Shown: positions 1 through 64,000 of the stretch, in pieces | Numbering within the stretch: position 1 is the first letter of the stretch | Layout of the letters: the number at the start of each line of letters is the position of its first letter | Source of the DNA: Alphaproteobacteria bacterium UBA2903 | Lineage (GTDB): Bacteria > Pseudomonadota > Alphaproteobacteria > CAAGCB01 > CAG-977 | NCBI GenBank assembly: GCA_002349565.1 | Contig: DEDN01000030.1 | Location: 9,184 to 73,183 of the forward strand | Direction of reading: 5' to 3' | DNA length: 64,000 nt | Notes under the pieces: generated by a model | The model's input: only the letters and a program-made list of their open reading frames with translations | Databases searched by the model: none | What the model was told of the DNA's origin: nothing | Made by a program: the position numbers and the translations under genes

Positions 1-226
1 AAACTTTGGCGATATTTCCCTGTGCGTCATAAACGAAGCGCGGAGAGTCCATATAAATTTGCGCTTTGGTGCATCCCGCCGCATCGGCGCCGTTGCAGTC
101 AATCCGCGGCAAAGAACGGTCATAGCTCACTTTGCCGTTTTCGACGGACAGCGCCAATTCTGGCGCGGCGGCAACCGCCCGCCCCGCCGTCAGCAACAAC
201 AGCAAAACCGCTTTCCACACAAACAT
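1..226 (-). CDS. Hypothetical secreted protein, N-terminal part only (gene runs off the window start)
   Basis: Minus-strand ATG at about 224-226. It is followed by a signal-peptide-like sequence, MFVWKAVLLLLLTAGRAVAAAPELALSVENGKVSYDRS... The reading frame stays open to position 1. It is absent from the ORF track because no stop lies within the window. Confidence 0.4.
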   Translation of the reverse strand, partial: MFVWKAVLLLLLTAGRAVAAAPELALSVENGKVSYDRSLPRIDCNGADAAGCTKAQIYMDSPRFVYDAQGNIAKV

Positions 227-339
227 CTTCACCGCCTTTTTTACCCAGTTTAAAAAACAAGCCGCAAAAAGACAATCTTTTATCTGGATTTTATTTTCTT
301 TTTCGGGTACAAAGAAGGAAAAGGATAAAAGACAGAGAA

Positions 340-1188
340 ATGAACGACGATTCCGGTAGTATTTCACGCCCTCCCCCTGCTTCCCCTGCGGAAACGGGGC
401 TGTTTTCGGTTACAACGTGGAACGTCAATTCAATCAAGACGCGCTTGCCGCAAGTGATTGAATACTTGAAAAAATATTCTCCCGACATTGTTTTGCTGCA
501 AGAAATCAAGACCGAAACGGACGGCTTTCCGTTTTTTGAACTGCAGGCGGCGGGCTATTACTGCGCCGTCAAAGGGCAAAAAAGCTACAACGGCGTTGCG
601 GTTTTATCCAAAGCCCCCGTCCGTGTGATTTCCGACACGCTTTCCCCCGAATTTGCCGACCAAGCCCGCTATTTGGAGGTTGAACAAAACGGCACGCGCT
701 TTATCGGCGTGTACGTTCCGAACGGACAAGCCCCCGCGGCGGCGCCCGACGACACGTCGCGGCTGGACTATAAAATCAAATGGCTTGACGCGCTGAACGC
801 CCGCGTCGCCGAATTGCTGAAAAGCGAAACCGATTTCGTGCTGGGCGGAGATTTCAACGTCATTGAATTCGATTCGGACGTGTATAGCCCGGCGGCGTTC
901 AAAGATTCCGCCTTTACCGTTCCCGCCGTCCGCGGACGGTTCAAGGCTCTGTATTTCCAAGGCTTGACCAACGCCTTGCGTGAAAAATGCGATGACGTTC
1001 CGCTTTATTCCTATTGGGATTATCGGGCGGGCGCGCGCGAAAAAAATGACGGCATACTGCTTGACCACCTGTTTTTGTCGCCGAAATTGGCGGACAAGCT
1101 GGTGCAGGCAGCCGTCGACGGCGAAATGCGCGACGAACCGAAAGCGTCGGATCACGCGCCCGTTCGCTGTCTTTTGTCATTAACTTAA
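340..1188 (+). CDS. xthA: Exodeoxyribonuclease III (AP endonuclease, EEP family)
   Basis: The ORF is 22..1188, and the conserved part begins at MNDDSG (ATG at 340). It carries the motifs TWNVNSIKTRL, VLLQEIK and SDHAPV that are typical of Xth/ExoIII. The upstream 106 codons of the ORF look like non-coding read-through. Confidence 0.85.
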   Translation: MNDDSGSISRPPPASPAETGLFSVTTWNVNSIKTRLPQVIEYLKKYSPDIVLLQEIKTETDGFPFFELQAAGYYCAVKGQKSYNGVAVLSKAPVRVISDTLSPEFADQARYLEVEQNGTRFIGVYVPNGQAPAAAPDDTSRLDYKIKWLDALNARVAELLKSETDFVLGGDFNVIEFDSDVYSPAAFKDSAFTVPAVRGRFKALYFQGLTNALREKCDDVPLYSYWDYRAGAREKNDGILLDHLFLSPKLADKLVQAAVDGEMRDEPKASDHAPVRCLLSLT

Positions 1189-1197
1189 GAGGAAAAG

Positions 1198-2559
1198 ATG
1201 GACTCCCCTTCTTCATATACGTTTTTAAAACTGTTTGCGGCTTTTGTTTTTGTGGCGATTAACGCGTTTTTCGTCGCCGCGGAGTTTTCAATCGTTAAAA
1301 TCCGCCGTTCCCGTTTGGAGGAAATCGAAGCGCACGGCAATAAAAAAGCCAAACTGGCTATCAAAGTCACGTCCGCGCTGGATTCTTATTTAAGTGCGAC
1401 TCAGCTGGGCATTACGCTGGCTTCGCTGGCTTTGGGCTGGATTGGCGAACCCGCTTTGGCGGTCATTATCGACCCCTTGTTCGGTCATTGGCTGAAAGAC
1501 GACCCCGTGCTGATGCATTCGGTCAGCATTGCCGTCGCTTTTACAATCATTACCTTGATGCATGTCGTTTTCGGCGAACTGGTGCCGAAATCCATCGCGA
1601 TTCAGAAAACAGAGATGTCGGTCATGCTGATTGTCCGTCCTTTGTACTGGTTCGCCCGCCTGTTCCGTCCCGTCATCTGGGTGTTTGACCACTGCGCCGC
1701 GCTTGCGCTGAAGCTTATCGGCATTCACCCCGCTCAGGAAAGCGACTTGGTTCATTCCGAAGAAGAATTGAAGCTGATTGCGGGCGCGTCCCAACGCGGC
1801 GGCATCATCGACAAAACGGAAAGCGAAATCATTAAAAACGCCGTTGACTTTTCGGATAAAATCGCGCGTGAAATTATGATTCCGCGGCAAGATATGGAAT
1901 GTCTGTATCTGGAATGCAGTTACGACGAAAACATTGAAATCGTCAAAACAAGCAACCACACGCGCTATCCCGTTTGCGACGAAGACAAGGACAACATCGT
2001 CGGCATGGTGCATTTGCGCGACATTTTGATGAATGAAGGCGAACGCGATATCAAAAAAATGCTGCGTGAAGTTCTGTTCGTCCCCGAAAGCCTGTCGGTG
2101 TCCGAAGTTCTGCACACAATGAAAAAACGCCGCATCCACATGGCGATAGTGATTGACGAATACGGCGGCACGTCGGGCTTGATTTCCATGGAAGACGTTT
2201 TGGAAGAACTGGTCGGCGACATCCAAGACGAACACGACACATCAACCGATGTTTACGAAAAACGCCTTGACGACGGTTCGTACGAATTCTTGGGAATGAC
2301 TTTGCTGGACGAAGCCATGGAATACATGGGACTGCGCCCGTTGGAAGAACACGAGGAAGACACCATCGGCGGCTATGTATTCGGGCTGCTGGCGCGCAAA
2401 CCCAAAGTCGGCGACGTCGTGAACTGCCCGCAATGCAGTTTCGAGATTTTGGAAATCGACGGCTTCCGCGTCAAAAAGGTCAAAGCGACCGTCTCGCCCA
2501 AGCACGACGATGATGACGAAGAAGAAGACGATAAATCCGACGCAGAATCCGAGGAATGA
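1198..2559 (+). CDS. HlyC/CorC-family membrane protein (DUF21 - CBS pair - CorC_HlyC transporter-associated domain); putative Mg/Co efflux or hemolysin-like protein
   Basis: The protein is 453 aa. The N-terminal TM region FAAFVFVAINAFFVAAEFSIVK is the DUF21 signature. CBS-like segments follow, and the C-terminus has an acidic tail (DDDDEEEDDKSDAESEE). A GAGGAAAAG RBS lies before the ATG at 1198. Confidence 0.8.
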   Translation: MDSPSSYTFLKLFAAFVFVAINAFFVAAEFSIVKIRRSRLEEIEAHGNKKAKLAIKVTSALDSYLSATQLGITLASLALGWIGEPALAVIIDPLFGHWLKDDPVLMHSVSIAVAFTIITLMHVVFGELVPKSIAIQKTEMSVMLIVRPLYWFARLFRPVIWVFDHCAALALKLIGIHPAQESDLVHSEEELKLIAGASQRGGIIDKTESEIIKNAVDFSDKIAREIMIPRQDMECLYLECSYDENIEIVKTSNHTRYPVCDEDKDNIVGMVHLRDILMNEGERDIKKMLREVLFVPESLSVSEVLHTMKKRRIHMAIVIDEYGGTSGLISMEDVLEELVGDIQDEHDTSTDVYEKRLDDGSYEFLGMTLLDEAMEYMGLRPLEEHEEDTIGGYVFGLLARKPKVGDVVNCPQCSFEILEIDGFRVKKVKATVSPKHDDDDEEEDDKSDAESEE

Positions 2560-2579
2560 TTTTCCGCTGGAAAAATAGC

Positions 2580-2626
2580 AAAAATTTGCTATAATGTAGA
2601 AAATTTCGGAAAAAAGGAGTGTTCTT
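2580..2626 (+). promoter_or_regulatory. Putative sigma70 -10 box (TATAAT in 'ttgctataatgtag') plus AAGGAG RBS upstream of the HAD hydrolase gene
   Basis: The sequence ...aaaaatttgctataatgtagaaaatttcggaaaaaaggagtgttcttATG was read directly. The -10 consensus and a strong RBS lie 11 nt before the ATG at 2627. Confidence 0.35.
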
Positions 2627-3583
2627 ATGACGGAAAAACAGCCTATAGCTTTGGTTGTCAGCGATATTGACAACACGATTGCCGATAAATTCAACGTGTG
2701 GGGAAATGCGCTTGATTCGGCTTTGGACAAACTGGCGAAGCTGCATAAACGCGACCGCAAGGACATTGAACAGGATTTGCTGGCGCACGTTCCGGAATCC
2801 GTCAAACACATTTCCGGTCCCTATATCGGCAAAGACTTGCGTTCGGACGTTGCCTGCACGCCGTCATTGAAGCCTTCTTCGCCCGAAATGGAAAAAGAAC
2901 AGGAAAAAATCTTTCACGAATGGGACAAGGACAGAAGCGAAGTCAGTCTGTATGCCGGCGTTTTGCCCACCATCAACAAAATCAAAGCATCGGGGGCGAA
3001 GCTTGTTCTTTACACCGATTCCCGCGAATCCGTTTGTGTTCCGCGTTTGGCGAAAATGGGCATTACGGCGGATATGATTGACGCGCTTTACGTCCAGCCC
3101 GATTTGAAAGACGGTCAAATCATCCGCAAACCCGTCAAAGGCGTTGCCAACGATTTCCGCGCGGCTTTGGGAGACAAGCTTGTTTTGCTGGATCCGAAAA
3201 CAAACAAGCCGCATCCCAAAAACATGCAAAGAATTCTTGACGATATGGGCGTCAAAGACCCGAAAACCGCCGTTATGGTCGGTGACAACATCCGCGCGGA
3301 CGGCACGGGCGCAATCGCCGTCGGCATGAACTTTGCGTGGCAAAAACAGGGAACGGTCATCAACGACGCGACCCTGCGCTGTTATAAAACGTTCTGCCAA
3401 GACCCGAATTACAAGCTGACAACGGCGGAACATCTGGAACAGATGGACGCCACAAACCGCCCGACCGCCGTGCTGAACGGCTTTGCGGATTTGAACAAAT
3501 TTTACCGTTTTACGGCGCAAAACACAAAGCCGTCCGCTGTTTTGACGGCGGCAATAAAAGTCGGCAGACGAAACGGAAGATAA
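2627..3583 (+). CDS. HAD-superfamily hydrolase (phosphatase-like), specificity unknown
   Basis: HAD motif I is VVSDIDNTI (DxDxT). A conserved Lys lies in KPHPKN, and motif IV is MVGDNIRADG. The protein is 318 aa. Confidence 0.6.
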   Translation: MTEKQPIALVVSDIDNTIADKFNVWGNALDSALDKLAKLHKRDRKDIEQDLLAHVPESVKHISGPYIGKDLRSDVACTPSLKPSSPEMEKEQEKIFHEWDKDRSEVSLYAGVLPTINKIKASGAKLVLYTDSRESVCVPRLAKMGITADMIDALYVQPDLKDGQIIRKPVKGVANDFRAALGDKLVLLDPKTNKPHPKNMQRILDDMGVKDPKTAVMVGDNIRADGTGAIAVGMNFAWQKQGTVINDATLRCYKTFCQDPNYKLTTAEHLEQMDATNRPTAVLNGFADLNKFYRFTAQNTKPSAVLTAAIKVGRRNGR

Positions 3584-3746
3584 GTCAATATCAAACATCC
3601 TGCAAATGGATCGCCGCGTCGCTTCGCTCCTCGTGATGACGAACAAGGTTCAATGCCTGTACGGGACTGCCGCGCCCCTGTGGGGGCTCGCAGTTTCGAT
3701 TCTAAAAAACACTTATTCTATTGAAATCGCCCGCAAAGTCGGTCTG

Positions 3747-3995
3747 CGTCCCGAACTGAAAGCGGCAGCAACGTACGACTTTGCCCAAGACAACGAAGAC
3801 CGCATTGCCATGCTGCCCGATGAAACGGTGTATTCCGTCAAAGGCAAGCCTTTGGAAAAATTCGGCGTGGAAGCGGGCGCGGATCTGTTTATGACGTTCG
3901 GCAACAGCAGCGAAATCAACCTAACTTACGAAGGCAGATTCCGCAAAAATTTCCAAGACCACACCGCTATGCTCAGCTTCAAGGTCAATTTCTGA
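3747..3995 (+). pseudogene. Remnant of an autotransporter beta-barrel (C-terminal approximately 83 aa only)
   Basis: The C-terminus of ORF 3606..3995 (RPELKAAATYDF...FGVEAGADLFMTFGNSSEINLTYEGRF...SFKVNF) aligns with the last approximately 83 aa of the large autotransporter at 21718..24216 (MPELKAAATYDF...FGIEAGAGFSMNFGKSASLSLLYDGMF...NAKINF). No passenger domain or signal peptide lies upstream. Confidence 0.6.
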
Positions 3996-3997
3996 AG

Positions 3998-4975
3998 TTA
4001 CCGTTTTTCCAGATAGTTCATCGGATCGACGGCTTTTGTTCCGCGGCGGATTTCAAAGTGCAGCTGCGGTTCTTTGGCGTTGCCCGTTTTGCCCGCTTTC
4101 GCCATCGGCTGCCCGCGTTTGACGGTATCGCCGCGCTTGACCAGAAATTCCTTGTTGTGCGCATACGCGGTAATCCACCCGTCGGCGTGTTTGACCAGCA
4201 GCAGATTGCCAAATCCTTTCAGTTCGTTGCCCGCGTAAGCCACAACGCCGTTTTCCGCGGCGCGGACAAAAGTCCCTTCGGCGACTTTGATATTGATGCC
4301 GTCGTTGTGTCGCCCTCCCCCCGCCGAACCGAATTTGTTCATGACCGTGCCATTAACGGGCCAAGCAAACTTGGCTTTGGCGCGATCGGGCGGCGCAGGC
4401 AGACGCGCCGCCGTTTTGCGGGTTGTTTTCTTGCTTGATTTGGCGGATTTCGCCGCCGTTTTTTTCACGGTCGTTTTGGCGGGGGTGTTTTTCAACGCAA
4501 CCCAGCGTTCCGTCGGTTCAACGACAGATCCAGGCAGCTTTAAAATCTGTCCCAGATAAATCGAATACGGCGCGTACAGGTTGTTCGTGCGGGTCAGCAC
4601 GCTCATATCCACGTTATAACGGCGGGAAATGCTGTAAATGGTGTCGCCCTTTTGAACAACGTGAACGGACGGTTCGGGCAGACGAAGACGCGCCCCTTTG
4701 GACAGGATGAACGGCGGTTTGAGGTTGTTGACCTCGATCATTGAACGGATGGGGACGTTATAGCGGCGGGACAAGGAATAAACCGTATCGCCTTTATGCA
4801 CTGTCACATACGACGGCGACAGGCTTTGCACACGGTATTGTTCGCGGTAATAGGGCGAATTTTGCGCTTTGACGGGCGCATAATATCCGCCGCGATTCAG
4901 CACGACGCCCGAACACCCCGCCAAAGCGGCGGCAAGCGCGGCAATCCCGACAATCCTTTTCAAGTCCCATTCCAT
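3998..4975 (-). CDS. LysM-domain M23 family metallopeptidase lipoprotein (NlpD-like murein hydrolase activator)
   Basis: A lipoprotein signal with lipobox (LAGC) is present. There are two LysM repeats (HKGDTVYSLSRRYNV... and QKGDTIYSISRRYNV...). The C-terminal M23 domain reads GINIKVAEGTFVRAAENGVVAYAG...GWITAYAHN...PQLHFEIR. Confidence 0.8.
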   Translation of the reverse strand: MEWDLKRIVGIAALAAALAGCSGVVLNRGGYYAPVKAQNSPYYREQYRVQSLSPSYVTVHKGDTVYSLSRRYNVPIRSMIEVNNLKPPFILSKGARLRLPEPSVHVVQKGDTIYSISRRYNVDMSVLTRTNNLYAPYSIYLGQILKLPGSVVEPTERWVALKNTPAKTTVKKTAAKSAKSSKKTTRKTAARLPAPPDRAKAKFAWPVNGTVMNKFGSAGGGRHNDGINIKVAEGTFVRAAENGVVAYAGNELKGFGNLLLVKHADGWITAYAHNKEFLVKRGDTVKRGQPMAKAGKTGNAKEPQLHFEIRRGTKAVDPMNYLEKR

Positions 4976-5095
4976 TTTGAAACACCGTTGTTCAAACTTT
5001 ATCAGGATAGACGCAAAAGGTTTAGAAATTTTTAATCTTGGTTTTCGAATGAAAATCGGCTAAAATCCGCCCGTTTTTTGATGAAAGGAAGCTTT

Positions 5096-7675
5096 ATGAC
5101 CGCATCGCCCGAAACCGTTTACGCCGCAGATTACAAAAAGCCCGCTTATCAAATCAGCCGCGTCGATATAACGTTCGACCTTGGTTTGAACCATACGGAA
5201 ATCACGGCGGAAATGCGCGTTCGCCGCGAACCCGACACGGCGGCGGGAACGCCTTTGTTTTTGGACGGCGACGAACTGACTCTGCAAAGCGTCGCGATTG
5301 ACGGCAGGATTTTGACGGAAAGCGAATACGCGCTGTCGGACGACGGCATGACGATTTTCAATCCGCCCGAAAGCTTTGACTTGACAATCAAAACGGTTGT
5401 CAATCCTACGGCGAACACAAAACTGCAAGGGCTTTACGCGTCTGACGGAATCTTGTGTACCAAATGCGAAACGCACGGTTTCCGCCGCATTACCTATTTT
5501 CTTGACCGGCCCGACGTGATGCCCGTTTGGCGCACGACGCTGATTGCCGACAAAGCAAAACTGCCGACTCTGGTTTCCAACGGCAACAAGGAAGAAGCCG
5601 CAGACTTGCCAGACGGACGGCACAAAGCGGTGTTTTTCGATCCCGTGCCGAAAGCGTGCTACTTGTACGCCGTTGTCGCGGGCAATCTGGACAGGCGGCA
5701 GGACAGCTTTGTGACCCGATCGGGACGCAAGGTTGAACTGAATGTCTTTGTCGAGGCGGGCAAAGGCGATATGACCGCTTACGCTTTGGAATCGCTGAAA
5801 CGCGCGATGAAATGGGACGAAGACACGTTCGGGCGCGAATACGACCATGATGTTTTCAACATTGTCGCGGTGTCGAATTTCAATTCGGGCGCATGCGAAA
5901 ACACGTCTTTAAACATCTTCAACGACAAATATGTGCTTGCCGACCCCGCCAAAGCGACGGATGCGGATTACGCCAACATCGAAGGCGTCATCGCGCACGA
6001 GTATTTTCACAACTGGTCGGGCAATCGCGTTACTTTGCGCGACTGGTTCGATTTGACGCTGAAAGAAGGCTTGACCGTCTACCGCGATCAAGAATTTTCG
6101 TCCGACATGCGGTCGCGCGCCGTTAAACGGATAGAGGACGTTGCGGCGTTGCGCGCGTTCCAGTTCCCGCAGGACGCAAGCCCCCTCGCCCACCCGATAA
6201 GCCCCGATTCCTATATTTCCGTGCGTTCGCTTTACACCACAACCGTTTACGACAAAGGCGCGGAAGTCATCCGCATGATGGCGCGCATGGCGGGCAAAGA
6301 CAAATTTCGCAAAGGCATGGATTTGTACTTTTCCCGCAACGACGGCAAAGCGGTGACGTGTCACGACTTTGTCGCGGCGATTGCCGACGGCGCGGATTTG
6401 GACTTAAAGCAATTCGAGGATACTTGGTATCATCAGGCGGGAACGCCCGCGGTAACCGCTTCGGGCGTTTATGACGCAAAGGAAAAAACATACTCGCTGA
6501 CTTTGCGGCAATCAACGCCCGCGACACCGAATCAACCCGTCAAGCGTCCTTTTGTCATTCCTTTGCAAATCGGGCTGATGGATAAAAACGGCAAAGACAT
6601 GGCGGACGAAATCGTCGTTTTGACCGAATCCGAACAGACTTTCGTGTTTGAAAACATCCCCGAAAGCCCCGTTTTATCAGGCAACCGCGGCTTTACCGCG
6701 CCGATTTGGTTCAAAGCCGACTATACGCCCGAACAGCGCGCTTTGCTGATGGCAAAAGATTCCGATTTGTTCAACCGCTGGGACGCGGGACAGCAGTTCG
6801 CAATCGATATTTTATTGGCTTTGGTCAAAGCCCCCGCCGCCCCCGTTCCGCCCGCTTTCATAAACGCGCTTAAGGGGTATCTGACCGATGAAATGCCGGA
6901 CAAAGCCTTTGTCGCCAAAGCTTTCATCCTGCCGTCCGAACGCATGCTGGCGGAACAAGTCGCCGTTATCGACGTTGACGCGATTCACCGCGCGCGCGAA
7001 GCTTTGCGCCGCCGTATCGCAACCGAATTGAAAGCGGAACTGCTGAACGCTTACAACGCCAATGCCGCAACGGGGGCTTATGTTCCGAACGCGGCGGATT
7101 CGGGCAAGCGCGCCGTTAAAAATACGGCGTTGGCGTATTTAAGCCTGCTTGACGACACATTGGCGCAAAAACAGTACCGTTCGGCGGCGCAGATGACCGA
7201 CAAAGAAGCCGCCGTCCGCGTGTTTGCAGGCAAAGATTCGCCGCAAGCCCAAGCGATTATGGACGACTTTTACCAAACATACAAAAAAGACTCTTTGGTC
7301 GTCGACAAATGGCTGACAATGCAGGCGACGGCGAACGAAAATGCGCTTTCCACCGTCAAAAAGCTGTTGCGCCACGAAGCGTTTTCCATAACCAACCCGA
7401 ACAAAGTCCGCGCGCTTATCGGCGCGTTTGCCGCCAATCCGACGGCACTGCACAAAGCGGACGGTTCGGGTTATGACTTCATCGTTGAACAAACACTTGC
7501 CGTTGACAAAATCAATCCGCAAATCGCGGCGACCATCCCTGTTGCTTTGGGAATGTGGAAAAAATTCGACGCACGGCGGCAGACGTTGATGAAAAACGCC
7601 CTTGTTCGCCTGATGAACACGCCCGATTTATCGCCGAACACTTTTGAAATCGTGTCAAAGTCGCTGAAAGGATAA
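5096..7675 (+). CDS. pepN: Aminopeptidase N (M1 family zinc metallopeptidase)
   Basis: It has the gluzincin motif HEYFHNWSGNRVT...LKEGLTVY, and the N-terminus is PepN-like (YKKPAYQISRVDITFDL). The start was chosen at the ATG at 5096, which has an AAAGGAAG RBS. The gene encodes about 859 aa. Confidence 0.9.
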   Translation: MTASPETVYAADYKKPAYQISRVDITFDLGLNHTEITAEMRVRREPDTAAGTPLFLDGDELTLQSVAIDGRILTESEYALSDDGMTIFNPPESFDLTIKTVVNPTANTKLQGLYASDGILCTKCETHGFRRITYFLDRPDVMPVWRTTLIADKAKLPTLVSNGNKEEAADLPDGRHKAVFFDPVPKACYLYAVVAGNLDRRQDSFVTRSGRKVELNVFVEAGKGDMTAYALESLKRAMKWDEDTFGREYDHDVFNIVAVSNFNSGACENTSLNIFNDKYVLADPAKATDADYANIEGVIAHEYFHNWSGNRVTLRDWFDLTLKEGLTVYRDQEFSSDMRSRAVKRIEDVAALRAFQFPQDASPLAHPISPDSYISVRSLYTTTVYDKGAEVIRMMARMAGKDKFRKGMDLYFSRNDGKAVTCHDFVAAIADGADLDLKQFEDTWYHQAGTPAVTASGVYDAKEKTYSLTLRQSTPATPNQPVKRPFVIPLQIGLMDKNGKDMADEIVVLTESEQTFVFENIPESPVLSGNRGFTAPIWFKADYTPEQRALLMAKDSDLFNRWDAGQQFAIDILLALVKAPAAPVPPAFINALKGYLTDEMPDKAFVAKAFILPSERMLAEQVAVIDVDAIHRAREALRRRIATELKAELLNAYNANAATGAYVPNAADSGKRAVKNTALAYLSLLDDTLAQKQYRSAAQMTDKEAAVRVFAGKDSPQAQAIMDDFYQTYKKDSLVVDKWLTMQATANENALSTVKKLLRHEAFSITNPNKVRALIGAFAANPTALHKADGSGYDFIVEQTLAVDKINPQIAATIPVALGMWKKFDARRQTLMKNALVRLMNTPDLSPNTFEIVSKSLKG

Positions 7676-7680
7676 CCCCC

Positions 7681-8166
7681 GTGAACAAAACCGTTTTGAC
7701 AGGAATTATTTGCTTTGCGGGGGGGGCGGCGACGGTCGCTTTTGCCCCGCGGGAACGGCTTCCCCTGCCCTTGGAAGCCAAACTGACGTCGCAGGGACGC
7801 GAAATCGTGCGCGATTTGGAACAAAAGCTGAATACGCTTGATTACGCCGATGTTTTGGCGGAACAAACGAAAATTCTGCAAGCCCTTGCCCAAAAACAGC
7901 CCGACTTGGCACAGGCGGAAACTTATGCCGCTGTTCTGCGCGAAAAGCAAGCCGAACTGCAATCCGCCGCTTTGCGTGCGGAAATCGGGGAAATCGCAAA
8001 AATGCCCCTGTCCGACCGCGAAGCCTACCGCGCGTACCGTTTGAAGAACAAAGAGGCTTTGAAACGGCAAATTCTGCTAATTCCTTTGCTGATTGAAGCG
8101 GATTTGGAACCGTCGGGCGACCGTCCGCGCGACAAAATCTTTAGAAAAATCGGGAAACTGCAATGA
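7681..8166 (+). CDS. Hypothetical exported coiled-coil protein
   Basis: A GTG start lies 6 nt after the pepN stop. The N-terminus is hydrophobic (VLTGIICFAGGAATVAFA), and the remainder is Ala/Gln/Glu/Leu-rich helical. The stop overlaps the ybaK start (ATGA). Confidence 0.45.
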   Translation: MNKTVLTGIICFAGGAATVAFAPRERLPLPLEAKLTSQGREIVRDLEQKLNTLDYADVLAEQTKILQALAQKQPDLAQAETYAAVLREKQAELQSAALRAEIGEIAKMPLSDREAYRAYRLKNKEALKRQILLIPLLIEADLEPSGDRPRDKIFRKIGKLQ

Positions 8167-8645
8167 CCGCTTTAAAGAAAACCAACGCCATGCGCCTGCT
8201 GGAACAGGCAAAAGTGCCTTTCGAGTTTTACGAATACGAAACGTCCGACGGCAAAATCGATGCGAAATCCGTCGCCGCCAAAATCGGGCAAGCCCCCGAA
8301 CAGGTGTTCAAAACGCTGGTAACGCAATCGCCGACGCACGAACATTTCGTTTTCGTCGTCCCCAGCATCGGCGAGCTTGACTTGAAAAAAGCCGCCAAAG
8401 CCGCAGGGCAAAAAAGCATCGAAATGATAGCGCAAAAGCAACTGTTGCCGCTGACGGGCTATATTCACGGCGGATGTTCGCCAATCGGCATGAAAAAGCC
8501 GTTCCCGACATTCATCGACGAAACGGCTTTGCTGTACGACAAATTCTGCATCAGCGCGGGCAAAGTCGGCGTGAACCTGTGCCTGAACCCGCAAGACGCC
8601 GCGGCGTATTTAAACGCTCAATTCGTCGATTTGCTCAAAGGCTGA
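8163..8645 (+). CDS. ybaK: Cys-tRNA(Pro)/Cys-tRNA(Cys) deacylase YbaK
   Basis: It is 160 aa and has the YbaK/ProX-type editing domain motifs (FEFYEY..., GYIHGGCSPIG). Confidence 0.8.
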   Translation: MTALKKTNAMRLLEQAKVPFEFYEYETSDGKIDAKSVAAKIGQAPEQVFKTLVTQSPTHEHFVFVVPSIGELDLKKAAKAAGQKSIEMIAQKQLLPLTGYIHGGCSPIGMKKPFPTFIDETALLYDKFCISAGKVGVNLCLNPQDAAAYLNAQFVDLLKG

Positions 8646-11014
8646 ACATACTCCCGCACGATATCGGGGGCGCGCCACGGTCCGAGAACGGACGGCAACA
8701 CTTTGCCCGACGGTGTTTTCGGGGAAAACAGAATGTTGGCGGGCAGGATATCCTGCCCCGTTCCTTCCAGCAGACGGCGCACAAACGGATGCGCATAGGA
8801 AACGCCCATCACTATCAGATTTCCCTGCTTGATTTCGTCACGCCCGCCTTTGTACATCATAACCAGTCTGTTGGATTGACAAATCAAACAGCCGCTTTCC
8901 GTCACATTCAAATAAACCGATTTGCCGTCCGCAACGGCTTGTTTCAGCACTTGTTCGTCGAAATCGGCGGCTCCGAATGTGTTGAAGTCGTATTCCGTCG
9001 GCAAAAGCGGCACTACCGCCAAGCTTGCCAGCAAAGCGGCAGCCGCCGTTTTTTTGCGGTCGAAATATTTAAACACCAATCCGACAATGACCGCGAAAAC
9101 GATTGCAATATCTGTCCTGAACGCTCCGATTTCCAGCCCGAGCGTTACAGCCAGCAGAACGATTTGAACAAACAAGGGCGCAACCATGACTTTGGACAGG
9201 AATTTAATTTCTTTGCCCGATTTGATTGCGGCTTCGTTCAGCAAAATCACAAGCACGAACACCGATGCCGCCGCCGATAAAAACAACAGCGTGTAAACGA
9301 CTGGCGATCGGCTCAGCAGTTCTAGAAGCCCGTTGAAAAACGCAATCTCCGGCGTAAAAAGCAACAATCCCGCACAAATCAATCCTGTCAGAAAGCCCGC
9401 CGTTTTCCGCGGATTGTCCGACTTGACAAACGGCAGACGCGAAACAAACGCATCGTCAAACAATTTGGGCAGAATGACTGCCGCGGCGGAAAAAGCGGCA
9501 ATGTACACGCCGTTCAGCCACGGGGATTTGAATTGGACACCGAAAAACGCAAATCTGCCCGCCCAATGCCCGATAAGAACCAAAGCGGCAGCACCGCAAA
9601 CGCTCCACTTTGCGCTGTCAGCCAACCCGTCAAAGAAATCCCCCGTTCTTTCAGCCGTTCTGTTGTCCGCATTGAACATCTGGTACATCAGCATCAAAAC
9701 GGCTGTCAGCAGCGGCGTCAAAAGCAGCGTCAGAAATCCGCCTGCAAAAGCGGCGAAACATCCCGCAATCGACGTTGAAAAATTGAACGCAAAATCTTTT
9801 CCGACAGCGGCATTGACGGGAAACTCGTCGGCTTTGACTTGGTTATAAAACGTCAACGTCAGCGGAATTTCCTTTTTATCGGCGATTTTTTCGGGATTTT
9901 TCAAGCGCGCGCGATAAAAGAAACCGCTCCCCTCCGAACCGACGAAAGCATCCTCGAAATGCAATCCGAGTTCGTTCGCAATCCGCAGTTTCGGCTCTCC
10001 CGCAAAAGAAAACGGCTTTTCAACAGCGGCGATCAGGAAAACTTCGCCCTGCTCTTTTTTCAAAACGGCGTCTTTCAGTTTTATTTTTGCATTGCGGCGC
10101 GCCGGAGCGTTATAAACCGTCCTGTTCAGTTCCGTGCAAACGGACGATTCCAGATAAGATTCCGGAATTTCGTATTCGACTTGCGGATAATGTTCCACGG
10201 CGCACACGCCGTCGCGGCAAACGGTCGCTTTCGCCGTCGCGCGGACAATTGCGGGTTTGGCGGTGTCTTGGATGTGAACAGTAAAGGGCAACACGGCTTC
10301 TTTGACATACCCCGTCGCATTCAATTCCGGCAATTCATCCTGCAGCGGATAATCAGGCGCATCGACAACGACGTTTTCGGAAGCGGAAAAATCCAAAGTT
10401 ACGGGCGCGGGGCGTTCGCCCTCCCTTTGCTGCAAAATAACGGCGGACGGATCCTGCAACAGCATCGCCCCCATCAGCAAATTCGGGTTTGCGGCGTCCG
10501 TCCGCGCGCATGCCGCCAGCATAAACGCCCCCGACGGCGTGTAAACGGGATCCGAAAAGTACTTGCTTTTCGTGAAATCCCACAAGTAATCTTTTAAATT
10601 TCGATCACCGACCGCCATATATTGGATATTCGTCCATGTCGAAGAATCGTCGGGATCAATCAGCAAATCGTCGCGTCCGGGATTGTTTTCCCGAATTTGA
10701 CGGTTGATATCGTCCACAGCCATGCGGATATAAGAGTCATAGTTGTCGAGCTGCGACGAAATTTTGGCGAACATTCTAATTTTGAAATTGTTTTGAATCC
10801 CGTCGATTTTGACGATTTCATTCAAAATTTCGCCGTCCGTCGCGCCGACCGCTTTGTTTTTTTTGTAAAAGTCGACCAAAAACGACATTTTGTCTTTTGC
10901 GGGCAAAGCGTTGTACTTTTCCAAATCCCCGTATGTGAGCGGAATAACCTCCGCAGCGCAAAGATTGGGAAAAACCGCCAGCAGCAGCAAAAAAACAAAG
11001 CGAAACATTTTCAT
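8618..11014 (-). CDS. dsbD: DsbD-family thiol:disulfide interchange (protein-disulfide reductase) protein with long N-terminal extension
   Basis: It has a signal peptide. The periplasmic N-domain carries a Cys pair (TVCRDGVC). The multi-TM core has two Cys (SIAGCFAAF and WSVCGAA). The C-terminal thioredoxin-like domain has CXXC (ESGCLICQ). At 798 aa it is far longer than the 565 aa of E. coli DsbD. Confidence 0.7.
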   Translation of the reverse strand: MKMFRFVFLLLLAVFPNLCAAEVIPLTYGDLEKYNALPAKDKMSFLVDFYKKNKAVGATDGEILNEIVKIDGIQNNFKIRMFAKISSQLDNYDSYIRMAVDDINRQIRENNPGRDDLLIDPDDSSTWTNIQYMAVGDRNLKDYLWDFTKSKYFSDPVYTPSGAFMLAACARTDAANPNLLMGAMLLQDPSAVILQQREGERPAPVTLDFSASENVVVDAPDYPLQDELPELNATGYVKEAVLPFTVHIQDTAKPAIVRATAKATVCRDGVCAVEHYPQVEYEIPESYLESSVCTELNRTVYNAPARRNAKIKLKDAVLKKEQGEVFLIAAVEKPFSFAGEPKLRIANELGLHFEDAFVGSEGSGFFYRARLKNPEKIADKKEIPLTLTFYNQVKADEFPVNAAVGKDFAFNFSTSIAGCFAAFAGGFLTLLLTPLLTAVLMLMYQMFNADNRTAERTGDFFDGLADSAKWSVCGAAALVLIGHWAGRFAFFGVQFKSPWLNGVYIAAFSAAAVILPKLFDDAFVSRLPFVKSDNPRKTAGFLTGLICAGLLLFTPEIAFFNGLLELLSRSPVVYTLLFLSAAASVFVLVILLNEAAIKSGKEIKFLSKVMVAPLFVQIVLLAVTLGLEIGAFRTDIAIVFAVIVGLVFKYFDRKKTAAAALLASLAVVPLLPTEYDFNTFGAADFDEQVLKQAVADGKSVYLNVTESGCLICQSNRLVMMYKGGRDEIKQGNLIVMGVSYAHPFVRRLLEGTGQDILPANILFSPKTPSGKVLPSVLGPWRAPDIVREYVQPLSKSTN

Positions 11015-11079
11015 TTCCTTTAACTTGTATTAAGGTATTCAGAATATCATACAATTCTGTGTTTTCAAACGAGGAAATA

Positions 11080-11637
11080 ATGGCGACGTTAAGCGGACAA
11101 TGTTTGGTGGCAATGCCGGGGATGGCGGACGAACGCTTTGAAAAAGCGGTGATTTTTCTATGCGCCCATTCCGAACAGGGGGCTATGGGATTGATTATCA
11201 ACAAACCGATCGAAGACATTTCCTTTGTATCTTTGCTGTCCCAGCTGAATATTGAAGCCGCCCCTGAAACAACCGGCGGCATTCCCGTTCTGGCGGGCGG
11301 TCCGATGGATTCCAACCGCGGTTTCGTCCTGCACAGCCCCGAATACACCGGCACGGCAACCCTGCCCGTAGGCACACAAACATCCCTGACGGTGACAACG
11401 GAAATTTTACGCGACATCGCACACGGCGGCGGACCCAAAAGTTTTCTGATTATGCTGGGATACGCGGGCTGGGGCGCGGGTCAGCTGGAAGAAGAGCTGA
11501 AGCAAAACGCATGGCTGCCCGTTCGCGCCACCAATGATTTGCTGTTTGACTGGCGGTTGGAAAAGAAATGGGAATTTGCCCTGCGTTCAATAGGCATCGA
11601 TCCGCTGCGGCTGTCCGCGGAACAAGGGAAAGCCTAG
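11080..11637 (+). CDS. yqgE: YqgE/AlgH family protein (UPF0301)
   Basis: It has LVAMPGMADERFEKAVIFLCAHSEQGAMGLIINKP, a GAGGAAA RBS and an ATG at 11080. Confidence 0.8.
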   Translation: MATLSGQCLVAMPGMADERFEKAVIFLCAHSEQGAMGLIINKPIEDISFVSLLSQLNIEAAPETTGGIPVLAGGPMDSNRGFVLHSPEYTGTATLPVGTQTSLTVTTEILRDIAHGGGPKSFLIMLGYAGWGAGQLEEELKQNAWLPVRATNDLLFDWRLEKKWEFALRSIGIDPLRLSAEQGKA

Positions 11638-12362
11638 TCCGCCAACAGCCTGTCGCGCAATACTTCCGTAATATCGACGTTGTTGAAATAGCAGGTGGCG
11701 TTTGCGTCTTCGACGGCGCAGCGAACCGTTGAAGCGTCAACATTCTTCAGCAAAGTTTGAAAAGCCTCGCCCGCTTTACCCGCGCGAATTTTAACGTTCA
11801 GCTTGTATGTCTTGCCGCCTATTTTTATTCTGTCCGCGCCGACAACGGTGACCGTTCCCTGCACAATCTTGGACGGATTGACGCCCGCCAAAGCGTCTTT
11901 GGAACGGGAATTGCTCATCAGCTGCGCCCACGAAACGGCTTCGGCGGCATTTTGTCTGCGCCGTTCTTCCGCCGCTTCGTTTTTCTCCGCCGCCTGTTTT
12001 TCCGCGTCCCGCGGGACGGCGATTTCCGCCGATCCGCTTTCGATTGCGGGAACTGCTTTGAGCGGTTCGGCGGGACGCACTTGTTTTCTGGGAAGCATCA
12101 CGCCATTTTCCGCCAATTTTTGAACCGCTTTGTTGGACATGCCGTCAGCGTTCGCTTTCAAGTTGTCTATGCGTTGACCGACGGCGGGCATCGCTTTGCC
12201 TTTTATCCAGTCCCCGATTTCGTCGGGTTTGATTCCCGCCGCGTAAAAAGCGCCGAAAAACACGCAAAGGAACAACGCGACAACAGACGGTCTTTTGACA
12301 AACCATATCAAAAACCGTCTGCCGTCGTCCAAAAAAAACAAAAACCCTTTGAGTATCTTCAT
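11634..12362 (-). CDS. Hypothetical membrane-anchored protein (N-terminal TM, Ala/Glu/Lys-rich linker, small C-terminal beta-rich domain)
   Basis: Its ATG overlaps the metG stop (ATGA), which implies translational coupling. The TM segment is [18 protein letters not shown]. The C-terminal segment [27 protein letters not shown]...[11 protein letters not shown] faintly resembles an SNase-like OB fold without catalytic residues. That resemblance is speculative. Confidence 0.5.
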
Positions 12363-14062
12363 TCGTTCGGATCCGCGCCGTAGCGTTCACACAGTTCGGC
12401 GACGCGTTCCGGCGTGATTTTCTGGAACAAAGGCGTTTCGGGAACGGTGAACGGATGTCCCGCGGGCAGTTTTTGCAGCTCTGCCGCCAAATCATCACCG
12501 ACCCAGCCCAATTCGGCGGAGTTCAGGTTCAGCAGCTTCAGCATTTCAGCCGACGTTTCGGGAATGACGGGCGCGGACAATACGGCGTACAAGCGGATGA
12601 CGTTCAGCGCCATGCGCAAAATCATCGCCGCCTGTTCGGGGTTTTCTTTAATCACCGTCCACGGCGCGGCGGCGGTCAGATAGTTGTTGCCTTCCACCCA
12701 AATCGCGCGCAGCTCGACCAACGCCTTGCGAAATTCCATTTCACGCATGTATTTGGAATAATCGGCAATGCGGGCGGACAATGTGCGGACAAATTCGCGT
12801 TCCATATCGCCCCATTCGCCGCCGGCGGGAACAGCCGCGCCGATTTTGGACGCCGTCATTTTCAAAATGCGGTTGACGAAATTGCCCAAAACGTCGTTCA
12901 AGTCTTTGTTGATTGTCGCGGCAAAGCCCGTAAACGTAAAGCTTGAATCCGAATTTTCGGGCGCGTTTGCCATCAGCCAGTAACGCCAATAGTCGGCGTT
13001 GAATTCGTCCAAAGCCTGATTGGTGAAAATGCCGCGTTTCTGCGATGTGGAGAACTTTCCGCCATAGAACGTCAGCCAGTTGAATCCTTTGATATAATCG
13101 ACCTTTTTCCACGGTTCGCGCACGCCCAGCAAAGTCGCGGGGAACATAATCGTGTGGAAAGGAATGTTGTCCTTTGCCATAAATTCGACATAGCGGACAT
13201 CGCGGGTGTCATACCACCAGTCTTTCCAGTTGCGGTGTTCGGGGTCTTTTTCCGCCCATTCCGCCGTCGCGCCGATATATTCGATCGGAGCGTCGAACCA
13301 CACATAAAACACTTTGCCGTCAAAGCCGTCGCACGGAACGGGAATCCCCCACTTCAAATCGCGGGTGATGCAGCGTTCGCGCAATCCCTCTTTCAGCCAT
13401 TTGCGGGCAATCGAAGTCACAACAACGGGCCATTCGGCTTCGTGGGAGTCGATGAATTTCGTCAATTCGCCTTCCAGCATCGGCAGTTTCAGGAACAAAT
13501 GCTTGCTGTCCTTGATTTCCAAGTTGTGCGATCCCGACACGGCGGAACGCGGGTTAATCAAGTCCGTCGGATCAAGCACGCGCGTGCAGTTTTCGCATTG
13601 GTCGCCGCGGGCGGCTTCGTATCCGCAGTGCGGGCAAGTCCCGACGATGTAGCGGTCGGGCAAAAAGCGCCCGTCATCAACGGAATAAACCTGTTTGATG
13701 GTGCGTTCCTCGATATAGCCGTTTTCCATCAGCTTTTTGCACATATGCTGGGTCAGCTTGGTATTTTCATCCGAAGACGACCGACCGAAATGGTCGAACG
13801 ACAGGTTGAAGCGGCGATAAATATCCTTTTGGACTTCGTGCTGTTCGGTGCAGAATGTTTCGACATCCTGATGTTTTTCCAGCGCCGCCAGCTCTGCGGG
13901 CGTACCGTGTTCGTCGGTTGCGCAAATAAACAGAACATCCTCGCCCGTTTGGCGCAAAAACCGCGAATAAACGTCGGCGGGCAGCATGGAGCCGACCAGA
14001 TTGCCCAGATGTTTGATGCCGTTGATGTACGGCAGCGCGCTTGTAATCAGATATTTCGTCAT
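12359..14062 (-). CDS. metG: Methionine--tRNA ligase, short form lacking C-terminal tRNA-binding/dimerisation domain
   Basis: The true start is at [21 protein letters not shown] (HIGH-like). It has KMSKS-type FSTSQ, and Zn-knuckle Cys are present ([17 protein letters not shown]). The 5' part of ORF 12359..14629 is read-through of the upstream intergenic region. The gene encodes 567 aa. Confidence 0.9.
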
Positions 14063-14161
14063 GACAGCCTCGAAGCTCTTTGATAAAAAATACTGTTTGA
14101 TTTTTACCCGCTTTTCGGACAACATTTCAAGGACAAAAACAGCTTTTGCCAAAATATTTGA

Positions 14162-14734
14162 ATGGGAGTTTTTAAAATGTTGCTTAATTTGCCCGACAGT
14201 ATTCTGTTCCGCCCCGTCCGTCCGCAGGATTTGAATGCGGTGATGGAAATCGAAAAAGGGGCGTTCGATGCCGGTGTACAGGAAGGCAGCGATTTGTACG
14301 AAAAGCGGATTGACGCGTTTCGCGACGGTTTTCTGGTTGCCGAAGATTACGAAACGGGGCAAGTCGGCGCATATATCTGTTCCGAAATCTGGCACAAGGA
14401 TATGGCGCTGGATTCGGAAACGCTCGCCCTCGGACACGATCCGCAGAAAGCCCACAATCCGCAGGGAACGCAGCTGTACATCACATCGTTTGCCGCGCGT
14501 TCCGATTGGCGCGGACGGCAAATCGGGACGGGATTGTTTCAAGCGCTGGAAAAACGGATTCGGACGAAATATCCCGCCGTTGACGAATTCATTTTGATTG
14601 TGTCCGAAAAATGGAACGCCGCGCATCACATCTATGAAAAAGGCGGCTTCAAGGAAATCGGTCGGATTATCAATTTCTTCACGCCCGACAACAAACCCGA
14701 GGAAGACGCGATTTTAATGCGCAAAGCCTTATAA
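14162..14734 (+). CDS. GNAT-family N-acetyltransferase
   Basis: It has the acetyl-CoA binding motif region ([16 protein letters not shown]), is 190 aa, and has a start alternative at MLLNLP (14177). Confidence 0.7.
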
Positions 14735-15196
14735 GTGTTCCGCCGCCCACTGCTTGGCGGTGGCGGCAAGCGGCGCGATATCCGCGTTTTTCAGCCGATC
14801 GGGCGGCAGATAAGCCGCCAGTTCGATTAAACGCGCCGCCCGTTTGTCCAATGCTTTGTTTTTCAGCGTTTGACGCAAAAACGCGCTCCATTGCGCGCCA
14901 TGCAAAGCGGCAACCTGCTCTTTCGGGAACTTCATCAGCGCCATACGCCGCAACAGTCCCAGCAAAGCCGTTATTTTGTCGTATGCGTCGCCTTGTTTCG
15001 TTATGCGGTCGATTTCGGCAAACGTGTACGCTTTCGCCGTCAGCTTGCGGCGGTATTTCAAGGCAACGCGGATTAAAACGGCAAAGACGATTACACCCGC
15101 CAGCATATACCATACGCTTGCATTCGGCGGGAAAGCCGACGGCATAGGCGGCAAATGAATGTCTTTCAATCCCGACAGATCGATATTCGGCTGCAT
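14729..15196 (-). CDS. DUF4381-like small membrane protein, third gene of MoxR operon
   Basis: It has one TM (WYMLAGVIVFAVLI) and lies immediately downstream of the MoxR and DUF58 genes. Its start overlaps the stop of the DUF58 gene. Confidence 0.55.
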   Translation of the reverse strand: MQPNIDLSGLKDIHLPPMPSAFPPNASVWYMLAGVIVFAVLIRVALKYRRKLTAKAYTFAEIDRITKQGDAYDKITALLGLLRRMALMKFPKEQVAALHGAQWSAFLRQTLKNKALDKRAARLIELAAYLPPDRLKNADIAPLAATAKQWAAEHL

Positions 15197-16155
15197 TACC
15201 CTTTCCTTTCAAACAAAGCGGAACGAAGCGTTCGAATCAAATCGTCATCCGTTCGGACGGGAACATACAGCATTTTGTGCGCCAAGCAAAAATCGGAAAC
15301 ACGCTTGCGCGCCGTTTCAAAACGCTGTGTGTACGCCGTGCGCCAATCCGCATCATCGGCGGGCAAAGTCATCATGTTTTGTCCGTCGCTGACACGATAC
15401 GTCCCCGACGGCGGCGGTGCGGCTTCCAGCGCGTCGAAAATTTGAACGCACACCACATCGCAATGCAGTCCGATTGCCGCCAAATGTTTTTCGGAATCTT
15501 CGTCAAAGTCGTGAAAGTCGCTCAGCACGAACACGCGTCCGCCCGTTTTGCTGACACGTCGCAATTCCGCCAGAACGCCCGACAACGCGGGTTCGTTTTC
15601 GGCGGCGTTCAAATCGTCGCATGCGGCGGCGGTCGCGTTGAACACCTCCATCAGCCGCCGCATCTGGCGGTGCGGAGCGACCTTGACAAACCCGTTCGAC
15701 GATACAATCAGCGCGCCGATTTTGTCGCCGTTTTCGCGCGACGCCCACGCCAAAGCCGCCAAAGCTTTTGCCGCAACCACGGATTTAAAGGCTTTGCGCG
15801 TGCCGAATTTCATAAAGCTGCGGAAATCCCCCAAAAACAAAACGGGACGGTCGCGTTCTTCGCGGTACAATTTGGTATAGGGCTTTCCCGTCCGCGCGGT
15901 TACGCGCCAGTCTATCAACCGCACGTCATCGCCCGCGTGATAGGATCGCACTTCGTCGAACTCCATGCCGCGTCCGCGAAACGGCGAACGGTGCTGTCCG
16001 AATCCTTCGGAGCGCGACACGCCGCGCGTATCAAACGACAGCAGCCGCACAAAACGCTTCATCGCCGTCAAATCCGACAAAGCGACCGAAACGCCGTTTT
16101 CCCGATTTTCTTCGGTACGTTCGGCTTTCAGCAATGTGCGCAGTTTTTCCAGCAT
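15196..16155 (-). CDS. DUF58 domain protein (vWA-like, MoxR partner)
   Basis: It is 319 aa and has the characteristic DUF58 region (RPYHAGDDVRLIDWRVTARTGKPYTKLYREERDRPVLFL). It is adjacent to and overlaps the MoxR ATPase gene. Confidence 0.75.
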   Translation of the reverse strand: MLEKLRTLLKAERTEENRENGVSVALSDLTAMKRFVRLLSFDTRGVSRSEGFGQHRSPFRGRGMEFDEVRSYHAGDDVRLIDWRVTARTGKPYTKLYREERDRPVLFLGDFRSFMKFGTRKAFKSVVAAKALAALAWASRENGDKIGALIVSSNGFVKVAPHRQMRRLMEVFNATAAACDDLNAAENEPALSGVLAELRRVSKTGGRVFVLSDFHDFDEDSEKHLAAIGLHCDVVCVQIFDALEAAPPPSGTYRVSDGQNMMTLPADDADWRTAYTQRFETARKRVSDFCLAHKMLYVPVRTDDDLIRTLRSALFERKG

Positions 16156-17132
16156 TACGGCAAAGGCACCCGTTTCAACAGCAAATCCAAAAAGCTGTCG
16201 GGCGTAATGCCCTCGGCTTCTGCTTCAAACGTCAAAATGACGCGGTGGCGCAGAACATCATGAACGATGCCGTGCACGTCTTCGGGCAGGACAAAATCGC
16301 GCCCCGCCAGCCACGCTTTCGCCCGCGCACAGCAGTCAAGCGCGATTGTGCCGCGCGGGCTTGCCCCGAAAGCGACCAAGCGTTTGAACTTTTCGCCGTA
16401 TTTTTCGGGTTTGCGCGTCGCCATGACCAGCTGAATGACATATTCCTCCAAAGCGGGGGACAAATGCACGTTCAAAACTTCGCGGCGGGCTTCAAAAACG
16501 CGCTGCTGAGGCATAACCTCGACGGGGATTTCAGCCCCCTCCTCCAGCGCTTCGTTGCGGACAATCTGCAAAATCCGACGTTCCGCCGCCGCGTCGGGCT
16601 GGTCGATTTTGACATACATCAAAAAACGGTCAAGCTGCGCTTCCGGCAAAGGATACGTCCCTTCCTGCTCTATCGGGTTTTGGGTCGCCATAACCATAAA
16701 CAAAGCGGGCAAACGATATGTTTTTCCGCCGACGGTGACTTGCCGTTCCGCCATGGCTTCCAGCAAAGCCGACTGCACTTTCGCGGGCGCGCGGTTGATT
16801 TCGTCAGCTAAAATCAAGTTGTGGAAAATCGGTCCCGCCTGGAATTTGAAATCGCCCGTTTCGGGACGGTAAATATCGCTGCCCGTAATATCGGACGGCA
16901 GCAAGTCGGGCGTGAACTGAATACGCTGATCGTCGCCTTCAATGGCTTCGGACAGTTTTTTGATTGCCTTTGTTTTCGCCAGCCCCGGCGCGCCTTCGAC
17001 CAGCAAATGACCGTCCGCCAGCAAAGCGACCAACAGCTTGTCCACCAAATCCGCCTGTCCGACGATATTGGCGTTCATATAGTCTTTTAACCGCTGAAAA
17101 CTGCGGGCGGCAACCGTTTTTTCCCGTTCCAT
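16155..17132 (-). CDS. MoxR-family AAA+ ATPase
   Basis: Walker A is GAPGLAKT. Walker B/sensor is ILADEINRAPAKVQSALLEAMAERQVTVGG. The protein is 325 aa. Confidence 0.85.
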   Translation of the reverse strand: MEREKTVAARSFQRLKDYMNANIVGQADLVDKLLVALLADGHLLVEGAPGLAKTKAIKKLSEAIEGDDQRIQFTPDLLPSDITGSDIYRPETGDFKFQAGPIFHNLILADEINRAPAKVQSALLEAMAERQVTVGGKTYRLPALFMVMATQNPIEQEGTYPLPEAQLDRFLMYVKIDQPDAAAERRILQIVRNEALEEGAEIPVEVMPQQRVFEARREVLNVHLSPALEEYVIQLVMATRKPEKYGEKFKRLVAFGASPRGTIALDCCARAKAWLAGRDFVLPEDVHGIVHDVLRHRVILTFEAEAEGITPDSFLDLLLKRVPLP

Positions 17133-17163
17133 CGAAAACTCCTTTTATTCTGCTTTCTGTTAT

Positions 17164-18306
17164 TTAGTACGCGCGCCGCCTGCATGCAAGGGGCAGCAGA
17201 ACGGCAATCACCGTTTGCATTGACACGCCGATTTTCGCCGCCCAAACGCCGTCAAAGAAAATCGCCCCGAACGCCAAAACAAACAGGGGCAAGTCCGCTT
17301 TCAAATACCCGCGCCGTTCGGAATCGTACAGCAAAAACGCACCCGCCGCGGATAAAAGCGCGCCGTCCCCCGCCGCCGCAACGGGTGTCAGCAACACGCT
17401 TGCGGCACACAAAAACGCATTCTGCACAGCTTCTGATTTAAAGCGATACTTGAAAAACAGCTTATATCCGATTGAAAACACATACAACACACAGACGGTC
17501 TGAAAAAGTATAGCGACAAAAGGACTTGCCCCGCCGCACAGCAAAATCCCCGCAGGCGACACAAAGCGGCACGGAGCGGCTTTCAACGCCTGGAACGCCG
17601 CCGAAACAGCCGCGCCGTAAGCCGCAAAACCGTAGCGCATCCCTGCCGCAATCAGCAAAAAACCGCCGACCAAAGCCGCCGTCATCAACGCTTTTTTCTG
17701 TTTTCTAAAAGCAAACGCAAACAAGACCAAAGCGAACATCAGCGGCTCAGCCGCCAGCAATCCGCCGAAGAATCCCGCCCGTTTCGGACAGTTTTCCGCC
17801 AGCATCAAAGACAGCACGGCGCAAGCGGCGACATACAGTCCGAAACCGCCGAACGCGAAATTCAAAAACGCGGCGGGCAAAGCGGCAAGCAGTAAAACGG
17901 AGATACGCAAAGGAAACAACGCGTACAGCGCAACGCCGAACAGAAAAAATCCCCAGAAAAACACAGTATCGAAATAGCCTATATACGGCAAAGGCATGAA
18001 CGGCACGGCGATAAAAGCTTTGACGGGCGACGCGAACGCGGCAAAAGTCCCCCTGCTTTGCATTTTATTGCGCAAATACGCGGTTTGCACGGCGGAATCG
18101 TATGCGTCCGCGGGGGAGCTTTCCAACAATCGGAACGCCGCAAAATCCCCTGCGGCGTCTTCACCGATGACGCGCAAAGCCGAACTTTCCAAACGCGGCA
18201 AGCCGTCTTCATTATACATCGCCGACCGCAGCAGCAGAGTGTAAACCGTCATCGCGCCGATCAAAAACAGCAGCACCAGTTGAAAAAAGCGTTTTTCCGT
18301 ACTCAT
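17164..18306 (-). CDS. Uncharacterised polytopic integral membrane protein (about 10 predicted TM helices)
   Basis: The 380-aa protein is dominated by hydrophobic Ala/Phe/Leu/Gly-rich segments. There is a 31-nt gap to the MoxR gene downstream and a 34-nt gap to the DUF3800 gene upstream, all on the same strand. Confidence 0.55.
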   Translation of the reverse strand: MSTEKRFFQLVLLFLIGAMTVYTLLLRSAMYNEDGLPRLESSALRVIGEDAAGDFAAFRLLESSPADAYDSAVQTAYLRNKMQSRGTFAAFASPVKAFIAVPFMPLPYIGYFDTVFFWGFFLFGVALYALFPLRISVLLLAALPAAFLNFAFGGFGLYVAACAVLSLMLAENCPKRAGFFGGLLAAEPLMFALVLFAFAFRKQKKALMTAALVGGFLLIAAGMRYGFAAYGAAVSAAFQALKAAPCRFVSPAGILLCGGASPFVAILFQTVCVLYVFSIGYKLFFKYRFKSEAVQNAFLCAASVLLTPVAAAGDGALLSAAGAFLLYDSERRGYLKADLPLFVLAFGAIFFDGVWAAKIGVSMQTVIAVLLPLACRRRAY

Positions 18307-18340
18307 TAAGACATCCTTTTAAATTTCGGAAAGAATATAA

Positions 18341-19195
18341 TTACTTCACATCTTTGAACATAGCGACAGCGTTTTTCTTTTGCAGCGGATCGGAAACGAC
18401 GATGCCGCCCATATTGAACCCCGCGCTGTTTGTAAAGCGGTGCTGAAGCTCGCGCAAACGGTGTCCGTAGCGTTCCCTCAGATCCAGCGCGGCGGGCTGA
18501 ACGTGAACGTTATGCACAACATCCGCACAATAAACATAGCTGGCAATCGGAAACAAAAAAGCGGAACACAGGATATCGCACAGCTGCAATCCCGCCAGAT
18601 TGTTGCTGTGTCCGAAACACGGCATTTCCACTATGTTTTGATAAAGCGGATGCAGCACGCGGAATTTCTGCGTAAAAACGGAATGGGACACGTTGATGTT
18701 TTTCATATAATCGCGGCTGTCCGCAACGCAAAACCCGAAATCGTTCCGTTCTTTCAGATAATTGTCAAAGTAAGTGTATATGCTTTGAATCGACGACGTG
18801 TAAACCGCTTTGCCGTTGAACGGTTCGCCGGGGACTTTGACCCAGATGCGCCCGACGATGCGGATGTCGTATTTGAAAAACAAATCGACGATCCTGTCCA
18901 AAAATCCGATGGCATGCCGCTGGACACGGTGTCCGCCGCGCATGGCGTTGCGGCGCAAATCCGCCCCTTTGATTTCGGGAATGATGCGGTCCAGATATTT
19001 GTCCGTCTGGTAATTCAAGTGCGGGTAATAGCGGTATTTCAGCCCGATGAAATCATGAGTCAAATCATACAGGCATTCATGGTCGACAAAAATGCCGCCG
19101 ATCGCCAAAACGGGCTGATGATTGCCGTCGGGATTTTCCACAACGGGCAAAGTTCCCAAATCGCCCGATTCGTCAATGTAGCAGATTTTAACCAC
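18341..19195 (-). CDS. DUF3800 family protein
   Basis: The N-terminus MVKICYIDESGDLG matches the hallmark (Y/L)IDESG start of DUF3800. It has a GTG start at 19193-19195 with a GGAGG RBS 6 nt upstream. It is 284 aa and has lower GC than its neighbours. Confidence 0.65.
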   Translation of the reverse strand: MVKICYIDESGDLGTLPVVENPDGNHQPVLAIGGIFVDHECLYDLTHDFIGLKYRYYPHLNYQTDKYLDRIIPEIKGADLRRNAMRGGHRVQRHAIGFLDRIVDLFFKYDIRIVGRIWVKVPGEPFNGKAVYTSSIQSIYTYFDNYLKERNDFGFCVADSRDYMKNINVSHSVFTQKFRVLHPLYQNIVEMPCFGHSNNLAGLQLCDILCSAFLFPIASYVYCADVVHNVHVQPAALDLRERYGHRLRELQHRFTNSAGFNMGGIVVSDPLQKKNAVAMFKDVK

Positions 19196-19213
19196 ACTTC
19201 CTCCGATACAACT

Positions 19214-19236
19214 AAGACCACCCGAGGGTGGTCTTT
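19214..19236 (-). promoter_or_regulatory. Perfect 10-bp stem / 3-nt loop hairpin in the 5' leader of the DUF3800 gene
   Basis: The sequence aagaccaccc-gag-gggtggtctt lies about 19 nt upstream of the GTG and just 5' of the RBS. No U-tract follows on either strand, so it is not a canonical terminator. Confidence 0.4.
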
Positions 19237-19366
19237 AGGATTTGCAAGCCGATAAAGGACTTGCCGAAAAATTACTTTTTCAGGATAGGAAAAAAGCCCC
19301 TGTCCGTCAAGAAAAAAATCAAAAATTAACTTAAAAGCCGTATAAAGAAAACCAAAAGGAATAAAA

Positions 19367-20080
19367 ATGAAAGACACCGGACTGAAATCTTTTTACTCGT
19401 CAATGCTTGCGCCCTGCCCGTATATTGCGGGACGCGAGGAATCGAAACTGGCGGTTGACATATCGGGCGCGTTTGCATCGGATTGGAACAATTTGCTGAG
19501 CCGCGCCGGTTTTCGACGCTCGCACAGCGTTTGCTACATTCCCGCATGCCCGAATTGCAGCGAATGCATATCCGTGCGCATTCCCGTCGCGGAATTTCAG
19601 CCGTCGAAAAAAATGCGCAAAGTTCTGCGAATCAACGAAAACGCCAAAATCGCTTTTACGCCGAACATTGCCACAACGGAACAATTCGACCTGTTTGCGG
19701 CTTATTTGCTCTGCCGCCATGCCGAAAGCGATATGACGCAAATGTATTACGAAGAATACCGCGCCATGATTGAAGACGCCAATGTCGATTCCGTTTTGAT
19801 GGAAGTGCGCGAAAACGCGACCCTGCAAGCCGCGATGCTGGTTGATGTTCTGGATGACGGGTTGTCGGCGGTTTACAGCTTTTTCGACCCGAAGCAGCGC
19901 AGGCGCAGCTTAGGGACTTTTATGATTTTAAAGCTGATTGAAGAAGCGCGGAAAATCGGACTGCCGTATGTTTATCCGGGGTATTGGATAAAATCCGTGT
20001 CCAATATGGCGTACAAAGCGAAATTCCAGCCGCTGGAATACTTTGTCAACGGAATGTGGACGCGCTCACTCCCCGATTAA
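19367..20080 (+). CDS. bpt: Arginyl/leucyl-tRNA--protein transferase (Bpt / Ate1-like, N-end rule)
   Basis: It is 237 aa. The Cys cluster CYIPACPNCSEC and the C-terminal GNAT-like fold motifs (FDLFAAYLLCRH, YVYPGYWI) are typical of bacterial Bpt. Confidence 0.8.
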   Translation: MKDTGLKSFYSSMLAPCPYIAGREESKLAVDISGAFASDWNNLLSRAGFRRSHSVCYIPACPNCSECISVRIPVAEFQPSKKMRKVLRINENAKIAFTPNIATTEQFDLFAAYLLCRHAESDMTQMYYEEYRAMIEDANVDSVLMEVRENATLQAAMLVDVLDDGLSAVYSFFDPKQRRRSLGTFMILKLIEEARKIGLPYVYPGYWIKSVSNMAYKAKFQPLEYFVNGMWTRSLPD

Positions 20081-20485
20081 ATGCAGCACGATGTTGCGAA
20101 TGTGCGCTTCGGCGCGGTGTTCGCAAACATACAAAGCCTGCCACCGTCCAAACGCAGGCAATCCTTTGACAACGGGAATGCCGACGGAAACATCCGTCAA
20201 AGACGTGCGGATATGGGCGGGCATATCGTCTTTGCCCTCGTAAGTATGGCGGTACAGGCGGTTGTCCTGCGGAACGGCGCGGTCGAAAAAGTCTTTCAAG
20301 TCCAGCATCACATCGGGATCAGCGTTTTCCTGAATGGTCAAGCTGGCGGACGTGTGCGTCATAAACACGGTCAGCAATCCCGTTTGAATCCCGCTTTGCC
20401 GCACAAAATCGCATACGGCGTTCGTAATGTTGACAAAGCTTTCGGGCTTGGTTTGCACGGAAAAAACGGTTTGCTTTTGAATCAT
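20066..20485 (-). CDS. yjbQ: YjbQ/UPF0047 family protein (secondary thiamine-phosphate synthase-like)
   Basis: It is 139 aa and has the conserved motifs GLLTVFMTHTSASLTIQEN and HIRTSLTDVSVGIPV. Confidence 0.8.
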   Translation of the reverse strand: MIQKQTVFSVQTKPESFVNITNAVCDFVRQSGIQTGLLTVFMTHTSASLTIQENADPDVMLDLKDFFDRAVPQDNRLYRHTYEGKDDMPAHIRTSLTDVSVGIPVVKGLPAFGRWQALYVCEHRAEAHIRNIVLHLIGE

Positions 20486-20910
20486 TTGTACAAATTCCGT
20501 TCGTCGGTCTGTTCCGCCTGTTCGCGGTCAAGCAGCGGTTTGACGGAAGCCCCGTCCAGCGGCAGGCTTTTGACATGGCGGCATTTTGCCGTATATTCAC
20601 GCACAACTTTGTAATCGGCGGCTTCGGCAATCAGGACGGTTTCCGCCTGCGCCAGATAAGGGCGGGCATCGGGATGGATAAAGTCCAGCAAAACGGATTG
20701 TTCGGGGGTGCGGTACAGCAAAGCATGCGCCCCGCCGTCATAAAGCAGCACGGACGATTTCGGCGCGCCGTCCTTGGCATGAATGGAAATCATCACTTCG
20801 CCGTTTTTGTTCAAGTGAAGCTCGTAAAACGATTCTTGCTGCGGTTTTTTAGCCAAAACGCCACCTCGTTGTTTTTTTGGAATTATAGACGCAATTCCCC
20901 TTTTTTTCAA
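20482..20910 (-). CDS. Hypothetical protein
   Basis: The ORF runs to the yjbQ start with a 4-nt overlap. Its amino-acid composition is protein-like, and the competing plus-strand ORF is Arg/Gly-rich junk. The exact start is uncertain; an internal Met (MISIHAKDG) is possible. Confidence 0.4.
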   Translation of the reverse strand: MKKRGIASIIPKKQRGGVLAKKPQQESFYELHLNKNGEVMISIHAKDGAPKSSVLLYDGGAHALLYRTPEQSVLLDFIHPDARPYLAQAETVLIAEAADYKVVREYTAKCRHVKSLPLDGASVKPLLDREQAEQTDERNLYK

Positions 20911-20963
20911 TCGCTTTTATGATATACTGACTGCAACTTAACTTTTAAAAACAGGAGTTTATT

Positions 20964-21521
20964 ATGCATCCTTGGCATGACGTTGAGCTGATCGGAACCA
21001 AAGTTCCGCAATTCGTTCCCGCGGTTATCGAGGTTCCCAAAGGTTCAAAATACAAATACGAACTGGACAAGCCCAGCGGTTTAATCCGCGTTGACCGCGT
21101 GCTGTATTCCAGCGTTCATTATCCCGCAAACTACGGGCTGATTCCCCGTACTTACTGCGAAGATCACGACCCGCTGGACATTCTGGTTTTGGGACAGGAA
21201 CCTGTTTTCCCGCTGACAATCATGTCTGCGCGCCCCATCGGCGTGATGAAGATGATCGATCAGGGCGAAGCGGACGACAAAATCATCGCCGTCCACGCCG
21301 ACGACCCCGAATACGCGCACTATTCGTCCATTGACGAACTGCCGCCGCACCGCATGATCGAGGTTCAGCGTTTCTTTGAAGATTACAAAAAACTGGAAAA
21401 CAAAACCGTGGTGGTTGAGGGCTTTCTTGACCAAAACGAAGCGTTCAAAGTCATTTTGAAAGCGATTGAAGAATACGAACGCGTCAAAGAAACTTTGGTC
21501 GGCTATAAAAAACACGACTGA
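20964..21521 (+). CDS. ppa: Inorganic pyrophosphatase (family I)
   Basis: It has [10 protein letters not shown] and the DDKIIAV motifs, and is 185 aa. Confidence 0.9.
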
Positions 21522-21613
21522 CAAAAAAACACCCGCGGCGGGTCACGGCTCCGTCGCGGGCTTTGACTGTTATCTGTCGAAAATTTCAAGCAATAATGCT
21601 AAAGCTTTCAGAT

Positions 21614-21640
21614 GCAGAGGTGTCTCATTGCACCTCTTTT
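21614..21640 (+). terminator. Putative intrinsic terminator of ppa
   Basis: The hairpin is agaggtg-tctcattg-cacctct followed by TTTT. A second hairpin, gaccgcgg...ccgcggtc plus TTTTT, lies at about 21643-21676. Confidence 0.45.
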
Positions 21641-21687
21641 CAGACCGCGGCTTCACTACCCGCGGTCAACTTTTTCGGGCAACAAAA

Positions 21688-21718
21688 AAAGGCGGAGAAT
21701 TTTCCCCGCCTTTTGCTT
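21688..21718. terminator. Bidirectional intrinsic terminator (A7-GGCGG...CCGCC-T4) at the 3' end of the autotransporter gene
   Basis: The sequence aaaaaaaggcggagaattttccccgcctttt was read directly. It serves the minus-strand autotransporter, whose stop is at 21718, and any plus-strand read-through from ppa. Confidence 0.5.
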
Positions 21719-24700
21719 TAAAAGTTGATTTTCGCATTCATCACAACGGAATGGCTTTCCAGTTTTCCTTGGAACATACCGTCGTACAAAAGGGACAGGC
21801 TGGCGGATTTGCCGAAATTCATTGAAAAACCCGCCCCCGCTTCAATGCCGAACCGTTTGTCTTGGTCCGTTTCAACGATATAGCTTGTGCCGTTGGGCAG
21901 CACCGCGGTCCTGTCGCTGCCGGTGCGGACAAAATCGTATGTGGCGGCGGCTTTCAGTTCCGGCATAAACAAAACGGGGGTCTTCCCTTTCAGACGATAC
22001 CGTTTTGACAGCTTGAATCCGAGGACAGAGGTTGCGGCGGAACTGTTTTTGTCTTCCAGCTCAACCCCCAAAGCATCGGTGTAAGCCTTTTGATGCGTGT
22101 TGATGAAGCGCACGGCGAATTCGGGGGACAACAGCACGGGAGCGGCATAGCCGAACGCGATTTGCGCGCTGATCGTGTTGGTCTGGTATTCGCTTTCCAA
22201 TTTCGCGATTTTTGTTGTGTCGTTGTAGGAGGAACGACCGAAGCCCGCAAAAAAGTTCGTGTAGAACCGTTTGGGCTGATACTGGGCGTACACAAAACCC
22301 GTTTGCGTGTCAACATCGACATCGGATCTGTCCGCGTCAATGGATGTCGAAGCATAGGAATACCCCAATCCGACTTTGAAATCATCGGAAAGATAGGCTT
22401 CCATACCCGCCGCAAACCCTGCCGAATCGGATGAAAAGCCCTCTGTTCCGCGCTGTTCGGCGTGGTTGTACAGCCCTTGCGCCCAAACCGCGCCGTTTCC
22501 TGCTTCGTAATCGCCGCCGGAACGTCCGTACATCCGTCTGTATCCGGCAAAACGGGGCGCGCTCGGCATATTAAAGCGGGTGGACACGACATTGATAACG
22601 TTTTTGGCGTGGTTTTCGTCAATCAGGATTCCGAATTTCGACAAATCGGGGGCGATTTCGCGCATAACTTGGTATTTCTTTTCGGTATCGCCGTCAAACT
22701 TTGTCAGCAAATCGTCGATTTTATTCAAAGCGTCTTGCTGTTTGTCCGTCAGCTTGTCCAAATCTTTGTCGTTCAGATCCAGAATTTTCAAAGCGTCCTT
22801 GATAACGGGATGAACTTCCATGTCTTTGACCATCGAGGCAGCTGACAAGCGCAATATGTACAGATCTCCACCGTCCCAGTTCGTCAAAGCTCCGATTTTC
22901 GAAGCGTCCGCAGGGTCGAAATATTTTGCCGAAACCGCATAACGGCTTGTCAAATAGTCGCCGAATTTGAACCCCGATCCTTCGGTGATGTGATACAGCG
23001 TCGTTTTGGTGGTGGATGCCGTCCCCATTTCCAGCTTGATCGTAACGTTTTCCGCATTGGCGGTGATGATGGGCGTGGTCTTTGCGGCATCGGTCAATAT
23101 GGCGGAAATCGTCCCGCCCGTGATGTTGTCCGCTTTCAACGGGGTCGCCCCGATGTCCAGCGTTTTGCTGTCGCCGATGCCGATATCGCGGAATGAAAAG
23201 CCGTAGCCGCGGGTCACGTCGCTTAACGCGTAATCGGCATTAAAGTTCACATTCGCCGATCCCGACAGCGTGCCGTTCAGACGCGCCGATGAGGTTTGAA
23301 AATCAATCGTCGCGCCGTCGGCGGCGACATCGCCGATCATCGTTCCTTTTAACTCAAGGGTGGAAGCACCGTCCAAATGCAATTTCTCGTCTGCGGACGA
23401 AAACGTCAAAACGGCGTTGTCGGCGACATCCAAAACAGAGCCGACAAACTGAACTTTACCCGAACGGGCGGACAATTCGTTGTTGCCGTTGGCAATGATT
23501 TTTGAGTTTTCGACATATATGTTGCCCGCCTCGAAAGCCACACTTAAAGGAGTAACCATGTAGGGTTGTACATTATATACAGGGGCTTTTTCATTTGACA
23601 AACTGTCGTTGATCAGCTTTGCATTGTCGTTCAGCACAAATGTCGAATTGACAATCGTTACATCCGCCCCGTAACCATTTTTCAAAGTGTTGTTGAAGTC
23701 TTCATAATCAAACGTCATCCATTCTCTAAAACCTGCTTCATCATTGCACCTCGATTGGATTTCTTCTTTGGTGGAAGAACTGCCGAAAATCTTTTTTGTA
23801 AAATCCGTCAATGATTCGCCATCTCCGTAAACATCTTCAACAAGGAAGTCTACGGCAGTCTTGATTTCATCGGCTGTCAATTGACCGCGAAAGAGCAAAA
23901 GAGGACTGTCTTCACTCGAACTGCCGACACTCGAAACCGAAGCCGGAGGTCTGTAGGCGGTGGATGCCAAAGAAGCATATCCGATTCCCGCGGCTGAATT
24001 TCCATTTAAAGTTATTGTCGCATCCGTAAAAGCGACATCATATTTGTCGGCAGAATAAATTTGGGAAGGGGTGTACAATGTTTTGCCATCAATTTGGTAA
24101 ACCAAGATTCCGGTATTTGTAAAATCACCCAAAAAAGAATTGTTGTTCGCCGTGATTTTTTTCGGAAACAGACAGCGCAGAAATTGATGTATCCGAAACG
24201 GAAATCCCCCGTTCACCCGTAACTTTTAAATCCCAAGTCGAAATTAACGGATATTCAGGAACATTATATCCCAGCCCATTTGATTTGTATATTGTGTTGA
24301 AAGACACCTTGTCGGAATCGATGGAAATCGTTTCGGCGTCCAAATATACAAAATCATCCAGAGTGCCGCCCGTAAGGGTGATGGTGCCAGCCTTAAATGC
24401 CGCCGCCCCGAACGTTCCCCCCGAAATTGTAATGCTCCCCGAGTTTTGAGCTCTAAAAGAAACGTCCGAGAAATCGCCGTCCTCAATCGACAAAGCGGCG
24501 GACGCATCGTACCAGCCGCCTTTGTGCGTTCCGCCCTTGATTGTGATATCCGGTGCGTCAATGTCTGTATCCGAAAAATCACCGGCTTCAATCAGTAAAG
24601 AATCTTCATCGGAAAGATATTCATTTTTATGTGGTCCCTCCGAAATTGTTGTTGCCGCTTCGACGATATAAGGAAAAAACGTTAAATTCGCCAAAAAACA

Positions 24701-24769
24701 TTTGATTAAAACGGAACGGTAACGGGCAGACAATATACCCGATGCGGATTTCGATAATTTCATAAGCAT
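21718..24769 (-). pseudogene. Autotransporter (type Va secretion) adhesin/protease-like protein, about 1016 aa, interrupted by a frameshift in an A7 (T7 on the plus strand) homopolymer
   Basis: ORF 24125..24769 encodes an extended signal peptide (MLMKLSKSASGILSARYRSVLIKCFLANLTFFPYIVEAATT) and the start of a beta-helical passenger. It stops at TGA 24125. ORF 21718..24216, in a different frame, continues the passenger and ends with a canonical beta-barrel (…YDGMFQGKLESHSVVMNAKINF). Deleting one A from the minus-strand A7 at about 24156-24162 fuses the frames (…LSVSEK-ITANNNSFLGDF…). Confidence 0.7.
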
Positions 24770-24942
24770 CTCTACCCCTTGTGCAAGATATCATTAGAAA
24801 AAATTCAGTACTGTTTTGATATGAAGTTTGGGCTACTCTCCCTAAAACATACAATTCCTATTTTCAGGATACATCTCGATAATTGTATTGGCAAGGATTT
24901 TTTTATTTTTGATTATGTGCGTCAATTTTCAGAATACAAAAA

Positions 24943-24976
24943 AGAGCCGCAAATCTGCGACTCTTTTCCGTTGAGT
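24943..24976. terminator. Bidirectional intrinsic terminator downstream of rpsI
   Basis: The sequence aaaaaagagccgcaaatctgcgactctttt has a GC stem flanked by an A-run and a T-run. It lies 13 nt after the rpsI stop on the minus strand. Confidence 0.5.
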
Positions 24977-24988
24977 AATCCGAAACGA

Positions 24989-25468
24989 TTAACGTTTGGA
25001 GAACTGATAGCTGCGGCGCGCTTTGGCTTTGCCGTATTTTTTGCGTTCGACGACGCGCGGATCGCGTGTCAGGAAGCCTGCGCGTTTCAGCGCGGTGTGC
25101 AATTCCGGTTCATAGTTATCCAAGCAACGGCTGATACCGTGGCGGATAGCCCCCGCCTGACCCGACAAACCGCCGCCGGAAACGGTAACAACGGCGTCAA
25201 ACTGACCTTCGCGGTTTGTAACCGCAAACGGCTGGTTGATCAGCATGCGCAGAACGGGACGGGTAAAGTAAACGTCCAATTCCTTGCCGTTGATGGTGAT
25301 TTTGCCCGAACCGGCTTTCAGCCAAACGCGGGCGGAAGCGTCTTTGCGGCGACCCGTGGCATAAGCACGACCGAATTTGTCGCGCTGCGGTTCACGAACG
25401 GCGACCGGTTCGGCGGCAATGGCTTCGGCGGTCTGTTTCAAGTCTTCAAAAGATTTGATTTCAGCCAT
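24989..25468 (-). CDS. rpsI: 30S ribosomal protein S9 (long, alphaproteobacterial-type N-terminal extension)
   Basis: It has [15 protein letters not shown]...[17 protein letters not shown]...[18 protein letters not shown] and is 159 aa. Confidence 0.9.
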
Positions 25469-25471
25469 GGA

Positions 25472-25933
25472 TTAGCTCCTTTTGTTTTTCGGGTTCAGCG
25501 CGGCGATGTCCAGAAATTCGGGATTCTGGGCTGCATGCGGGTGTTCTTTGCCGGCATAGACGCGCAGATTCGTCATCTGTTTGCGTCCCAGCGGATTGCG
25601 CGTGATCATGCGTTCAACCGCTTTGATGATAACGCGTTCCGGATGTTCGCCCGCAATGACTTTGCCGGCGGTCACGCCTTTGATGCCGCCGGGATGACCC
25701 GTGTGGCGATAGTACACTTTGTCTTCCAGTTTTTTACCGGTCAAAGCGACTTTTTCCGCATTGATGATGACAACGCAGTCGCCGCAATCCATGTGCGGAG
25801 TGAAAGAGGTTTTATGTTTGCCGCGCAGAATTTTCGCGACAATGCTCGCCAAACGACCCAAAACCAAGTCTTCGGCATCGATCAGATACCACTTCTTTTG
25901 GATATCGGCAGGCTTAACGGATAAGGTCTGCAT
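25472..25933 (-). CDS. rplM: 50S ribosomal protein L13
   Basis: The start is at [30 protein letters not shown] (the ORF track extends 23 codons upstream). The protein is 154 aa. Confidence 0.9.
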
Positions 25934-26179
25934 AGAGTTATTCCCTACATTGAAGTTAAAAACTGCAAGGAAGATACCCAATACCCCGCCTTGTGTCAAC
26001 AAAAATCACAACACAAAAACGATTTATTTTCAATGAGTTATAAAATAGGTATTATTTTACCAACTTTACAGGCGTTAAAAACGGTCGGTTTCGGACGAAA
26101 AACGCGCATTTTTCTTTTTACATTGATTTTTTAATCCGAATCCGCCATAGTTCGGTACATTGCGATGGTGGAAACGATT

Positions 26180-27463
26180 ATGAACGAAAACCTTTTTTCT
26201 GCGGAACGCGATTCCGCGCCCGTCAAAGACATTCCTTTCAATATCCCTTTGGTCGCCGATCTGGACGACAACGGCGGGGTTGTCGAACTGACGACTTTTT
26301 ATGAAGCGGGGCGGTTCGCGTCCGCCGAATTGAAAGCCTGGATCGAACTGTTCGGCAAAGAAAAGGCGGACAAGGATTTCTTGCAGACCGTCATCGACTT
26401 TCAGCTGCGCACGCCCCGTTCGATCTGCGCCGCAGCCGAATCGGTCCTGAACGGCGAAATGTCGCCGACCGAAGGCTTTTCCGTCATCCGTTCGGAACTG
26501 AACAACTATCTGGGATTCAAGTGCATTCACAGCGGCGGCACGATCGGAAAAATGGCGGCGGTCATGTACCGCTACGAACCGATGCTGATGGGCATCGTCG
26601 CTGGTGCTTCGGGTTCCGTTCCGCTGTCGGACGCCGAAGCGTATCCGTCGCATGCCGACGCGGAAAGCTTTACGTTCGGCTATGCGCTCACGATGCATTG
26701 CCGCACGAACATCCGCCCCGAAATGCTGGACGGAAAAGTCGGCGACACCCTGCGCAAAATCAACCACATCATCCGCCGCGTCGAACTGGCGGACAAACAG
26801 ATAAAGCCGATTGCCAACGAACAGATAGCCTTGCAGCAAAATATTGAAGAAGCTCACAGGCAGCTGAAAACTTACCGCACGGACGTCGCGGAATACATTT
26901 CCCAACTGGTGGCGGAAATCAAGCAGACTTCGGACAGCGCAATCAATGAAATGTGGAATCAGCTGAACCTGATTCAAAACGATCACGAACGCCAGCTTGC
27001 CGCCCTGCGGCAAAGCGTTTCCAGCCGAATCCGCTACGGGACGGCATTGGATTATTGGAACGCGCAGCAATCCCTGAATCAGGCGAAAGCCAACCAAATG
27101 ACGGGCTGGTATGTAATCTCCGGATTGTTTTCGATTACGTTTTTGGGATTGATCGGCATTCTGACGAAAAAATATCTGGCGGGCGTGTCGGCTTTTGTGC
27201 CGTTCATTACCCTGTTTTTGCCTTTGATGGTCGCGGGCGGACTGTTCTGGCTGCTGCTGCAAACCCGCACGCGTTATGAAAAAGCCGCCGCGCAGGCGCA
27301 GGAAAAAGTAGCCCTGCTGGAAACGCTTGCCGCTTTGGAAACAGAGGGAAAAGCCAAAGAATCCGACAGGGACGGCGTTTTGGAATCGATTTTCAAAACG
27401 ACTTTTACCGCGCCCTCCCCCGCTATGGAAGCGGCGGAACACGAAGATTCCGCCGAATCGTAA
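26180..27463 (+). CDS. Orphan protein: approximately 210-aa N-terminal globular domain, long coiled coil, two adjacent TM helices, acidic C-terminal tail
   Basis: The plus-strand ORF is 26165..27463, with the probable start at ATG 26180 (GGTGGA RBS). Heptad-like stretches are present (ANEQIALQQNIEEAHRQLKTYRTDVAEYISQLVAEIKQ...). The TM hairpin is WYVISGLFSITFLGLIGILT and FVPFITLFLPLMVAGGLFWLLL. A fully antisense 455-aa ORF (26075..27442) exists, but it is Arg/Phe/Gly-rich junk. Confidence 0.55.
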   Translation: MNENLFSAERDSAPVKDIPFNIPLVADLDDNGGVVELTTFYEAGRFASAELKAWIELFGKEKADKDFLQTVIDFQLRTPRSICAAAESVLNGEMSPTEGFSVIRSELNNYLGFKCIHSGGTIGKMAAVMYRYEPMLMGIVAGASGSVPLSDAEAYPSHADAESFTFGYALTMHCRTNIRPEMLDGKVGDTLRKINHIIRRVELADKQIKPIANEQIALQQNIEEAHRQLKTYRTDVAEYISQLVAEIKQTSDSAINEMWNQLNLIQNDHERQLAALRQSVSSRIRYGTALDYWNAQQSLNQAKANQMTGWYVISGLFSITFLGLIGILTKKYLAGVSAFVPFITLFLPLMVAGGLFWLLLQTRTRYEKAAAQAQEKVALLETLAALETEGKAKESDRDGVLESIFKTTFTAPSPAMEAAEHEDSAES

Positions 27464-27470
27464 CTTTATT

Positions 27471-28028
27471 TTATCCGCCGACGGCTTCTTTTACGGCGTC
27501 AAACAGCTTCACCGCATCAGCAGGCGGCGGGGTCATTTCGCGCAACAGCGGATCTTTCGCCCATTTGACGGTGTTTTCCGTGCCGTCGACGCTGTACGTT
27601 ACAAAACAAAAGTCGGCACCTTCGGGATAGCTGTCGAACTTTATCCCCGAAAAACCGATTTTTTCCGCATAATCGAACAAGTTTTTCGCAGCGGCGGCAT
27701 CCGTTTTCAACAATGTGTAAAAATACGGATTCATTCTGTCTATTTGCGGATAATCTTCGTAGCCGTAAAATTTACCGTCTTCCTGGAAATAAATGCCTTT
27801 CGCCCTGAAAACGATCGCCTTTTCGGCGGGCGAACAGCCCGTTGCCATTTTGGACGGCAGACGAACGGCGGCGGGAACGGTTGAATCGGCAGCGCCGTCC
27901 TGCTCCATCCCGCTTATATAATAAGACGCGTCATGCTGCGGCTTGTTGCCCATCGCCAGCGAATCCCGCGCTTGAAAAAACAGTCCTGCAACCACCAATC
28001 CGTTGATAAACAGGTCTTTTTTCGTCAT
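27471..28028 (-). CDS. Hypothetical secreted protein
   Basis: The start was chosen at MTKKDLFINGLVVAGLFFQARDSLA, which is a signal peptide. The ORF track begins 34 codons earlier in a poly-K/R region. It is convergent with the orphan gene. Confidence 0.5.
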   Translation of the reverse strand: MTKKDLFINGLVVAGLFFQARDSLAMGNKPQHDASYYISGMEQDGAADSTVPAAVRLPSKMATGCSPAEKAIVFRAKGIYFQEDGKFYGYEDYPQIDRMNPYFYTLLKTDAAAAKNLFDYAEKIGFSGIKFDSYPEGADFCFVTYSVDGTENTVKWAKDPLLREMTPPPADAVKLFDAVKEAVGG

Positions 28029-28181
28029 TGTTTTTCCTTTCTTTCGTTTTGCCGCTCTTTTTCGCAAAATTTTTTCGAAAAAATCGTTTTTTTCTGAAAA
28101 AAAGTCTGGCGAAAAGATAAAAAATGTCATATCATCCTTATAAATGATTAACCCAACGAGTTCAACGACTCTTTTGCAAAG

Positions 28182-30821
28182 GTGACTTCTATGGCGATCT
28201 TAAACGAATATGAATTGCATCTGTTGGCGATGATGTCCGGTATCGACGAACACGCGACCATTGATAACAAACAGTCTTTGCTGGTGGCTCTGGACGTTTT
28301 AAAGCCGCAGGAAAATATGAGCGACGCCGACTACGCCGCGGAAATCAACAAAACTTTGAACAAAGCTTTGGACGAACAGTACGCCAAACCGCTGGCGAAT
28401 GTTTCCGTTTTGCGCAAAGACCGACAGAACCGCGTTGAATTCGTCGTTCCCGCCGGACACGACAACGAATCCCTGACTTGGGGCGTTACCGAAGAAAACG
28501 GCGCCAAACACGACGGTTCCGTCAAAATCGCCGATACGCAAATCTGCTACGGCGTCGACGGAAAGCCGATGCGCCGCGAAATCAACGGAGTCACTTACGA
28601 AAAGCGGTCTTTTGAACTGAAAGCCGATATGGAAATGGGCTACCATTCACTGGAAGCGCAAATTCCCGGTCAGCCCAAAGCCAAAGCGGAAATGATTTAC
28701 GCGCCGACGAAATGCTATGACCCGATCGACATCAAAAACGGCGGCAAAGCTTGGGGTGTTCCCGTTCAGCTGTATGAACAGCGTTCCGACGAAAACCAAG
28801 GCATCGGCGATTTGTCCGACTTGGCTGAAATCGCGGACACCATCGGCAAGCACGGCGCGGGCATCGTCGGCGTCAACCCGCTGCACGCCATGTTCCAAAA
28901 CGGCGCGGAAGAAGCCAGCCCCTACTCGCCCGCCAGCCGCACTTACTTCAACCACATTTATTTGGATGTGACCGCCGTTCCCGATTTCAAGGACAGCAAA
29001 GAAGCGCAGGCGTTGTACGATTCGCCCGAATACACGGAAAAACGCCGCAAAGCGCAGGACACGGTTGACGTCGACTATACGTCTGCGTTCGAACTGAAAA
29101 ATCCGATTTTGGACAAATGCTTCGACACGTTCGAAAAGTCCGCCTCCCCCGAACGCCGCGCCGCTTTTGAATCTTTCAAAGCCGAAGGCGGCAAACGTCT
29201 GGAAGACTTCGCGACATGGCAGGCTTTGTCCGATCACTTCTCGAAAGCCGATCCGAAGAGCTTTGACTGGCGCGACTGGCCCAAGGAATACCAAGATCCC
29301 TCGACTCCCGAAGTTCAGGCGTTCAAAGAACAGAACAAAAAGCAGATTGAAAAATACACCTATCTGCAATGGGAAACCTTGCGTCAGATGGAAAACGTGC
29401 AGGACGTCTGCCACAACAACGGCATGAAAGTCGGTTTGTACACCGACATCGCCGTCGGCAGTGCGCCGTTCGGTTTCGAAGGCTGGGGCTGCAAAGACCT
29501 GTATATGAAAGCGTCCGCGGGCGCTCCCGCCGACATTCTGAGTCCGAACGGTCAGAATTGGGACGTTTTGGGCTTCAAGCCGAAAGCATTGAAAGAAACG
29601 GGCTACAAACCGTTTATCGAAATGCTGCGCAACAATATGAAAACGTCGGGCTGCACCCGTTTGGACCACGTTTTGCAGCTGGCGCGTCTGTACATGATTC
29701 CGCACGGCAAAACCGCGAAAGAAGGCGCGTTCGTTTACTATCCCGTTGACGACTTGATGGCTGTCGCGGCGTTGGAATCCAACCGCAACAAATGCATGCT
29801 GATCGGCGAAGATTTGGGGCAGCTGCCTCCGGGATTCCAAGACAAACTGATGGATCACGGCATTCTGTCGTACCGCGTGCTGCCCTTTGAACGTCAATGG
29901 GGCTACCAGAACGGCAGCGACAACAACGCTTTCCGTCATCCCGAAGAATACCCGCAGTATTCGACGGCGGCTCCATCCACGCACGACACTCCGTCTTTGG
30001 CGAGCCAATGGACGGCGCGCGACGTGCATTTGAAAGACTATTTGGGCTATTACGAAAGCGATCAGCAGCGCAATATGGAATTCAGACAGTATGAAACCCA
30101 GCGTTGCGCCATCAACTACGCCTTGAACGAAAAAGGCAGCTGGCAGAAAGTCGGCGCTCAGCCTGTTTCCGACCCCGCGCACGACACCCGTTCCGTTCCC
30201 TACAAGTTCGAACAGGCGATTGCGGATTACTTGGGTCAGTCGAAATCGGCGATGCTGCTGTTCCCGTTCTCGGATATGTTCCGCACGAACTACATGGGCA
30301 ACATCCCCGGCACGCGTCAGCGTCATGCGTCCAAGAGCGAAAACGTCCAGAAAGTCTTTGAACAGGGCGGCGCGAGCAACATTCCTTGGAAAAACTGGCG
30401 TCCGAAAATGCACCTGAAAGTCAACGAAATCAAAGAAGTTCCCGTGTTCAAGGAAATTTCCACGATTTTGAACGGCTATCGTCAGGCGGGCAATGAAAAT
30501 TCGAAAGTCAAAGACCCGCAGGTTCCTGATTTCAAACGCCCCGGTCGCACGGAAAACAAACAGCGTGACGCAAAACGTGTTGTTTCCCTGTACCAGAGCT
30601 TGGCGAACAGCGGATACTTCAAAACCTACGCTTATGACATCATTGCGGCGAAATTCTCTGAAAAGCATCGTCAGCGCGATGTCCAGAAGACCGAAGAATT
30701 CAAAAAGAATTACGAAGGTCGCCGTCAAGCGATTGAAGAAAAGAAACGGCAATATCAGCAGAGCGGCGCAGCCAAAACGCTGAATATTCAAAAGCTGAAA
30801 TCCGACCGCCGTTCACGCTAA
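28182..30821 (+). CDS. malQ: 4-alpha-glucanotransferase (amylomaltase, GH77) with N- and C-terminal extensions
   Basis: It has the GH77 core motifs (WGVPVQLYEQRS...GIGDLSDL, GVNPLHA, LIGEDLGQLPP, STHDTPSLASQW). It is 879 aa with an approximately 150-aa Lys/Arg/Glu/Gln-rich C-terminal tail. It has an apparent GTG start, with an alternative ATG at about 28191. Confidence 0.8.
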   Translation: MTSMAILNEYELHLLAMMSGIDEHATIDNKQSLLVALDVLKPQENMSDADYAAEINKTLNKALDEQYAKPLANVSVLRKDRQNRVEFVVPAGHDNESLTWGVTEENGAKHDGSVKIADTQICYGVDGKPMRREINGVTYEKRSFELKADMEMGYHSLEAQIPGQPKAKAEMIYAPTKCYDPIDIKNGGKAWGVPVQLYEQRSDENQGIGDLSDLAEIADTIGKHGAGIVGVNPLHAMFQNGAEEASPYSPASRTYFNHIYLDVTAVPDFKDSKEAQALYDSPEYTEKRRKAQDTVDVDYTSAFELKNPILDKCFDTFEKSASPERRAAFESFKAEGGKRLEDFATWQALSDHFSKADPKSFDWRDWPKEYQDPSTPEVQAFKEQNKKQIEKYTYLQWETLRQMENVQDVCHNNGMKVGLYTDIAVGSAPFGFEGWGCKDLYMKASAGAPADILSPNGQNWDVLGFKPKALKETGYKPFIEMLRNNMKTSGCTRLDHVLQLARLYMIPHGKTAKEGAFVYYPVDDLMAVAALESNRNKCMLIGEDLGQLPPGFQDKLMDHGILSYRVLPFERQWGYQNGSDNNAFRHPEEYPQYSTAAPSTHDTPSLASQWTARDVHLKDYLGYYESDQQRNMEFRQYETQRCAINYALNEKGSWQKVGAQPVSDPAHDTRSVPYKFEQAIADYLGQSKSAMLLFPFSDMFRTNYMGNIPGTRQRHASKSENVQKVFEQGGASNIPWKNWRPKMHLKVNEIKEVPVFKEISTILNGYRQAGNENSKVKDPQVPDFKRPGRTENKQRDAKRVVSLYQSLANSGYFKTYAYDIIAAKFSEKHRQRDVQKTEEFKKNYEGRRQAIEEKKRQYQQSGAAKTLNIQKLKSDRRSR

Positions 30822-30837
30822 AGATTACATAAAGAAA

Positions 30838-30868
30838 GCAGCCCTTCGAAACAAGGGCTGTTTTTTTA
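30838..30868 (+). terminator. Intrinsic terminator of malQ
   Basis: The hairpin is agccctt-cgaaac-aagggct followed by GTTTTTTT. Confidence 0.6.
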
Positions 30869-30903
30869 TACTCTTTTTTATGCTCCTGCCTTTTTCCGCA
30901 TAC

Positions 30904-30937
30904 AAAAAAAAGCCGCCCGAAAACGGACGGCTTTTTT
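30904..30937. terminator. Bidirectional terminator serving the minus-strand gene 30949..31530
   Basis: The sequence aaaaaaaa-gccgcccg-aaaac-ggacggc-tttttt lies 12 nt beyond the gene's stop. Confidence 0.5.
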
Positions 30938-30948
30938 ATTGAAATGTT

Positions 30949-31530
30949 TTATTTTGCAGACAACAAATCCAACGAGTTGCCGATAACGTTTTCAAACGTC
31001 ATGCCCGTTTCGTTTTCAATCGTTTCACGCGCGAACTGGGCGGAGCGGGAAAACGGATCGTCCGCCCGTTCCATATCTTTCATCGCTTTCATAACTCTGT
31101 CGCGAACGGCTTCGGGCGCGGCTTTGATTCTGTTTTCGAACGATGTCGGGATTTTATATCCCATACGGCGCAAATGTTCGGTAATCGACAGCATGTTGTG
31201 CATATTGACCTCGGGTGCCGTAGCGCGCTGACCGTAATCCGTTCCCCATGTCGTCATTTCCCCTGTAAACTCGGGCATTTTTGTGTTCCAGATATTGCTG
31301 GAACCGCCCGCGTATGTTGGTTGATACGGCTGAGAGCCGTAAACCACGGGACCGACCTGCTGCACCTGAATCGGCTGCTGCTGTTGGTAGTAAACGGGCT
31401 GCTGATAATAAACAGGCTGTTGAGCCGTATTCGACGCCGCCCACGGATCGGACGGCAATGCTTGAGCGCTCGCTTGCACCGACAGCGCAACAAACGAAAC
31501 CGCTGCTGTCAAAATCATATTTTTCTTCAT
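30949..31530 (-). CDS. Hypothetical secreted protein with Gln/Tyr/Pro-rich tandem repeat
   Basis: It has a signal peptide (MKKNMILTAAVSFVALSVQASA), a low-complexity QQPVYYQQPVYYQQQQPIQVQQVGPVVYGSQPYQPTY region and a C-terminal helical domain. Confidence 0.55.
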   Translation of the reverse strand: MKKNMILTAAVSFVALSVQASAQALPSDPWAASNTAQQPVYYQQPVYYQQQQPIQVQQVGPVVYGSQPYQPTYAGGSSNIWNTKMPEFTGEMTTWGTDYGQRATAPEVNMHNMLSITEHLRRMGYKIPTSFENRIKAAPEAVRDRVMKAMKDMERADDPFSRSAQFARETIENETGMTFENVIGNSLDLLSAK

Positions 31531-31618
31531 TGGACTACCCCCGCCGAATTTTTCATTATTGGTTACAGCTTACTCTCTTTTTAACAAAAGGAACAGTTAC
31601 AAAAATGTGTCGTTTTTG

Positions 31619-32995
31619 TTAAGCCCGTTTCCATTGCGTCCCGGACGGCGTGTCTTCGATAACAACGCCTTTGTCCGCCAATTCCTTGCGCACGGCGTCC
31701 GCCGTTGCGAAATCTTTGGCTTTGCGGGCATCGGCGCGTTTTTGAATCAACGCTTCGATTTCCGATTCGGACAATCCCTGTTCCTGTTTTGCGGGCGACC
31801 AACGGAACCATTCTTCGGGGTCTTGATACAAAATACCCAACAAATGCCCAGACGCAATCAGCGTTTTTTTCAGTTCGACCGCTTTTTCGGGCGATTTGTT
31901 CATTTCGGTCACAAGCCCGTGCAGAACGGCAATCGCTTTCGGCGTGTTCAAATCGTCGCTCAACGCTTCGACCACTTCGGCGGACGGCAGAGCTTCCGAC
32001 AAATCAACCGCAGGCGTCAACCGCAAAGCCGTATAGAATCTGTCCATAGTCTGCTTGGCTTGTTTCAAACCTTCGGGCATCCAGTTCAGCGGCTGGTGGT
32101 AATGCGTTCCCAACGCGTACAGGCGGAACGCTTCCCCCGGCACTTGGTCAAGGATTTCGCGAATGGTAAAGAAGTTGCCCAAAGACTTGGACATCTTTTC
32201 GCCGTTGACCATCAAATGCCCGTTGTGCATCCAGTATTTGGCGTAGAAATCGTGTCCGAAAGCACAGCACGACTGCGCGATTTCGTTTTCGTGGTGCGGG
32301 AAAATCAAGTCCTGCCCGCCGCCGTGAATATCGAACGTTTCGCCCAAGTATTTGCTGCTCATCGCGGAACATTCCAAGTGCCACCCCGGACGGCCGCGCC
32401 CCCAAGGGCTGTCCCACCCCGGCTGAGTATCGTCGGACGGCTTCCACAAAATAAAGTCGGCGGCGTCGCGTTTGTACGGAGCAACCTCGACACGCGCGCC
32501 GGCAATCATTTCATCCATGGAGCGTCCCGACAGGCGTCCGTAGTTTTTCATCTTGGCAACGCTGAACAAAACATGCCCTTCGGCTTCGTAAGCATAGCCG
32601 TTGTCAATCAGCTTTTGCACCAAAGCAATCATCTCGGCGATATGTTGCGTGGCGCGCGGTTCGATGTCGGGCGGCAAAGCGTTCAGTTCGGCAATGTCGT
32701 CGTGAAAGAATTTCGCCGTTTTTTCGGTAATGACGTTAATGGGTTCGCCCGATTCCTGCGACCGTTTGATGATTTTGTCGTCCACATCGGTAATGTTGCG
32801 GACATACGTTACCTTGGGATACAGCTGTTTGAGCAAGCGGTACAGCGTATCGAAAACGATAATCGGGCGCGCGTTGCCGATATGAGCGCGGTCATAAACC
32901 GTCGGACCGCAAACGTACATGCGGACGTTATTCGGGTCAAGCGGCTCGAATTTTTCCTTTTTGCGGCTCATCGTATTTGTAACGTACAAAGTCAT
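31619..32995 (-). CDS. cysS: Cysteine--tRNA ligase
   Basis: It has MYVCGPTVYDRAHIGNARP (HIGH) and KMSKSLGN, and is 458 aa. Confidence 0.9.
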   Translation of the reverse strand: MTLYVTNTMSRKKEKFEPLDPNNVRMYVCGPTVYDRAHIGNARPIIVFDTLYRLLKQLYPKVTYVRNITDVDDKIIKRSQESGEPINVITEKTAKFFHDDIAELNALPPDIEPRATQHIAEMIALVQKLIDNGYAYEAEGHVLFSVAKMKNYGRLSGRSMDEMIAGARVEVAPYKRDAADFILWKPSDDTQPGWDSPWGRGRPGWHLECSAMSSKYLGETFDIHGGGQDLIFPHHENEIAQSCCAFGHDFYAKYWMHNGHLMVNGEKMSKSLGNFFTIREILDQVPGEAFRLYALGTHYHQPLNWMPEGLKQAKQTMDRFYTALRLTPAVDLSEALPSAEVVEALSDDLNTPKAIAVLHGLVTEMNKSPEKAVELKKTLIASGHLLGILYQDPEEWFRWSPAKQEQGLSESEIEALIQKRADARKAKDFATADAVRKELADKGVVIEDTPSGTQWKRA

Positions 32996-33000
32996 CTCTT

Positions 33001-34356
33001 TTATCCTTGCAAACGTTTTAAAGTTTTTTCATAGCCCAAGACAGGCAGCAGCATTTTCAATTCGGGTCCCTGCTCCAGTCCCGTCAGCGCCAAACGTATC
33101 GGGTGGAACAAATCGCGCCCTTTGCGTCCTGTTTTTTCCTTGACGGCGGCGGTCCAAGCCCCGAACGTGTTTTCGTCAAACTCGCCCGCCGGCAGCAATT
33201 CCGCCGCCTGACGCGCAAAAGCGCGGTCTTCGGCGCTTAAATCGAAAGTCAAATCTTCGCCGCAGATTTTCACCCAGTCGTTTACGTCGTCGACCTTGGT
33301 CAAATTCGGCGAAACCGCCGCCCACAGCTGTTCGGAAATCGGGGCTTTGCCCTCGGCTTTCAAACGGTCGTTGACTTCGGACAGCGGCAAAGCGTGAACA
33401 ATGCGGGGATTGAGCTTGAACAAATCCTGCGTGTCGAAATGCGGCTGAGCGCGTCCGAATTTGGTCAAATCGAAATGCGGCGCAAGCGCTTCCATGCTGG
33501 TTTCGACTACGGTCGCGTCCGACGTTCCCAAGCGCGCCAGCAAACAGGCGATAGTCATCGGCTCGATGCCCGCTTCACGCAAATCGCGGAAGTTGACGGA
33601 CCCCATACGTTTGGACAGTTTGCCCTCTTTTCCCGTCAGCAAAGGCGGATGTCCGAACACGGGAACCTTGCCGCCCAAAGCTTCGAACATCTGAATTTGA
33701 ACGGCGGTGTTTGTAACATGGTCTTCACCGCGGATAACGTGCGTAATGCCGAAATCCATATCGTCGATGACGGACGGTAGCATATAGGGGAAAGTCCCGT
33801 CTTCGCGCACAATAATCGGGTCGCTTAAATGCGCGCCGTTGTACGAGCAATGCCCGCGCACCATATCGTCCCACGACGTTTCCTTGTGTTCCAGAACAAA
33901 GCGGTAGTGCGGACGGCGCCCTTCGGCTTCGTACGCTTTGCGCTGTTCGTCGGTCAAACGCATGCCCGCGCGGTCGTAAACAGGCGGCAGCCCGCGCGCG
34001 TGCTGGCGGCGGCGTTTGTATTCCAATTCCTCCGCCGTTTCGTAGCAGGCGTAAATCAAGCCTTTGGCGCGCAACTGTTCGACGACTTCGCGGTAACGCT
34101 CCAAACGGGCGGATTGATGCTCCAGCCTGTCCCAAGAAATCTTCAGCCAGTTCAGTGCTTCGTAAACGGCGGCTTCGTATTCGGGCTTGGACCGTTCCGT
34201 GTCGGTGTCGTCCATTCGCAAAACGAAAGACACGTCCTCGCCCGCCTGTTTTTTATTCAAAGCAAACAGATAATTCAACAACGCCGTACGCAGATTCCCG
34301 ATGTGCATATATCCCGTCGGGCTGGGGGCAAAACGAACAACAATCACTTTAATCAA
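33001..34356 (-). CDS. gltX: Glutamate--tRNA ligase
   Basis: It has RFAPSPTGYMHIGNLRTAL (HIGH) and KLSKRMGS (KMSKS variant), and is 451 aa. Confidence 0.9.
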   Translation of the reverse strand: MIKVIVVRFAPSPTGYMHIGNLRTALLNYLFALNKKQAGEDVSFVLRMDDTDTERSKPEYEAAVYEALNWLKISWDRLEHQSARLERYREVVEQLRAKGLIYACYETAEELEYKRRRQHARGLPPVYDRAGMRLTDEQRKAYEAEGRRPHYRFVLEHKETSWDDMVRGHCSYNGAHLSDPIIVREDGTFPYMLPSVIDDMDFGITHVIRGEDHVTNTAVQIQMFEALGGKVPVFGHPPLLTGKEGKLSKRMGSVNFRDLREAGIEPMTIACLLARLGTSDATVVETSMEALAPHFDLTKFGRAQPHFDTQDLFKLNPRIVHALPLSEVNDRLKAEGKAPISEQLWAAVSPNLTKVDDVNDWVKICGEDLTFDLSAEDRAFARQAAELLPAGEFDENTFGAWTAAVKEKTGRKGRDLFHPIRLALTGLEQGPELKMLLPVLGYEKTLKRLQG

Positions 34357-35831
34357 ACCTTCTTGGTAATGGGATAATCCCAGTCTTCGTCAAAAGAACG
34401 GCGGGACAATCTGATGCCCTGCGCGCCCTGTTTGCGCTTGAATTCCGCGCGGTGCAACAGCTGCCAAACTTTGCGAACCGTCGCTTCGTCATAGCCCGCG
34501 GATATAACTTCGTCAACACCCGCGTCATTTTCAATCATCATTTTCAAAATCGCGTCCAAAGTCGGATACGGCGGCAAAGAATCCTCGTCCTTTTGGTTCG
34601 GACGCAGTTCCGCGGTCGGCGCTTTGGTAATCAGGTTGTCGGGCATCACGCGCTTGATATCGTTTTCAATCCAGCGCGGATGGTTTTCGTTGCGCCAGCG
34701 CGCCAAAGCGTAAGCGTCCGTTTTGTACAAGTCCTTTATCGGCGCAAAGCCCCCGCACATATCGCCGTACAAGGTCGAATAGCCAACGGCTTCCTCGGAT
34801 TTGTTGCAGGTTGCCAGCAGCAAATCGCCGAATTTGTTGGACAACGCCATCAGCATCGTGCCGCGCATGCGCGCCTGCAGGTTTTCCTCGGTCGCGTCAC
34901 GGTCTTTGCCCGCGAACACGGGAGCAAGCACATCCTCCATCGCTTTGACGGGATCGAGAATCGGCAGGATGTCATAGCGGATGCCCAAACATTCGGCAAC
35001 CGCGCACGCGTCGTTCAGGCTTTCCTCGCTGGTAAAAACGGACGGCATCATCACGGCGCGCACTTTGTCCGCGCCCAAAGCGTCAACGGCGATTGCGGCG
35101 CACAGCGCGCTGTCGAACCCGCCCGACAATCCCAGCAAAACGCCGTTAAAACCGTTTTTGCGCACATAGTCGCCGACGCCCATCGTCAGCGCGCGCCAAG
35201 TGTTTTCGGGTTCGCTTGTCCACGGCCACGACACTTCGTCAACGCCCGCGACGCCATCTTTCCACAGCGGCAGGCATTCGATAAAGCCGCCGTCCAAATC
35301 CAGCATGAACGAACCGCCCGCAAAAACCGCGCTGTCGTTTCCGCCGACAAGGTTTGTATAAACCAGCGGCAGACGGATGCGCGACGCGAACGTGCGGGCG
35401 TGTTCCAGCGTTTCGGTGACCGTGCCGCTTCTGAACGGACGGGCGTCCAGAACAATCAGTTTGTCCACGCCGTTGCAGTTGACGGGTTCAAAGCCGATCG
35501 AAACCGCGACCGTCAACCCCGTAATCGTAAAGTGATTGCCGTAATGCACCCCTTTGGAGTTGACCAGAACGGGCGTCGCACCGCCCGCGCCGTCGGGAAT
35601 GGCGGTCAAAACCTCGCGGTCGTTGTGATACAGTTTTTCCAGCGTTTTATGGACGTTCGCCATAAAGGATTTGGAATAAGCCAAATCCCCCAAAGGCCAG
35701 CCCGTCAAAGCGTAAGCGGGCAAAACCAGCGTTTCGCCTTTGCTTTGAATCCCCTGTTCCGCCGCCCAATGGATTTTTTTCAAATTTCCTTCCAAATCGC
35801 CGGCTACAGGGTTGATTTGCGCAATCAGCAT
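34353..35831 (-). CDS. nadE: NAD+ synthetase NadE with truncated/degenerate N-terminal CN-hydrolase (glutaminase) domain
   Basis: The C-terminal half has the PP-loop GLSGGFDSALCAAIA and NAD-synthetase motifs. The N-terminal approximately 210 aa resembles the CN-hydrolase domain, but the expected catalytic positions read PAYAL (not PE-LT) and SIGFE (not ICxE). The protein is 492 aa, against about 540-560 aa for typical Gln-dependent NadE. It overlaps the gltX stop. Confidence 0.75.
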   Translation of the reverse strand: MLIAQINPVAGDLEGNLKKIHWAAEQGIQSKGETLVLPAYALTGWPLGDLAYSKSFMANVHKTLEKLYHNDREVLTAIPDGAGGATPVLVNSKGVHYGNHFTITGLTVAVSIGFEPVNCNGVDKLIVLDARPFRSGTVTETLEHARTFASRIRLPLVYTNLVGGNDSAVFAGGSFMLDLDGGFIECLPLWKDGVAGVDEVSWPWTSEPENTWRALTMGVGDYVRKNGFNGVLLGLSGGFDSALCAAIAVDALGADKVRAVMMPSVFTSEESLNDACAVAECLGIRYDILPILDPVKAMEDVLAPVFAGKDRDATEENLQARMRGTMLMALSNKFGDLLLATCNKSEEAVGYSTLYGDMCGGFAPIKDLYKTDAYALARWRNENHPRWIENDIKRVMPDNLITKAPTAELRPNQKDEDSLPPYPTLDAILKMMIENDAGVDEVISAGYDEATVRKVWQLLHRAEFKRKQGAQGIRLSRRSFDEDWDYPITKKV

Positions 35832-35903
35832 ACGGATTCCTCCAAAATTTTTAATAAATTTAAGCCAGTTTATCGCGCTTTTTGTCGGAATGCCATAAAA
35901 AAA

Positions 35904-36806
35904 CTATTTTGTTTCAATTTCTTTCAATCGCGCTTCGATTTCGCACAAAGCCGGCAAAGATTCCTGCGCCCCCGTTTTCAAACACGCCAAAGCCGCACCG
36001 CAACACGCATGCCGCACGGCGTCCGCAAAGGACAGCCCCGCGTCAATCATAGCGGCGAATATGCCGACAAACGCATCGCCCGCCCCCGTCGTGTCCACGG
36101 GCGCGATCGGCAAAGAGACTACCGACAGCACTTGCCCGTCCTTGGCGGCGACGACGCCTTTTTTGCCCAAAGTCATCAGGCATGCCCCGCCCGTTTTTTC
36201 AGACAGGGCAAGGACGGTTTTTTCGGGTGTTTCGCCCGCTTTGCCCAAAACGGTTTGCGCTTCGATTTCGTTGACAATCAGATAATCGATGTTCCGCAAA
36301 GCGGTTTGCGGTACTTCGCGCGCGGGGGCGACGTTCAGAACCGTTTTTGCGCCTTTGGCTTTCGCGCGTTCCAACAGGGCGAAATTTTCTGCGGGCGGGA
36401 CTTCCATTTGCATTACGACGACCGTTTCGGGCGTCAGCAAAGCGTCGGGAACGGCGGCGGCGCTGAGGTTCATATTTGCGCCGCTTGCCACAACAATCGA
36501 ATTTTCCGCGGTTTCGTCAAGCATGATCATCGCCATTCCCGTTGCCGAATCCGTCTTTTGCACGAAAGAACAATCGACCCCGACCGCTTTCAATGCCGTC
36601 AGCGGCACTTTGGCGATTTCGTCCGCCCCGACCGCGCCGACAATTTTGACAATGCCGCCCGCTTTTGCCGCGGCGGCGGCTTGGTTCGCCCCCTTGCCGC
36701 CCGCTTTGACAACGGCGTTCGGAGTCAAAACCGTTTCCCCCGGCTTTGGAAAAGACTGGATTTTCAAAAAGAAATCCGCGTTCAGCGATCCGAAAACGAC
36801 TATCAT
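35904..36806 (-). CDS. PfkB-family carbohydrate kinase (ribokinase-like)
   Basis: It has the N-terminal GG motif (VVKAGGKGANQAAAAAKAG) and the PfkB signature 2 (PVDTTGAGDAFVGIFAAM). It is 300 aa. Confidence 0.8.
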   Translation of the reverse strand: MIVVFGSLNADFFLKIQSFPKPGETVLTPNAVVKAGGKGANQAAAAAKAGGIVKIVGAVGADEIAKVPLTALKAVGVDCSFVQKTDSATGMAMIMLDETAENSIVVASGANMNLSAAAVPDALLTPETVVVMQMEVPPAENFALLERAKAKGAKTVLNVAPAREVPQTALRNIDYLIVNEIEAQTVLGKAGETPEKTVLALSEKTGGACLMTLGKKGVVAAKDGQVLSVVSLPIAPVDTTGAGDAFVGIFAAMIDAGLSFADAVRHACCGAALACLKTGAQESLPALCEIEARLKEIETK

Positions 36807-36937
36807 GCGCAGCTCCTTGTTTCGATTTTGTTCAGCATATCAGAACCGCTTGAATGCGACAAGCGCGGATTTTATTTTGTATTTTGGCAAAAACGCGATA
36901 ATCTTAAATCAAATCAATTTCATACGAGGTTTGACAA

Positions 36938-37921
36938 ATGGCTAAAGACGACGATTGGGACGCCGACGATTTGGAAGACGAAGAAGACTACGACGACGAA
37001 GAGGATGATGAAGACGACGATGCGGACAAGGAAGACTCCGCCCGTTCGAAACGACTGGTCGTCGCGTCGTTGAAGATTCTTGTTTCGCTGGCTTTGCTGG
37101 GCGGCGCGGCGATCGTCGTTTTCGCCCCCGGCAAAATTCCGGCGAATCTGACCGCCAAAGTAAAACAGGCAACGCCTTTCATCGAACAAGCCAAACGGCA
37201 GGTTTCTTCCGCCGCGTCGAAAATCACGGCTTCCGACAAAAAAGCGCCGACGCCGCCCCGTATCGCCCCCGCGCGGGAACCGGAAGCCGCCCGCCCCGCC
37301 GCCCCTGTCGATTTCGCGCAAAAACGCGAAATGCCGATAACGGCGGAACCGGTTGAAAAAAACGCAGAACAGCCTGTCGAGCAGCCTGCCAAACCGCAGC
37401 AAAACCGTTTCAACATCAGCGGCAGAGGGCAAATTCCCGATTTGCTGACAGCGATTTCAAACGATCCGCAGCTGAAAGACATTCTGCTCAAAGCGGATGT
37501 CTATACTTTCGAAAAGCTGCCCAAACTGCGTCCGTTCATCAAGTCCTTGATTCTGCGCTGGGCGAAAACGAACAGCTATCCGATGGTTGAAGCCTTGACC
37601 GGCGTTCCGTTCAAAACGTTCGAAGACCATGTTTTGGTTGAACTGTTGCCGTTTACGACGCTGAAACAGGCGGGCTTGACGCCGTCGTATGACGAAAGGC
37701 TGATCAAAGAAAGCCCCTCCAACGCCGCGGGAACGCTGTTCACATACCTGAAACCCGTTGTAGACGCTTTGGATTCGGACAAGGACAAAATCGATACCGT
37801 CGAACCGATTGCGACTTTCTTTGTTTATAAATGCGGCGGCAAAAAAGACTGCCTGATGGCGCTGGATCTGCTGATAGAAATGTTGGGATTGACGGAATAC
37901 AAGGATAAACTGCCGCAATGA
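36938..37921 (+). CDS. Hypothetical membrane-anchored protein (highly acidic N-terminus, single TM, Pro/Ala-rich linker, approximately 170-aa C-terminal domain)
   Basis: The N-terminus is MAKDDDWDADDLEDEEDYDDEEDDEDDDADKEDS. The TM is LVVASLKILVSLALLGGAAIVVFAP, and the linker is PTPPRIAPAREPEAARPAAP. The stop overlaps the ATG of the next gene (ATGA). Confidence 0.55.
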   Translation: MAKDDDWDADDLEDEEDYDDEEDDEDDDADKEDSARSKRLVVASLKILVSLALLGGAAIVVFAPGKIPANLTAKVKQATPFIEQAKRQVSSAASKITASDKKAPTPPRIAPAREPEAARPAAPVDFAQKREMPITAEPVEKNAEQPVEQPAKPQQNRFNISGRGQIPDLLTAISNDPQLKDILLKADVYTFEKLPKLRPFIKSLILRWAKTNSYPMVEALTGVPFKTFEDHVLVELLPFTTLKQAGLTPSYDERLIKESPSNAAGTLFTYLKPVVDALDSDKDKIDTVEPIATFFVYKCGGKKDCLMALDLLIEMLGLTEYKDKLPQ

Positions 37922-39732
37922 CAAAAACGCGTGACTTTTTTTGGCGGATCAGAATCGGCATTATCAGCCGCACAGCCGCTTTCAAAGAAAAAGCAATTCG
38001 GACGTTTCAAGCCGTCCGCCGTTTTTCCCTGCGCCAAAGTCTGCGCGCGTTTCCGTCCGCAGCGCGTCAATTTTTCAAGCATACGCCTCAAACGCTGCTG
38101 CTGTGGACCGCCAAAGCCAAAGGCGGGCGGCTTCGGCTGATTTTGCTGTTTGCGATTTTGTCCGTCGTTTTCGGGCTGGCTGCCATGCCGTTCCGCTTTA
38201 TTGCGAACGACGGTTTCGTGTCGTTCCGTTATGTCGCGCAATCCGCCGCCGGAAACGGCTTTGTCTGGAATCCGCCGCCGTTTGAACCCGTCAGCGGATA
38301 CACCAGCTTTCTGTGGCTGGTTTGTTTGCGGATTTTGTGGTTTTTCGGATTTCAGCCGCCGTTTTCCGCGAATCTGCTGACTTTTTCGTTTTCGATGGGG
38401 GCGGTGGTTTTCGGCTTTTTGTTTTTGCGGCGCGCGCCGTTTTCGCCCGTTCTGCAAAGCAAAAGCTTTTTTCTGTTTTTGCTTTATTGTTTGATTTTGC
38501 TGACAAATCCGACCTTTTTGATGTTTTTCTGGTCGGGAACGGAAGCCGCTTTGTTCAATTTTCTGGTTTTGTGGTGGACATACACCGCCGCAGGCAAAGA
38601 CAAACACCCCGTCAAACAATCCGTTATCGCCGTTTTACTGGCAATGACACGGTGGGACGGCGTTGTTTTTCTTCCGTTCACGCTGATTTTAAACATTCTG
38701 ACGTTCAAACATGCCAAACTGAAGTCCGTTGCGGCGGCGGCGTTTTTGTGCCTGTCCTATTTTTATTTCGATTGGATAAAGCAAACTTACGGTTCGGTCA
38801 TTTCGACAAGCTTTGCCGCTTTGCGAAAAGACAACTTGCCGTTCGGATTTGATTACGCCGGCAGCTTCGCCGTCGAATACGCCCTTTGGTTTTGGGGAAT
38901 TTTCTTTGCGGCAGGTGCGTTGTTCAAAATCGCGCGGCACAGAAAAGCGGAACTGGAGTTTCCCTGCTTGATGATAGTGCTGTTTACGGCATATATCTTG
39001 TTTTTCTCCGTCCTTATCGGAGCGGACGTTTTGGCTTACCGTCCTTTGTCGTTCTTTGTCCCGCTTGCCGCTTTGGGCGCGATCAGAGTGCTGACTGCCG
39101 GCATTACAAGCCGCCTGAGAACGGTTGCCGCGATTGTTTGTCTGTATGTCGGGCTGTCGCTGGTCATTCCGATCACGCATTTTGCCGAGGTTCGCGACTT
39201 GACGACCCGTCGGCAAACGGCGTTTTTGTACAAACCCGTCGGCAAACCCTTGTTAGCTTTCTTTGCGGATTACTGGAACAAAGCGCAGCAGCGTTTGATA
39301 TATCAAGGGGCGGCTTTGCGGCACAAAGAACATCAAGTCTTGTTCAACGAACTGACAAAAAGCCTTCCTTCGCGCGAAAAAGGCAAACTGCTGAAAGCCG
39401 AATACCGCCGCATACTGGCATGGGATTTTGCGGGACAGATTGGTTGGGTGTTTCCGTATGTTTACATTTTGGACACATCGGGACAAAACGACCGTTTTAT
39501 CGCGGCAAGCAAATTCAAGTACGACAACCGCCGTCTGTTGGGACATGAAAGAGTCGTCGCACAGGGATATCCCTTGTGTTTCGGCGGAAACAATCTGAAA
39601 ATCACACCGTTTGACGGAACGCCAGACGTTCAGTACATCCCCGCGCCGTTTCCGCTGACGGACGGCATTATCAAAGGATGCGAAAAGCTGTGGAATCCTT
39701 TGAACAGCCGCATTCCCGTCAAAAAGAATTAA
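37918..39732 (+). CDS. Large polytopic membrane protein, possible GT-C-fold glycosyltransferase-like (speculative)
   Basis: It is 604 aa with more than 10 hydrophobic segments, for example [41 protein letters not shown] and [15 protein letters not shown]. The extracytoplasmic loops have conserved-looking acidic/aromatic motifs ([12 protein letters not shown]) and the C-terminal soluble domain is approximately 150 aa. The antisense ORF 37825..38619 is Lys/Arg/Gln junk. Confidence 0.55.
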
Positions 39733-41078
39733 GCGTTTTTCCGTTTCAGCATTTCGGCGACCAAAAACGCCAATTCCAGCGATTGATTCGCGTTCAGACG
39801 AGGGTCGCAAAGCGTGCTGTAACGCTGTCCGAGCGTTTCTTCGGTGATTGCCTGCGCACCGCCGACGCATTCGGTCACATCCTGCCCCGTCATTTCAAAG
39901 TGCAATCCGCCCGCGTAAGTGCCTTCGGCTTCGTGAACGGCGAAAAAGTTTTTCACTTCTTCCAAAATCGCGTTGAAATCGCGGGTTTTGTAACCGTTGG
40001 ACGCAACCTGCGTGTTGGCGTGCATCGGATCGCACGACCAAACGACCTGATACCCTTCGCGTTCAACCGCCCGAATCAGCGGCGGAAGCTTTTCAGCGAC
40101 TTTGTGCCGCCCCATACGGATAATCAAAGTCAGTCTGCCCGCTTCGTTCAGCGGATTCAGGATATCGCACAGCCGCAACAAGTCGTCGGTCTGGACATTC
40201 GGTCCGACCTTGACGCCCAGCGGATTGGACACGCCGCGCGCAAATTCGACATGCGCCCCGTCGGGATCGCGGGTGCGTTCACCGATCCAAAGCATATGCG
40301 CGGAACAGTCGTACCAATCGCCCGTTGACGAATCGACACGGGTCAAGGCTTCCTCAAACGGCAGCAGCAACGCTTCGTGGGACGTGTAAAACGGCGTTTC
40401 CCGCACAACGGGAACGGTCGAAGCGGAAATGCCGCATGCCGTCATAAAGTCCAGCGTTTCGCTGATGCGTTCGGAAAAACGGCGGTAGCGTTCGCCCTGC
40501 AAAGAATTTGCGACAAAGCCCAAATTCCATTCCTGCACTTTGTTCAAATCGGCGAAACCGCCTTGGGAAAACGCGCGCAGCAGGTTCAGCGTCGCCGAAG
40601 CGTGATGATACGCCTGCAGCATCCGTTCAGGCTGCGCCGCGCGGGATTCGGGCGTAAATTCGATGCCGTTGATGTTGTCGCCTTTGTATGACGGCAAAGT
40701 TACTCCGTTAATCGTTTCGAACGCCGACGACCTCGGCTTGGCAAACTGTCCCGCCATGCGCCCGACTTTGACGACGGGACGCGCCGCGCCGTACATCAAA
40801 ACGACCGCCATCTGAAGCAAAATGCGGAACATGTCGCGAATATTGTTTGCGCCGAAGTCTTCAAAGCTTTCGGCGCAATCGCCGCCCTGCAGCAGGAAAG
40901 CCCTGCCGTTGGCAACTTCACCCAGCGATTTTTTCAGCCGCATGGATTCTTCGGCAAAAACCAAAGGCGGATATTTATGCAGCTTTTGTTCGACACGTTT
41001 GAGCAAAGCGGCATCGTCATATTCGGGCAAATGCGCCGCAGGCTTCAAACGCCAGCTGTCGGGCAGCCATTCTTCCAT
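39729..41078 (-). CDS. 3-deoxy-7-phosphoheptulonate (DAHP) synthase, class II (plant/actinobacterial type)
   Basis: It is 449 aa and has the class II motifs GGDCAESF and [15 protein letters not shown]. Confidence 0.85.
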
Positions 41079-41115
41079 AGTTGAGATTCCTCGCGAACCG
41101 TAAATTTCAAAGCTT

Positions 41116-41694
41116 TTATAAACTTTCCCGCCCGCTTTGACCAGCGTTATTTTCCAACCGTTCCAAGATAAGACGATTCTGCTCTTCGATTTCCTTTTCC
41201 AACTTCAGCCGTTCTTCCCGCGCACGTTCCATCAAAGTCATCGGATCTTCGGGGACGGTTTCGGGCATCGGCAGCGTATCGAACTTTTTGAACTGTTCAT
41301 CCAAATACTTCGGATCGGTCAATTTTTCAAACAGCTCTTTTTCCGCTTTTTCATCAATCGGCGGCAAAGAAAACGGCGGCGAAAAATCGGGCGGCAGGTA
41401 TTCGCTCCCCGTTACTTTCCCCCAAACGACGCGCGCGTCGCACCACGCCGTTTGATAGGAACACACCGTCATCCGCGTCAGTTTGTCAACGGACAAATCG
41501 GCTTGAAGCTTATCCCCCATGCAAACAAACAGTTGCGCTCCGCACCCCTTGAAAGAACCGTCTTTGGACGTTGAAACGAAAATAGCCAGAATGACCGCAA
41601 AAACAAACAGAATCACGGCGGGAAACCATAGCGTTAATACATACTTAACACTTTTCTTGAATTTCCTTGCGTATCTGGCTATTTTTTCTTTCAT
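41116..41694 (-). CDS. Hypothetical membrane-anchored protein with Cys-containing exported domain and coiled-coil C-terminus
   Basis: The N-terminal TM is [22 protein letters not shown]. Four Cys are present ([10 protein letters not shown]...CSYQTAWC), and the tail is Glu/Lys-rich helical. It lies between glmS and the DAHP synthase gene on the same strand. Confidence 0.45.
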
Positions 41695-41703
41695 ACCGAA
41701 GCC

Positions 41704-43530
41704 CTATTCCACAGTCACGCTTTTTGCCAGATTGCGCGGCTGATCGACATCCGTTCCTTTCGCAACAGCTGTATGATACGCCAACAGCTGAACGGGAATG
41801 GCGTACAAAATCGGCGCAACGAACGAATCGACCGTCGGCAGGATAATCGTCGCCGCGGAACGGTCTTTGACCGTGCCGACGCCGTCCTTGTCGCCAAAGA
41901 AAACAACCTTGCCGCCGCGCGCCAAGACTTCCTGCATATTGGAAATCGTTTTATCGAACAGTTCGTCCGTCGGCGCGACAACCACGACGGGCACGCCTTC
42001 GTCAATCAAGGCAATCGGTCCGTGCTTCATTTCGCCCGCGGCGTATCCTTCGGCGTGAATGTACGAGATTTCTTTGAGCTTCAGCGCGCCTTCCAAAGCA
42101 ATCGGATAGCTGCTGCCGCGCCCCAAATACAAAACGTCGTGCGCGGGAACCATCAGATTTTGCGCGATTTTTTCAATCGCTTTGTCATTGTTCAGCACTT
42201 CGGCGGCGCGGGACGGCACTTCGACCAAAGCGCGGGACAGGCGGCTTTCCTCCGATCGGGACAGCGCGCCTTTCGCCCTCCCCAAGGCAATCGCAAAGCA
42301 CGCCAGCAGCGTCAGTTGAGTCGTGAACGCTTTTGTGGACGCGACGCCGATTTCGGGACCCGCCAAGGTTTTCAGCACGCAATCGGATTCGCGCGCCATG
42401 GTGCTGGCGGAAACGTTGACGATAGAAACGATTTTCTGCCCCTGCTCTTTGCAATAGCGCAAAGCCGCCAGCGTGTCCGCCGTTTCGCCCGATTGGGAAA
42501 TGAACAGCGCGACGCCGCCTTTTTCCATAACGGGACGGCGATAGCGGAATTCGGACGCGACGTCGATGTCGACGGGAACGCGCGCAATCGATTCAATCCA
42601 GTATTTGCCGACCAAGCCCGCGTAATACGACGTGCCGCACGCGACAATCGTCAAACGGGTCATTTCCTTTAAATCAAACGGCACGTTCGGCAACGTGATG
42701 GTGTCCATATCCTGATTGATCATCGTGTTCAGCGTATCGCCGATGACTTGCGGCTGTTCATAGATTTCTTTAAGCATAAAGTGACGGTAGCCGCCTTTGC
42801 CGATCATCGCCCCCGATGTCGAAGATTGTTCGACGGGACGTTCCGCTTCCTTGCCGTTTTCGTCATAGACCGTGGCGGACGAGTGCGTCAAAACAACCCA
42901 GTCGCCGTCTTCCAAATACATAATCTTTTGCGTCAAAGACGCCAGAGCCAAGGCGTCGGAGCCGAGGAACATCTCGCCGTCGCCGAAGCCGACCGCCAAG
43001 GGAGCGCCTTTGCGTGCGCCGATTAGAATGTCTTCACGTCCCGCGAAAATAATCGCCAGAGCAAACGCGCCGTTCAGCCGTTTCAACGACTGCGCGACCG
43101 CCGTTTGCGGGTCAAGCCCTTCCTCGATTTTCTGGGAAATCAGATGAACGACGACTTCGGTGTCCGTTTCGCTTTCGAAAACGTGTCCCAGTTCTTTCAA
43201 TTCGTCGCGCAGTTCGCGGTAGTTTTCGATAATGCCGTTATGCACGACGGCGACGTATTTCGTCGCGTGCGGGTGCGCGTTCGTTTCGTTCGGAACGCCG
43301 TGCGTCGCCCAGCGGGTATGCCCGATTCCGATTGTCCCCGTCAGCGGATTTTCGGCGATTTTCTTTTCCAGATTGACGATTTTCCCCTTGGCGCGGCGGC
43401 GTTCGATTTTGCCGTCAACCAGCGTCGCCACCCCCGCGGAATCGTAACCGCGGTATTCCAGCCGTTTCAGCCCGTCAATCAGCAACGGGGTAACTTGTCT
43501 GTTCGATATAATGCCTACAATGCCGCACAT
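41704..43530 (-). CDS. glmS: Glutamine--fructose-6-phosphate aminotransferase (isomerising)
   Basis: It has the N-terminal MCGIVGI (Ntn Cys) and two SIS domains, and is 608 aa. Confidence 0.92.
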   Translation of the reverse strand: MCGIVGIISNRQVTPLLIDGLKRLEYRGYDSAGVATLVDGKIERRRAKGKIVNLEKKIAENPLTGTIGIGHTRWATHGVPNETNAHPHATKYVAVVHNGIIENYRELRDELKELGHVFESETDTEVVVHLISQKIEEGLDPQTAVAQSLKRLNGAFALAIIFAGREDILIGARKGAPLAVGFGDGEMFLGSDALALASLTQKIMYLEDGDWVVLTHSSATVYDENGKEAERPVEQSSTSGAMIGKGGYRHFMLKEIYEQPQVIGDTLNTMINQDMDTITLPNVPFDLKEMTRLTIVACGTSYYAGLVGKYWIESIARVPVDIDVASEFRYRRPVMEKGGVALFISQSGETADTLAALRYCKEQGQKIVSIVNVSASTMARESDCVLKTLAGPEIGVASTKAFTTQLTLLACFAIALGRAKGALSRSEESRLSRALVEVPSRAAEVLNNDKAIEKIAQNLMVPAHDVLYLGRGSSYPIALEGALKLKEISYIHAEGYAAGEMKHGPIALIDEGVPVVVVAPTDELFDKTISNMQEVLARGGKVVFFGDKDGVGTVKDRSAATIILPTVDSFVAPILYAIPVQLLAYHTAVAKGTDVDQPRNLAKSVTVE

Positions 43531-43542
43531 AATTGTTTTTCC

Positions 43543-44889
43543 TTATTTTTTCAAAGATTCTTTTAACGTTTTTTTCTGTTCGCGGAATTTTTCCGCCCAA
43601 CCGTCCAACACCGTTTGCTTGCCGCGCGCGACAGCCATGGCGTTTTTGCCGACCGTTTTGGTAATGACCGACCCCGCCGCCGTCATCGCGCCGTCTTCAA
43701 TGGTGCAAGGCGCGACGATAATCGTGTTTGATCCGATGAAAGCCCCCGCGCCGATGTCGGTTTTCGATTTGAAATAACCGTCATAGTTGCAGGTAATCGT
43801 TCCCGCGCCGATATTGGTTTTCGCCCCGATTCGCGCGTCGCCGATATAGGACAAATGATTGACTTTTGCCCCCGTTTCGATAACGGATTTCTTGATTTCG
43901 ACGAAATCGCCGATATGGCAGTTTTCGCCGATGTCGGCTTCGGGACGCAAACGGGCGAAAGGTCCGACTTTCGCGCCTTTGCGGATGCGAGTCCCCTCGA
44001 AATGGCAAAAGCCCTTGATTTCAACGTCGTCTTCGACAGAACAGCCCGTTTCAAAGATAACGTTCGGCTCGATAACGACATCTTTGCCCAACACGGTGTC
44101 ATAAGAAAAATACACCGTCTTCGGGTCAATCATGGTGACGCCCTGCGCCAAGAATTTTTCGCGCAGTTCATTTTGAACGACCGCTTCAATCGCCGCCAAA
44201 TCCGCGCGGGAATTCGCGCCCGCGACTTCCGATTCGGCACATTCGATGGCAACGGCTTTTCCCCCGTCCGCACGCGCCAAAGCCACCAAATCGGTCAGGT
44301 AGTATTCGCCCGCCGCGTTATCGTTGGTCAAGCGGTCCAGCCAGCCAAACAGCTTTTCGGCGGCAACGCACATCACGCCCGAATTGCACAGGCGAACGGC
44401 GCGTTCGGTTTCGGAAGCGTCCTTGTATTCGACAATGCGTTCCAGCGTGCCGTCTTTGACGATTAAACGCCCGTAGCGCGCGGGGTCAACGGGACTGAAG
44501 CCCAAAACGACCACATCCGCGCCGTTTTCGCGTTCTTTAATCATCGCTTCCAGCGTTTCCTTGCGCACCAAAGGCGTATCGCCGTACAGCACCAAAACGC
44601 TGCCCGACGCGCCCTTTAAAGCTTCGCGCGCGGCTTTGACCGCGTCGCCCGTTCCCTGCTGTTTATGCTGAACGGCGACCGCGTGCGGCGCAACCGCTTC
44701 GGCGACTTGCTCCATATTCGGACCGACGACAACGACGGCTTTTTCGGCATGCAAAGAATCGACGGTCGCCAACAAATGCGACACCATCGGACGCCCCGCG
44801 ATTTTGTGCAGGACTTTGGGCAAAGCGGACTTCATGCGCGTTCCCTGCCCCGCCGCCAGCACGACGGCATAAATCGAATTTTCAGCCAT
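43543..44889 (-). CDS. glmU: Bifunctional UDP-N-acetylglucosamine pyrophosphorylase / glucosamine-1-phosphate N-acetyltransferase
   Basis: It has LAAGQGTRMKS and C-terminal left-handed beta-helix hexapeptide repeats, and is 448 aa. Confidence 0.9.
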   Translation of the reverse strand: MAENSIYAVVLAAGQGTRMKSALPKVLHKIAGRPMVSHLLATVDSLHAEKAVVVVGPNMEQVAEAVAPHAVAVQHKQQGTGDAVKAAREALKGASGSVLVLYGDTPLVRKETLEAMIKERENGADVVVLGFSPVDPARYGRLIVKDGTLERIVEYKDASETERAVRLCNSGVMCVAAEKLFGWLDRLTNDNAAGEYYLTDLVALARADGGKAVAIECAESEVAGANSRADLAAIEAVVQNELREKFLAQGVTMIDPKTVYFSYDTVLGKDVVIEPNVIFETGCSVEDDVEIKGFCHFEGTRIRKGAKVGPFARLRPEADIGENCHIGDFVEIKKSVIETGAKVNHLSYIGDARIGAKTNIGAGTITCNYDGYFKSKTDIGAGAFIGSNTIIVAPCTIEDGAMTAAGSVITKTVGKNAMAVARGKQTVLDGWAEKFREQKKTLKESLKK

Positions 44890-44984
44890 AAGCTTCCCTC
44901 TTTATCTTTCTGCCGAAATTTGGCATACTTAAGTTCAAATTTGAAATAAATTATGGCTACATATTGTTACGGAAGTTTAAACAA

Positions 44985-45647
44985 ATGGCAAAAAAGTATC
45001 TGGTTTTCGATTTGGACGGCACGCTGATTAACTCGATTCCCGACATGTGCCGCGAAATCGGGCTGTTTTTGCAAAAGCAGGGAAAGCGTCCGCTGACCGA
45101 AGCCGAAACCGTTTCGATTATCGGCAACGGCGCGCGGGTCATGTTGGCGGGCGCGCTTAAATTAACCGGCATGGAAACAACGCCCGAACAGTTTGAATCT
45201 TTGCTGTCCGATTGGCTGAAACAGTACGCCGAAGCCCCGATGAACCATACAAAGCCGTGGAAAAACGTTGTTGAAACGCTTGAAAAACTGAAATCGGCGG
45301 GGTGTCGCATGGCGGTTTGCACGAACAAGCCCGACGCCCCGACCAAAGCCATTTTGCAAAAGCTCGATTTGGAAAAATACTTTGACGTCGTACTGAGCGC
45401 GGATTCGCTTCCCGTGCGCAAACCGCGCCCCGAACCGCTGTGGGAAGCCGTCAAGCGCATGGGCGGAACGAACGACAACGCCGTGATGATAGGCGACAGC
45501 GAAGCGGACGCGGAAGCCGCCCGAAACGCGGGCTTTCCCGTTATTCTGCTCAGTTTCGGCTATGCGCACGTTCCGTTTTCGGAAATCAAGCCCGACGCCT
45601 TGATAGACGATTTCGGCGATTTGCCCGAAGCGTTAGGACAGCTTTAA
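44985..45647 (+). CDS. gph: HAD-family phosphoglycolate phosphatase-like hydrolase
   Basis: It has YLVFDLDGTLINS (motif I), CTNKP and the GDSEAD motifs. The start was taken at MAKKY (44985). Confidence 0.75.
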   Translation: MAKKYLVFDLDGTLINSIPDMCREIGLFLQKQGKRPLTEAETVSIIGNGARVMLAGALKLTGMETTPEQFESLLSDWLKQYAEAPMNHTKPWKNVVETLEKLKSAGCRMAVCTNKPDAPTKAILQKLDLEKYFDVVLSADSLPVRKPRPEPLWEAVKRMGGTNDNAVMIGDSEADAEAARNAGFPVILLSFGYAHVPFSEIKPDALIDDFGDLPEALGQL

Positions 45648-46460
45648 TCCGTTCAAAAACTTGTCGAAGTCTTTGCCGTCATAATCTTCGATTTTGCCCG
45701 CGTCGCACATTTTCGCCGTTTCGGGGTTCATCGGCAGCTGAACGGTATACGGAATCGCATACTTGCCCGCGATTTCAAAGATATGGCTTTCCCCGAAAAT
45801 GTAATGCTTTTTATGACAGTCGGGACATTCAAAGTACGCCATGTTTTCGACGATTCCCAAAACGGGAATGTTCATTTTGTTCGCCATTTTGACCGCTTTT
45901 TCGACAATCATCGAAACCAGTTCCTGCGGCGAAGTCACAATCACGATACCGTCAACGGGAATCGATTGAAACACGGTCAGCGGCACGTCGCCCGTTCCGG
46001 GAGGCATATCGATAAACATCACGTCGACATCGTTCCAAATCACGTCCGTCCAAAACTGCTTAACCGTTCCCGCAATCACGGGACCGCGCCACAAAACGGG
46101 ATCGGTATCGTTTTCCAACAGCATATTGACGGACATAATCTCAATACCCGTATCCGTTTCGGCGGGGAAAATGCCGCTGTCGTTGCCCATCGCCTTTTGC
46201 GTCACGCCGAACGTTTTGGGAATCGAGGGACCTGTAATATCCGCATCCAACACGGCTGTTTTCAGCCCCTTTTTCCGCGCCGCAACCGCCAGCATGCTCG
46301 TCACGGACGATTTGCCGACTCCGCCTTTGCCGCTGACGACCGCAATGACTTTTTTGACATGCGCGTTTGTGTTCGATTTCGCAATCAAGTCTTCTTTGGC
46401 GACCTGCCGTTCCGAACAATGGTGCGTACACGTTGAACAGTTATGCGAACATTCAGTCAT
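45633..46460 (-). CDS. apbC: Mrp/NBP35-family Fe-S cluster carrier ATPase (ApbC) with Cys-rich N-terminal tail
   Basis: It has VSGKGGVGKSS (deviant Walker A) and the CxxC motif (FECPDCHK). The N-terminus is MTECSHNCSTCTHHCSE. Confidence 0.85.
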   Translation of the reverse strand: MTECSHNCSTCTHHCSERQVAKEDLIAKSNTNAHVKKVIAVVSGKGGVGKSSVTSMLAVAARKKGLKTAVLDADITGPSIPKTFGVTQKAMGNDSGIFPAETDTGIEIMSVNMLLENDTDPVLWRGPVIAGTVKQFWTDVIWNDVDVMFIDMPPGTGDVPLTVFQSIPVDGIVIVTSPQELVSMIVEKAVKMANKMNIPVLGIVENMAYFECPDCHKKHYIFGESHIFEIAGKYAIPYTVQLPMNPETAKMCDAGKIEDYDGKDFDKFLNGLKLS

Positions 46461-47626
46461 TGTTTGTTTTCCTTTATCAAGTTCAAAATCGCGTCGGCGG
46501 CTTTTTGACTGGGCGTTTCAGCCCCGTCCGCCCCCAACCTTTTCAGCACATCGAACGCGCCGTCCACTTCTGCGTTTTTGTATGCTTCGTCCGTTAAGAG
46601 CTTTTCGATTTCCGCCGCCAACAGATCGGGCTTGCAGTCCTCCAGCAAGTATTCTTTGACGATTTCCCCGTCCGCCAAAATGTTGACCAAGTTTGCGTAC
46701 TTTCCGCTGACCAGTTTGCGCGCCAAGAACGACGACACGGGATTCATCTTGTACGCAATCGTGTAGGGGACTTTCGCCATCGCCAGTTCCAAAGCAACCG
46801 TTCCCGACGCCGCCAAAGCCGCATCCGCCGCCGCGAAAGCGTCGTACCGCGCCTTTTCCCCCTCGACAACGCTGACGGGCAAAGCCCATTCCCTGACCGC
46901 CGCCTTGACCGCATTCTGCACCGTCGCGACCGTCGGCACGACGATTTTTGCATCGGGATGCTTTTGCGCCAGCAAAGCGACCGTATCCTTGAACACGGGC
47001 AGCAAGTATTTGATTTCCGAACGCCTGCTTCCCGGCAAAACGCACAGCAGCTTTTCATTTTCGGCAATACCGTGTTCGGCGCGGAAAGCCGCTCCGTTTC
47101 CTTTCGCCGCGCCGCCCTCGACAACGGGATGCCCGACGAAATCGACTTTCAAGCCGTAGGGCGTAAAGTATTTCGCTTCATACGGCAGCAAAGCCAGCAA
47201 CAAATCGATGTAGCGTCCGCACGTTTTCGCACGCCCCTTTTTCCATGCCCAGACTTGGGGGGCGACGTAATGCACCTGCGGAATCCCCGTGTGCAGAGAG
47301 CGCAAACCCTGATTGACGCGCGCGGAAAAGCTCCAGCTGTCAACTGTAATGACGACAGCGGGCTTTTTGGCAACAATGTCGTCGACCGTTTGACGGATGC
47401 GCGCCATAATGCGCGGAATGGACGGAATGACCTCCGCCAAGCCCATAACCGCCAGTTCCGACGAATCGAACAGGCTTTCAAAGCCCTGTTCCGCCATGGT
47501 TTCCCCGCCGACGCCCGCAAAGCGGACTTTGCCGCCCGTTTTTTCACGCAAAGCTTTCATCAGCCTTGACGCCAGCAAATCGCCCGACGGTTCGCCCGCA
47601 ATCAGATAAATCAGTTTTTCTTCCAC
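46457..47626 (-). CDS. lpxB: Lipid-A-disaccharide synthase
   Basis: It has LIAGEPSGDLLASRLMKAL and is 389 aa. Confidence 0.88.
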   Translation of the reverse strand: MEEKLIYLIAGEPSGDLLASRLMKALREKTGGKVRFAGVGGETMAEQGFESLFDSSELAVMGLAEVIPSIPRIMARIRQTVDDIVAKKPAVVITVDSWSFSARVNQGLRSLHTGIPQVHYVAPQVWAWKKGRAKTCGRYIDLLLALLPYEAKYFTPYGLKVDFVGHPVVEGGAAKGNGAAFRAEHGIAENEKLLCVLPGSRRSEIKYLLPVFKDTVALLAQKHPDAKIVVPTVATVQNAVKAAVREWALPVSVVEGEKARYDAFAAADAALAASGTVALELAMAKVPYTIAYKMNPVSSFLARKLVSGKYANLVNILADGEIVKEYLLEDCKPDLLAAEIEKLLTDEAYKNAEVDGAFDVLKRLGADGAETPSQKAADAILNLIKENKQ

Positions 47627-47631
47627 AGCGA

Positions 47632-48453
47632 TTACTCCTGTATTTTCACACCGACAACAAACAGCCCCAAGCTGTCGGCTTTGGCAACTACGGCGGCGCG
47701 GTCAACGATTAAAGTCTTGCCCGCCTGCACCGCAATTCCGCGCAATCCCGAAGCCGCCGCGTTTTCTACCGTCGAAACGCCGATGGTCGGCAAATCCGCG
47801 CGCTGTTCCTGCTGAGGCTTTTTCGTTTTGACCAGCACGCCGCCCAAGCCGTCGCGCTTCAAATCTTTGCACCGTTTTATCAAAGCGTCCGTTCCTTCGA
47901 CCGCTTCGACACCCAGCACGATTCCCTGCTGAACGATAACGGATTGTCCGACGTCCAGCGCCCCCAATCCGCGGGCGATTTTAACACCATGTTCGATGTC
48001 CGCCAAAGCCTGCTCATCGGGCTTGATTTTGCCGAATACGCCATCGGTTGCCAGAATGTCGCCCAAAACTTCGTGAACGCCGATGATTTTAAAGCCCTCG
48101 GTTTCGATGTATTTGATGACCGAAGTCAGCAAATGGTCGTCGCCGAACGCTTTGAACCCGATTTTGGCAAGGAATTTCGCCGTCCACCAATCGGGGCGCA
48201 GCTGAAACAAAGACGGACGGCGGACGGGACCGATCATCACGATTTCCTCGACGCCCTGTTCGTGAAAGAACTTGACCGCCTTTCCCGCTTCGCCCAAGCG
48301 AATCCACAGCCCGACGTCGGCGCCGATTGAATCGGGCAAAGCAAAATCTTTCAGCCCGACAACGGCAAAGGGGCGACCTTGCGCCCGACAGCCGTCAATC
48401 AGCTGACGCGGCAAAGAACCGCCCCCCGCTATAATGCCCAGTTTTTTCATCAT
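47632..48453 (-). CDS. lpxI: UDP-2,3-diacylglucosamine diphosphatase LpxI (DUF1009)
   Basis: It is 273 aa with LGIIAGGGSLP at the N-terminus. It lies between lpxA and lpxB, as in Caulobacter-type lipid A clusters. Confidence 0.8.
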   Translation of the reverse strand: MMKKLGIIAGGGSLPRQLIDGCRAQGRPFAVVGLKDFALPDSIGADVGLWIRLGEAGKAVKFFHEQGVEEIVMIGPVRRPSLFQLRPDWWTAKFLAKIGFKAFGDDHLLTSVIKYIETEGFKIIGVHEVLGDILATDGVFGKIKPDEQALADIEHGVKIARGLGALDVGQSVIVQQGIVLGVEAVEGTDALIKRCKDLKRDGLGGVLVKTKKPQQEQRADLPTIGVSTVENAAASGLRGIAVQAGKTLIVDRAAVVAKADSLGLFVVGVKIQE

Positions 48454-49238
48454 TCCGCAGTCTTGGGGTGCATAAAGCCGCGTTTGTAATCGCTTTGCAT
48501 AAACGCAACGATTTCCTGCACAGGTTCACAGGCGGAATACGTTTTGGCGACTTTCGCGACGCGTTCGGACAGCGTTCCTTCGCCGTTGAAGATTTCACCG
48601 ACCGCCAAACGCAACGTATTAATCGTTTCCAGCGAAAAACCGCGGCGTTTCAATCCGACGATGTTGACCCCTTCCAATATATTGAAAGAAATCAAGGAAT
48701 ACGGAATAACGTCGCGGGCGATACCGCACATGCCGCCGACCATCGCATGCGCGCCGATTCGCGTGAATTGATGCACCGCGGACAGCCCGCCGATAATCGC
48801 GCGGTCGCCGACTTTGACGTGTCCCGCCAAAGTCGCGTTGTTTGACATGATGACGTTGTTGCCGACTTGGCAATCGTGCGCGATGTGCGTCCCGATCATG
48901 AACAAGCCGTTATCCCCGACGCAGGTCACGTTTCCGCCGTCGGGCGATCCGGGCTGCATGGTCGCATGTTCGCGAATCGAGTTGTTTTTGCCGATAATCA
49001 GCTTGCCTTTCTTTTCCTTGTCTTTCAGGTCTTGGTTTTTACCGCCGATGACGGCAAAGGGGCTGATTTCGGTGTTTTCGCCGACGGTTGTGTCTCCGCC
49101 GACCCACACATGGGAAATCAAGGTAACACCGTCGTTCAAAACGACCTGCGGTCCGACATAGCTGTAAGGACCGACGGTTACGTTGTCGCCCAGCTGCGCG
49201 CCGTCTTCGATAATGGCGGTAGGATGAATATTGTTCAT
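48450..49238 (-). CDS. lpxA: Acyl-ACP--UDP-N-acetylglucosamine O-acyltransferase
   Basis: It has the hexapeptide-repeat beta-helix with MNNIHPTAIIEDGAQLGDNV, and is 262 aa. Confidence 0.9.
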   Translation of the reverse strand: MNNIHPTAIIEDGAQLGDNVTVGPYSYVGPQVVLNDGVTLISHVWVGGDTTVGENTEISPFAVIGGKNQDLKDKEKKGKLIIGKNNSIREHATMQPGSPDGGNVTCVGDNGLFMIGTHIAHDCQVGNNVIMSNNATLAGHVKVGDRAIIGGLSAVHQFTRIGAHAMVGGMCGIARDVIPYSLISFNILEGVNIVGLKRRGFSLETINTLRLAVGEIFNGEGTLSERVAKVAKTYSACEPVQEIVAFMQSDYKRGFMHPKTAE

Positions 49239-49241
49239 GGA

Positions 49242-49709
49242 TTATTTCTTTTCTTCAAAAATCATGGCGGTAAAGACGGCTTCGGCGTGCAAAACGCCGT
49301 CAACCGTCGCTTCGCCGCGGAAACGGTAGACGTTGCGGCGTTCCTGTTCCTTGACGACGTGCATTTTCAGCTGATGACCGGGCAGAACGGGCTTGCGAAA
49401 CTTGGCGTTTTCGACGCTCATAAAGAAAACGCTTTTCTTGTGTCCCTCTTCCTGATTGCTCATCACGGTAACCGCGGCTGTCTGCGCCATCGCTTCAATA
49501 ATCAACACACCCGGCATCACGGGATTTTCGGGGAAATGCCCCGTGAACTGCGGTTCGTTCATCGTAATGTTTTTCAGCCCGATTGCTTCTTCGTTTTGTT
49601 TGATGATGTCAACCTTGTCCACCAGCAAAAACGGATAGCGGTGGGGAATCATTTTCAAAATTTCGTTGATTCCGATTTCTCTGATAACTTCTTTTTCCAC
49701 GGAAAGCAC
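49242..49709 (-). CDS. fabZ: 3-hydroxyacyl-ACP dehydratase
   Basis: It has HRYPFLLVDKV and FTGHFPENPVMPGVLIIEAMAQ, and is 155 aa. Confidence 0.92.
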   Translation of the reverse strand: MLSVEKEVIREIGINEILKMIPHRYPFLLVDKVDIIKQNEEAIGLKNITMNEPQFTGHFPENPVMPGVLIIEAMAQTAAVTVMSNQEEGHKKSVFFMSVENAKFRKPVLPGHQLKMHVVKEQERRNVYRFRGEATVDGVLHAEAVFTAMIFEEKK

Positions 49710-49712
49710 TCC

Positions 49713-50729
49713 TTAACGTTTAATCAGTTTTTTCAAAGTGGCGACTTGGCGCATGTATTCTTTCAACGGAACGGCGGGCGACCCCATCAAATGTTCCATC
49801 GGTTCGACATCGCGCAAAATACCGGATTGAGCCGCAATCTGCGCCCCGCTGCCGATATTCAAGTGTCCGGCAACCCCGACTTGCCCCGCCAAAACAACAA
49901 AATCCCCCATTTTCGTACTGCCGGCAACGCCGACTTGGGAAACGATGACACAGCATTTTCCCGTCTGGACATTGTGTCCGAATTGAATCAGGTTGTCCAA
50001 ACGCGAACCGTCGCCAATGACCGTGTCGCCCAAAGCCCCGCGGTCAAGGCATGTATTCGCCCCGATTTCGACATCGTTGCCGATAATCACGCGCCCCAAC
50101 TGGGGAATTTTGGTGTGTCCCTGCGGACTCATAAAGAAGCCAAATCCGTCCTGACCGATGCGGGCGCCCGGATAGATGTAAACCTTGTTGCCCGCAATCG
50201 TGTACTGCACGGATGCATTCGCCCCGACGATGCAGTCATCGCCCAAAATCACATTGTCGCCGATAACGGCATTCGGAAAAACGTGTCCGTTTTTGCCGAT
50301 TTTGACGTTTTCACCGACGACCGCCCCCGCATCAATGCACGTTCCTTCGCCGATTTCCGCGGTGTCGGCGACAACGGCGCGCGGATGAATGACTGTTTTT
50401 TCCGATTTTTCGTTCGGATAAAACGCCGCCGCCGCCAATCCGTAAGAGCGGTACGGTTCTTTTGCAATCAAAACCGCAGAGCTTTCGGGCACTTTATCCA
50501 CAAATTCGGCGGAAACGATGCAAACGCCCGCTTTGGTGCGTTCCAAATCGGAAACGTATTTTTTGCTCAATAAAAAGCTGACATCCTTTTCGCCGCCGTC
50601 CTGCAAAGAACCGACGTTTTCATAAACCGCGTCCGCATGGGAATGAGGTCCGATTTCAGTCTGCGTGATTTCCGCCAACTGCTGTAAAGTAAAAGGTCCC
50701 GCCTTTTTGAAAAAACGACTGTCGGGCAT
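49713..50729 (-). CDS. lpxD: UDP-3-O-(3-hydroxyacyl)glucosamine N-acyltransferase
   Basis: The start is at MPDSRFFKKAGPFTLQQLAE (the ORF track extends 34 codons upstream into skp). It has hexapeptide repeats. Confidence 0.88.
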   Translation of the reverse strand: MPDSRFFKKAGPFTLQQLAEITQTEIGPHSHADAVYENVGSLQDGGEKDVSFLLSKKYVSDLERTKAGVCIVSAEFVDKVPESSAVLIAKEPYRSYGLAAAAFYPNEKSEKTVIHPRAVVADTAEIGEGTCIDAGAVVGENVKIGKNGHVFPNAVIGDNVILGDDCIVGANASVQYTIAGNKVYIYPGARIGQDGFGFFMSPQGHTKIPQLGRVIIGNDVEIGANTCLDRGALGDTVIGDGSRLDNLIQFGHNVQTGKCCVIVSQVGVAGSTKMGDFVVLAGQVGVAGHLNIGSGAQIAAQSGILRDVEPMEHLMGSPAVPLKEYMRQVATLKKLIKR

Positions 50730-50751
50730 CGGTGTATCCTTTGCTTGTTGA

Positions 50752-51312
50752 TTATTTTTTTGCTTTTTTCGCAGGTTCAAGCGAAACTTTTTTAATGTCG
50801 ATTTTGGGCATTTTTTTATTGACGCGTTCAATGGCTTGCTTTGTCACATCCAGCTTGTCATCCATGTAAAACGCCGTCCGCGCATCGACAATCGCGCTGA
50901 ATCCCTTTTCTTTTGCCAATTCCTTGACAACGGGATTGATGGCTTTTTCCTTGAAAGAAATCAAAGCGTTTGCAAATTCTTCCTGCAATTCCTGTCCGGC
51001 TTTTTGCGCTTTTTCCTGCAATTCGCGTTCGGCTTTGTCGATGGAATCCAGCTTGATGCCCAATTCGGCTTTTGACAGGTCTTTTTCCTGTTCAGCCAAT
51101 TCTTTTTTACGGTCGATGATGGCTTGAGCTTCTTTTTCGACCTGCGCCTTCAGCGACGCTATCATTTTGTCGCGCTGCAGTTGCAATCCCTGCAAAGCCG
51201 TCGACTGCTGCGCCAAAGCGGCATCGTTGATAAAGCCGATCTTGGTTTCCGCCGCATGAACGGAGGACGTCAGCAACACACCCATCATCACCAGTAAAAG
51301 TTCTTTTTTCAT
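50752..51312 (-). CDS. skp: OmpH/Skp periplasmic chaperone
   Basis: It has a signal peptide and a Lys/Glu/Gln-rich helical 186-aa protein. It is positioned between bamA and lpxD. Confidence 0.8.
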   Translation of the reverse strand: MKKELLLVMMGVLLTSSVHAAETKIGFINDAALAQQSTALQGLQLQRDKMIASLKAQVEKEAQAIIDRKKELAEQEKDLSKAELGIKLDSIDKAERELQEKAQKAGQELQEEFANALISFKEKAINPVVKELAKEKGFSAIVDARTAFYMDDKLDVTKQAIERVNKKMPKIDIKKVSLEPAKKAKK

Positions 51313-51315
51313 CTT

Positions 51316-53583
51316 TTAAAATCCTGTTCCAAAGTTCAAACGAAAATACTCTGTTTTGTCAAAGCGTTCTTTGCGTATGGGAATCGCGTAATCGATATTG
51401 ATCGGACCCAAGGGGGACGACCACACGAAACCGATACCTATACTACCACGCAATTTCGAAGAATACCACATTTCCGACGAATTAAATCCGCTGGGCTTTC
51501 CGATAATGCCCCAATCCGTGAAAATTTTGCCTTTCATGCCGAATTCGCTGGGCAGTCCGAGCGGAAACATCACTTGCGCCCCCGCCGTCAGCTGCCAGTT
51601 GCCGCCCAAAGAATCGTTTCCGTCTTTCGACCGCGCGGCGACGCCGCCCGTTTCAAAGCCGCGCAGGTTTCCGCCGCCCAGAAAATAACGGTTGTTCAGC
51701 CGAACGTCCTGACCGAATCCGAAAATATAGCCGCCCGAAGTGCTTAATCCCAGCACCCATTTGTCCGACAGCGGATAATACGTTCCCAAGCTGTAATCGG
51801 AACGCAAATAGCGGTTGTCGCCGCCGAATCCCGCCAGATCGTTGGAAATCGACAAATACCACCCGTCCGTCGGGTTGTAGCGGTTGTCCAGATAATCCCA
51901 AAACAGCGATTGGGAAACCATGGATGTCGTTGTCGTGCCTTCCTGTTCGCGCACATAACGGGACGCCCCCGCGCTGATGTCGAAAATTCTGTCGTTGCGC
52001 AAAGTGTATTTGACGGTATGCGACAGTTCTTCGGTATACTTCCAGCCGAACGAATTGGAAAAGCCCGCCATTTCCGAATTATACGAGCTGGTGTCTTTGT
52101 AGTTTCGGGTCAAATAGAACAAATCGACGCCCCACGACAGTTCCCTGTCCAAAAACCACGGTTCGACAAAGCTGATGTCAAACAGCGTTTTCTGTTCCGC
52201 AACGCTTGCCGACGCGCCGATGACGCGTCCCGTTCCCAAAAAGTTCCGTTCCTGCACGGACACTTCCGCCAACGGACCGTCGTACGACGACCAGCCGATG
52301 CCCAGTTTCAAAGCTCCCGTCGATTTTTCCGTCACATCGGCGCGCAAAACCGCTTTGTCGGGCGCGTCTTCGGACGGATCGAGAGAAACGTCGACTTTTT
52401 CAAAGTAGTTCAAATTTTCTATGCGCTGTCTGGTGCGGCGTATTTTGGCGGGACTGTAGGCGTCGCCTTCCGAAAAGCGAAATTCGCGGCGAATAACGCG
52501 GTCTTGCGTGCGGGTGTTGCCGCGAATGTCGATGCGGTCGACAAACAAGTGCTGCCCCTCTTTGACATCGAAAACAACATCCACAGTCGCATCATCGTGC
52601 TTGTCCAATTTGTATTCCACCTCGACAAACGGGAAGCCTTGCGCCCCGACGGCGTTTGTCAAAGCCAGAACGCTGTCGTCGATTTTGCTTTGATTGAACG
52701 TTTTGCCCGATGCGAAAGTCGGAACGGAACGCACGGTTTCTGCGTCAAATCCTTTCAAAGACGAAACGATGTCTATTTTGCCGACTTTGTATTTTTTGCC
52801 CTCGGACAGCATTAAAGTCAGATAAAAATCCTTGCGGTTTTGGGACAGTTCGGCGGATGAAGACACGACTTCAAAGTCGATAAAACCGTGATTGAAGTAA
52901 AAACGGCGCAGCAATTCCCTGTCGTAAGCAAACCTGTCGGGATCGTAGGTGTCGGTTGACGTGAACCAGCGATACCAGCGCGCTTCTTTGGACAGCAGCG
53001 TTTCTTCCAGCACGTCGGAATCAAAAGAATCGTTGCCGATAAAATCGATTTTGCGGATGTATGTCGGATCGCCTTCGTTGATTTCGAAAACGACATCCAG
53101 CCTGTTTTGCGGACGTTCGATGATCTTCGGTTCGACAATGGCGGAATACCGCCCCATACGGCGGTACAATTCGACAATTCTTTGCGTGTCCGCCCGTACT
53201 TTCGACCGCGTAAAAACCATGCGGGGATGCAGGGACAGTTCGCCTTTCAGCTGGTCTGTCTTGATTTTTTTGTTCCCCTCGAACGCGATTTGATTCACGA
53301 TCGGATTTTCCACCAGATCAACCGTCAGCACGCCGTTGTTTTCGGACAGTTTGACATCGGCGAACAATCCCGTCGAAAACAAGGATTTCAAGCTTCTGTC
53401 CAGTCTGTCGGGCGTTGCTTCGTCCCCTTGCCGAATCATCAAATAAGTCAAAACCGTTTCGGGTTCGATGCGCATCGTTCCGTTGATGACGATTTCATTC
53501 ACGACTTTGGGCGTTTCCTGCGCTTTGGCGGCGGAAACGGCGAAAATCAATCCCAATGTCAATAAAGCACAACGAAACAACAA
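51316..53583 (-). CDS. bamA: Outer membrane protein assembly factor BamA
   Basis: It is 755 aa with a signal peptide, POTRA repeats and a C-terminal beta-barrel ending ...RLNFGTGF. Confidence 0.9.
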   Translation of the reverse strand: MLFRCALLTLGLIFAVSAAKAQETPKVVNEIVINGTMRIEPETVLTYLMIRQGDEATPDRLDRSLKSLFSTGLFADVKLSENNGVLTVDLVENPIVNQIAFEGNKKIKTDQLKGELSLHPRMVFTRSKVRADTQRIVELYRRMGRYSAIVEPKIIERPQNRLDVVFEINEGDPTYIRKIDFIGNDSFDSDVLEETLLSKEARWYRWFTSTDTYDPDRFAYDRELLRRFYFNHGFIDFEVVSSSAELSQNRKDFYLTLMLSEGKKYKVGKIDIVSSLKGFDAETVRSVPTFASGKTFNQSKIDDSVLALTNAVGAQGFPFVEVEYKLDKHDDATVDVVFDVKEGQHLFVDRIDIRGNTRTQDRVIRREFRFSEGDAYSPAKIRRTRQRIENLNYFEKVDVSLDPSEDAPDKAVLRADVTEKSTGALKLGIGWSSYDGPLAEVSVQERNFLGTGRVIGASASVAEQKTLFDISFVEPWFLDRELSWGVDLFYLTRNYKDTSSYNSEMAGFSNSFGWKYTEELSHTVKYTLRNDRIFDISAGASRYVREQEGTTTTSMVSQSLFWDYLDNRYNPTDGWYLSISNDLAGFGGDNRYLRSDYSLGTYYPLSDKWVLGLSTSGGYIFGFGQDVRLNNRYFLGGGNLRGFETGGVAARSKDGNDSLGGNWQLTAGAQVMFPLGLPSEFGMKGKIFTDWGIIGKPSGFNSSEMWYSSKLRGSIGIGFVWSSPLGPINIDYAIPIRKERFDKTEYFRLNFGTGF

Positions 53584-53592
53584 AAACGTCCT

Positions 53593-54681
53593 TTATCCGA
53601 ACAAACGCGCAATTATACGCACGATATCATTCCACGACGTTACAATCAACAATCCGATAAGCAGCAAAAAGCCTATATTCAACGCGACCGTTTCCGCTTT
53701 TTCGGGCAAGGGACGGCGAATGACCGCTTCTATCGCATAAAATAGCAAATGCCCGCCGTCCAGCATCGGCACGGGCAACAGGTTTAAAAAGCCGATGCCG
53801 ACAGACACTTGAATCAAAAACGACAAAAAGCTCAACGTCCCGCCCATTGCGGCGTCGCCCGACGCTTCCGCAATGCCCAAAGGACCGCGCAAATCGTCGG
53901 CGGAACGTTCGCGCAGAATGATGCGCTTCAAAACGGCGGTCGTGTCCACGGTCGTTTCCCAAACATCGTTCAAAGCCGCCATAAACGCTTCCGGCAAATT
54001 CAAATCCTTAACGCGCACCCTGTTCGGCGCCGCCATAACGCCCAGTATCGCACCGCCGTTTTCACGCGTCAGGCGCGCGGTCAAAGCGACCTTTTTTCCG
54101 TCGCGCAAAACGGTGATGTTCAGCGTGTTGTCCAGCGCGACCATACGGCGGATATCATGAAATTCGACAATCTTCGTCCCATTGATGTCCAAGATTCTGT
54201 CATCGGGCAAAATTCCCGCGGCTTCGGCGGCGGAACCCGCAGACACTTCGGAAACGACGGGAGGAACGGACAGCAGACCGTACGCGCGAAACATTCCCGT
54301 CAAAAGCACAATCGCAAACACATAGTTCATCGCCGGTCCCGCGAAAGCGATGACCGCTTTTTTCCAAAGCGGCTGATAAACAATGGAAACCTTCTTTTCC
54401 TCGTCCGTCAATTCTTTGACTTTTTCATCGACTTTCGTTCCCGCCGCGTCGGCGTCACCCAGCATTTTGACATAGCCGCCCAACGGAATCAGGCACACTT
54501 TCCACAGCGTCCCCTTTTTATCCTTGCGCGACCACAAAGTTTTACCGAAACCGACGGAAAACTCGTCGACTTTGACGCCGCAGGAACGCGCCGCCTGAAA
54601 ATGTCCGAATTCGTGAATAATCACAACCAGCGACAGCACAACCAAAAAAGAAATCGGATACAGCAAAGCCGTCATTTTCAA
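53593..54681 (-). CDS. rseP: RIP metalloprotease RseP (site-2 protease)
   Basis: It has HEFGHF (HExxH), a PDZ domain and the LDGGH motif, and is 362 aa. Confidence 0.88.
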   Translation of the reverse strand: MKMTALLYPISFLVVLSLVVIIHEFGHFQAARSCGVKVDEFSVGFGKTLWSRKDKKGTLWKVCLIPLGGYVKMLGDADAAGTKVDEKVKELTDEEKKVSIVYQPLWKKAVIAFAGPAMNYVFAIVLLTGMFRAYGLLSVPPVVSEVSAGSAAEAAGILPDDRILDINGTKIVEFHDIRRMVALDNTLNITVLRDGKKVALTARLTRENGGAILGVMAAPNRVRVKDLNLPEAFMAALNDVWETTVDTTAVLKRIILRERSADDLRGPLGIAEASGDAAMGGTLSFLSFLIQVSVGIGFLNLLPVPMLDGGHLLFYAIEAVIRRPLPEKAETVALNIGFLLLIGLLIVTSWNDIVRIIARLFG

Positions 54682-55832
54682 GCCCTTTCACAAATAACCG
54701 CCGCCGCCTGTTCGCGCGCCTGCGCGTCGACGGCAATCACGTCTTCAATCGTACGAACGGCGGGCAAAGACATCTTGTCCAGCACCGCTTCGACCGTTTT
54801 GACAATGTCCAAAAATCCGATTTTGCGATTCAAGAAAGCCCCGACAGCGACTTCGTTTGCCGCGTTCATCACAGCCGTTGCCGTCTGACCTTTGTTCAAA
54901 GCGGCCTTGGCAACGCGCAAAGCGGGGAATTTCTCTTCGTCGGGATGACTGAACGTCAACCCCGAAAGCGCCGTCAAATCAAGCGGTTTTGTCGGCGATT
55001 CCATACGATCGGGGTACGCCAGAGCGTACGCAATCGGCGTGCGCATGTCGGGCATGCCCAAATGCGCCAAAACAGACCCGTCGATATAAGCAACCGCGCT
55101 GTGAACGATGGACTGAGGATGAACCAGCACTTCGATTCTGTCCGTCCCGAAACCGAACAGATGATAAGCTTCGATAATTTCCAAGCCTTTGTTCATCATC
55201 GTCGCGGAATCGACGGAAATCTTCGCCCCCATGCTCCAATTCGGATGAGCAACCGCCTGTTCGGGCGTGACTTGCGCCATAAAAGCGGTGTCTTTTTCAC
55301 GGAACGGACCGCCCGAAGCCGTCAGTAAAATGCGGTCGACGGCGGCGCGGTGACGTTCTTCCAAAGTTTGGAAAATCGCGCTGTGTTCCGAATCGACGGG
55401 GACAAGAACGGTCTTTGTTTCCTTTATCGCGCGCATCACGATTTCGCCCGCGCAAACCAGCGTTTCCTTGTTTGCCAAAGCCAGCGTTTTACCGCGTTTG
55501 ACGGCTTCCATTGTCGGAATCAGCCCCGCCGCGCCGACAATCGACGACATCGTCCAATCGGCATCCAACCCCGCCGCCGCCTTAACCGCATCGTCACCCG
55601 CTTCGACACGGACGGACGATCCGCTTAACGCGTCTTTCAAAGCGGCATAGTTGTTTTTGTCGGCGGTAACGGCGACTTCGGCGTTCAGCAGTTTCGCTTG
55701 TTCCGCCAGCAAAGCGATATTCTTGTTGCCCGTCAGCGCCACAACGCGGCAATCGTCGGGATGACGGCGGATAATGTCAACGGTGCTTTTGCCTATCGAA
55801 CCGGTCGAGCCTAAAATCGTAACGGACTTCAT
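54678..55832 (-). CDS. dxr: 1-deoxy-D-xylulose 5-phosphate reductoisomerase
   Basis: It has ILGSTGSIGKST at the N-terminus and is 384 aa. Confidence 0.9.
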   Translation of the reverse strand: MKSVTILGSTGSIGKSTVDIIRRHPDDCRVVALTGNKNIALLAEQAKLLNAEVAVTADKNNYAALKDALSGSSVRVEAGDDAVKAAAGLDADWTMSSIVGAAGLIPTMEAVKRGKTLALANKETLVCAGEIVMRAIKETKTVLVPVDSEHSAIFQTLEERHRAAVDRILLTASGGPFREKDTAFMAQVTPEQAVAHPNWSMGAKISVDSATMMNKGLEIIEAYHLFGFGTDRIEVLVHPQSIVHSAVAYIDGSVLAHLGMPDMRTPIAYALAYPDRMESPTKPLDLTALSGLTFSHPDEEKFPALRVAKAALNKGQTATAVMNAANEVAVGAFLNRKIGFLDIVKTVEAVLDKMSLPAVRTIEDVIAVDAQAREQAAAVICERA

Positions 55833-55835
55833 ACC

Positions 55836-56618
55836 TTACCCCCAAAAATCCAATTCGGGAAAGAACGCCAAAATCAAAACCACAATCGGCGTAACCGCCA
55901 GCAAAGCGTCCGTGCGGTCGAAAATACCGCCGTGTCCCGGAATCAAGTCGCCCGAATCCTTGACGCCCAAATAGCGTTTAATCCACGATTCAAACAAATC
56001 GCCGCCTTGCGACACCGCCGCCAAAACGGCGGAAACAACCATTACAAACGCATAGTTCTGCAGACTGTCCAAAGCAGCACAGCCAAAGCCCCACAACGCC
56101 GCCGTCGCCATACCGCCGATTAAGCCCGCCCACGTCTTTTTGGGGCTGATTTTCGGGCAAAGCTTGGGACCGCCGATAGTCTTGCCGAACACGTACGCAC
56201 CCGTATCCATCGCCCACACCGTTCCAATCAGCCAAATCGTGCAGACGAAGCCGTAGTTTTGAAGCATGTACGTCAAAGCAACCATCGGATAGACCGAATA
56301 CGCCATGCCGAACGCGAACAGCTTTTGATGTTCCGTGTTTTGTTTTTTCGCGGCAACGTACAAAGCGATTGTCATCACGGCGGGCAACGTCCACGCGACT
56401 TCGGGGAAATCACCCAGCATAAACACGCTTGCAACGCCTGTTACGGCAATCAGCATGCCCAAAACGGTAAAGCGTTTCAGCACCAGCTTTTCCCATTCCC
56501 ACCCCATGACGGTCAGCACGGCGGCGCAGAGCAATTCAAACCACGGCGATTCATACCAAAGCGCCAAAATCGGCAAAGGCAACAGCACCAAAGCGGATAA
56601 AATTCGTTGTTTCAACAT
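55836..56618 (-). CDS. cdsA: Phosphatidate cytidylyltransferase
   Basis: It is a multi-TM protein with the C-terminal signature SWIKRYLGVKDSGDLIPGHGGIFDRTD. Confidence 0.88.
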   Translation of the reverse strand: MLKQRILSALVLLPLPILALWYESPWFELLCAAVLTVMGWEWEKLVLKRFTVLGMLIAVTGVASVFMLGDFPEVAWTLPAVMTIALYVAAKKQNTEHQKLFAFGMAYSVYPMVALTYMLQNYGFVCTIWLIGTVWAMDTGAYVFGKTIGGPKLCPKISPKKTWAGLIGGMATAALWGFGCAALDSLQNYAFVMVVSAVLAAVSQGGDLFESWIKRYLGVKDSGDLIPGHGGIFDRTDALLAVTPIVVLILAFFPELDFWG

Positions 56619-56633
56619 GAAAAAGCTCTCCTC

Positions 56634-57350
56634 TTACACTTTGCCGAAGCGACGTTGACGCTTGGCGTATTCGGTCAAAGCCGCCTGTACATCGTCGGCG
56701 GAAAAATCGGGCCACAGCGTATCGGTGAAATACAGCTCCGTATACGCCAGCTGCCATAACAAAAAGTTGCTGATTCGCAATTCTCCGCTGGTGCGGATAA
56801 GCAAATCGGGATCGGGAATGTCGGGACGGTACAGCGCGTTTGAAACCGTTTCGTCCGTAATGTCTTCGGGGTTCAAAACGCCGGCTTTGACCTGTTGCGC
56901 CAAACGGCGGGCGGCTTGGGTGATTTCCTCGCGTCCGCCGTAGCCGATTGCCAAATTCAAGCGCATTTTTTCCTGCTCAATCGGCAGGTTTTGCGCTTCA
57001 AAGCTGCGGATTGTTTCCTGCAACCCCTTGGGCAAACGATCGATTTGCCCCGTAAAGACGGCGTTAATTCCCTTTTTGCGGAACGGGGCGATTTCTTTGT
57101 GCAAATACTCGTCCAGCATTGCGAATAAAGCGTCGATTTCGGATTGAGGTCTGTTCCAGTTTTCCGAAGAAAAGCAAAACAGAGTCACATAGCGCACCCC
57201 CGCGGCAAGGCACGCATCCGCCAGCCTTTCGACCGCTTTTGCGCCCGCGCGGTGTCCCTGCGTTCGCGACAATCCTCTTTGTTTCGCCCAACGACCGTTG
57301 CCGTCCATAATGACGGCAACATGCGTCGGAATTCGCCCCGAATCCGTCAT
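56634..57350 (-). CDS. uppS: Isoprenyl transferase (undecaprenyl diphosphate synthase)
   Basis: It has HVAVIMDGNGRWA and RTSGELRISNFLLWQ, and is 238 aa. Confidence 0.9.
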   Translation of the reverse strand: MTDSGRIPTHVAVIMDGNGRWAKQRGLSRTQGHRAGAKAVERLADACLAAGVRYVTLFCFSSENWNRPQSEIDALFAMLDEYLHKEIAPFRKKGINAVFTGQIDRLPKGLQETIRSFEAQNLPIEQEKMRLNLAIGYGGREEITQAARRLAQQVKAGVLNPEDITDETVSNALYRPDIPDPDLLIRTSGELRISNFLLWQLAYTELYFTDTLWPDFSADDVQAALTEYAKRQRRFGKV

Positions 57351-57922
57351 TAAACCTGCTTGATTTCCTGTTCTTTGATTTTCAAAGCTTCGTCAACGGC
57401 TTTGACAGCGGCATCCGTCATATTTTGAATTTCGGTTTCGTATTTTTTCTGTTCGTCTTCGGAAATTTCACCGTCTTTCTGCATTTTTTTGACCGCGTCC
57501 ATCGCGTCGCGGCGGATGTTGCGGATGGCGACGCGCGCCTGTTCGGTGTATTTGCCCGCAACTTTTGTCAGTTCAATGCGGCGTTCTTCCGTCAAAGCGG
57601 GAATGGGAACGCGAATCACCTGTCCGTCGGAAGCGGGATTCAGCCCCAAGTCGGACGAACGAATCGCTTTTTCAACGGCTTTTGCCAAAGAACGATCCCA
57701 AACCTGAACGGTCAGCATTCTGGGTTCGGGAACGCTGATGTTGGCGACTTGGTTCAAAGGCGACATGCCGCCGTACGCTTCAACCGTAATGCCTTCCAGC
57801 AAAGCCGTGGAAGCGCGCCCCGTGCGCAAGCCGGAAAAGTCTTTTTTCAAAGCTTCGGTCGTTTTATCCATACGCACGCGCGTATCCTGCTTTAATTCGT
57901 TGTAGTTTGCAAAAGTTCCCAT
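57350..57922 (-). CDS. frr: Ribosome recycling factor
   Basis: It is 190 aa and shows typical Frr conservation ([17 protein letters not shown]). Confidence 0.9.
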
Positions 57923-57932
57923 CGTAGTATCC

Positions 57933-58649
57933 TTATTTATCGCAAGTGATTTCCGTAAACGCGCCCTGCCCCGACAATGTGCGCATCAATGCGCCCTGTT
58001 CGTGCATGGAAAACACAACAATCGAAATGTTGTTGTCGCGCGCCAAAGCAATAGCCGAAGCGTCCATCACTTTCAAATTCTTGACCAGCACTTCATCATA
58101 GCTGACTTTTTCAAAGCGTACAGCATTTTTATCTTTTTTCGGGTCGGCGGAATAAACGCCGTCGACCTGCGTGGCTTTGAAAATCGCTTCACAGCCCATT
58201 TCGGCGGCGCGCAAAGCCGCGCCCGTATCCGTCGTAAAGAACGGGTTTCCCGTCCCCGCGGCAAAGATGATGACATCGCCGTTCTGCAAATGGCTTTTGG
58301 CTTTGGGCTGAATGTAGGGTTCGCAAATCGTCGGCATGACCACGCCCGAAACAACGCGCGTCGGCACGCCGATTCGCAGCAAAGCGTCCTGCATTGCCAA
58401 AGAATTGATAATCGTCGCCAGCATGCCCATGTGGTCGGCGCTAACCCTGTCCATGCCGCCCGCCGCGCCTTTCAGTCCGCGGAAAATATTTCCGCCGCCG
58501 ATGACGACCGCCAACTGAATCCCGGCGTCATGCACCTGTTTGATTTCCTGCGCCATTTCGGACAATTTGGATTCGTCCAAACCGAACGATTTTTCCCCCA
58601 TCAAGCCTTCGCCCGACAGCTTCAGTAAAATGCGCTTGTATTTGACCAT
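57933..58649 (-). CDS. pyrH: UMP kinase
   Basis: The start is at [14 protein letters not shown] (the ORF track extends 49 codons upstream). The protein is 239 aa. Confidence 0.9.
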
Positions 58650-58667
58650 TGCAGTTCCCTTTGAATT

Positions 58668-58706
58668 GACACAAAAACGGCGGGATGTTTGATGTCCCGC
58701 CGTTTC
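58668..58706 (-). terminator. Hairpin plus U-tract between tsf and pyrH (partial terminator/attenuator)
   Basis: It has a perfect 9-bp stem, cggcgggat/atcccgccg, with a 5-nt loop. On the minus strand it is followed by TTTTTGTG. Confidence 0.45.
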
Positions 58707-58713
58707 AAAAGTT

Positions 58714-59655
58714 TTACTTTCCGGCAGCAGCCGCGACTTCCGCAGCGAAGTCTTCCTCTTTCTTTTCGATGCCTTCACCCAAAGCAAAGCGGGCAAACGC
58801 TTTCAATTCGACGGGGGCGCCGACTTCTTTGGCGGCTTCCGCGACGATTTCTTTGACTTTCTTTTTGTCGTCCATAATGAAGAACTGTTCGTTCAAAACG
58901 ACTTCTTCATGGAATTTGCGGATGCGTCCGACAACCATTTTTTCGATGATTTCGGCGGGTTTGGATTTGCCCGTTTTCGCCTGTTCTTCTTTAATCTGCG
59001 CTTCGACAACGTTCTTTTCGCGTTCTTCCATTTCGGCGGGAACGTCGGCAACGTTCAAGCAGACGGGAGCGGCGGCGGCAACGTGCATCGCCAAGTTTTT
59101 CGCCAGTTTTTCCAAAGCGGCTTTGTCGCCCGTCGATTCCAAAGCGACCAGCGTGCCGATTTTGCCCAGACCGTCGGCAATCGCGCCGTGCATGTAGCCG
59201 ACGACGACACCGTCGTTGACGGACAGTTTTGCAACACGGCGCAGATTCATGTTTTCGCCGATTTTGGCAATCAGGTCGGTCAAAGCGGCGTGAACGTCTT
59301 TACCGTCTTCGTACGCGGCGGCTTTCAAAGCTTCGATGTCGCCGTTGCCCTGCAAAGCGATGTCGGCGGTTTTGGCGACGAACTGCTGGAACAATTCGTT
59401 TTTGGAAACGAAGTCGGTTTCGGAGTTGACTTCGACGACAACACCCTGTTTGCCGTCCGTTTTCATGGCAACCAAGCCCTGAGCGGCAACACGACCGGCT
59501 TTCTTTGCGGCGGTCGCCAAGCCTTTTTCACGCAGCCAGTCGACGGCTTTTTCAATGTCGCCGTTGGACGCGGTCAACGCTTTTTTGCAATCCATCATGC
59601 CTGCGCCGGATTTTTCGCGCAATTCTTTTACGGCGGCGGCGGTAATTTCAGCCAT
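58714..59655 (-). CDS. tsf: Elongation factor Ts
   Basis: It has MAEITAAAVKELREKSGAGMMDCKKAL and is 313 aa. Confidence 0.92.
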   Translation of the reverse strand: MAEITAAAVKELREKSGAGMMDCKKALTASNGDIEKAVDWLREKGLATAAKKAGRVAAQGLVAMKTDGKQGVVVEVNSETDFVSKNELFQQFVAKTADIALQGNGDIEALKAAAYEDGKDVHAALTDLIAKIGENMNLRRVAKLSVNDGVVVGYMHGAIADGLGKIGTLVALESTGDKAALEKLAKNLAMHVAAAAPVCLNVADVPAEMEEREKNVVEAQIKEEQAKTGKSKPAEIIEKMVVGRIRKFHEEVVLNEQFFIMDDKKKVKEIVAEAAKEVGAPVELKAFARFALGEGIEKKEEDFAAEVAAAAGK

Positions 59656-59740
59656 TTGAGTATTTTCCTTTCTGATAACTGATAGTTATAAAATAATGGC
59701 GGCAGAACAAAGCCACCGCCATTAGTCAAGCCTTTAAGAC

Positions 59741-60511
59741 TCAAGCGTCGGCTTTATCGGCGACTTCGACGTCTTCGACAACGGTTTCCTGAGCGCCCAA
59801 ATCAACGCCCGCGGCGGTCATTTCCGCCTGAATGCCGTCCAACACGGAACCCGCGATCAAATCGCAGTACATGTTGATGGCGCGGATGGCGTCGTCGTTG
59901 CCCGGAACGGGAAATTCAATGTCGTCGGGGTTCGAATTCGTATCGCAAATCGCGATGACGGGAATGCCCAAACGGCGCGCTTCGTTCAAAGCCAAGCCTT
60001 CTTTGACGGTGTCGATGACGAAAATCAAATCGGGACGACCGCCCATGTCTTTGATGCCGCCCAGCGAGCAGTCCAGTTTTTCACGTTCGCGTTCCAGATT
60101 CAGTTTTTCCTTTTTGGTCAAACCTTCCAGTTCGCCTTTTTCCTGCTTGGCATTGATTTCTTTCAAGCGGCGAATCGACTGTGAAACGGTTTTCCAGTTC
60201 GTCAGCGTGCCGCCCAGCCAGCGGTGGTTGACATAGTACTGACCGCAACGTTCGGCAGCTTCGCGAACAGCCTGCTGAGCCTGATTTTTCGTACCGACGA
60301 ACAAAACGCGGCCGCCGTTTGCGGCGACATCGCGCGCCGCCTGCATGGCGCGGTACAGCATCGGAACCGTCTGCTGCAAGTCGATAATGTGAACATTGTC
60401 GCGCGTGCCGAAAATGTACTGTTTCATTTTCGGATTCCAGCGGCGGGTGTTGTGACCAAAGTGAACGCCCGCTTCAATCAGCTGACGCATTGTGAATGTG
60501 GGAAGAGCCAT
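59741..60511 (-). CDS. rpsB: 30S ribosomal protein S2
   Basis: It has [22 protein letters not shown] and is 256 aa. Confidence 0.92.
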
Positions 60512-60519
60512 TTTATATC

Positions 60520-60600
60520 CTCTTTTTCCGGTTAAACCTCCGCGGGTTGTTGAGGCGGGAACCCTCCCGCCACCGGAGCGATTTTCCCCTTGCGAAGAAA
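60520..60600 (-). promoter_or_regulatory. Structured GC-rich 5' leader of rpsB (nested stems), candidate S2 autoregulatory element
   Basis: The sequence ctccg-cgggttgttga-ggcggga-accc-tcccgcc-ac-cggag forms nested perfect stems immediately upstream of the rpsB start. Confidence 0.35.
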
Positions 60601-60673
60601 TCCGCCTGTACCCGCGTGTGAAATCGGGTTGTTTTTACCCTGTTTTTTTTCCTTTTGCAAGCGTTTTTATCAT

Positions 60674-61420
60674 TCAGGCGTCATCTTTTACACGGACATA
60701 CAGATACGCCATAAACGCCGCCTGAAGCATCACGGACAGCAGTCCCGCAAACACCGCGAAAAAGTTGCTGAACATTTCCCCCGCAGGCAGAAAAAACACC
60801 ATCAGAAAGACAGCCGCGATCGGCAGCAAAGCGACCGCCAGATAAACCAGACACAGCGGAATCCCGCCTCTGCGCGACAGCCGCCAGCCGCGAACAAAAG
60901 CGGCATCGTCGCCCGCAACGCAGGCGGGAAAGCGCATGCATTGCCGAATCAGAAAATACGGAACCAGCATCAGCGTCAGCAGCACCGTCGCTTTGTCGGG
61001 AAAAGGCGGCAGAGAAGCCAGTTTTTGCATGGCGGTCAGCCCTCCCCATGCGCAAACGGCGGAAAACAGCAGCGAAACCGTCAAGCTTTTGAAAAACACG
61101 CCCGCAAACCGAAGCGCCGCTTTGGGCAGTTGCGGCGTCCAAAAAGCCTCTGCCGTCTTGTCGAAAAAAATCGCCAGCATCGTTCTGACCATCACCGCCA
61201 CTACCGCCGCGGCAAGCACCAGCAAAAACCCGCCGATGGCAAACGGATCCAAAACATACACAAACGCATCCTGTTCGTCCGGCTTCAAAAAAGGAAAAAA
61301 CCGGACCATTACCGTCAAAAACGCGGACGTTCCCGTCAAAACAGGCAAAAAACACTTCCACATTTCTTTGCCGGCAAAAAACGAAAGCGTGTTTTTCAAC
61401 GATTGCAATAAAGGAAACAT
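60674..61420 (-). CDS. Hypothetical polytopic membrane protein
   Basis: The 248-aa protein has hydrophobic helices (FAIGGFLLVLAAAVVAVMV, IPLCLVYLAVALLPIAAVFLMVFFL). The two other long ORFs overlapping this locus (60681..61451 minus, 60590..61411 plus) are Arg/Gly/Gln-rich and were judged spurious. Confidence 0.5.
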   Translation of the reverse strand: MFPLLQSLKNTLSFFAGKEMWKCFLPVLTGTSAFLTVMVRFFPFLKPDEQDAFVYVLDPFAIGGFLLVLAAAVVAVMVRTMLAIFFDKTAEAFWTPQLPKAALRFAGVFFKSLTVSLLFSAVCAWGGLTAMQKLASLPPFPDKATVLLTLMLVPYFLIRQCMRFPACVAGDDAAFVRGWRLSRRGGIPLCLVYLAVALLPIAAVFLMVFFLPAGEMFSNFFAVFAGLLSVMLQAAFMAYLYVRVKDDA

Positions 61421-61431
61421 AGTTTTCTCCT

Positions 61432-64000
61432 CTAAATCTCTCTGATTTCATTGACGCCTGGGCATTTGCGCAGTTCGGACATCACTTCGGCGGACAAAGC
61501 GTACGGCTTGTCCAACAGCACTTCGACATCCCAATCGTCAACCTGCACGACCACCCACACCTTTGTGCGTCCGAACGGCACATGCGCAAAGATGTCTTTG
61601 ACCTGCCCGACCGCTTCGGGTTTGTTGATGCACACCATCAGCCCGTCGGTCATTTTGGAAATCAATTCTTCCAGATTTTCGACGTTCTGGACAATCAGGC
61701 GCGGCGTTTCGGCATCCTCTTTCTTTTCCGCGGACACGCTGACCAGCAAAGGCTGCTGGGATTTCAGCAGATCGCGATACAAATTCAGCATTTCCGAAAA
61801 CGCCATCATTTCAAAGCCGCCCGTCGAATCGGACGCGGAAATGAAAGCGAACTTTGTTCCTTTCTGGCTGATTTTTTCGCGCACGGAATTGACGGTCAAG
61901 GCGATTTTGGCGCGTGTCTGCCCTGCTTTGGCGGCAATGCGGGCGGTTTCGGCGTACGTCATCGCGCGCAGACGTTCCAGAGCCGACGCGTACTTGTCCA
62001 GCGGATGCGCCGACAGGTAAAAACCGATAACCGACAATTCCGCCGCCAGTTTTTCGTCCAAGTTCCAATCTTTCGCGGGAGTCAAGGTTATCGGCGGATT
62101 TTCTTCGGTCGTTCCGCCGAACAGACTGATTTGCGAGCTGTTTTTTTCCTCGACCGCCGCTTTGGCATGCTGCATCAGGTTGGTCAGATTGGCAAACAGC
62201 AATCCGCGCCGTTTTTCGAAACAATCGAAAGTCCCCGCCTTGATCCACGCTTCCATCGATTTGCGGTCGAGGTTGCTGGCATCCACGCGGCGGATGAAAT
62301 CGGAAATGGATTTGTACGCCCCGTTTGCGTTGCGTTCGGCGACAACGGCGTTCGACGTCGCTTCGCCCGATCCCTTGACCGCCGACAAAGCATAGCGCAC
62401 AGCCCCGTTTTCGACCGAAAAGTGCTGAACCGATTGATTGATGTCGGGCGGCAGCAAAGGAATTCCCAAGCGTCCCAATTCGCGTTTGTACTGCGCCAGC
62501 TTGTCCGTGTTCTGCATATCGTAAGTCATGGTCGAAGCCATAAATTCGACGGGATAATGCGCTTTCAAATAAGCGGTTTGATACGTCACCAACGCGTACG
62601 CCGCGGCGTGGGATTTGTTGAACCCGTATTCGGCGAATTTCGCCATACGGTCGAAAATCATTTCGGCAAGGCTTTTTTCAATCCCGTTTTTCACGGAACC
62701 CGACACGAACTTTTCGCGTTCAAGGGGCAGTTTTTCCTTAATCTTTTTCCCCATGACCTTGCGCAAGCCGTCCGCGCCGCCCATCGTGTAGCCGCCCATT
62801 TTTTGGGCGATTTGCATGACTTGTTCCTGATAAATCATAATGCCGTAGGTTTCTTTGAGGATTCCTTCCAGCATGGGGTGCATATAGTCCGGTTCTTCCT
62901 GCCCTTTTTTACGGGAAATATAGCTCGGGATGTTGTCCATGGGTCCCGGGCGGTAAAGCGAGATGACCGCGATGATTTCCTCGAACGTCGTCGGCGCCAA
63001 ATCGCGCAGGACTTTGCGCATCCCCGTACTTTCCAGCTGGAACACGCCGTCCGTTTCAGCCCTTTGCAGCAAAGCGAACGTTTCGGGGTCCTCCAAAGAA
63101 ATTTCGGAGATGTTCAGCGGCTTCTGCCCCTGCTTGACAATGCGTTCGTTAACCATGTCGACGGCTTCTTTAATCACCGTCAGCGTTTTCAACCCCAAAA
63201 AGTCGAACTTAATCAAGCCCGTCGATTCGACGAACTTCATATTGTACTGTGTCACGGGCAATTCCGAACCCGAACCGATATCGCGAAACACAGGCACGAT
63301 TTGGTTCAGCGGCTTTTGCCCCACAACGACGCCTGCCGCATGGGTCGACGCGTTGCGGTACAGCCCCTCGAGCTTTTCAGCCAAGGAAAGCAGTCGGTCA
63401 ACGCCTGCATCATCCTTGCGCCAGCGGGCAAATTCGGGTTCGGAATCGTACGCGATTTGCAGCGTCATTTTCGGATCGGGCGGCACCATGCGCGCCAGCT
63501 TGTCGGCAACAAAGTCCATTTGCAGCACGCGCCCGACGTCGCGAATGACGACTTTCGCCTGCATTTGACCGAACGTGATGATTTGCGCCACGCGGTCATG
63601 CCCGTATTTGTTGCGGACGTATTCGATTGTTTCGCCGCGTCTGGTCTGGCAAAAGTCGACGTCGAAGTCGGGCATGTTCACGCGTTCGGGGTTCAAAAAG
63701 CGTTCAAACAGCAAATTGAACCGCAGCGGATCCAAATCCGTAATCGTCAAAGACCACGCCACGACCGACCCCGCGCCCGAACCGCGCCCTGGTCCGACGG
63801 GAATGCCGTGCGCTTTCGACCATGCGATAAAGTCAGAAACGATAAGGAAATAGCCCGAAAACTTCATTTTGATAATGACGGACAATTCGTATTCCAAACG
63901 GTCATAGTATTTCTGTCCCGCCTGTTTTTTGTCTTCGTCAGTCATATCGGGGGTGAAAACGTGGACTTCCAGTCGTTTGACCAGCCCCTCGCGCGCCCTT
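61432..64000 (-). CDS. dnaE: DNA polymerase III alpha subunit, C-terminal approximately 855 aa (5' end of gene lies beyond the window)
   Basis: It has PDFDVDFCQTRRGETIEYV and FNKSHAAAYALVTYQTAYLKAHYP. The frame is open through 64000 upstream of the first in-window Met (63945). Confidence 0.9.
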   Translation of the reverse strand, partial: RAREGLVKRLEVHVFTPDMTDEDKKQAGQKYYDRLEYELSVIIKMKFSGYFLIVSDFIAWSKAHGIPVGPGRGSGAGSVVAWSLTITDLDPLRFNLLFERFLNPERVNMPDFDVDFCQTRRGETIEYVRNKYGHDRVAQIITFGQMQAKVVIRDVGRVLQMDFVADKLARMVPPDPKMTLQIAYDSEPEFARWRKDDAGVDRLLSLAEKLEGLYRNASTHAAGVVVGQKPLNQIVPVFRDIGSGSELPVTQYNMKFVESTGLIKFDFLGLKTLTVIKEAVDMVNERIVKQGQKPLNISEISLEDPETFALLQRAETDGVFQLESTGMRKVLRDLAPTTFEEIIAVISLYRPGPMDNIPSYISRKKGQEEPDYMHPMLEGILKETYGIMIYQEQVMQIAQKMGGYTMGGADGLRKVMGKKIKEKLPLEREKFVSGSVKNGIEKSLAEMIFDRMAKFAEYGFNKSHAAAYALVTYQTAYLKAHYPVEFMASTMTYDMQNTDKLAQYKRELGRLGIPLLPPDINQSVQHFSVENGAVRYALSAVKGSGEATSNAVVAERNANGAYKSISDFIRRVDASNLDRKSMEAWIKAGTFDCFEKRRGLLFANLTNLMQHAKAAVEEKNSSQISLFGGTTEENPPITLTPAKDWNLDEKLAAELSVIGFYLSAHPLDKYASALERLRAMTYAETARIAAKAGQTRAKIALTVNSVREKISQKGTKFAFISASDSTGGFEMMAFSEMLNLYRDLLKSQQPLLVSVSAEKKEDAETPRLIVQNVENLEELISKMTDGLMVCINKPEAVGQVKDIFAHVPFGRTKVWVVVQVDDWDVEVLLDKPYALSAEVMSELRKCPGVNEIREI

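Follow-up and report, generated by a model that had tools for sequence, protein, structure and literature searches.

Five co-directed genes and their surroundings

The window, that is, the entire 64-kb stretch of DNA analyzed here, contains a tightly packed string of five (-)-strand genes that encode, in this order, a DUF3800 protein, a 380-aa membrane protein, a MoxR ATPase, a DUF58 protein, and a DUF4381 protein. All five genes are real, and the open reading frames together with the Pfam matches support the order and orientation proposed in the initial annotation. These genes and their neighbors are the following:

14162-14734, (+), GNAT gene, convergent, next after the DUF4381 gene
14729-15196, (-), DUF4381 gene (Pfam E=1e-27), the last gene of the operon, with the 3' end abutting the convergent GNAT gene
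15196-16155, (-), DUF58 gene (Pfam E=1e-38), with the start overlapping the MoxR stop by 1 nt
16155-17132, (-), gene for the MoxR AAA+ ATPase (Pfam AAA_3, E=7e-64, plus AAA_lid_2)
17164-18306, (-), gene for the GT87-like polytopic membrane protein, 380 aa
18307-18340, (-), 34-nt spacer between the DUF3800 and membrane protein genes, the meeting point of two independently conserved synteny blocks
18341-19195, (-), DUF3800 gene, 284 aa, GTG start (PF12686)
19367-20080, (+), bpt (Pfam ATE_N and ATE_C), the divergent neighbor of the DUF3800 gene

The successive gaps between the five genes are 34, 31, -1, and -1 nt; the first two values are those reported originally, but the last two, reported as 0, are actually 1-nt overlaps. 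The spacer between the divergent bpt gene and the DUF3800 gene (19196-19366), given initially as 170 bp, measures 171 nt and contains the perfect hairpin described for it. The same five-gene arrangement is present in all 23 contigs of the window's species that were read.

The DUF3800 gene and its leader RNA

The DUF3800 protein matches PF12686 with a score of 56.9 bits (cut-off, 21; E=5e-15) over profile positions 1-147 of 149. Its GTG start, already proposed in the initial annotation, is supported by homologs with the same first residue (MVKICYIDES...) and by a Shine-Dalgarno (SD) sequence, GGAGG, located 4 nt upstream. An N-terminal DE motif and a C-terminal QxxD motif have been described for DUF3800 (PMC7736814), and in the window's protein, the DE...D...QxxD set is intact, with D8 and E9 in YIDESGD, D159, and Q204 and D207 in GLQLCDIL. 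Among 60 homologs, D207 is invariant, and each of the other four residues is at least 90% conserved. The predicted fold most resembles those of RNase HII, H2A, and HIII and is thus RNase H-like, of the RNase H2 type, in agreement with the nuclease fold reported previously (PMC7736814, PMC10910872); sequence searches detected no solved structure of any DUF3800 protein. Judging from the sequence, the DUF3800 gene product is an RNase H2-like nuclease with intact carboxylate residues and predicted activity.

DUF3800 domains have repeatedly been found in retron type VII as well as in loci associated with Cas12 and Cas13 (PMC7736814, PMC10910872, PMC13594972, bioRxiv 10.64898/2026.08.25.746378). The retron type VII effectors, the TPR-DUF3800 proteins associated with Cas12a2/Cas12a3, and Csx32 of the Cas13 CASK loci share with the window's protein both the motifs and the RNase H2-like fold; unlike these effectors, however, the latter is a stand-alone protein of about 280 aa, fused to neither TPR nor RT. 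Across phyla, members of its subfamily share about 55% identity. Near the DUF3800 gene of the window, we found no genes of retrons, CRISPR, or other defense systems. When the five proteins were compared with the PADLOC-DB 2.0 models, the DUF3800, GT87-like, DUF58, and DUF4381 proteins yielded no match, and the only match, of MoxR to DolB (E=0.0013), is at chance level. From the literature, a defense-type role of DUF3800 alone, without MoxR, is plausible.

The GC content of the DUF3800 gene (0.501) is lower than that of the four downstream genes (0.547-0.568), as noted initially, but similar values are seen in bpt (0.508), PPase (0.502), and GNAT (0.511), and the GC3 of 0.635 is within the range of the window (mean, 0.62 +/- 0.045), so the compositional difference from the surroundings had been overstated. 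Horizontal transfer of DUF3800 was rejected as an explanation of its composition given this normal GC3.

The spacer upstream of the DUF3800 gene contains the following elements:

19282-19310, (-), sigma-70-like promoter of the DUF3800 cassette, from a promoter scan (TTGACG, 17 nt, TATCCT)
19200-19268, (-), structured leader RNA conserved in this DUF3800 subfamily (covariance model R1, covariation)
~19244-19264, (-), leader stem P1, a bulged hairpin
19237-19243, (-), conserved single-stranded leader linker AAAUCCU
19212-19238, (-), leader stem P2, 11 bp, GC-rich, containing the hairpin at 19214-19235
19200-19204, (-), SD sequence GGAGG of DUF3800, following the UAGUUGU tail of the leader

The hairpin at 19214-19235, AAGACCACCC-NN-GGGTGGTCTT, is a perfect 10-bp inverted repeat with 0 mismatches, compared with 0 expected by chance, and is present once in the window; it is part of P2. 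The complete leader, about 67 nt long, consists of P1, the AAAUCCU linker, P2, and a UAGUUGU(U)-rich tail, and matches model R1 with 66 bits (E=3e-14). Altogether, R1 matches 18 distinct DUF3800 loci (the window and 17 others, with E values from 1e-7 to 3e-18), 8 of which are outside the seed alignment. In 17 of the 18 loci, the match has the same orientation as DUF3800, with its end 4-18 nt ahead of the start codon; in the remaining one, the phage contig L037, the leader RNA is on the strand opposite to DUF3800, which argues against a purely cis-acting leader. TTGAC and TAnnnT boxes align upstream of DUF3800 at five loci. R1 found nothing at loci lacking DUF3800 or in a control set of 1.09 Mb of viral DNA, which comprised at least 120 loci collected with the word pattern AAATCCT-N20-32-TAGTTGT; none of these viral loci is a true copy of the motif according to the covariance model.

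Across the 18 loci, 90% of the cells are paired, and 13 of the 19 leader pairs change on both sides. We counted 47 double-change cells compared with 13.7 +/- 3.1 in shuffled alignments, with none of 500 shuffles reaching the observed value; slid controls were only 27-49% paired. RNAalifold applied to a plain MAFFT alignment also yields P2, in which 5 of 10 pairs show compensatory changes. A third helix, P0, in which either the 5' flank or the linker UCCU would pair with the SD sequence, is suggested by single-sequence folds at some loci, but does not appear in the RNAalifold consensus and is not proposed here.

These patterns bear on the possibility that the hairpin is merely a DNA palindrome, such as a protein operator, a generic terminator, or a REP element. 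The perfection of the inverted repeat and the weak reverse-strand matches to R1, which are confined to P2, would fit such an element. However, the sequence of the stem varies while the pairing is kept, with double changes in 6 of the 11 P2 pairs, and P2 employs G-U pairs, whose complements on the opposite strand would be A-C mismatches. Moreover, P2 is always accompanied by P1 and the two conserved single-stranded blocks, the hairpin occurs only once in the window, and, with bpt being divergent, there is no upstream gene on that strand to terminate. We therefore consider a mere palindrome, generic terminator, or REP element extremely unlikely.

Many unrelated RNAs are known from the vicinity of DUF3800 genes. 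The published motifs, DUF3800-I to DUF3800-XI (Weinberg et al. 2017, PMC5737381; Rfam RF02969, RF02968, and others), can be located on either side of the gene, in both orientations, with terminators at the ends of several (PMC5737381). Like these motifs, the leader described here is a conserved structured RNA that is specific to DUF3800 genes, spans several phyla, and in most copies ends in a terminator-like structure, with one case of reversed orientation. It differs from them, compared through the Rfam 15 models, in having a consensus of its own (bulged P1, AAAUCCU, 11-bp P2, UAGUUGU) and in being a 5' leader in 17 of 18 loci. The Rfam 15 search found no family at E<=10 for the window leader and for 131-nt slices of it and of loci L053 and L045, and no DUF3800 family (DUF3800-I, -IX, or others) at E<=1 in ten further leader loci. 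Thus, judged against the Rfam 15 models, the leader RNA is probably a new member of the DUF3800-associated motifs. This motif is well supported and tied to a single DUF3800 subfamily; a short leader whose terminator-like stem lies close before the SD sequence provides a simple system for studying the interplay between an RNA and a nuclease.

How the leader might act is suggested by P2, which resembles a terminator in most loci and was called as one in loci L053, L043, and L045. The space between P2 and the SD sequence is too short for a promoter, so the nuclease would be made only from transcripts that pass P2. Most likely, the leader would set the level of DUF3800 expression by attenuation at P2, possibly with feedback from the nuclease itself. 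The U-tract that follows P2 is weak (UUGUAUC) in the window as well as in L017 and L034, its closest relatives; the terminator scan called no terminator at the window's P2, and this stem may not be terminating there; by inspection, we found no convincing antiterminator pairing between the arms of P1 and P2.

A more far-reaching possibility is that the leader RNA and DUF3800 constitute a two-component unit in which a small terminated RNA binds, inhibits, or directs the nuclease, in the service of plasmid maintenance or defense. This would be consistent with the order of promoter, structured RNA, terminator-like hairpin, and nuclease gene, with the inversion of the RNA relative to the gene in L037, with the varied placement and orientation of the published DUF3800 motifs and the terminators of several of them (PMC5737381), and with the presence of DUF3800 domains in the retron type VII, Cas12, and Cas13 loci (PMC7736814, PMC10910872, PMC13594972, bioRxiv 10.64898/2026.08.25.746378). 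It would also fit the single-gene DUF3800 cassettes that are found on small plasmids and at highly varied chromosomal sites; one carrier is a 4.5-kb mobilizable plasmid with no further annotated cargo gene. Such a unit would work much like a type III toxin-antitoxin pair or another nuclease with an RNA partner. The layout resembles that of type III toxin-antitoxin (ToxIN-like) systems, where promoter, small structured RNA, intrinsic terminator, and nuclease follow in the same order and nuclease expression requires read-through of the terminator. In contrast to those systems, the window's RNA lacks tandem repeats of the type III antitoxin kind, and the protein is RNase H-like rather than ToxN/AbiQ. 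Furthermore, there is no PADLOC match, and the subfamily did not turn up in 50,697 cultured phage genomes, and only 12 of 72,556 plasmids carry it; searches of complete E. coli genomes gave no match either. In the gut clade, the gene is stable (dN/dS = 0.075) and syntenic with bpt across species, and the RNA is placed exactly as a 5' untranslated region in 17 of 18 loci. On balance, we regard such a two-component unit as unlikely.

The related proposition, that the leader is both a twelfth class of DUF3800-associated RNA and a functional partner that is recognized by, inhibits, or is cleaved by the nuclease, is tentative and rather doubtful. If true, the promoter-RNA-terminator-nuclease cassette would amount to a minimal RNA-protein module that regulates itself and passes between chromosomes, plasmids, and phages. 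The pair, being small and easy to align, would then offer a tractable model for why DUF3800 genes come with a dozen unrelated RNAs.

The GT87-like protein and a trimmed Bat-type operon

The hydropathy profile of the 380-aa membrane protein includes about 10 to 12 membrane segments, in line with its original description as a 10-TM polytopic protein. Its match to PF09594 (22.8 bits) is below the Pfam cut-off of 25; 8 of the 13 family members match this profile, with the best E value of 7e-9, and hhalign comparison with 25 PF09594-matching proteins gave a probability of 99.9% (E=4e-37, 368 columns). By profile comparison, this previously uncharacterized protein is probably a divergent homolog of GT87 (GT-C) glycosyltransferases. 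The GT-C family of GT87/DUF2029 includes PimE. As with the polyprenol-phosphate-mannose-dependent mannosyltransferases of GT87/DUF2029, the window's protein is polytopic, and its profile aligns end to end with those of the PF09594-matching proteins; it differs from them in falling below the Pfam cut-off and in being confined to a narrow clade. A search of 1.84 billion proteins gave only 11 cluster representatives at E<1e-30. Among the members, D54 hardly varies, and E49 is mostly conserved; both residues lie in the first extracytoplasmic loop, which in the GT-C fold holds a catalytic acidic residue, near the DF motif of the family, in a register relative to DF that is uncertain. An AF2 model based on 8 close homologs had a pLDDT of 37.6, and a sequence-profile search of the PDB with this protein gave no match.

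The GT87 gene adjoins MoxR in all relatives found, including those from a metagenome scan with a 6-sequence alignment, down to 41-46% identity of GT87 and 85% identity of MoxR, and the gap between the two is 31-35 nt in the window's clade. Thus, the attachment of the membrane protein gene to the MoxR operon, as proposed initially, recurs throughout the clade.

Bat (Bacteroides aerotolerance) operons have the organization MoxR-DUF58-(DUF4381)-BatA-BatB-(BatC)-BatD (PMC3557215, PMC11834572, PMC5700661). The window's operon is alike in that DUF58 and DUF4381 come after an AAA_3 MoxR, with each stop codon overlapping the next start; unlike the Bat operons, it ends at DUF4381, against the convergent GNAT gene, and has the GT87-like gene directly upstream. 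The initial annotation had remarked on the missing vWA proteins BatA and BatB, and indeed, tblastn with the BatA, BatB, and BatD queries from L029 detected nothing in the 64-kb window or at the sister loci. The more distant relatives L029 and L030, which are the closest outgroup loci, in contrast contain MoxR-DUF58-DUF4381-VWA-VWA/TPR-BatD-GNAT, ending with the same GNAT gene, and a conserved small gene on the opposite strand between GT87 and moxR. Because L029 and L030 retain the full bat set whereas the window and its sisters lack it, batA, batB, and batD were probably lost in the window's clade, and MoxR-DUF58-DUF4381 is, by this comparison, a Bat-type operon trimmed of these three genes. 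The clade appears to have also lost the small opposite-strand gene. The suggestion that the two head genes stand in place of the vWA genes does not hold, since these distant relatives carry GT87 along with the complete Bat operon.

In the sister species, MoxR is 96-99% identical at the amino acid level, with dN/dS of 0.02-0.09; dN/dS is 0.13-0.16 for DUF58 and below 0.25 in all four genes. As gauged by these ratios, the trimmed operon is under purifying selection. A natural Bat-type operon that lacks the vWA and BatD partners and yet is selected bears on a possible role of MoxR and DUF58 that is independent of BatA and BatB.

Whether the GT87-like protein works with MoxR-DUF58-DUF4381, for example, in the assembly or remodeling of an envelope glycoconjugate or complex, is a separate matter. 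The adjacency in every relative found, even at 41-46% GT87 identity, with the narrow range of gaps in the clade, speaks for such cooperation, as does the fast evolution of both GT87 and DUF4381, whose dS is about 0.7 between two genomes in which that of MoxR is 0.03. However, the opposite-strand gene that separates GT87 from moxR in L029 and L030 implies that the two are not in one transcription unit there; every relative belongs to a single narrow clade from the gut, with 11 cluster representatives, so the synteny may be inherited rather than selected; and the literature that we searched contains no such association. Functional cooperation between the two seems unlikely.

The junction between two conserved gene blocks

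In the sister species, sufBCDS-FeS_assembly_P is followed by GT87-MoxR-DUF58-DUF4381 and then by GNAT and metG, without DUF3800. The blastn homology to these species spans positions 12135-18313 and stops 7 nt before the ATG of the membrane protein gene. On the other side, the order PPase-124aa-YjbQ-bpt-DUF3800 is common to two other species (L017; L034/L035), and the blastn homology to the bpt-DUF3800 block of L017 ends at 18350. Given that both synteny blocks end at the 34-nt spacer, the adjacency of DUF3800 and MoxR is a species-specific rearrangement junction. Going by this comparison, DUF3800 adjoins the MoxR operon only through rearrangement in the window's species, which would have put the bpt-DUF3800 block directly before the GT87 gene, where the sisters have the end of the suf operon. 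We found no convincing flanking repeats at the junction and no tandem repeats in 18250-19420. The sole flanking pair around DUF3800 is a 19-nt direct repeat with 79% identity (18282-18300 and 19289-19307); with one copy inside the conserved GT87 coding sequence, it was taken as a chance similarity and not as a mobile-element signature.

The neighborhoods of DUF3800 in other genomes are highly diverse. Homologs at 35-83% identity occupy about 20 different contexts, with 3' neighbors such as Sel1 (79% identity), GlnA-III (83%), rpsI/rplM (73%), and a HAD hydrolase (65%); the contexts surveyed further include seven viral contigs, five plasmids, and four other genomes. In none of the approximately 20 other DUF3800 loci did tblastn detect MoxR, DUF58, or GT87 nearby. 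The initial annotation itself had named non-recurrence of the neighborhood as evidence against an association of DUF3800 with MoxR, and for DUF3800, this is what the survey shows.

We consider it likely, with a probability of roughly three in four, that the five genes do not form a single module but combine three units, each with a history of its own. The first would be a self-contained DUF3800 cassette with its own sigma-70-like promoter, leader RNA, SD sequence, and open reading frame; the second, the divergent GT87 gene, retained next to the MoxR operon across this clade of gut Alphaproteobacteria; and the third, MoxR-DUF58-DUF4381, the trimmed Bat-type operon.

The initial annotation raised instead the possibility of one accessory, stress, or defense module made up of DUF3800, the membrane protein, and MoxR-DUF58-DUF4381, with the head genes replacing the vWA proteins. 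The common orientation and tight spacing (34, 31, -1, and -1 nt), the lack of terminator-like sites between the genes, and the identical arrangement in all contigs read from the species are what such a module would predict. Nevertheless, it is hard to reconcile with the approximately 20 DUF3800 loci that lack MoxR, DUF58, and GT87; with the sisters that have 96-99% identical MoxR but no DUF3800 at this position; with the termination of both synteny blocks inside the 34-nt spacer; with the joint presence of GT87 and a complete Bat operon in distant relatives, which shows that GT87 is no vWA substitute; and with the absence of PADLOC matches apart from the chance-level one of MoxR. The single-module interpretation thus appears highly improbable, and the functional link between DUF3800 and MoxR, which would have been the first functional context for two poorly understood families, is largely refuted, with the evidence pointing to an accidental adjacency.

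The composite origin of the string would not prevent its genes from being transcribed together. A scan of 18307-18340 detected no terminator-like or promoter-like site, so that, of the proposed five-gene linkage, the continuity between the DUF3800 and membrane protein genes stands, but recurrence of the neighborhood for DUF3800 does not. Without a detectable terminator or promoter in the 34-nt junction, transcription from DUF3800 probably now reads through into GT87 and MoxR in the window's species. Such read-through would be an accident of the layout and not a functional link, although the fixation of the arrangement in all 23 contigs is compatible with a newly acquired functional coupling.

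Two conserved blocks joined in a five-gene string

Gene identities were taken from the six-frame list of open reading frames (ORFs) and from Pfam scans of the window, which derives from an uncultured human-gut alphaproteobacterium (relatives include UBA6411 and HGM16787/8; members of the database clusters are labelled 'MAG: Acetobacter sp.' or 'Alphaproteobacteria bacterium'). The genes concerned are:

19367-20080: bpt, divergent from DUF3800 and 171 nt upstream of it
18341-19195, minus strand: DUF3800, GTG start (PF12686, E=5e-15)
17164-18306, minus strand: polytopic membrane protein, 380 aa (ORF list)
16155-17132, minus strand: MoxR (AAA_3, E=7e-64)
15196-16155, minus strand: DUF58 (ORF list, Pfam)
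14729-15196, minus strand: DUF4381 (ORF list, Pfam)
14162-14734: GNAT, convergent with DUF4381, at the end of the string

The five genes are co-oriented, as described in the initial annotation, with spacers of 34 nt and 31 nt, whereas the remaining two gaps, given there as 0 nt, are 1-nt overlaps. The convergent GNAT gene directly closes the string; the MoxR operon thus indeed lacks the vWA genes. The perfect 10-bp inverted repeat is also present (19214-19235), in a single copy in the window, with no chance matches expected. The supposedly low GC content of DUF3800 is a weak signal: its value of 0.501 is the same as in bpt, PPase, and GNAT, and its GC3 is 0.635 vs a window average of 0.62 +/- 0.045.

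The same annotation, which placed DUF3800 and the membrane protein (GT87-like, see below) at the head of the MoxR operon, raised a possible functional link of DUF3800 to MoxR, to be checked by a gene-neighbourhood survey. All same-species contigs compared share the five-gene arrangement. In the sister species, where MoxR and metG are 96-99% and 97-98% identical to those of the window, respectively, no DUF3800 gene lies beside the block, which runs GT87-like, MoxR, DUF58, DUF4381, and then convergent GNAT and metG. Upstream of the GT87-like gene, these genomes carry sufB-sufC-sufD-sufS, a 45-aa ORF, and FeS_assembly_P, the stop codon of which overlaps the start of the membrane gene. DUF3800 homologs with 79% (locus L017) and 83% (L034/L035) identity keep the PPase-124aa-YjbQ-bpt block upstream, and a convergent Sel1 gene or type III glutamine synthetase comes next. 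More distant homologs are flanked by DUF6782 genes and rpsI/rplM (73% identity) or by DUF362 and a HAD hydrolase (65%). Further contexts come from 7 viral contigs, 5 plasmids (Thiothrix, Acinetobacter, Burkholderia, and Klebsiella), and 4 other genomes, and include UDG/APH, R2K genes, and a site immediately 3' of rpoA; yet another is a TacA-GNAT toxin-antitoxin pair adjoining a relaxase. A tblastn search with the window MoxR, DUF58, DUF4381, and membrane protein yielded no matches at any of these DUF3800 loci. Thus, the survey reveals no recurrent association, either in the sister species or around DUF3800 homologs.

DNA homology between the window and the sister species spans 12135-18313, ending 7 nt short of the ATG of the membrane gene, and that with L017 ends at 18350; two independently conserved blocks therefore meet in the 34-nt spacer (18307-18340). 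In addition, relative to the sister species, the window has the YjbQ-PPase segment in inverted orientation and lacks the suf and GGDEF genes. The DUF3800-MoxR adjacency is a rearrangement restricted to the window's species, and the tight string is its product in a compact genome. With a neighbourhood that does not recur and a block junction inside the spacer, a functional link between DUF3800 and a MoxR module is unsupported.

A 19-nt direct repeat (79% identity) flanks the DUF3800 cassette: one copy (19289-19307) falls within the promoter spacer, the second (18282-18300) within the opening codons of GT87. The repeat is probably due to chance, but the rearrangement could have left it behind as microhomology. 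Separately, a genome record titled 'Limosilactobacillus gorillae ... cleanbin' (L024, CAVCSV010000004.1) contains the alphaproteobacterial GT87-MoxR-DUF58-DUF4381-GNAT-metG block, with 96-98% identity in MoxR and metG at the amino-acid level; this bin is probably mislabelled or contaminated.

A leader RNA upstream of DUF3800

The region between bpt and DUF3800 contains the following elements:

19310-19282, minus strand: promoter TTGACG-17-TATCCT (promoter scan)
19264-19244, minus strand: P1, first hairpin of the leader RNA
19243-19237, minus strand: linker AAAUCCU
19238-19212, minus strand: P2, second hairpin, one bulged A, including the 10-bp hairpin flagged initially; a tail UAGUUGU follows
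19204-19200, minus strand: Shine-Dalgarno sequence (SD) GGAGG, upstream of the DUF3800 start
19195, minus strand: GTG start of DUF3800

When the upstream regions of five DUF3800 genes taken from different contexts are aligned, they share promoter boxes, a pair of hairpins, and two single-stranded blocks. On visual inspection, this layout also precedes homologs on plasmids, in viruses, and elsewhere in chromosomes, down to ~35% protein identity. A covariance model built from 10 sequences (R1; 67 positions, 19 pairs) matches 18 distinct loci (E 1e-7 to 3e-18), 8 of them outside the seed, with no matches at loci without DUF3800 or in 1.09 Mb of viral DNA picked for containing the flanking words. 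In the alignment fitted to this model, 90% of the cells are paired, compared with only 27-49% in slid controls, and double-sided changes occur at 13 of the 19 pairs; the double-change cells in this model-fitted alignment number 47 vs 13.7 +/- 3.1 after shuffling (none of 500 shuffles as high). Independently of the model, RNAalifold recovered P2 from a plain MAFFT alignment, with compensatory changes in 5 of 10 pairs. The presence of G-U pairs on the sense strand favours an RNA over a DNA palindrome.

The motif ends 4-18 nt 5' of the start codon in 17 of the 18 loci and, as counted on the alignment, the 8 nt after P2 include 5 or more U in 15. A simple scan scored P2 as terminator-like in loci L053, L043, and L045; the window, L017, and L034 have a degraded U-tract. 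The motif has no match among Rfam 15 families, even with 131-nt slices at E<=10. Eleven unrelated RNA motifs of unknown function have been described near DUF3800 genes (PMC5737381), and Rfam includes DUF3800-I, DUF3800-IX, and others (PMC11701678). The leader RNA is well supported, absent from Rfam, and best filed with this known group.

Two loci carrying the cassette deserve mention. On the 4550-bp Klebsiella plasmid NZ_AP021980.1 (L047), which is ColE1-type and mobilizable, with RNAI at 2200-2301, the sole annotated cargo beyond the mob and rep genes is a DUF3800 gene with the leader motif ahead of it. In one genome (L053, 2845-3001), the cassette lies directly 3' of rpsM-rpsK-rpoA, a position commonly occupied by rplQ, and a DUF2283 gene comes next.

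The DUF3800 protein and its possible regulation

The subfamily (~280 aa; 416 matches in our search) is well conserved, at ~55% identity between Alphaproteobacteria, Gammaproteobacteria, and a Capsulimonadaceae MAG. In an alignment of 60 members, D8, E9, D159, and Q204 are at least 90% conserved and D207 is invariant, corresponding to the family-defining DE and QxxD motifs of the Pfam entry (PMC7736814). DUF3800 domains have been linked to retron type VII (PMC7736814), Cas12a2 and Cas12a3 loci (PMC10910872, PMC13594972), and Cas13 CASK loci (bioRxiv 10.64898/2026.08.25.746378). The window protein has a dN/dS of 0.075 between species and matches no PADLOC model, and there is no solved structure among its relatives detectable by sequence. 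Some database gene calls (P0008, P0009, and others; 293-296 aa) begin 9-12 codons upstream, inside P2; these are likely mis-annotations because the 284-aa GTG start fits both the homolog alignment and the SD.

The cassette runs from the promoter through the structured RNA and the terminator-like stem to the SD and the ORF, and the interval between P2 and the SD is too short for another promoter. DUF3800 would be translated only from transcripts that pass P2, so that the leader would set its expression, by attenuation or via RNA stability, possibly with feedback from the DUF3800 protein, a putative nuclease. That the leader RNA is instead a separate partner of the protein seems unlikely, at odds of roughly one in four or five. 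This would fit the only inverted copy found, in phage contig L037 (with portal and terminase genes), where the motif (2346-2416, minus strand) lies ~80 nt upstream of DUF3800 on the opposite strand, directed towards the portal gene, as well as the other published DUF3800 motifs, which have been found both 5' and 3' of the gene and in either orientation. The cassette also resembles type III toxin-antitoxin systems in layout but differs from them in the absence of tandem repeats, which were looked for around the leader RNA, and this counts against a separate partner.

Translation of the membrane gene in the sister species is coupled to that of the last gene in the suf operon. In the window's species, our scan of the 34-nt spacer and its vicinity detected neither a terminator-like hairpin nor a sigma-70-like promoter. 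The simplest expectation after the rearrangement is that GT87 and MoxR would be transcribed from the DUF3800 promoter, by read-through of the P2 stem, whose U-tract is weak in the window.

A trimmed Bat operon with a GT87-like neighbour

The more distant relatives L029 and L030 carry MoxR, DUF58, DUF4381, VWA (BatA-like), VWA/TPR (BatB-like), and BatD, then the same convergent GNAT gene, in the canonical Bat-type layout (PMC3557215, PMC11834572), whereas the window and the sister species lack BatA-like, BatB-like, and BatD at the exact same position. Searches with tblastn found no copies of these three genes in the window or the fetched sister loci; their loss in the window's clade is the parsimonious explanation. 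Judging by dN/dS (MoxR 0.02-0.09, DUF58 0.13-0.16, DUF4381 0.20-0.24), the remaining trio is still constrained. Synonymous divergence is mosaic within a single genome pair (window 12135-18313 vs L013, L023, and L011): relative to L013, dS is 0.03 for MoxR, 0.16 for metG, 0.27 for DUF58, 0.71 for GT87-like, and 0.70 for DUF4381, which suggests either that moxR was recently covered by a recombination event or that the two membrane-associated genes (GT87-like and DUF4381) evolve fast or have diversified alleles.

The window membrane protein scores 22.8 bits against Pfam GT87, for a cut-off of 25, and 8 of 13 members of its clade match PF09594. A HMMER search of the whole protein library retrieved only 11 close cluster representatives and then a long tail of ~400-aa proteins; all 25 tail members examined match PF09594 (E down to 3e-41), and profile-profile comparison aligns the two groups end to end (99.9%, E=4e-37, 368 columns). 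The clade matches and this comparison point to a divergent homolog of GT87 (GT-C type) glycosyltransferases, with acidic E49 and D54 conserved in the first external loop and dN/dS of 0.19-0.25. The gene adjoins moxR in all relatives found. In L029 and L030 (MoxR 85% and GT87 41-46% identical to the window), a conserved opposite-strand PD40-like gene intervenes; therefore, the synteny is conserved and co-transcription is not. The survival of the trimmed Bat operon without vWA partners, the divergent GT87 and, above all, the leader RNA are the points of moderate interest in this region.

Elsewhere in the window, the called length of an autotransporter gene adjoining PPase (21718-24216, minus strand; counterpart at about 5700-7480 in L001-L010, contigs of the same species) varies within the species, 832 aa in the window vs 542, 750, 201+347, and 255 aa elsewhere, which may reflect an assembly artefact or a passenger domain that is variable or prone to frameshifts. 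An Rfam rpsB match (RF01815, Rfam type 'sRNA'; 60513-60620, minus strand; 50.6 bits vs a gathering score of 40) lies upstream of a 256-aa minus-strand ORF (59741-60511), which may be rpsB.

What the first reader, a model, noticed from the sequence alone, without database searches (positions are those of the whole stretch)
24100..24240. Autotransporter ORF split at an A7/T7 homopolymer: phase-variable switch, fresh pseudogene or sequencing error
The signal-peptide/N-passenger ORF (24769->24125) and the passenger/beta-barrel ORF (24216->21718) overlap by 92 nt in different frames. Reading the minus strand, the sequence ...tcc gaa aaa aat cac ggc... gives SEKNH then stop 30 nt later. Removing one A from the A7 run gives SEK-ITANNNSFLGDF..., which is exactly the downstream ORF. 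A single-base length change in a homopolymer therefore toggles expression of a full surface-exposed autotransporter of about 1016 aa. That is the classic slipped-strand phase-variation design, although A7 is at the short end of tracts known to vary. The locus is also AT-richer than the flanks and is bracketed by terminators, which suggests an accessory and possibly horizontally acquired gene.
Basis: seen in the sequence. Interest (0 to 1): 0.65.

Follow-up and report, generated by a model that had tools for sequence, protein, structure and literature searches.

The report
Recently frameshifted autotransporter gene (fresh pseudogene)
A surface-protein (autotransporter) gene of an uncultured gut alphaproteobacterium is really broken by one extra A in a run of seven, but the evidence points to an ordinary recent gene loss, one of several independent knock-outs of this gene, and not to a built-in on/off switch.

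Summary
On the minus strand, ORFs 24769->24125 and 24216->21718 overlap by 92 nt. Removing one A from the A7 run (24156-24162) gives a 1016-aa type Va autotransporter that aligns end to end with about 110 intact homologues.

It is not a sequencing error. The same A7 allele is in an independent assembly from another sample, and its diagnostic 212-aa product is on 8 contigs.

It does not behave like a phase-variation tract:
- All 20 related loci read GGA-AAA-AT (A5) or have A3 at this site.
- The window allele needs a G->A change (a near-invariant Gly becomes Glu) plus one extra A.
- A7 is commonplace here: 32 A/T runs of 7 or more in 64 kb, fewer than shuffles give.
- No A6 or A8 variant or ON allele of this lineage exists in the protein collection.

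A second strain lineage of the same species carries an irreversible 1,279-nt deletion in the same gene, seen on about 14 contigs. Substitutions on the window branch still look purifying (9 synonymous, 4 nonsynonymous), so the loss is recent.

Congeneric species show further independent knock-outs, some at real poly-C tracts (C13/C14/C15, C8/C9). Those tracts are better phase-variation candidates than this A7.

The gene sits in conserved synteny next to ppa, so recent horizontal acquisition is not supported.

The parts
24125..24769 (-). 5' fragment of the autotransporter gene. It encodes the signal peptide and the N-terminal passenger and ends in the frameshift tail EKNHGEQQFFFG plus TGA. The likely true start is the ATG at 24763.
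   Evidence: Homologues start at MKLSKSA. The 212-aa product P0133 is on 8 contigs.
24156..24162 (-). A7 run on the coding strand that carries the +1 frameshift. The G at 24163 precedes it. Relatives read GG+A5 here, so the first A of the run replaces a G (Gly->Glu) and one A is extra.
21718..24155 (-). Remainder of the autotransporter reading frame, with the stop included. It covers the rest of the passenger, the helical linker and the beta barrel, and is open throughout.
21781..22488 (-). Autotransporter beta (translocator) domain, aa 761-996 of the repaired protein. The protein ends ...KINF.
   Evidence: PF03797, E = 3.6e-34, profile positions 1-255 of 255. The best structural match is the NalP translocator 1uyn, target-normalised TM-score 0.70.
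21687..21714 (-). Intrinsic-terminator-like hairpin with a 12-bp stem and a T run, immediately after the stop codon.
24866..24925 (-). Two weak sigma-70-like promoter matches upstream of the start codon. These are consensus matches only.
23314..24592 (-). Segment of 1,279 nt (aa 62-485) that is deleted in a second null allele of the same species (L035, L038). The breakpoints share the microhomology ATTGA. The segment is present in the window.
   Evidence: The products SLLCDD* (P0122, P0134, P0135, P0136) are on 1+9+3+1 contigs.

Best explanation
The locus is a conserved, chromosomally syntenic type Va autotransporter gene. It was inactivated recently in this clone by a small mutation at a short A run. 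The ancestral TCC-GGA-AAA-ATC (Ser-Gly-Lys-Ile) became TCC-GAAAAAAA-TC, which is a G->A change plus one extra A. Translation from the signal-peptide start therefore stops 11 codons after the run. The barrel-encoding part has no signal peptide of its own, so no surface protein is made. The allele is inherited clonally and is stable at consensus level. It is one of at least two independent null alleles of this gene in the species, and one of about eight in the genus. This fast-evolving surface protein is therefore lost repeatedly, either because it is dispensable or because losing it is favoured. The A7 run is a product of the mutation, not an evolved switch. What is shown: the lesion, its reproducibility, the absence of the tract in relatives, the second null allele, and the recency. 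What is inferred: no export of the downstream product, and the reason for recurrent loss.
For: - The lesion is real and the repaired frame aligns end to end with intact homologues.
- The closest intact allele, L001 (93.9% nt identity), reads GGAAAAA where the window reads GAAAAAAA.
- All 20 related loci have A5 or A3 at the site.
- Gly203 is near-invariant in the family.
- L003, from another sample, has the same A7 and differs from the window at 1 of 10,253 nt.
- The frameshift-specific product is on 8 contigs. No other length variant or full-length allele is in the 90% clusters.
- A second null allele in the same species is a 1,279-nt out-of-frame deletion, with flanks 98.5-99.5% identical to the window, on about 14 contigs.
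- Window-branch substitutions in the C-terminal half are 9 synonymous to 4 nonsynonymous. A neutral expectation is 77% nonsynonymous; binomial p = 5e-4. Most divergence therefore predates the inactivation.
- Congeners show independent knock-outs: a 1-nt deletion in AAA, a 10-nt deletion, a CAA->TAA nonsense change, and poly-C slips.
- A remnant of another autotransporter lies in the same window at 3606-3995.
- Lineage-specific decay of autotransporter genes through frameshifts and stops is documented in Campylobacter capC/capD (PMC7168839).
Against: - Any homopolymer can slip back, and a one-base loss in A7 would reopen the frame. Reversion at a low rate cannot be excluded without read-level data.
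- Apart from the lesion the gene is fully intact, which is also what an OFF-phase gene looks like.
- Congeners do use true simple-sequence tracts in this same gene, so ON/OFF behaviour of the locus as a whole is plausible.
- The 8 contigs with A7 may come from few hosts and one clone, so the sample of tract states is small.
Confidence: 0.8

Rival explanations
1. Phase-variable (contingency) gene. The A7 run slips between A6 (ON) and A7 (OFF) at a raised rate and reversibly toggles the surface autotransporter.
For: - A single-base change in the run restores a perfect 1016-aa frame.
- The gene encodes a surface protein of the class that is often phase-variable, for example nalP with C9-13.
- Congeneric orthologues have poly-C tracts that differ in length between otherwise identical contigs.
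Against: - A7 is below the working cut-offs of T 11 and G 9 in PhasomeIt (PMC5953494).
- The tract is absent from all relatives, which have A5 or A3.
- The tract is not over-represented in the window.
- Only A7 is seen, on 8 contigs, and no ON allele exists in the database.
- An ON revertant would carry Glu at a near-invariant Gly.
- The same species also holds an irreversible deletion allele.
Confidence: 0.1
2. Sequencing or assembly miscall. The real genome has A6 and the gene is intact.
For: Homopolymers are classic sites of indel errors. The window is a metagenome assembly.
Against: - The tract is identical in a separate assembly of a different sample (L003, k141 MEGAHIT), which has one SNP elsewhere in the gene.
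- The diagnostic product is on 8 contigs from NCBI, ENA and Logan pipelines.
- About 25 other A/T runs of 7 or more in the window lie in ORFs that stay open.
- The allele also differs from relatives by a substitution, not only by run length.
Confidence: 0.02
3. Recoding. Transcriptional slippage on the A run, or a +1 ribosomal slip of tRNA-Lys (AAA->AAA), yields some full-length protein from the frameshifted gene.
For: A +1 re-pairing on A AAA AAA gives exactly the S-E-K-I-T-A junction (sequence). From general knowledge, RNA polymerase slips on long A/T runs.
Against: - The site is not conserved in any orthologue.
- The run is shorter than the 9 or more usually needed for appreciable slippage (general knowledge).
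- No Shine-Dalgarno-like stimulator or adjacent stop or rare codon is present (inspection).
- The A_AAA_AAT heptamer would favour a -1 shift, which leads into the wrong frame.
Confidence: 0.05

Closest known systems
Lineage-specific decay of Campylobacter capC/capD autotransporter genes (PMC7168839)
   Same: - Type Va autotransporters are found both intact and inactivated by frameshifts or premature stops.
- Inactive forms track clonal lineages.
- Homopolymer tracts are present in some family members, but inactivation is attributed to pseudogene formation and not to phase variation.
   Different: - The organism differs: an uncultured human-gut alphaproteobacterium known only from metagenomes.
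- The passenger domain is unrelated.
- There is only one lesion per allele here, so the decay is younger.
Neisseria meningitidis NalP and MspA, and Bordetella pertussis bapC: autotransporters switched by intragenic poly-C/poly-G tracts (PMC5953494, PMC1891110)
   Same: - A surface autotransporter is put out of frame by a one-base length change in an intragenic homopolymer.
- The NalP translocator is also the best structural match to the barrel.
- Congeneric orthologues of the window gene do carry C13-C15 and C8/C9 tracts that vary.
   Different: - The window gene has no such tract. Its run is A7, newly created, non-conserved and invariant in all assemblies seen.
- Known switch tracts are G/C runs of 9 or more and are conserved in the species.
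Pertactin-deficient Bordetella pertussis (recurrent independent null alleles of an autotransporter; mentioned in PMC7446907, otherwise general knowledge)
   Same: Several independent inactivating mutations of one surface autotransporter (indels, deletions, a stop codon) circulate in one species or genus. This is consistent with selection against expressing an exposed antigen.
   Different: The selective agent there is known (vaccine immunity). Here it is unknown and neutral loss is not excluded.

Membership tests
Type Va (classical) autotransporter | C-terminal 12-stranded beta-barrel translocator domain (PF03797) | tested here: met
   PF03797 at 119 bits covers profile positions 1-255 of 255, aa 761-996. 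Foldseek best hits are the NalP, Hbp, EspP and BrkA beta domains, target-normalised TM-score up to 0.70.
Type Va (classical) autotransporter | N-terminal Sec signal peptide on the same polypeptide | tested here: inconclusive
   By inspection, MKLSKSASGILSARYRSVLIKCFLANLTFFPYIVEA|AT has a basic N-terminus, a hydrophobic helix (model helix 13-29) and an AxA-like site, and it is conserved in homologues. No signal-peptide predictor was available. In the window it sits on a different ORF from the barrel.
Type Va (classical) autotransporter | Beta-rich (solenoid-like) passenger between the signal peptide and the barrel | tested here: met
   The AlphaFold model has strand-rich segments at 40-266 and 370-640, mostly with pLDDT above 80, and a helical linker before the barrel. 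No sequence match to any solved passenger was found.
Type Va (classical) autotransporter | Uninterrupted reading frame from signal peptide to barrel | tested here: not met
   The frame is split at the A7 run. It is intact in about 110 homologue clusters.
Simple-sequence-repeat phase-variable (contingency) gene | Repeat tract long enough to be hypermutable and longer than chance gives | tested here: not met
   The run is A7. PhasomeIt cut-offs are T 11 and G 9. There are 36 AAAAAAA matches in the window against 103 +/- 14 in shuffles.
Simple-sequence-repeat phase-variable (contingency) gene | Tract-length polymorphism among closely related strains, with both ON and OFF alleles seen | tested here: not met
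   Only A7 is seen: in L002 and L003, and in product P0133 on 8 contigs. No other variant is in the 90% clusters. The sample is small and clonal.
Simple-sequence-repeat phase-variable (contingency) gene | Tract conserved at the orthologous site in relatives | tested here: not met
   20 related loci read GGA AAA AT (A5) or GGA AAC/AAT (A3).
Simple-sequence-repeat phase-variable (contingency) gene | Within-population length heterogeneity (per-read or per-colony) | not testable with these tools
   No read data could be accessed, and the organism is uncultured.
Recent pseudogene | Disabling lesion relative to intact orthologues, reproducible in independent data | tested here: met
Recent pseudogene | Independent null alleles of the same gene in the same species or genus | tested here: met
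   A 1,279-nt deletion allele occurs in the same species. Six further independent disruptions occur in congeners.
Recent pseudogene | Accumulated secondary lesions or relaxed selection (marks an old pseudogene) | tested here: not met
   There is a single lesion. Window-branch changes are 9 synonymous to 4 nonsynonymous, and barrel dN/dS is 0.11. The inactivation is therefore recent.
Programmed frameshift or transcriptional-slippage gene | Slippery site conserved in orthologues, with stimulatory elements | tested here: not met
   The site is absent in all orthologues. No Shine-Dalgarno-like element or adjacent stop is present (inspection). The required shift is +1, whereas the heptamer favours -1.

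The most novel reading that the evidence does not exclude
The locus as a whole, and not this A7 run, may be a genus-wide contingency locus of uncultured human-gut Alphaproteobacteria. It is a very fast-evolving surface autotransporter: the passenger is about 70% nt identical between congeners and the flanking genes about 90%. It is repeatedly switched off. In congeners this happens by slippage at true poly-C tracts (C13 ON against C14 OFF in otherwise identical contigs; C8/C9 at a second site). In lineages without such tracts it happens by ad hoc mutations such as this A7 insertion and the 1.28-kb deletion. That would point to strong fluctuating selection on this antigen in the gut, from IgA or phage. 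The window allele might then still revert at a low rate.
Probability: 0.3. Interest if true: 0.5.

Novelty: new member of a known kind. Interest (0 to 1): 0.27.

Why it matters
For the window itself it matters little. The locus should be annotated as a frameshifted autotransporter pseudogene. It should not be merged into one intact gene or listed as phase-variable.

The wider pattern is mildly useful. It flags one fast-evolving surface protein of a poorly known, uncultured group of human-gut Alphaproteobacteria that is knocked out again and again, partly through real poly-C tracts in congeners. Such a gene is a natural candidate for a target of host immunity or phage. The idea can be tested directly on existing metagenomic reads.

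Tried and rejected
- Sequencing error was rejected. The same tract is in an independent assembly and on 8 contigs, and other A7/A8 runs do not break ORFs.
- Horizontal acquisition was rejected. The gene lies in conserved synteny with ppa, a 124-aa gene and YjbQ in congeners, and the GC difference is only 4 points.
- Rescue by a -1 programmed frameshift on A_AAA_AAT was rejected because it leads to the wrong frame (inspection).
- The truncated homologue P0102 was suspected to be split at the same site. It is a scaffold gap of Ns (L033), so it is an artefact.
- NCBIfam gave no family for either fragment.
- A sequence search of the PDB gave no hit.
- A literature search for this clade together with autotransporters found nothing relevant.
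- The genome-contig scan did not return a species-representative genome carrying a near-identical copy. The organism is therefore named only as an uncultured alphaproteobacterium.
- Other split genes in the window were not systematically searched for by homology. Only ORF continuity at homopolymers was checked.

Full report
OBSERVATION

On the minus strand, an ORF from 24769 to 24125 (214 aa) and an ORF from 24216 to 21718 (832 aa) overlap by 92 nt in different frames. The coding strand reads tcc gaa aaa aat cac ggc gaa caa caa ttc ttt ttt ggg tga. The A run is exactly seven bases, at window 24156-24162. Removing one A gives a single 1016-aa frame that reads ...SVSEK-ITANNNSFLGDF....

The C-terminus carries a complete autotransporter beta domain: PF03797, 119 bits, profile positions 1-255 of 255. 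The protein ends in ...KINF. An AlphaFold model built on 23 sequences has mean pLDDT 65.8. It shows beta-rich passenger segments at 40-266 and 370-640, a helical insert and linker, and a barrel at 759-1015. The best PDB matches are the translocator domains of NalP, Hbp, EspP and BrkA.

Two side remarks are only partly right. The GC difference is modest, 48.6% for the gene against 52.6% for the window. Only the downstream terminator is detectable, at 21714->21687.

IS THE REPAIRED GENE THE REAL GENE?

Yes. A search of the protein collection found 147 relatives. 

IS IT A SEQUENCING ERROR?

No.
- Locus L002 (ERZ925099, an 85-kb contig) is 100% identical to the window over 10.25 kb. It is probably the same assembly.
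- L003 comes from a different sample and assembly (ERZ27279963). It differs at one position in 10,253 and carries the same A7.
- The 212-aa N-terminal product with the frameshift-specific tail EKNHGEQQFFFG is recorded on 8 contigs from NCBI, ENA and Logan.
- The window holds 32 A/T runs of 7 or more. About 25 of the others lie inside long ORFs that stay open, so the assembly is not error-prone at such runs.

IS THE A7 RUN A PHASE-VARIATION TRACT?

Every test that could be run says no.
1. Origin. The closest intact allele is P0123/L001, 93.9% nt identical. It reads GTTTCC-GGAAAAA-TCACGG where the window reads GTTTCC-GAAAAAAA-TCACGG. The window allele therefore needs a G->A substitution (Gly->Glu) as well as an extra A.
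2. Conservation. At the orthologous site, 20 related loci read GGA AAA AT (A5) or GGA AAC/AAT (A3). None has a longer run.
3. Length. A7 is far below the cut-offs used to call phase-variable homopolymers, which are T 11 and G 9 in PhasomeIt (PMC5953494). It is not over-represented: 36 AAAAAAA matches against 103 +/- 14 in dinucleotide shuffles.
4. Polymorphism. The 90%-identity clusters that hold the two fragments contain no A6 or A8 variant and no full-length allele of this lineage.
5. Recoding. A -1 slip on A_AAA_AAT leads to the wrong frame. A +1 slip would work but has no stimulatory context, and the site is not conserved.

WHAT ELSE HAPPENED TO THIS GENE IN THE SAME SPECIES?

Two loci from other samples, L035 and L038, have flanks 98.5-99.5% identical to the window. 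They carry a 1,279-nt out-of-frame deletion that removes aa 62-485. This corresponds to window 23314-24592, and the breakpoints share the microhomology ATTGA. The resulting 60-62-aa products ending ...SLLCDD* are recorded on 9+3+1+1 contigs.

The species thus holds at least two independent null alleles, one of them irreversible. The only intact close allele belongs to a more distant lineage, at 93.9% nt identity. For scale, the exact rpsI and ppa proteins of the window occur on 55 and 38 contigs.

HOW OLD IS THE LESION?

There is only one lesion. Polarised with L001, the window branch has 9 synonymous and 4 nonsynonymous changes in the C-terminal half. A neutral expectation is 77% nonsynonymous, and the binomial p is 5e-4. 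The deletion lineage gives 6:4. Pairwise dN/dS against L001 is 0.11 in the barrel, 0.30 and 0.41 in the middle of the gene, and about 1.0 in the first 203 codons. dS ranges from 0.05 to 0.31 along the gene, which suggests a recombination mosaic. Most divergence therefore accumulated while the gene was functional, and the inactivation is recent.

THE GENUS-WIDE PICTURE

The gene is a syntenic orthologue: autotransporter, then ppa, a 124-aa gene, YjbQ and ATE. Between the window and congeners the flanking genes are 89-93% nt identical. The barrel is about 80% identical and the passenger about 70%. This is a fast-evolving surface gene, not a recent import.

All eight truncated homologues in the hit list, including the window's own allele, were examined at the DNA level.
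- L028 has C14, against C13 in L053. These are contigs of 3,994 and 3,993 nt from two sequencing runs and are identical except for the tract. They are OFF and ON respectively.
- L054 has T+C15 (OFF), against TA+C15 (ON) in L058, at the same site.
- L055 has C9 (OFF), against C8 (in frame) in L029 and L030, at a second site.
- L029 and L030 have a 1-nt deletion in an AAA run.
- L031 and L032 have a 10-nt deletion.
- L056 and L057 have a CAA->TAA nonsense mutation.
- L033 is a scaffold gap, so it is an artefact.

About 6% of allele clusters are therefore disrupted, by many different mutations. Three of the disruptions are at true poly-C tracts that exceed or approach the usual cut-offs. Those tracts, and not the window's A7, are the credible phase-variation candidates in this family. 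The window gene has no G/C run longer than 6.

CONCLUSION

The window shows a real, clonally inherited, recent frameshift pseudogene of a conserved type Va autotransporter. It was created by a small mutation at a short A run. It is one instance of recurrent loss of this surface protein.

The closest documented parallel is the lineage-specific decay of the Campylobacter capC/capD autotransporters (PMC7168839). The mechanistic look-alikes switched by poly-C or poly-G tracts are NalP and MspA (PMC5953494) and bapC (PMC1891110). The window gene fails their defining features.

Low-rate reversion cannot be excluded without read-level data. I put it at about 10%.

Noticed in passing
L028:1109-1122 vs L053:1109-1121; L054:1967-1981 vs L058:2007-2021; L055:1944-1952 vs L029:2164-2171: Congeneric orthologues of the window gene carry intragenic poly-C tracts that encode poly-Pro, and the tract length decides the frame. 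C13 is ON and C14 is OFF in two contigs that are otherwise identical over 3,993 nt. TA+C15 is ON and T+C15 is OFF. At a second site C8 is in frame and C9 is OFF. These are good phase-variation candidates in an uncultured gut alphaproteobacterial genus.
   Followed up: partly
window 23314-24592 (deleted in L035:652-654 and L038:3177-3179): A second null allele of the same gene in the same species. It is a 1,279-nt out-of-frame deletion between ATTGA microhomologies and is recorded on about 14 contigs.
   Followed up: yes
window 3606-3995 (+): A 129-aa ORF whose last ~97 residues are 41% identical to the end of the autotransporter barrel, with partial hits to PF03797 and TIGR01414. It has no passenger or signal peptide upstream and looks like the relic of another, older decayed autotransporter.
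   Followed up: partly
window 7719-7726 (+): The only G/C homopolymer of 7 or more in the window, a G8. It lies in the signal-peptide region (…CFAGGAATV…) of a small ORF at 7681-8166 that has a weak Metal_resist hit. It is in frame here and was not compared with relatives.
   Followed up: no
window 20066-21521 vs 21718-24763, compared with L004-L058: Flanking housekeeping genes are 89-93% nt identical to congeners. The barrel is ~80% identical and the passenger ~70%. dS along the gene against L001 ranges from 0.05 to 0.31. This indicates a fast-evolving, probably recombining surface gene.
   Followed up: partly
window 24989-26002 vs L029, L031, L054-L058 upstream regions: The upstream neighbour of the autotransporter is rpsI-rplM in the window species and a PAS-GGDEF gene in congeners. 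A rearrangement has occurred at the 5' boundary of the locus.
   Followed up: no
L004, L005, L020 (CAVCSV01 contigs): A GenBank MAG titled 'Limosilactobacillus gorillae' carries these alphaproteobacterial autotransporter and ppa contigs, so the record appears mislabelled or mis-binned. L004 also has a C11 tract about 310 nt upstream of its gene start.
   Followed up: no
L007:3001-4329 and 4555-7443 (also L034); L005:29-2659 and 3659-5656: Some congeners have tandem paralogues at the locus. In L007 a short copy (signal peptide plus the C-terminal third) lies in front of the full-length gene.
   Followed up: no
L033:1893-1995: A run of Ns with duplicated flanks in a scaffolded metagenome contig mimics a split gene (P0102). 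This is a caution for counting pseudogenes from protein lengths alone.
   Followed up: yes

Follow-up and report, generated by a model that had tools for sequence, protein, structure and literature searches.

The plus-strand gene at 26180..27463, which lies beside rplM-rpsI in a 64-kb window (the whole stretch of DNA that was analysed), is on balance best explained as a divergent, vertically inherited member of the AbiZ/DUF6161 family, with a mechanism and a part in phage defence that we infer. Profile comparisons show the encoded protein to be homologous, over nearly its full length, to an alignment headed by AbiZ, and to be a distant relative of that protein. The gene is real and under purifying selection, as shown by at least 57 full-length close homologues and by a dN/dS that is lower in the sense than in the antisense frame. 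The initial annotation had presented the product as an orphan without a recognisable family. This has to be abandoned: besides the close homologues, 136 representative clusters were retrieved, and the family has a Pfam name, DUF6161.

The gene and its immediate surroundings

Two in-frame starts are available for the AbiZ-like gene. An ATG at 26165 (ORF 26165..27463) would give a protein of 432 aa, and the start at 26180 one of 427 aa. The latter is likelier, because an RBS-like GGTGGA stands 8 nt before it and because P0001, an identical database protein, is 427 aa long. Residue numbers given below are counted from 26165.

The gene diverges from rplM, and the intergenic region that separates them (25934..26179) is AT-rich, with a GC content of 0.37. 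As first described, the gene is set between such flanks (GC 0.37-0.38, versus 0.54-0.59 inside it). Promoter-like hexamers are present on both strands in 25934..26179, and the promoter and terminator scan gave counts close to the shuffle expectation; it found no terminator between the gene and the convergent gene at 27471..28028. A search of 24000-29000 against Rfam returned only a chance-level match to Thr_leader (29 bits for a 55-bit cut-off). The AbiZ-like gene is a single-gene unit without an enzymatic domain. Its neighbourhood includes the housekeeping genes malQ and cysS, and no mobile-element genes are adjacent to it.

Predicted architecture of the protein

The layout first proposed, an N-domain followed by a long helix or coiled coil, a tight pair of TM helices and an acidic tail, agrees with the AlphaFold model, with hydropathy and with the charge of the tail. 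All segments below are on the plus strand. The N-terminal domain (residues ~21-180, 26225..26704), predicted to be cytoplasmic, consists in the model of a beta-hairpin and then a helical bundle. It is modelled confidently (pLDDT 83; pTM 0.77 when folded alone) and carries the conserved motifs DNGG, W59, H122-S123 and Y137-E138-P139. Although conserved in the family, this domain has no Pfam model. Next comes a long stalk helix (residues 190-313, 26732..27103), supported by the model, by hydrophobic periodicity and by W298, which is invariant in the family alignment of 47 sequences. The periodicity, 3.5-3.6 over residues 195-312, is modest and was reached by 0.9-2.7% of shuffles. An invariant IRYGTALDYWN motif closes the stalk immediately before the membrane, and the match to DUF6161 and AbiZ begins within the stalk region.

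In the membrane hairpin (27104..27262), a loop of only about 7 residues separates TM1 (314-336) from TM2 (344-366). Kyte-Doolittle windows above 1.6 are restricted to residues 314-334 and 344-367, and the hairpin aligns with two hydrophobic segments of AbiZ. In the AlphaFold model, residues 190-337 form a single helix, 344-394 a second one, and 399-413 another. The conserved C-terminal helices (residues 367-413, 27263..27403), also predicted to be cytoplasmic, contain invariant columns and align to AbiZ residues 364-408. They bear the LLETLAALETEG motif and the F410 motif, whose counterpart in the wider family is DAxERVxMxxTFLAL...ALFRP. A variable acidic tail (residues 414-432, 27404..27460; net charge -5) ends the protein. 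Neither the full protein nor the N-domain profile matched the PDB by sequence, no PDB fold match was found for the protein, and comparison of the N-domain fold with viral models gave nothing at E <= 0.001.

Membership of the AbiZ/DUF6161 family

Two reference models were used, Pfam DUF6161 (PF19658, gathering cut-off 27 bits) and the PADLOC AbiZ model PDLC02354. Searched alone, the protein scored 19.7 bits against DUF6161 (E 6.5e-4), under the cut-off. Against PADLOC AbiZ it reached 11 bits (E 0.05, residues 202-325 aligned to profile positions 167-287), and there was no match at E <= 0.001. Because the single protein lies below significance for both models, its assignment was made through profiles and intermediates.

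With DUF6161, a match at E <= 0.01 was obtained for 25 of the 27 clade members (best E 1.3e-7), and 13 of the 57 close homologues have a precomputed PF19658 match. P0058, a syntenic outlier, scored 32.6 bits, P0060 49.3 and P0069 69.9, all above 27, and 43 of the 47 members of the family alignment matched (best E 1.5e-29). The DUF6161 model spans only the C-terminal half of the protein, beginning at residue ~219 and reaching the C-terminal helix. The 136 representative clusters retrieved with the clade profile are mostly ~380-420 aa long, and many of them match both the N and C halves.

As for AbiZ itself, the PADLOC model was matched by 34 of the 47 family-alignment members (best E 1.3e-23). 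The near-clade sequences P0058 to P0064 gave E values of 3e-7 to 2e-6 (3e-7 for P0058, a syntenic orthologue), and P0167 matched it nearly full-length. A chain of intermediates leads in the same direction, from the clade profile to P0069 (E 1e-15) and from P0069 to AbiZ (7.9e-13). Our AbiZ archetype is defined by PDLC02354 and by WP_032398699.1, a protein of 432 aa from the Lactococcus plasmid pUCCL629C that matches this model at E 2.6e-166; its gene lies 2.4 kb from AbiA, near a LlaJI-family restriction gene. In hhalign comparisons with the archetype alone, the family profile gave a probability of 98.3% (E 2e-14) and the clade-only profile 61% (E 8e-5). Against the AbiZ-headed alignment A4, the clade profile reached 99.7% (E 1.1e-25) over 358 columns, a result that is partly circular because A4 contains sequences recruited with the clade profile. 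This match joins residues 23-415 of the AbiZ-like protein to residues 10-408 of AbiZ. The N-domains are aligned within it; compared separately, N-domain to N-domain, they gave marginal matches (E 0.18 and 0.029). The motif NGG..F.S..E...W occupies an equal position in both proteins.

The plasmid relatives, the archetype included, are labelled 'DUF6161 domain-containing protein' by PGAP. The profile searches show that DUF6161 is, at the sequence level, the AbiZ family, and that this family has its own conserved N-domain. The initial annotation had suggested from the architecture alone a likeness to abortive-infection proteins, and the guess was right in kind, the profiles and intermediates pointing to a remote full-length homologue of AbiZ. 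Weak matches to LeoA, LeoC, MnmE, PspB and apolipoprotein were dismissed, as all fell on the coiled coil. A second word-indexed protein search, with the 47-sequence alignment, returned the close clade only.

Conservation of the locus in the clade

Orthologues with 100-41% identity were found in 27 species-level genomes of one clade of uncultured Alphaproteobacteria from gut and rumen, where the gene is single-copy and chromosomal. It is nearly always divergent from rplM-rpsI, and this position is kept across the 27 species, down to 32% identity; among GTDB loci with enough upstream DNA, the site is fixed in 22 of 23. The idea of a gene wedged in at this place, patchily present among relatives, is thus not borne out. 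Sequence identity of the protein falls in step with the divergence of RplM. The protein has 74-82% amino-acid identity, against 95-99% for the flanks, and its dN/dS (0.11-0.47) exceeds the value for the flanking genes by a factor of about 5, which indicates a purifying selection that is more relaxed. A scan of viral contigs with the clade alignment detected no relatives, and the clade gene is not found within a defence island, a plasmid or a prophage.

The contexts of distant relatives are of another kind. They include a Type I R-M system, an integrase trio with IS66 and methyltransferases, an IS200-type transposase (Y1_Tnp), and plasmids with toxin-antitoxin and recombinase genes. A mobile or defence context is present for distant relatives and not for the clade copy. 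Three distant members searched by tblastn gave no matches in plasmids or phages; two other members did retrieve plasmid copies. The fixed synteny of the clade gene is unlike that of typical defence-island cargo.

Neighbouring genes

Among the 27 related species, 17 have a GT2 glycosyltransferase gene directly upstream on the same strand, separated from the AbiZ-like gene by 32-38 bp where gene calls exist. The clade GT2 resembles polyprenyl-phosphate glycosyltransferases of the AglJ, DPM and PpgS type. No GT2 gene is present anywhere within the 64-kb window, and it is absent also from deeper branches (L041-L045, L001, L018). Breakpoints in blastn alignments place 26061-26115 of the window opposite a 759-bp stretch that holds the GT2 gene in the closest relatives.

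On the other side, a small gene of the minus strand (27471..28028) converges on the AbiZ-like gene, the two stop codons being 7 bp apart. It encodes 185 aa with an N-terminus that by inspection resembles a signal peptide, in agreement with the small secreted protein first described. The initial annotation had also made it the only neighbour; the convergent ORF is indeed there, but 17 of the 27 relatives have the GT2 gene directly upstream. The 185-aa protein evolves fast (46-50% identity and dN/dS 0.24-0.37 with the four closest species), and the gene is absent in the more distant species among the clade loci. No match was found for it in Pfam, NCBIfam or PADLOC, and a word-indexed search returned only one cluster, 99% identical. 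We found no evidence for a functional link between this gene and the AbiZ-like gene.

Possible functions

AbiZ was reportedly described by Durmaz and Klaenhammer in 2007, on plasmid pTR2030 of Lactococcus lactis. Few abortive-infection proteins are believed to act on the lysis clock, and AbiZ is one of them; the literature gives its mechanism only as 'likely'. Its phenotype is premature lysis, with a raised permeability of cells expressing holin (PMC13064643; PMC6356687). No PDB fold match exists for AbiZ (PMC13064643). The two proteins match in size (432 aa for AbiZ, 427-432 aa here) and in the order of their parts. An N-terminal region that opens with NGG...F.S..E...W is followed by a long helix, and a conserved (Y/F)W stands immediately ahead of TM1. 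Beyond the tight TM hairpin lies a conserved amphipathic helix, at the C-terminus, which an F motif closes. Both are single-gene units with no enzymatic domain and no PDB fold match. They differ in host, Gram-negative and alphaproteobacterial for the AbiZ-like protein, Gram-positive for AbiZ, and in setting, as AbiZ is plasmid-borne next to AbiA and R-M genes whereas the clade gene is chromosomal, syntenic and vertically inherited. Moreover, the invariant motifs IRYGTALDYWN and LLETLAALETEG are specific to the clade, and a phenotype is known only for lactococcal AbiZ.

By analogy with AbiZ, a role in defence may be proposed for the clade protein. It would be an inner-membrane protein whose two ends face the cytoplasm, and would probably oligomerise via the stalk. 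The N-domain would sense a phage-derived or membrane cue (for AbiZ itself, cooperation with the phage holin has been proposed), upon which the hairpin and the C-terminal helix would raise membrane permeability, so that the infected cell would depolarise or lyse ahead of complete progeny phage.

Alternatively, the AbiZ-like fold may have been inherited and domesticated, and would now serve a lineage-specific envelope or membrane function unrelated to phage defence, for example as a membrane scaffold or as a sensor of membrane integrity or stress, possibly tied to the upstream polyprenyl-phosphate glycosyltransferase. The single chromosomal position in 27 species, the divergence that tracks RplM and the lack of relatives in the viral contigs fit such housekeeping at least as well as immunity, and the purifying selection, the neighbouring malQ and cysS, the lack of adjacent mobile-element genes and the GT2 gene of the 17 loci point the same way. 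However, the link to GT2 is not obligatory, given its absence here and in the deeper branches; the dN/dS is higher than in the flanks, by a factor of about 5; the only relative studied by experiment, AbiZ, acts in defence, and mobile elements carry distant relatives as cargo. Searches of Pfam and NCBIfam gave no match to a housekeeping family, in line with the initial annotation, which had recognised none. We consider this alternative possible, though rather unlikely.

A related scenario, unlikely and put forward as a speculation, is that an AbiZ-type Abi protein was captured into the core genome of the clade beside rplM-rpsI and retained through deep speciation. It might then be an 'innate immunity' gene that is inherited vertically and kept for good, or else have been repurposed by the cell to regulate its own membrane permeability or lysis; in the latter case, the release of prophages or vesicles, or envelope stress, could be involved, sometimes with a coupling to the polyprenyl-phosphate glycosyltransferase. 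It may be asked here whether genes for defence can turn into fixed parts of a core genome.

As a divergent member of the AbiZ/DUF6161 family, our preferred reading, the gene gives this family a chromosomal branch, deep and inherited vertically, in uncultured Alphaproteobacteria of the gut and rumen, and a diverse set of orthologues for work on structure and mechanism. The 'hypothetical protein' of at least 27 species may accordingly be annotated as an AbiZ-like membrane protein.

Likeness to other membrane proteins

SLATT 2TM effectors and phage holins share with the AbiZ-like protein a cytoplasmic sensing or oligomerising part joined to a TM hairpin that compromises the membrane. The sequence relationship is not significant: SLATT_1 matched 1 of the 27 members (E 0.0045) and Phage_holin_3_6 also 1 of 27 (E ~0.005), and membership of both groups was rejected. 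No nucleotide-signalling enzyme is adjacent to the gene, and neither SMODS/SLOG nor other nucleotide-signalling neighbours were seen at any locus inspected.

In CorA and Mrs2, too, a cytoplasmic domain is followed by a long stalk helix that runs on into TM1, and a short loop leads to TM2. The topology of the AlphaFold model resembles this one, and the orthologue P0058 is listed in one source as 'Mg2+ and Co2+ transporter CorA', so that a channel of the CorA kind, or some other gated ion channel or transporter, might be imagined, conducting ions as an oligomeric funnel in normal physiology. However, Pfam CorA (PF01544) gave no match even at E 0.1, the loop YLAGVSA is variable and lacks a GMN motif, and by sequence the protein is related to AbiZ, which makes a channel of this type very improbable.

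The antisense ORF

As initially reported, two long ORFs oppose each other at this locus, the plus-strand ORF of 432 aa (26165..27463) and one of 455 aa on the minus strand (26075..27442), which is codon-aligned with the sense frame and uninterrupted across the entire locus. It stays open only because the sense frame of the AbiZ-like gene contains no TTA, CTA or TCA codon. These codons make up 0-1.7% of neighbouring genes, and cysS (458 codons) likewise has none; shadow ORFs of 381, 714 and 491 aa lie over rpsI/rplM, malQ and cysS, respectively. The full-length antisense ORF is therefore not beyond chance, and is a by-product of codon usage. In all six homologous loci examined, the antisense frame is interrupted, by 1 to 39 stops, and its dN/dS is ~0.66-1.1, against 0.11-0.47 for the sense frame. 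The initial annotation had called the plus strand and proposed dN/dS as a check on that call; conservation indeed favours the plus strand. Its remark on an Arg/Phe/Gly-biased composition was also accurate (R 13%, F 11%, G 9%), and searches of Pfam and NCBIfam found no family for the antisense product. There is a negligible probability that the minus-strand ORF is the true gene here, or an additional one overlapping the first, and 26075..27442 should not be called as a gene in annotations of this locus.

Coding strand and antisense ORF

The initial annotation described two long ORFs lying on opposite strands, and both are present, at 26165..27463 (+, 432 aa; another in-frame ATG follows at 26180) and 26075..27442 (−, 455 aa). 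For the former, hereafter the AbiZ-like gene, position 26180 is the likelier start, because a GGTGGA sequence is placed 8 nt upstream and P0001, a database entry of identical sequence, is 427 aa long. The gene is single-copy within the 64-kb window. ORF and family searches placed rplM and rpsI (−) upstream, and a small convergent ORF (27471..28028, −) lies downstream, followed by malQ. The DNA on both sides is AT-rich, as had been noticed, with a GC content of 0.37-0.38 versus 0.54-0.59 within the gene.

The minus frame runs in exact codon register with the plus gene; a minus-strand stop therefore needs a sense TTA, CTA or TCA codon. The AbiZ-like gene contains none of these; their usage in neighbouring genes is 0-1.7%, and cysS (458 codons) also lacks them. 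At six homologous loci the sense frame was intact, and all six carried antisense stops (1, 3, 3, 4, 6 and 39). Nei-Gojobori dN/dS ratios were 0.12-0.47 in the sense frame, versus 0.66-1.1 in the antisense frame. R, F and G are abundant in the antisense product, which is the bias initially described, and family searches with this product gave no match. We conclude that the real gene is on the plus strand, as first proposed, and that the antisense ORF is an artefact produced by codon usage. Because TTA, CTA and TCA are avoided, long antisense ORFs are routine in this genome: codon-aligned shadow ORFs also cover rpsI/rplM (24779-25924, +, 381 aa), malQ (28647-30791, −, 714 aa) and cysS (31559-33034, +, 491 aa). 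A gene caller, or a reader, could take them for genes.

Protein architecture

The protein was modelled with AlphaFold using 27 homologues (residue numbers count from the alternative start, 26165). An N-domain, residues ~21-180, is predicted confidently as a beta-hairpin followed by a helical bundle (pLDDT 83 and pTM 0.77 when modelled alone). Beyond it the model has one helix (190-337), a loop of ~6-7 residues, and two further helices (344-394 and 399-413). Only two stretches, 314-334 and 344-366, are strongly hydrophobic, and an acidic tail (net charge −5) extends from residue 414. Model and hydrophobicity thus agree with the layout first read from the sequence, an N-domain, a long helix, a TM hairpin and an acidic tail, with the reservation that the 3.5-3.6 hydrophobic periodicity of the stalk is present, yet modest. 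Conserved throughout the family are W59, an H122-S123 motif, W298 just N-terminal of TM1 and, in the C-terminal helices, A378, T387, L406 and F410; the clade of close orthologues has its own conserved motifs in the alignments.

Relationship to AbiZ and DUF6161

Alone, the window protein scored 19.7 bits against DUF6161 (Pfam PF19658, which covers the C-terminal half), below the 27-bit cut-off, and its match to the PADLOC AbiZ model (PDLC02354) was sub-threshold (E 0.05). DUF6161 was nevertheless matched by 25 of 27 clade members at E <= 0.01. A search of 1.84 billion representative proteins with the clade profile (E <= 1e-3) retrieved 136 clusters, most of them 380-420 aa long and many matching in both halves. 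Of 47 aligned family sequences, 43 matched DUF6161 (best E 1.5e-29) and 34 the AbiZ model (best E 1.3e-23). Members near the clade matched AbiZ at E 3e-7 to 2e-6, including one adjoining rplM-rpsI (P0058), and in a distant member (P0167) the match extended over positions 49-395 of 398.

Comparisons were then made with an archetype, a 432-aa protein encoded on pUCCL629C, a dairy Lactococcus plasmid. Its match to the AbiZ model is full-length (E 2.6e-166), and NCBI PGAP labels the protein 'DUF6161 domain-containing protein'. Its gene is situated 2.4 kb from AbiA, after which comes a restriction gene of the LlaJI family. The family profile matched it at 98.3% (E 2e-14), window residues 248-415 aligning with AbiZ residues 236-408; the clade-only profile gave a weaker match to the archetype alone (61%, E 8e-5). 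The clade profile reached 99.7% (E 1.1e-25, 358 columns; window residues 23-415 with AbiZ 10-408) when the target was an alignment of 14 sequences with the archetype at its head. Some proteins in that alignment had originally been collected with the clade profile, so the best independent support comes from a chain of two steps via intermediate sequences, each link of which is significant alone. The N-domain by itself matched that of AbiZ marginally (E 0.03-0.18), and an NGG..F.S..E...W motif is found at the equivalent position in both proteins.

Homology to AbiZ is therefore very probable from these profile comparisons, which place the window protein as a divergent member of the AbiZ/DUF6161 family. 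The initial statement that it belonged to no recognisable family does not hold, and the accompanying intuition of an Abi-like membrane effector was right in so far as homology is concerned.

Synteny and core-gene behaviour

Neither is the gene an orphan, as it had been called: 57 full-length relatives (100-42% identity) were found among 5.8 billion proteins, all those with a named source coming from uncultured Alphaproteobacteria MAGs. When one genome per GTDB species was scanned, 27 species proved to carry it; they are MAGs from gut, faeces and rumen, among them 'Acetobacter sp. CAG:977'. Upstream DNA was sufficient at 23 GTDB loci, and at 22 of these rplM-rpsI lie divergently upstream, directly or one gene apart. 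Metagenome contigs show this arrangement as well, with tblastn identity as low as 32%. One such alphaproteobacterial locus (L021, CAVCSV010000004.1), with RpsI and RplM 98-99% identical to those of the window, stands in a GTDB record titled 'Limosilactobacillus gorillae', probably a mislabelled or contaminated bin.

Identity of the AbiZ-like protein drops in step with that of RplM (74-81% at RplM 97-99%, 58-69% at 83-93%, 44% at 87%, 32% at 73%), which fits vertical inheritance. Compared with the four closest species, the gene is clearly under purifying selection (dN/dS 0.11-0.16), a ratio about 5 times that of rpsI, rplM and malQ (0.02-0.07); amino-acid identities are 74-82%, versus 95-99% for RpsI, RplM and MalQ. 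The one unusual trait of this gene is its behaviour as a syntenic core gene in a clade of uncultured host-associated Alphaproteobacteria, at a fixed chromosomal site with housekeeping neighbours and no mobile-element genes. A scan of viral contigs with the clade alignment revealed no relatives.

Distant AbiZ-family relatives, unlike the clade, were seen in mobile or defence settings. One adjoins a type I R-M system, one a prophage-like run of small genes, and one lies near an IS200-type (Y1_Tnp) transposase gene; others are plasmid-borne (Lactococcus, Lactiplantibacillus, Sutcliffiella, Vibrio, Acinetobacter). Another is carried by an element (L048, 2995-9639) in which three tyrosine-recombinase genes stand side by side and which also contains a fourth gene of the integrase family, fragments of IS66 and two genes for DNA methyltransferases; pieces of a hydantoinase B gene flank it on both sides, which suggests insertion into a hydantoinase gene.

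Possible function

AbiZ leads to premature lysis, according to a passage of a 2026 review (PMC13064643); passages of another article (PMC6356687) state that it hastens lysis in cells with holin and endolysin and raises permeability in holin-expressing cells. The hairpin would anchor the window protein in the inner membrane, with N-domain and C-terminal helix cytoplasmic, and the long stalk would mediate oligomerisation. Upon a trigger, by analogy a phage holin or some other late event at the membrane, permeability would be raised by the hairpin together with the amphipathic C-terminal helix, and the infected cell would lyse or depolarise early. Whether the clade's protein still serves in defence, or permeabilises membranes, in the manner of AbiZ is close to an even question, if anything slightly doubtful; the combined reading, an AbiZ-family homologue retaining such activity, we consider somewhat probable.

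The main alternative, that the protein has been domesticated for a membrane or envelope function particular to this lineage, appears rather unlikely. It is suggested by the core-gene behaviour, and also by a GT2 glycosyltransferase gene, resembling AglJ, DPM and PpgS-type polyprenyl-phosphate enzymes, which separates rplM from the AbiZ-like gene and shares the strand of the latter in 17 of the 27 related species, the four closest among them (for example L020 1140-1899, L006 5051-5968 and L008 1339-2007). Where gene calls exist, it ends 32-38 bp upstream of the AbiZ-like gene. The association is however not obligatory, as the GT2 gene is missing from deeper branches and from the window, where 54 bp (26061-26115) correspond to 759 bp in the closest relatives, a clean absence; no copy was found across the 64 kb. 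Membership of the CorA-like channels was rejected, as neither a profile match nor a GMN motif was found; the analogy is topological only.

Tiny type I toxin genes were seen near the AbiZ-family genes of two plasmids from lactic acid bacteria: a 'putative holin-like toxin' 150 bp downstream (L054 6694-6810, L. plantarum) and PepG1 1.3 kb upstream (L051 3939-4082, Lactococcus). This is intriguing given the proposed cooperation of AbiZ with holins, and may be coincidence.

Neighbouring genes

The stop codons of the AbiZ-like gene and of the convergent ORF 27471..28028 are 7 bp apart, and no terminator was detected between them. The N-terminus of its product resembles a signal peptide, and the protein is evolving very rapidly: identity with the four closest species is 46-50% (dN/dS 0.24-0.37), versus 95-99% for RpsI, RplM and MalQ. 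No homologue was detected in remoter relatives, nor any family match. An Rfam Thr_leader hit in AT-rich intergenic DNA (26095-26189, −; 29.4 bits for a gathering score of 55, E 0.015) was attributed to chance.

Collinearity with the four closest species spans only about 24926-30822 (blastn match edges). Upstream of this block, two ORFs are absent from the relatives' flanks, one of 214 aa without family match (24125-24769, −) and a large one (21718-24216, −), a putative autotransporter judging from a C-terminus that looks beta-barrel-like by eye and a Pfam Autotransporter match in the related locus L018. Downstream of malQ, a 193-aa ORF (30949-31530, −) begins like a signal peptide and contains a repeat rich in Q, Y and P, QQPVYYQQPVYYQQQQP.
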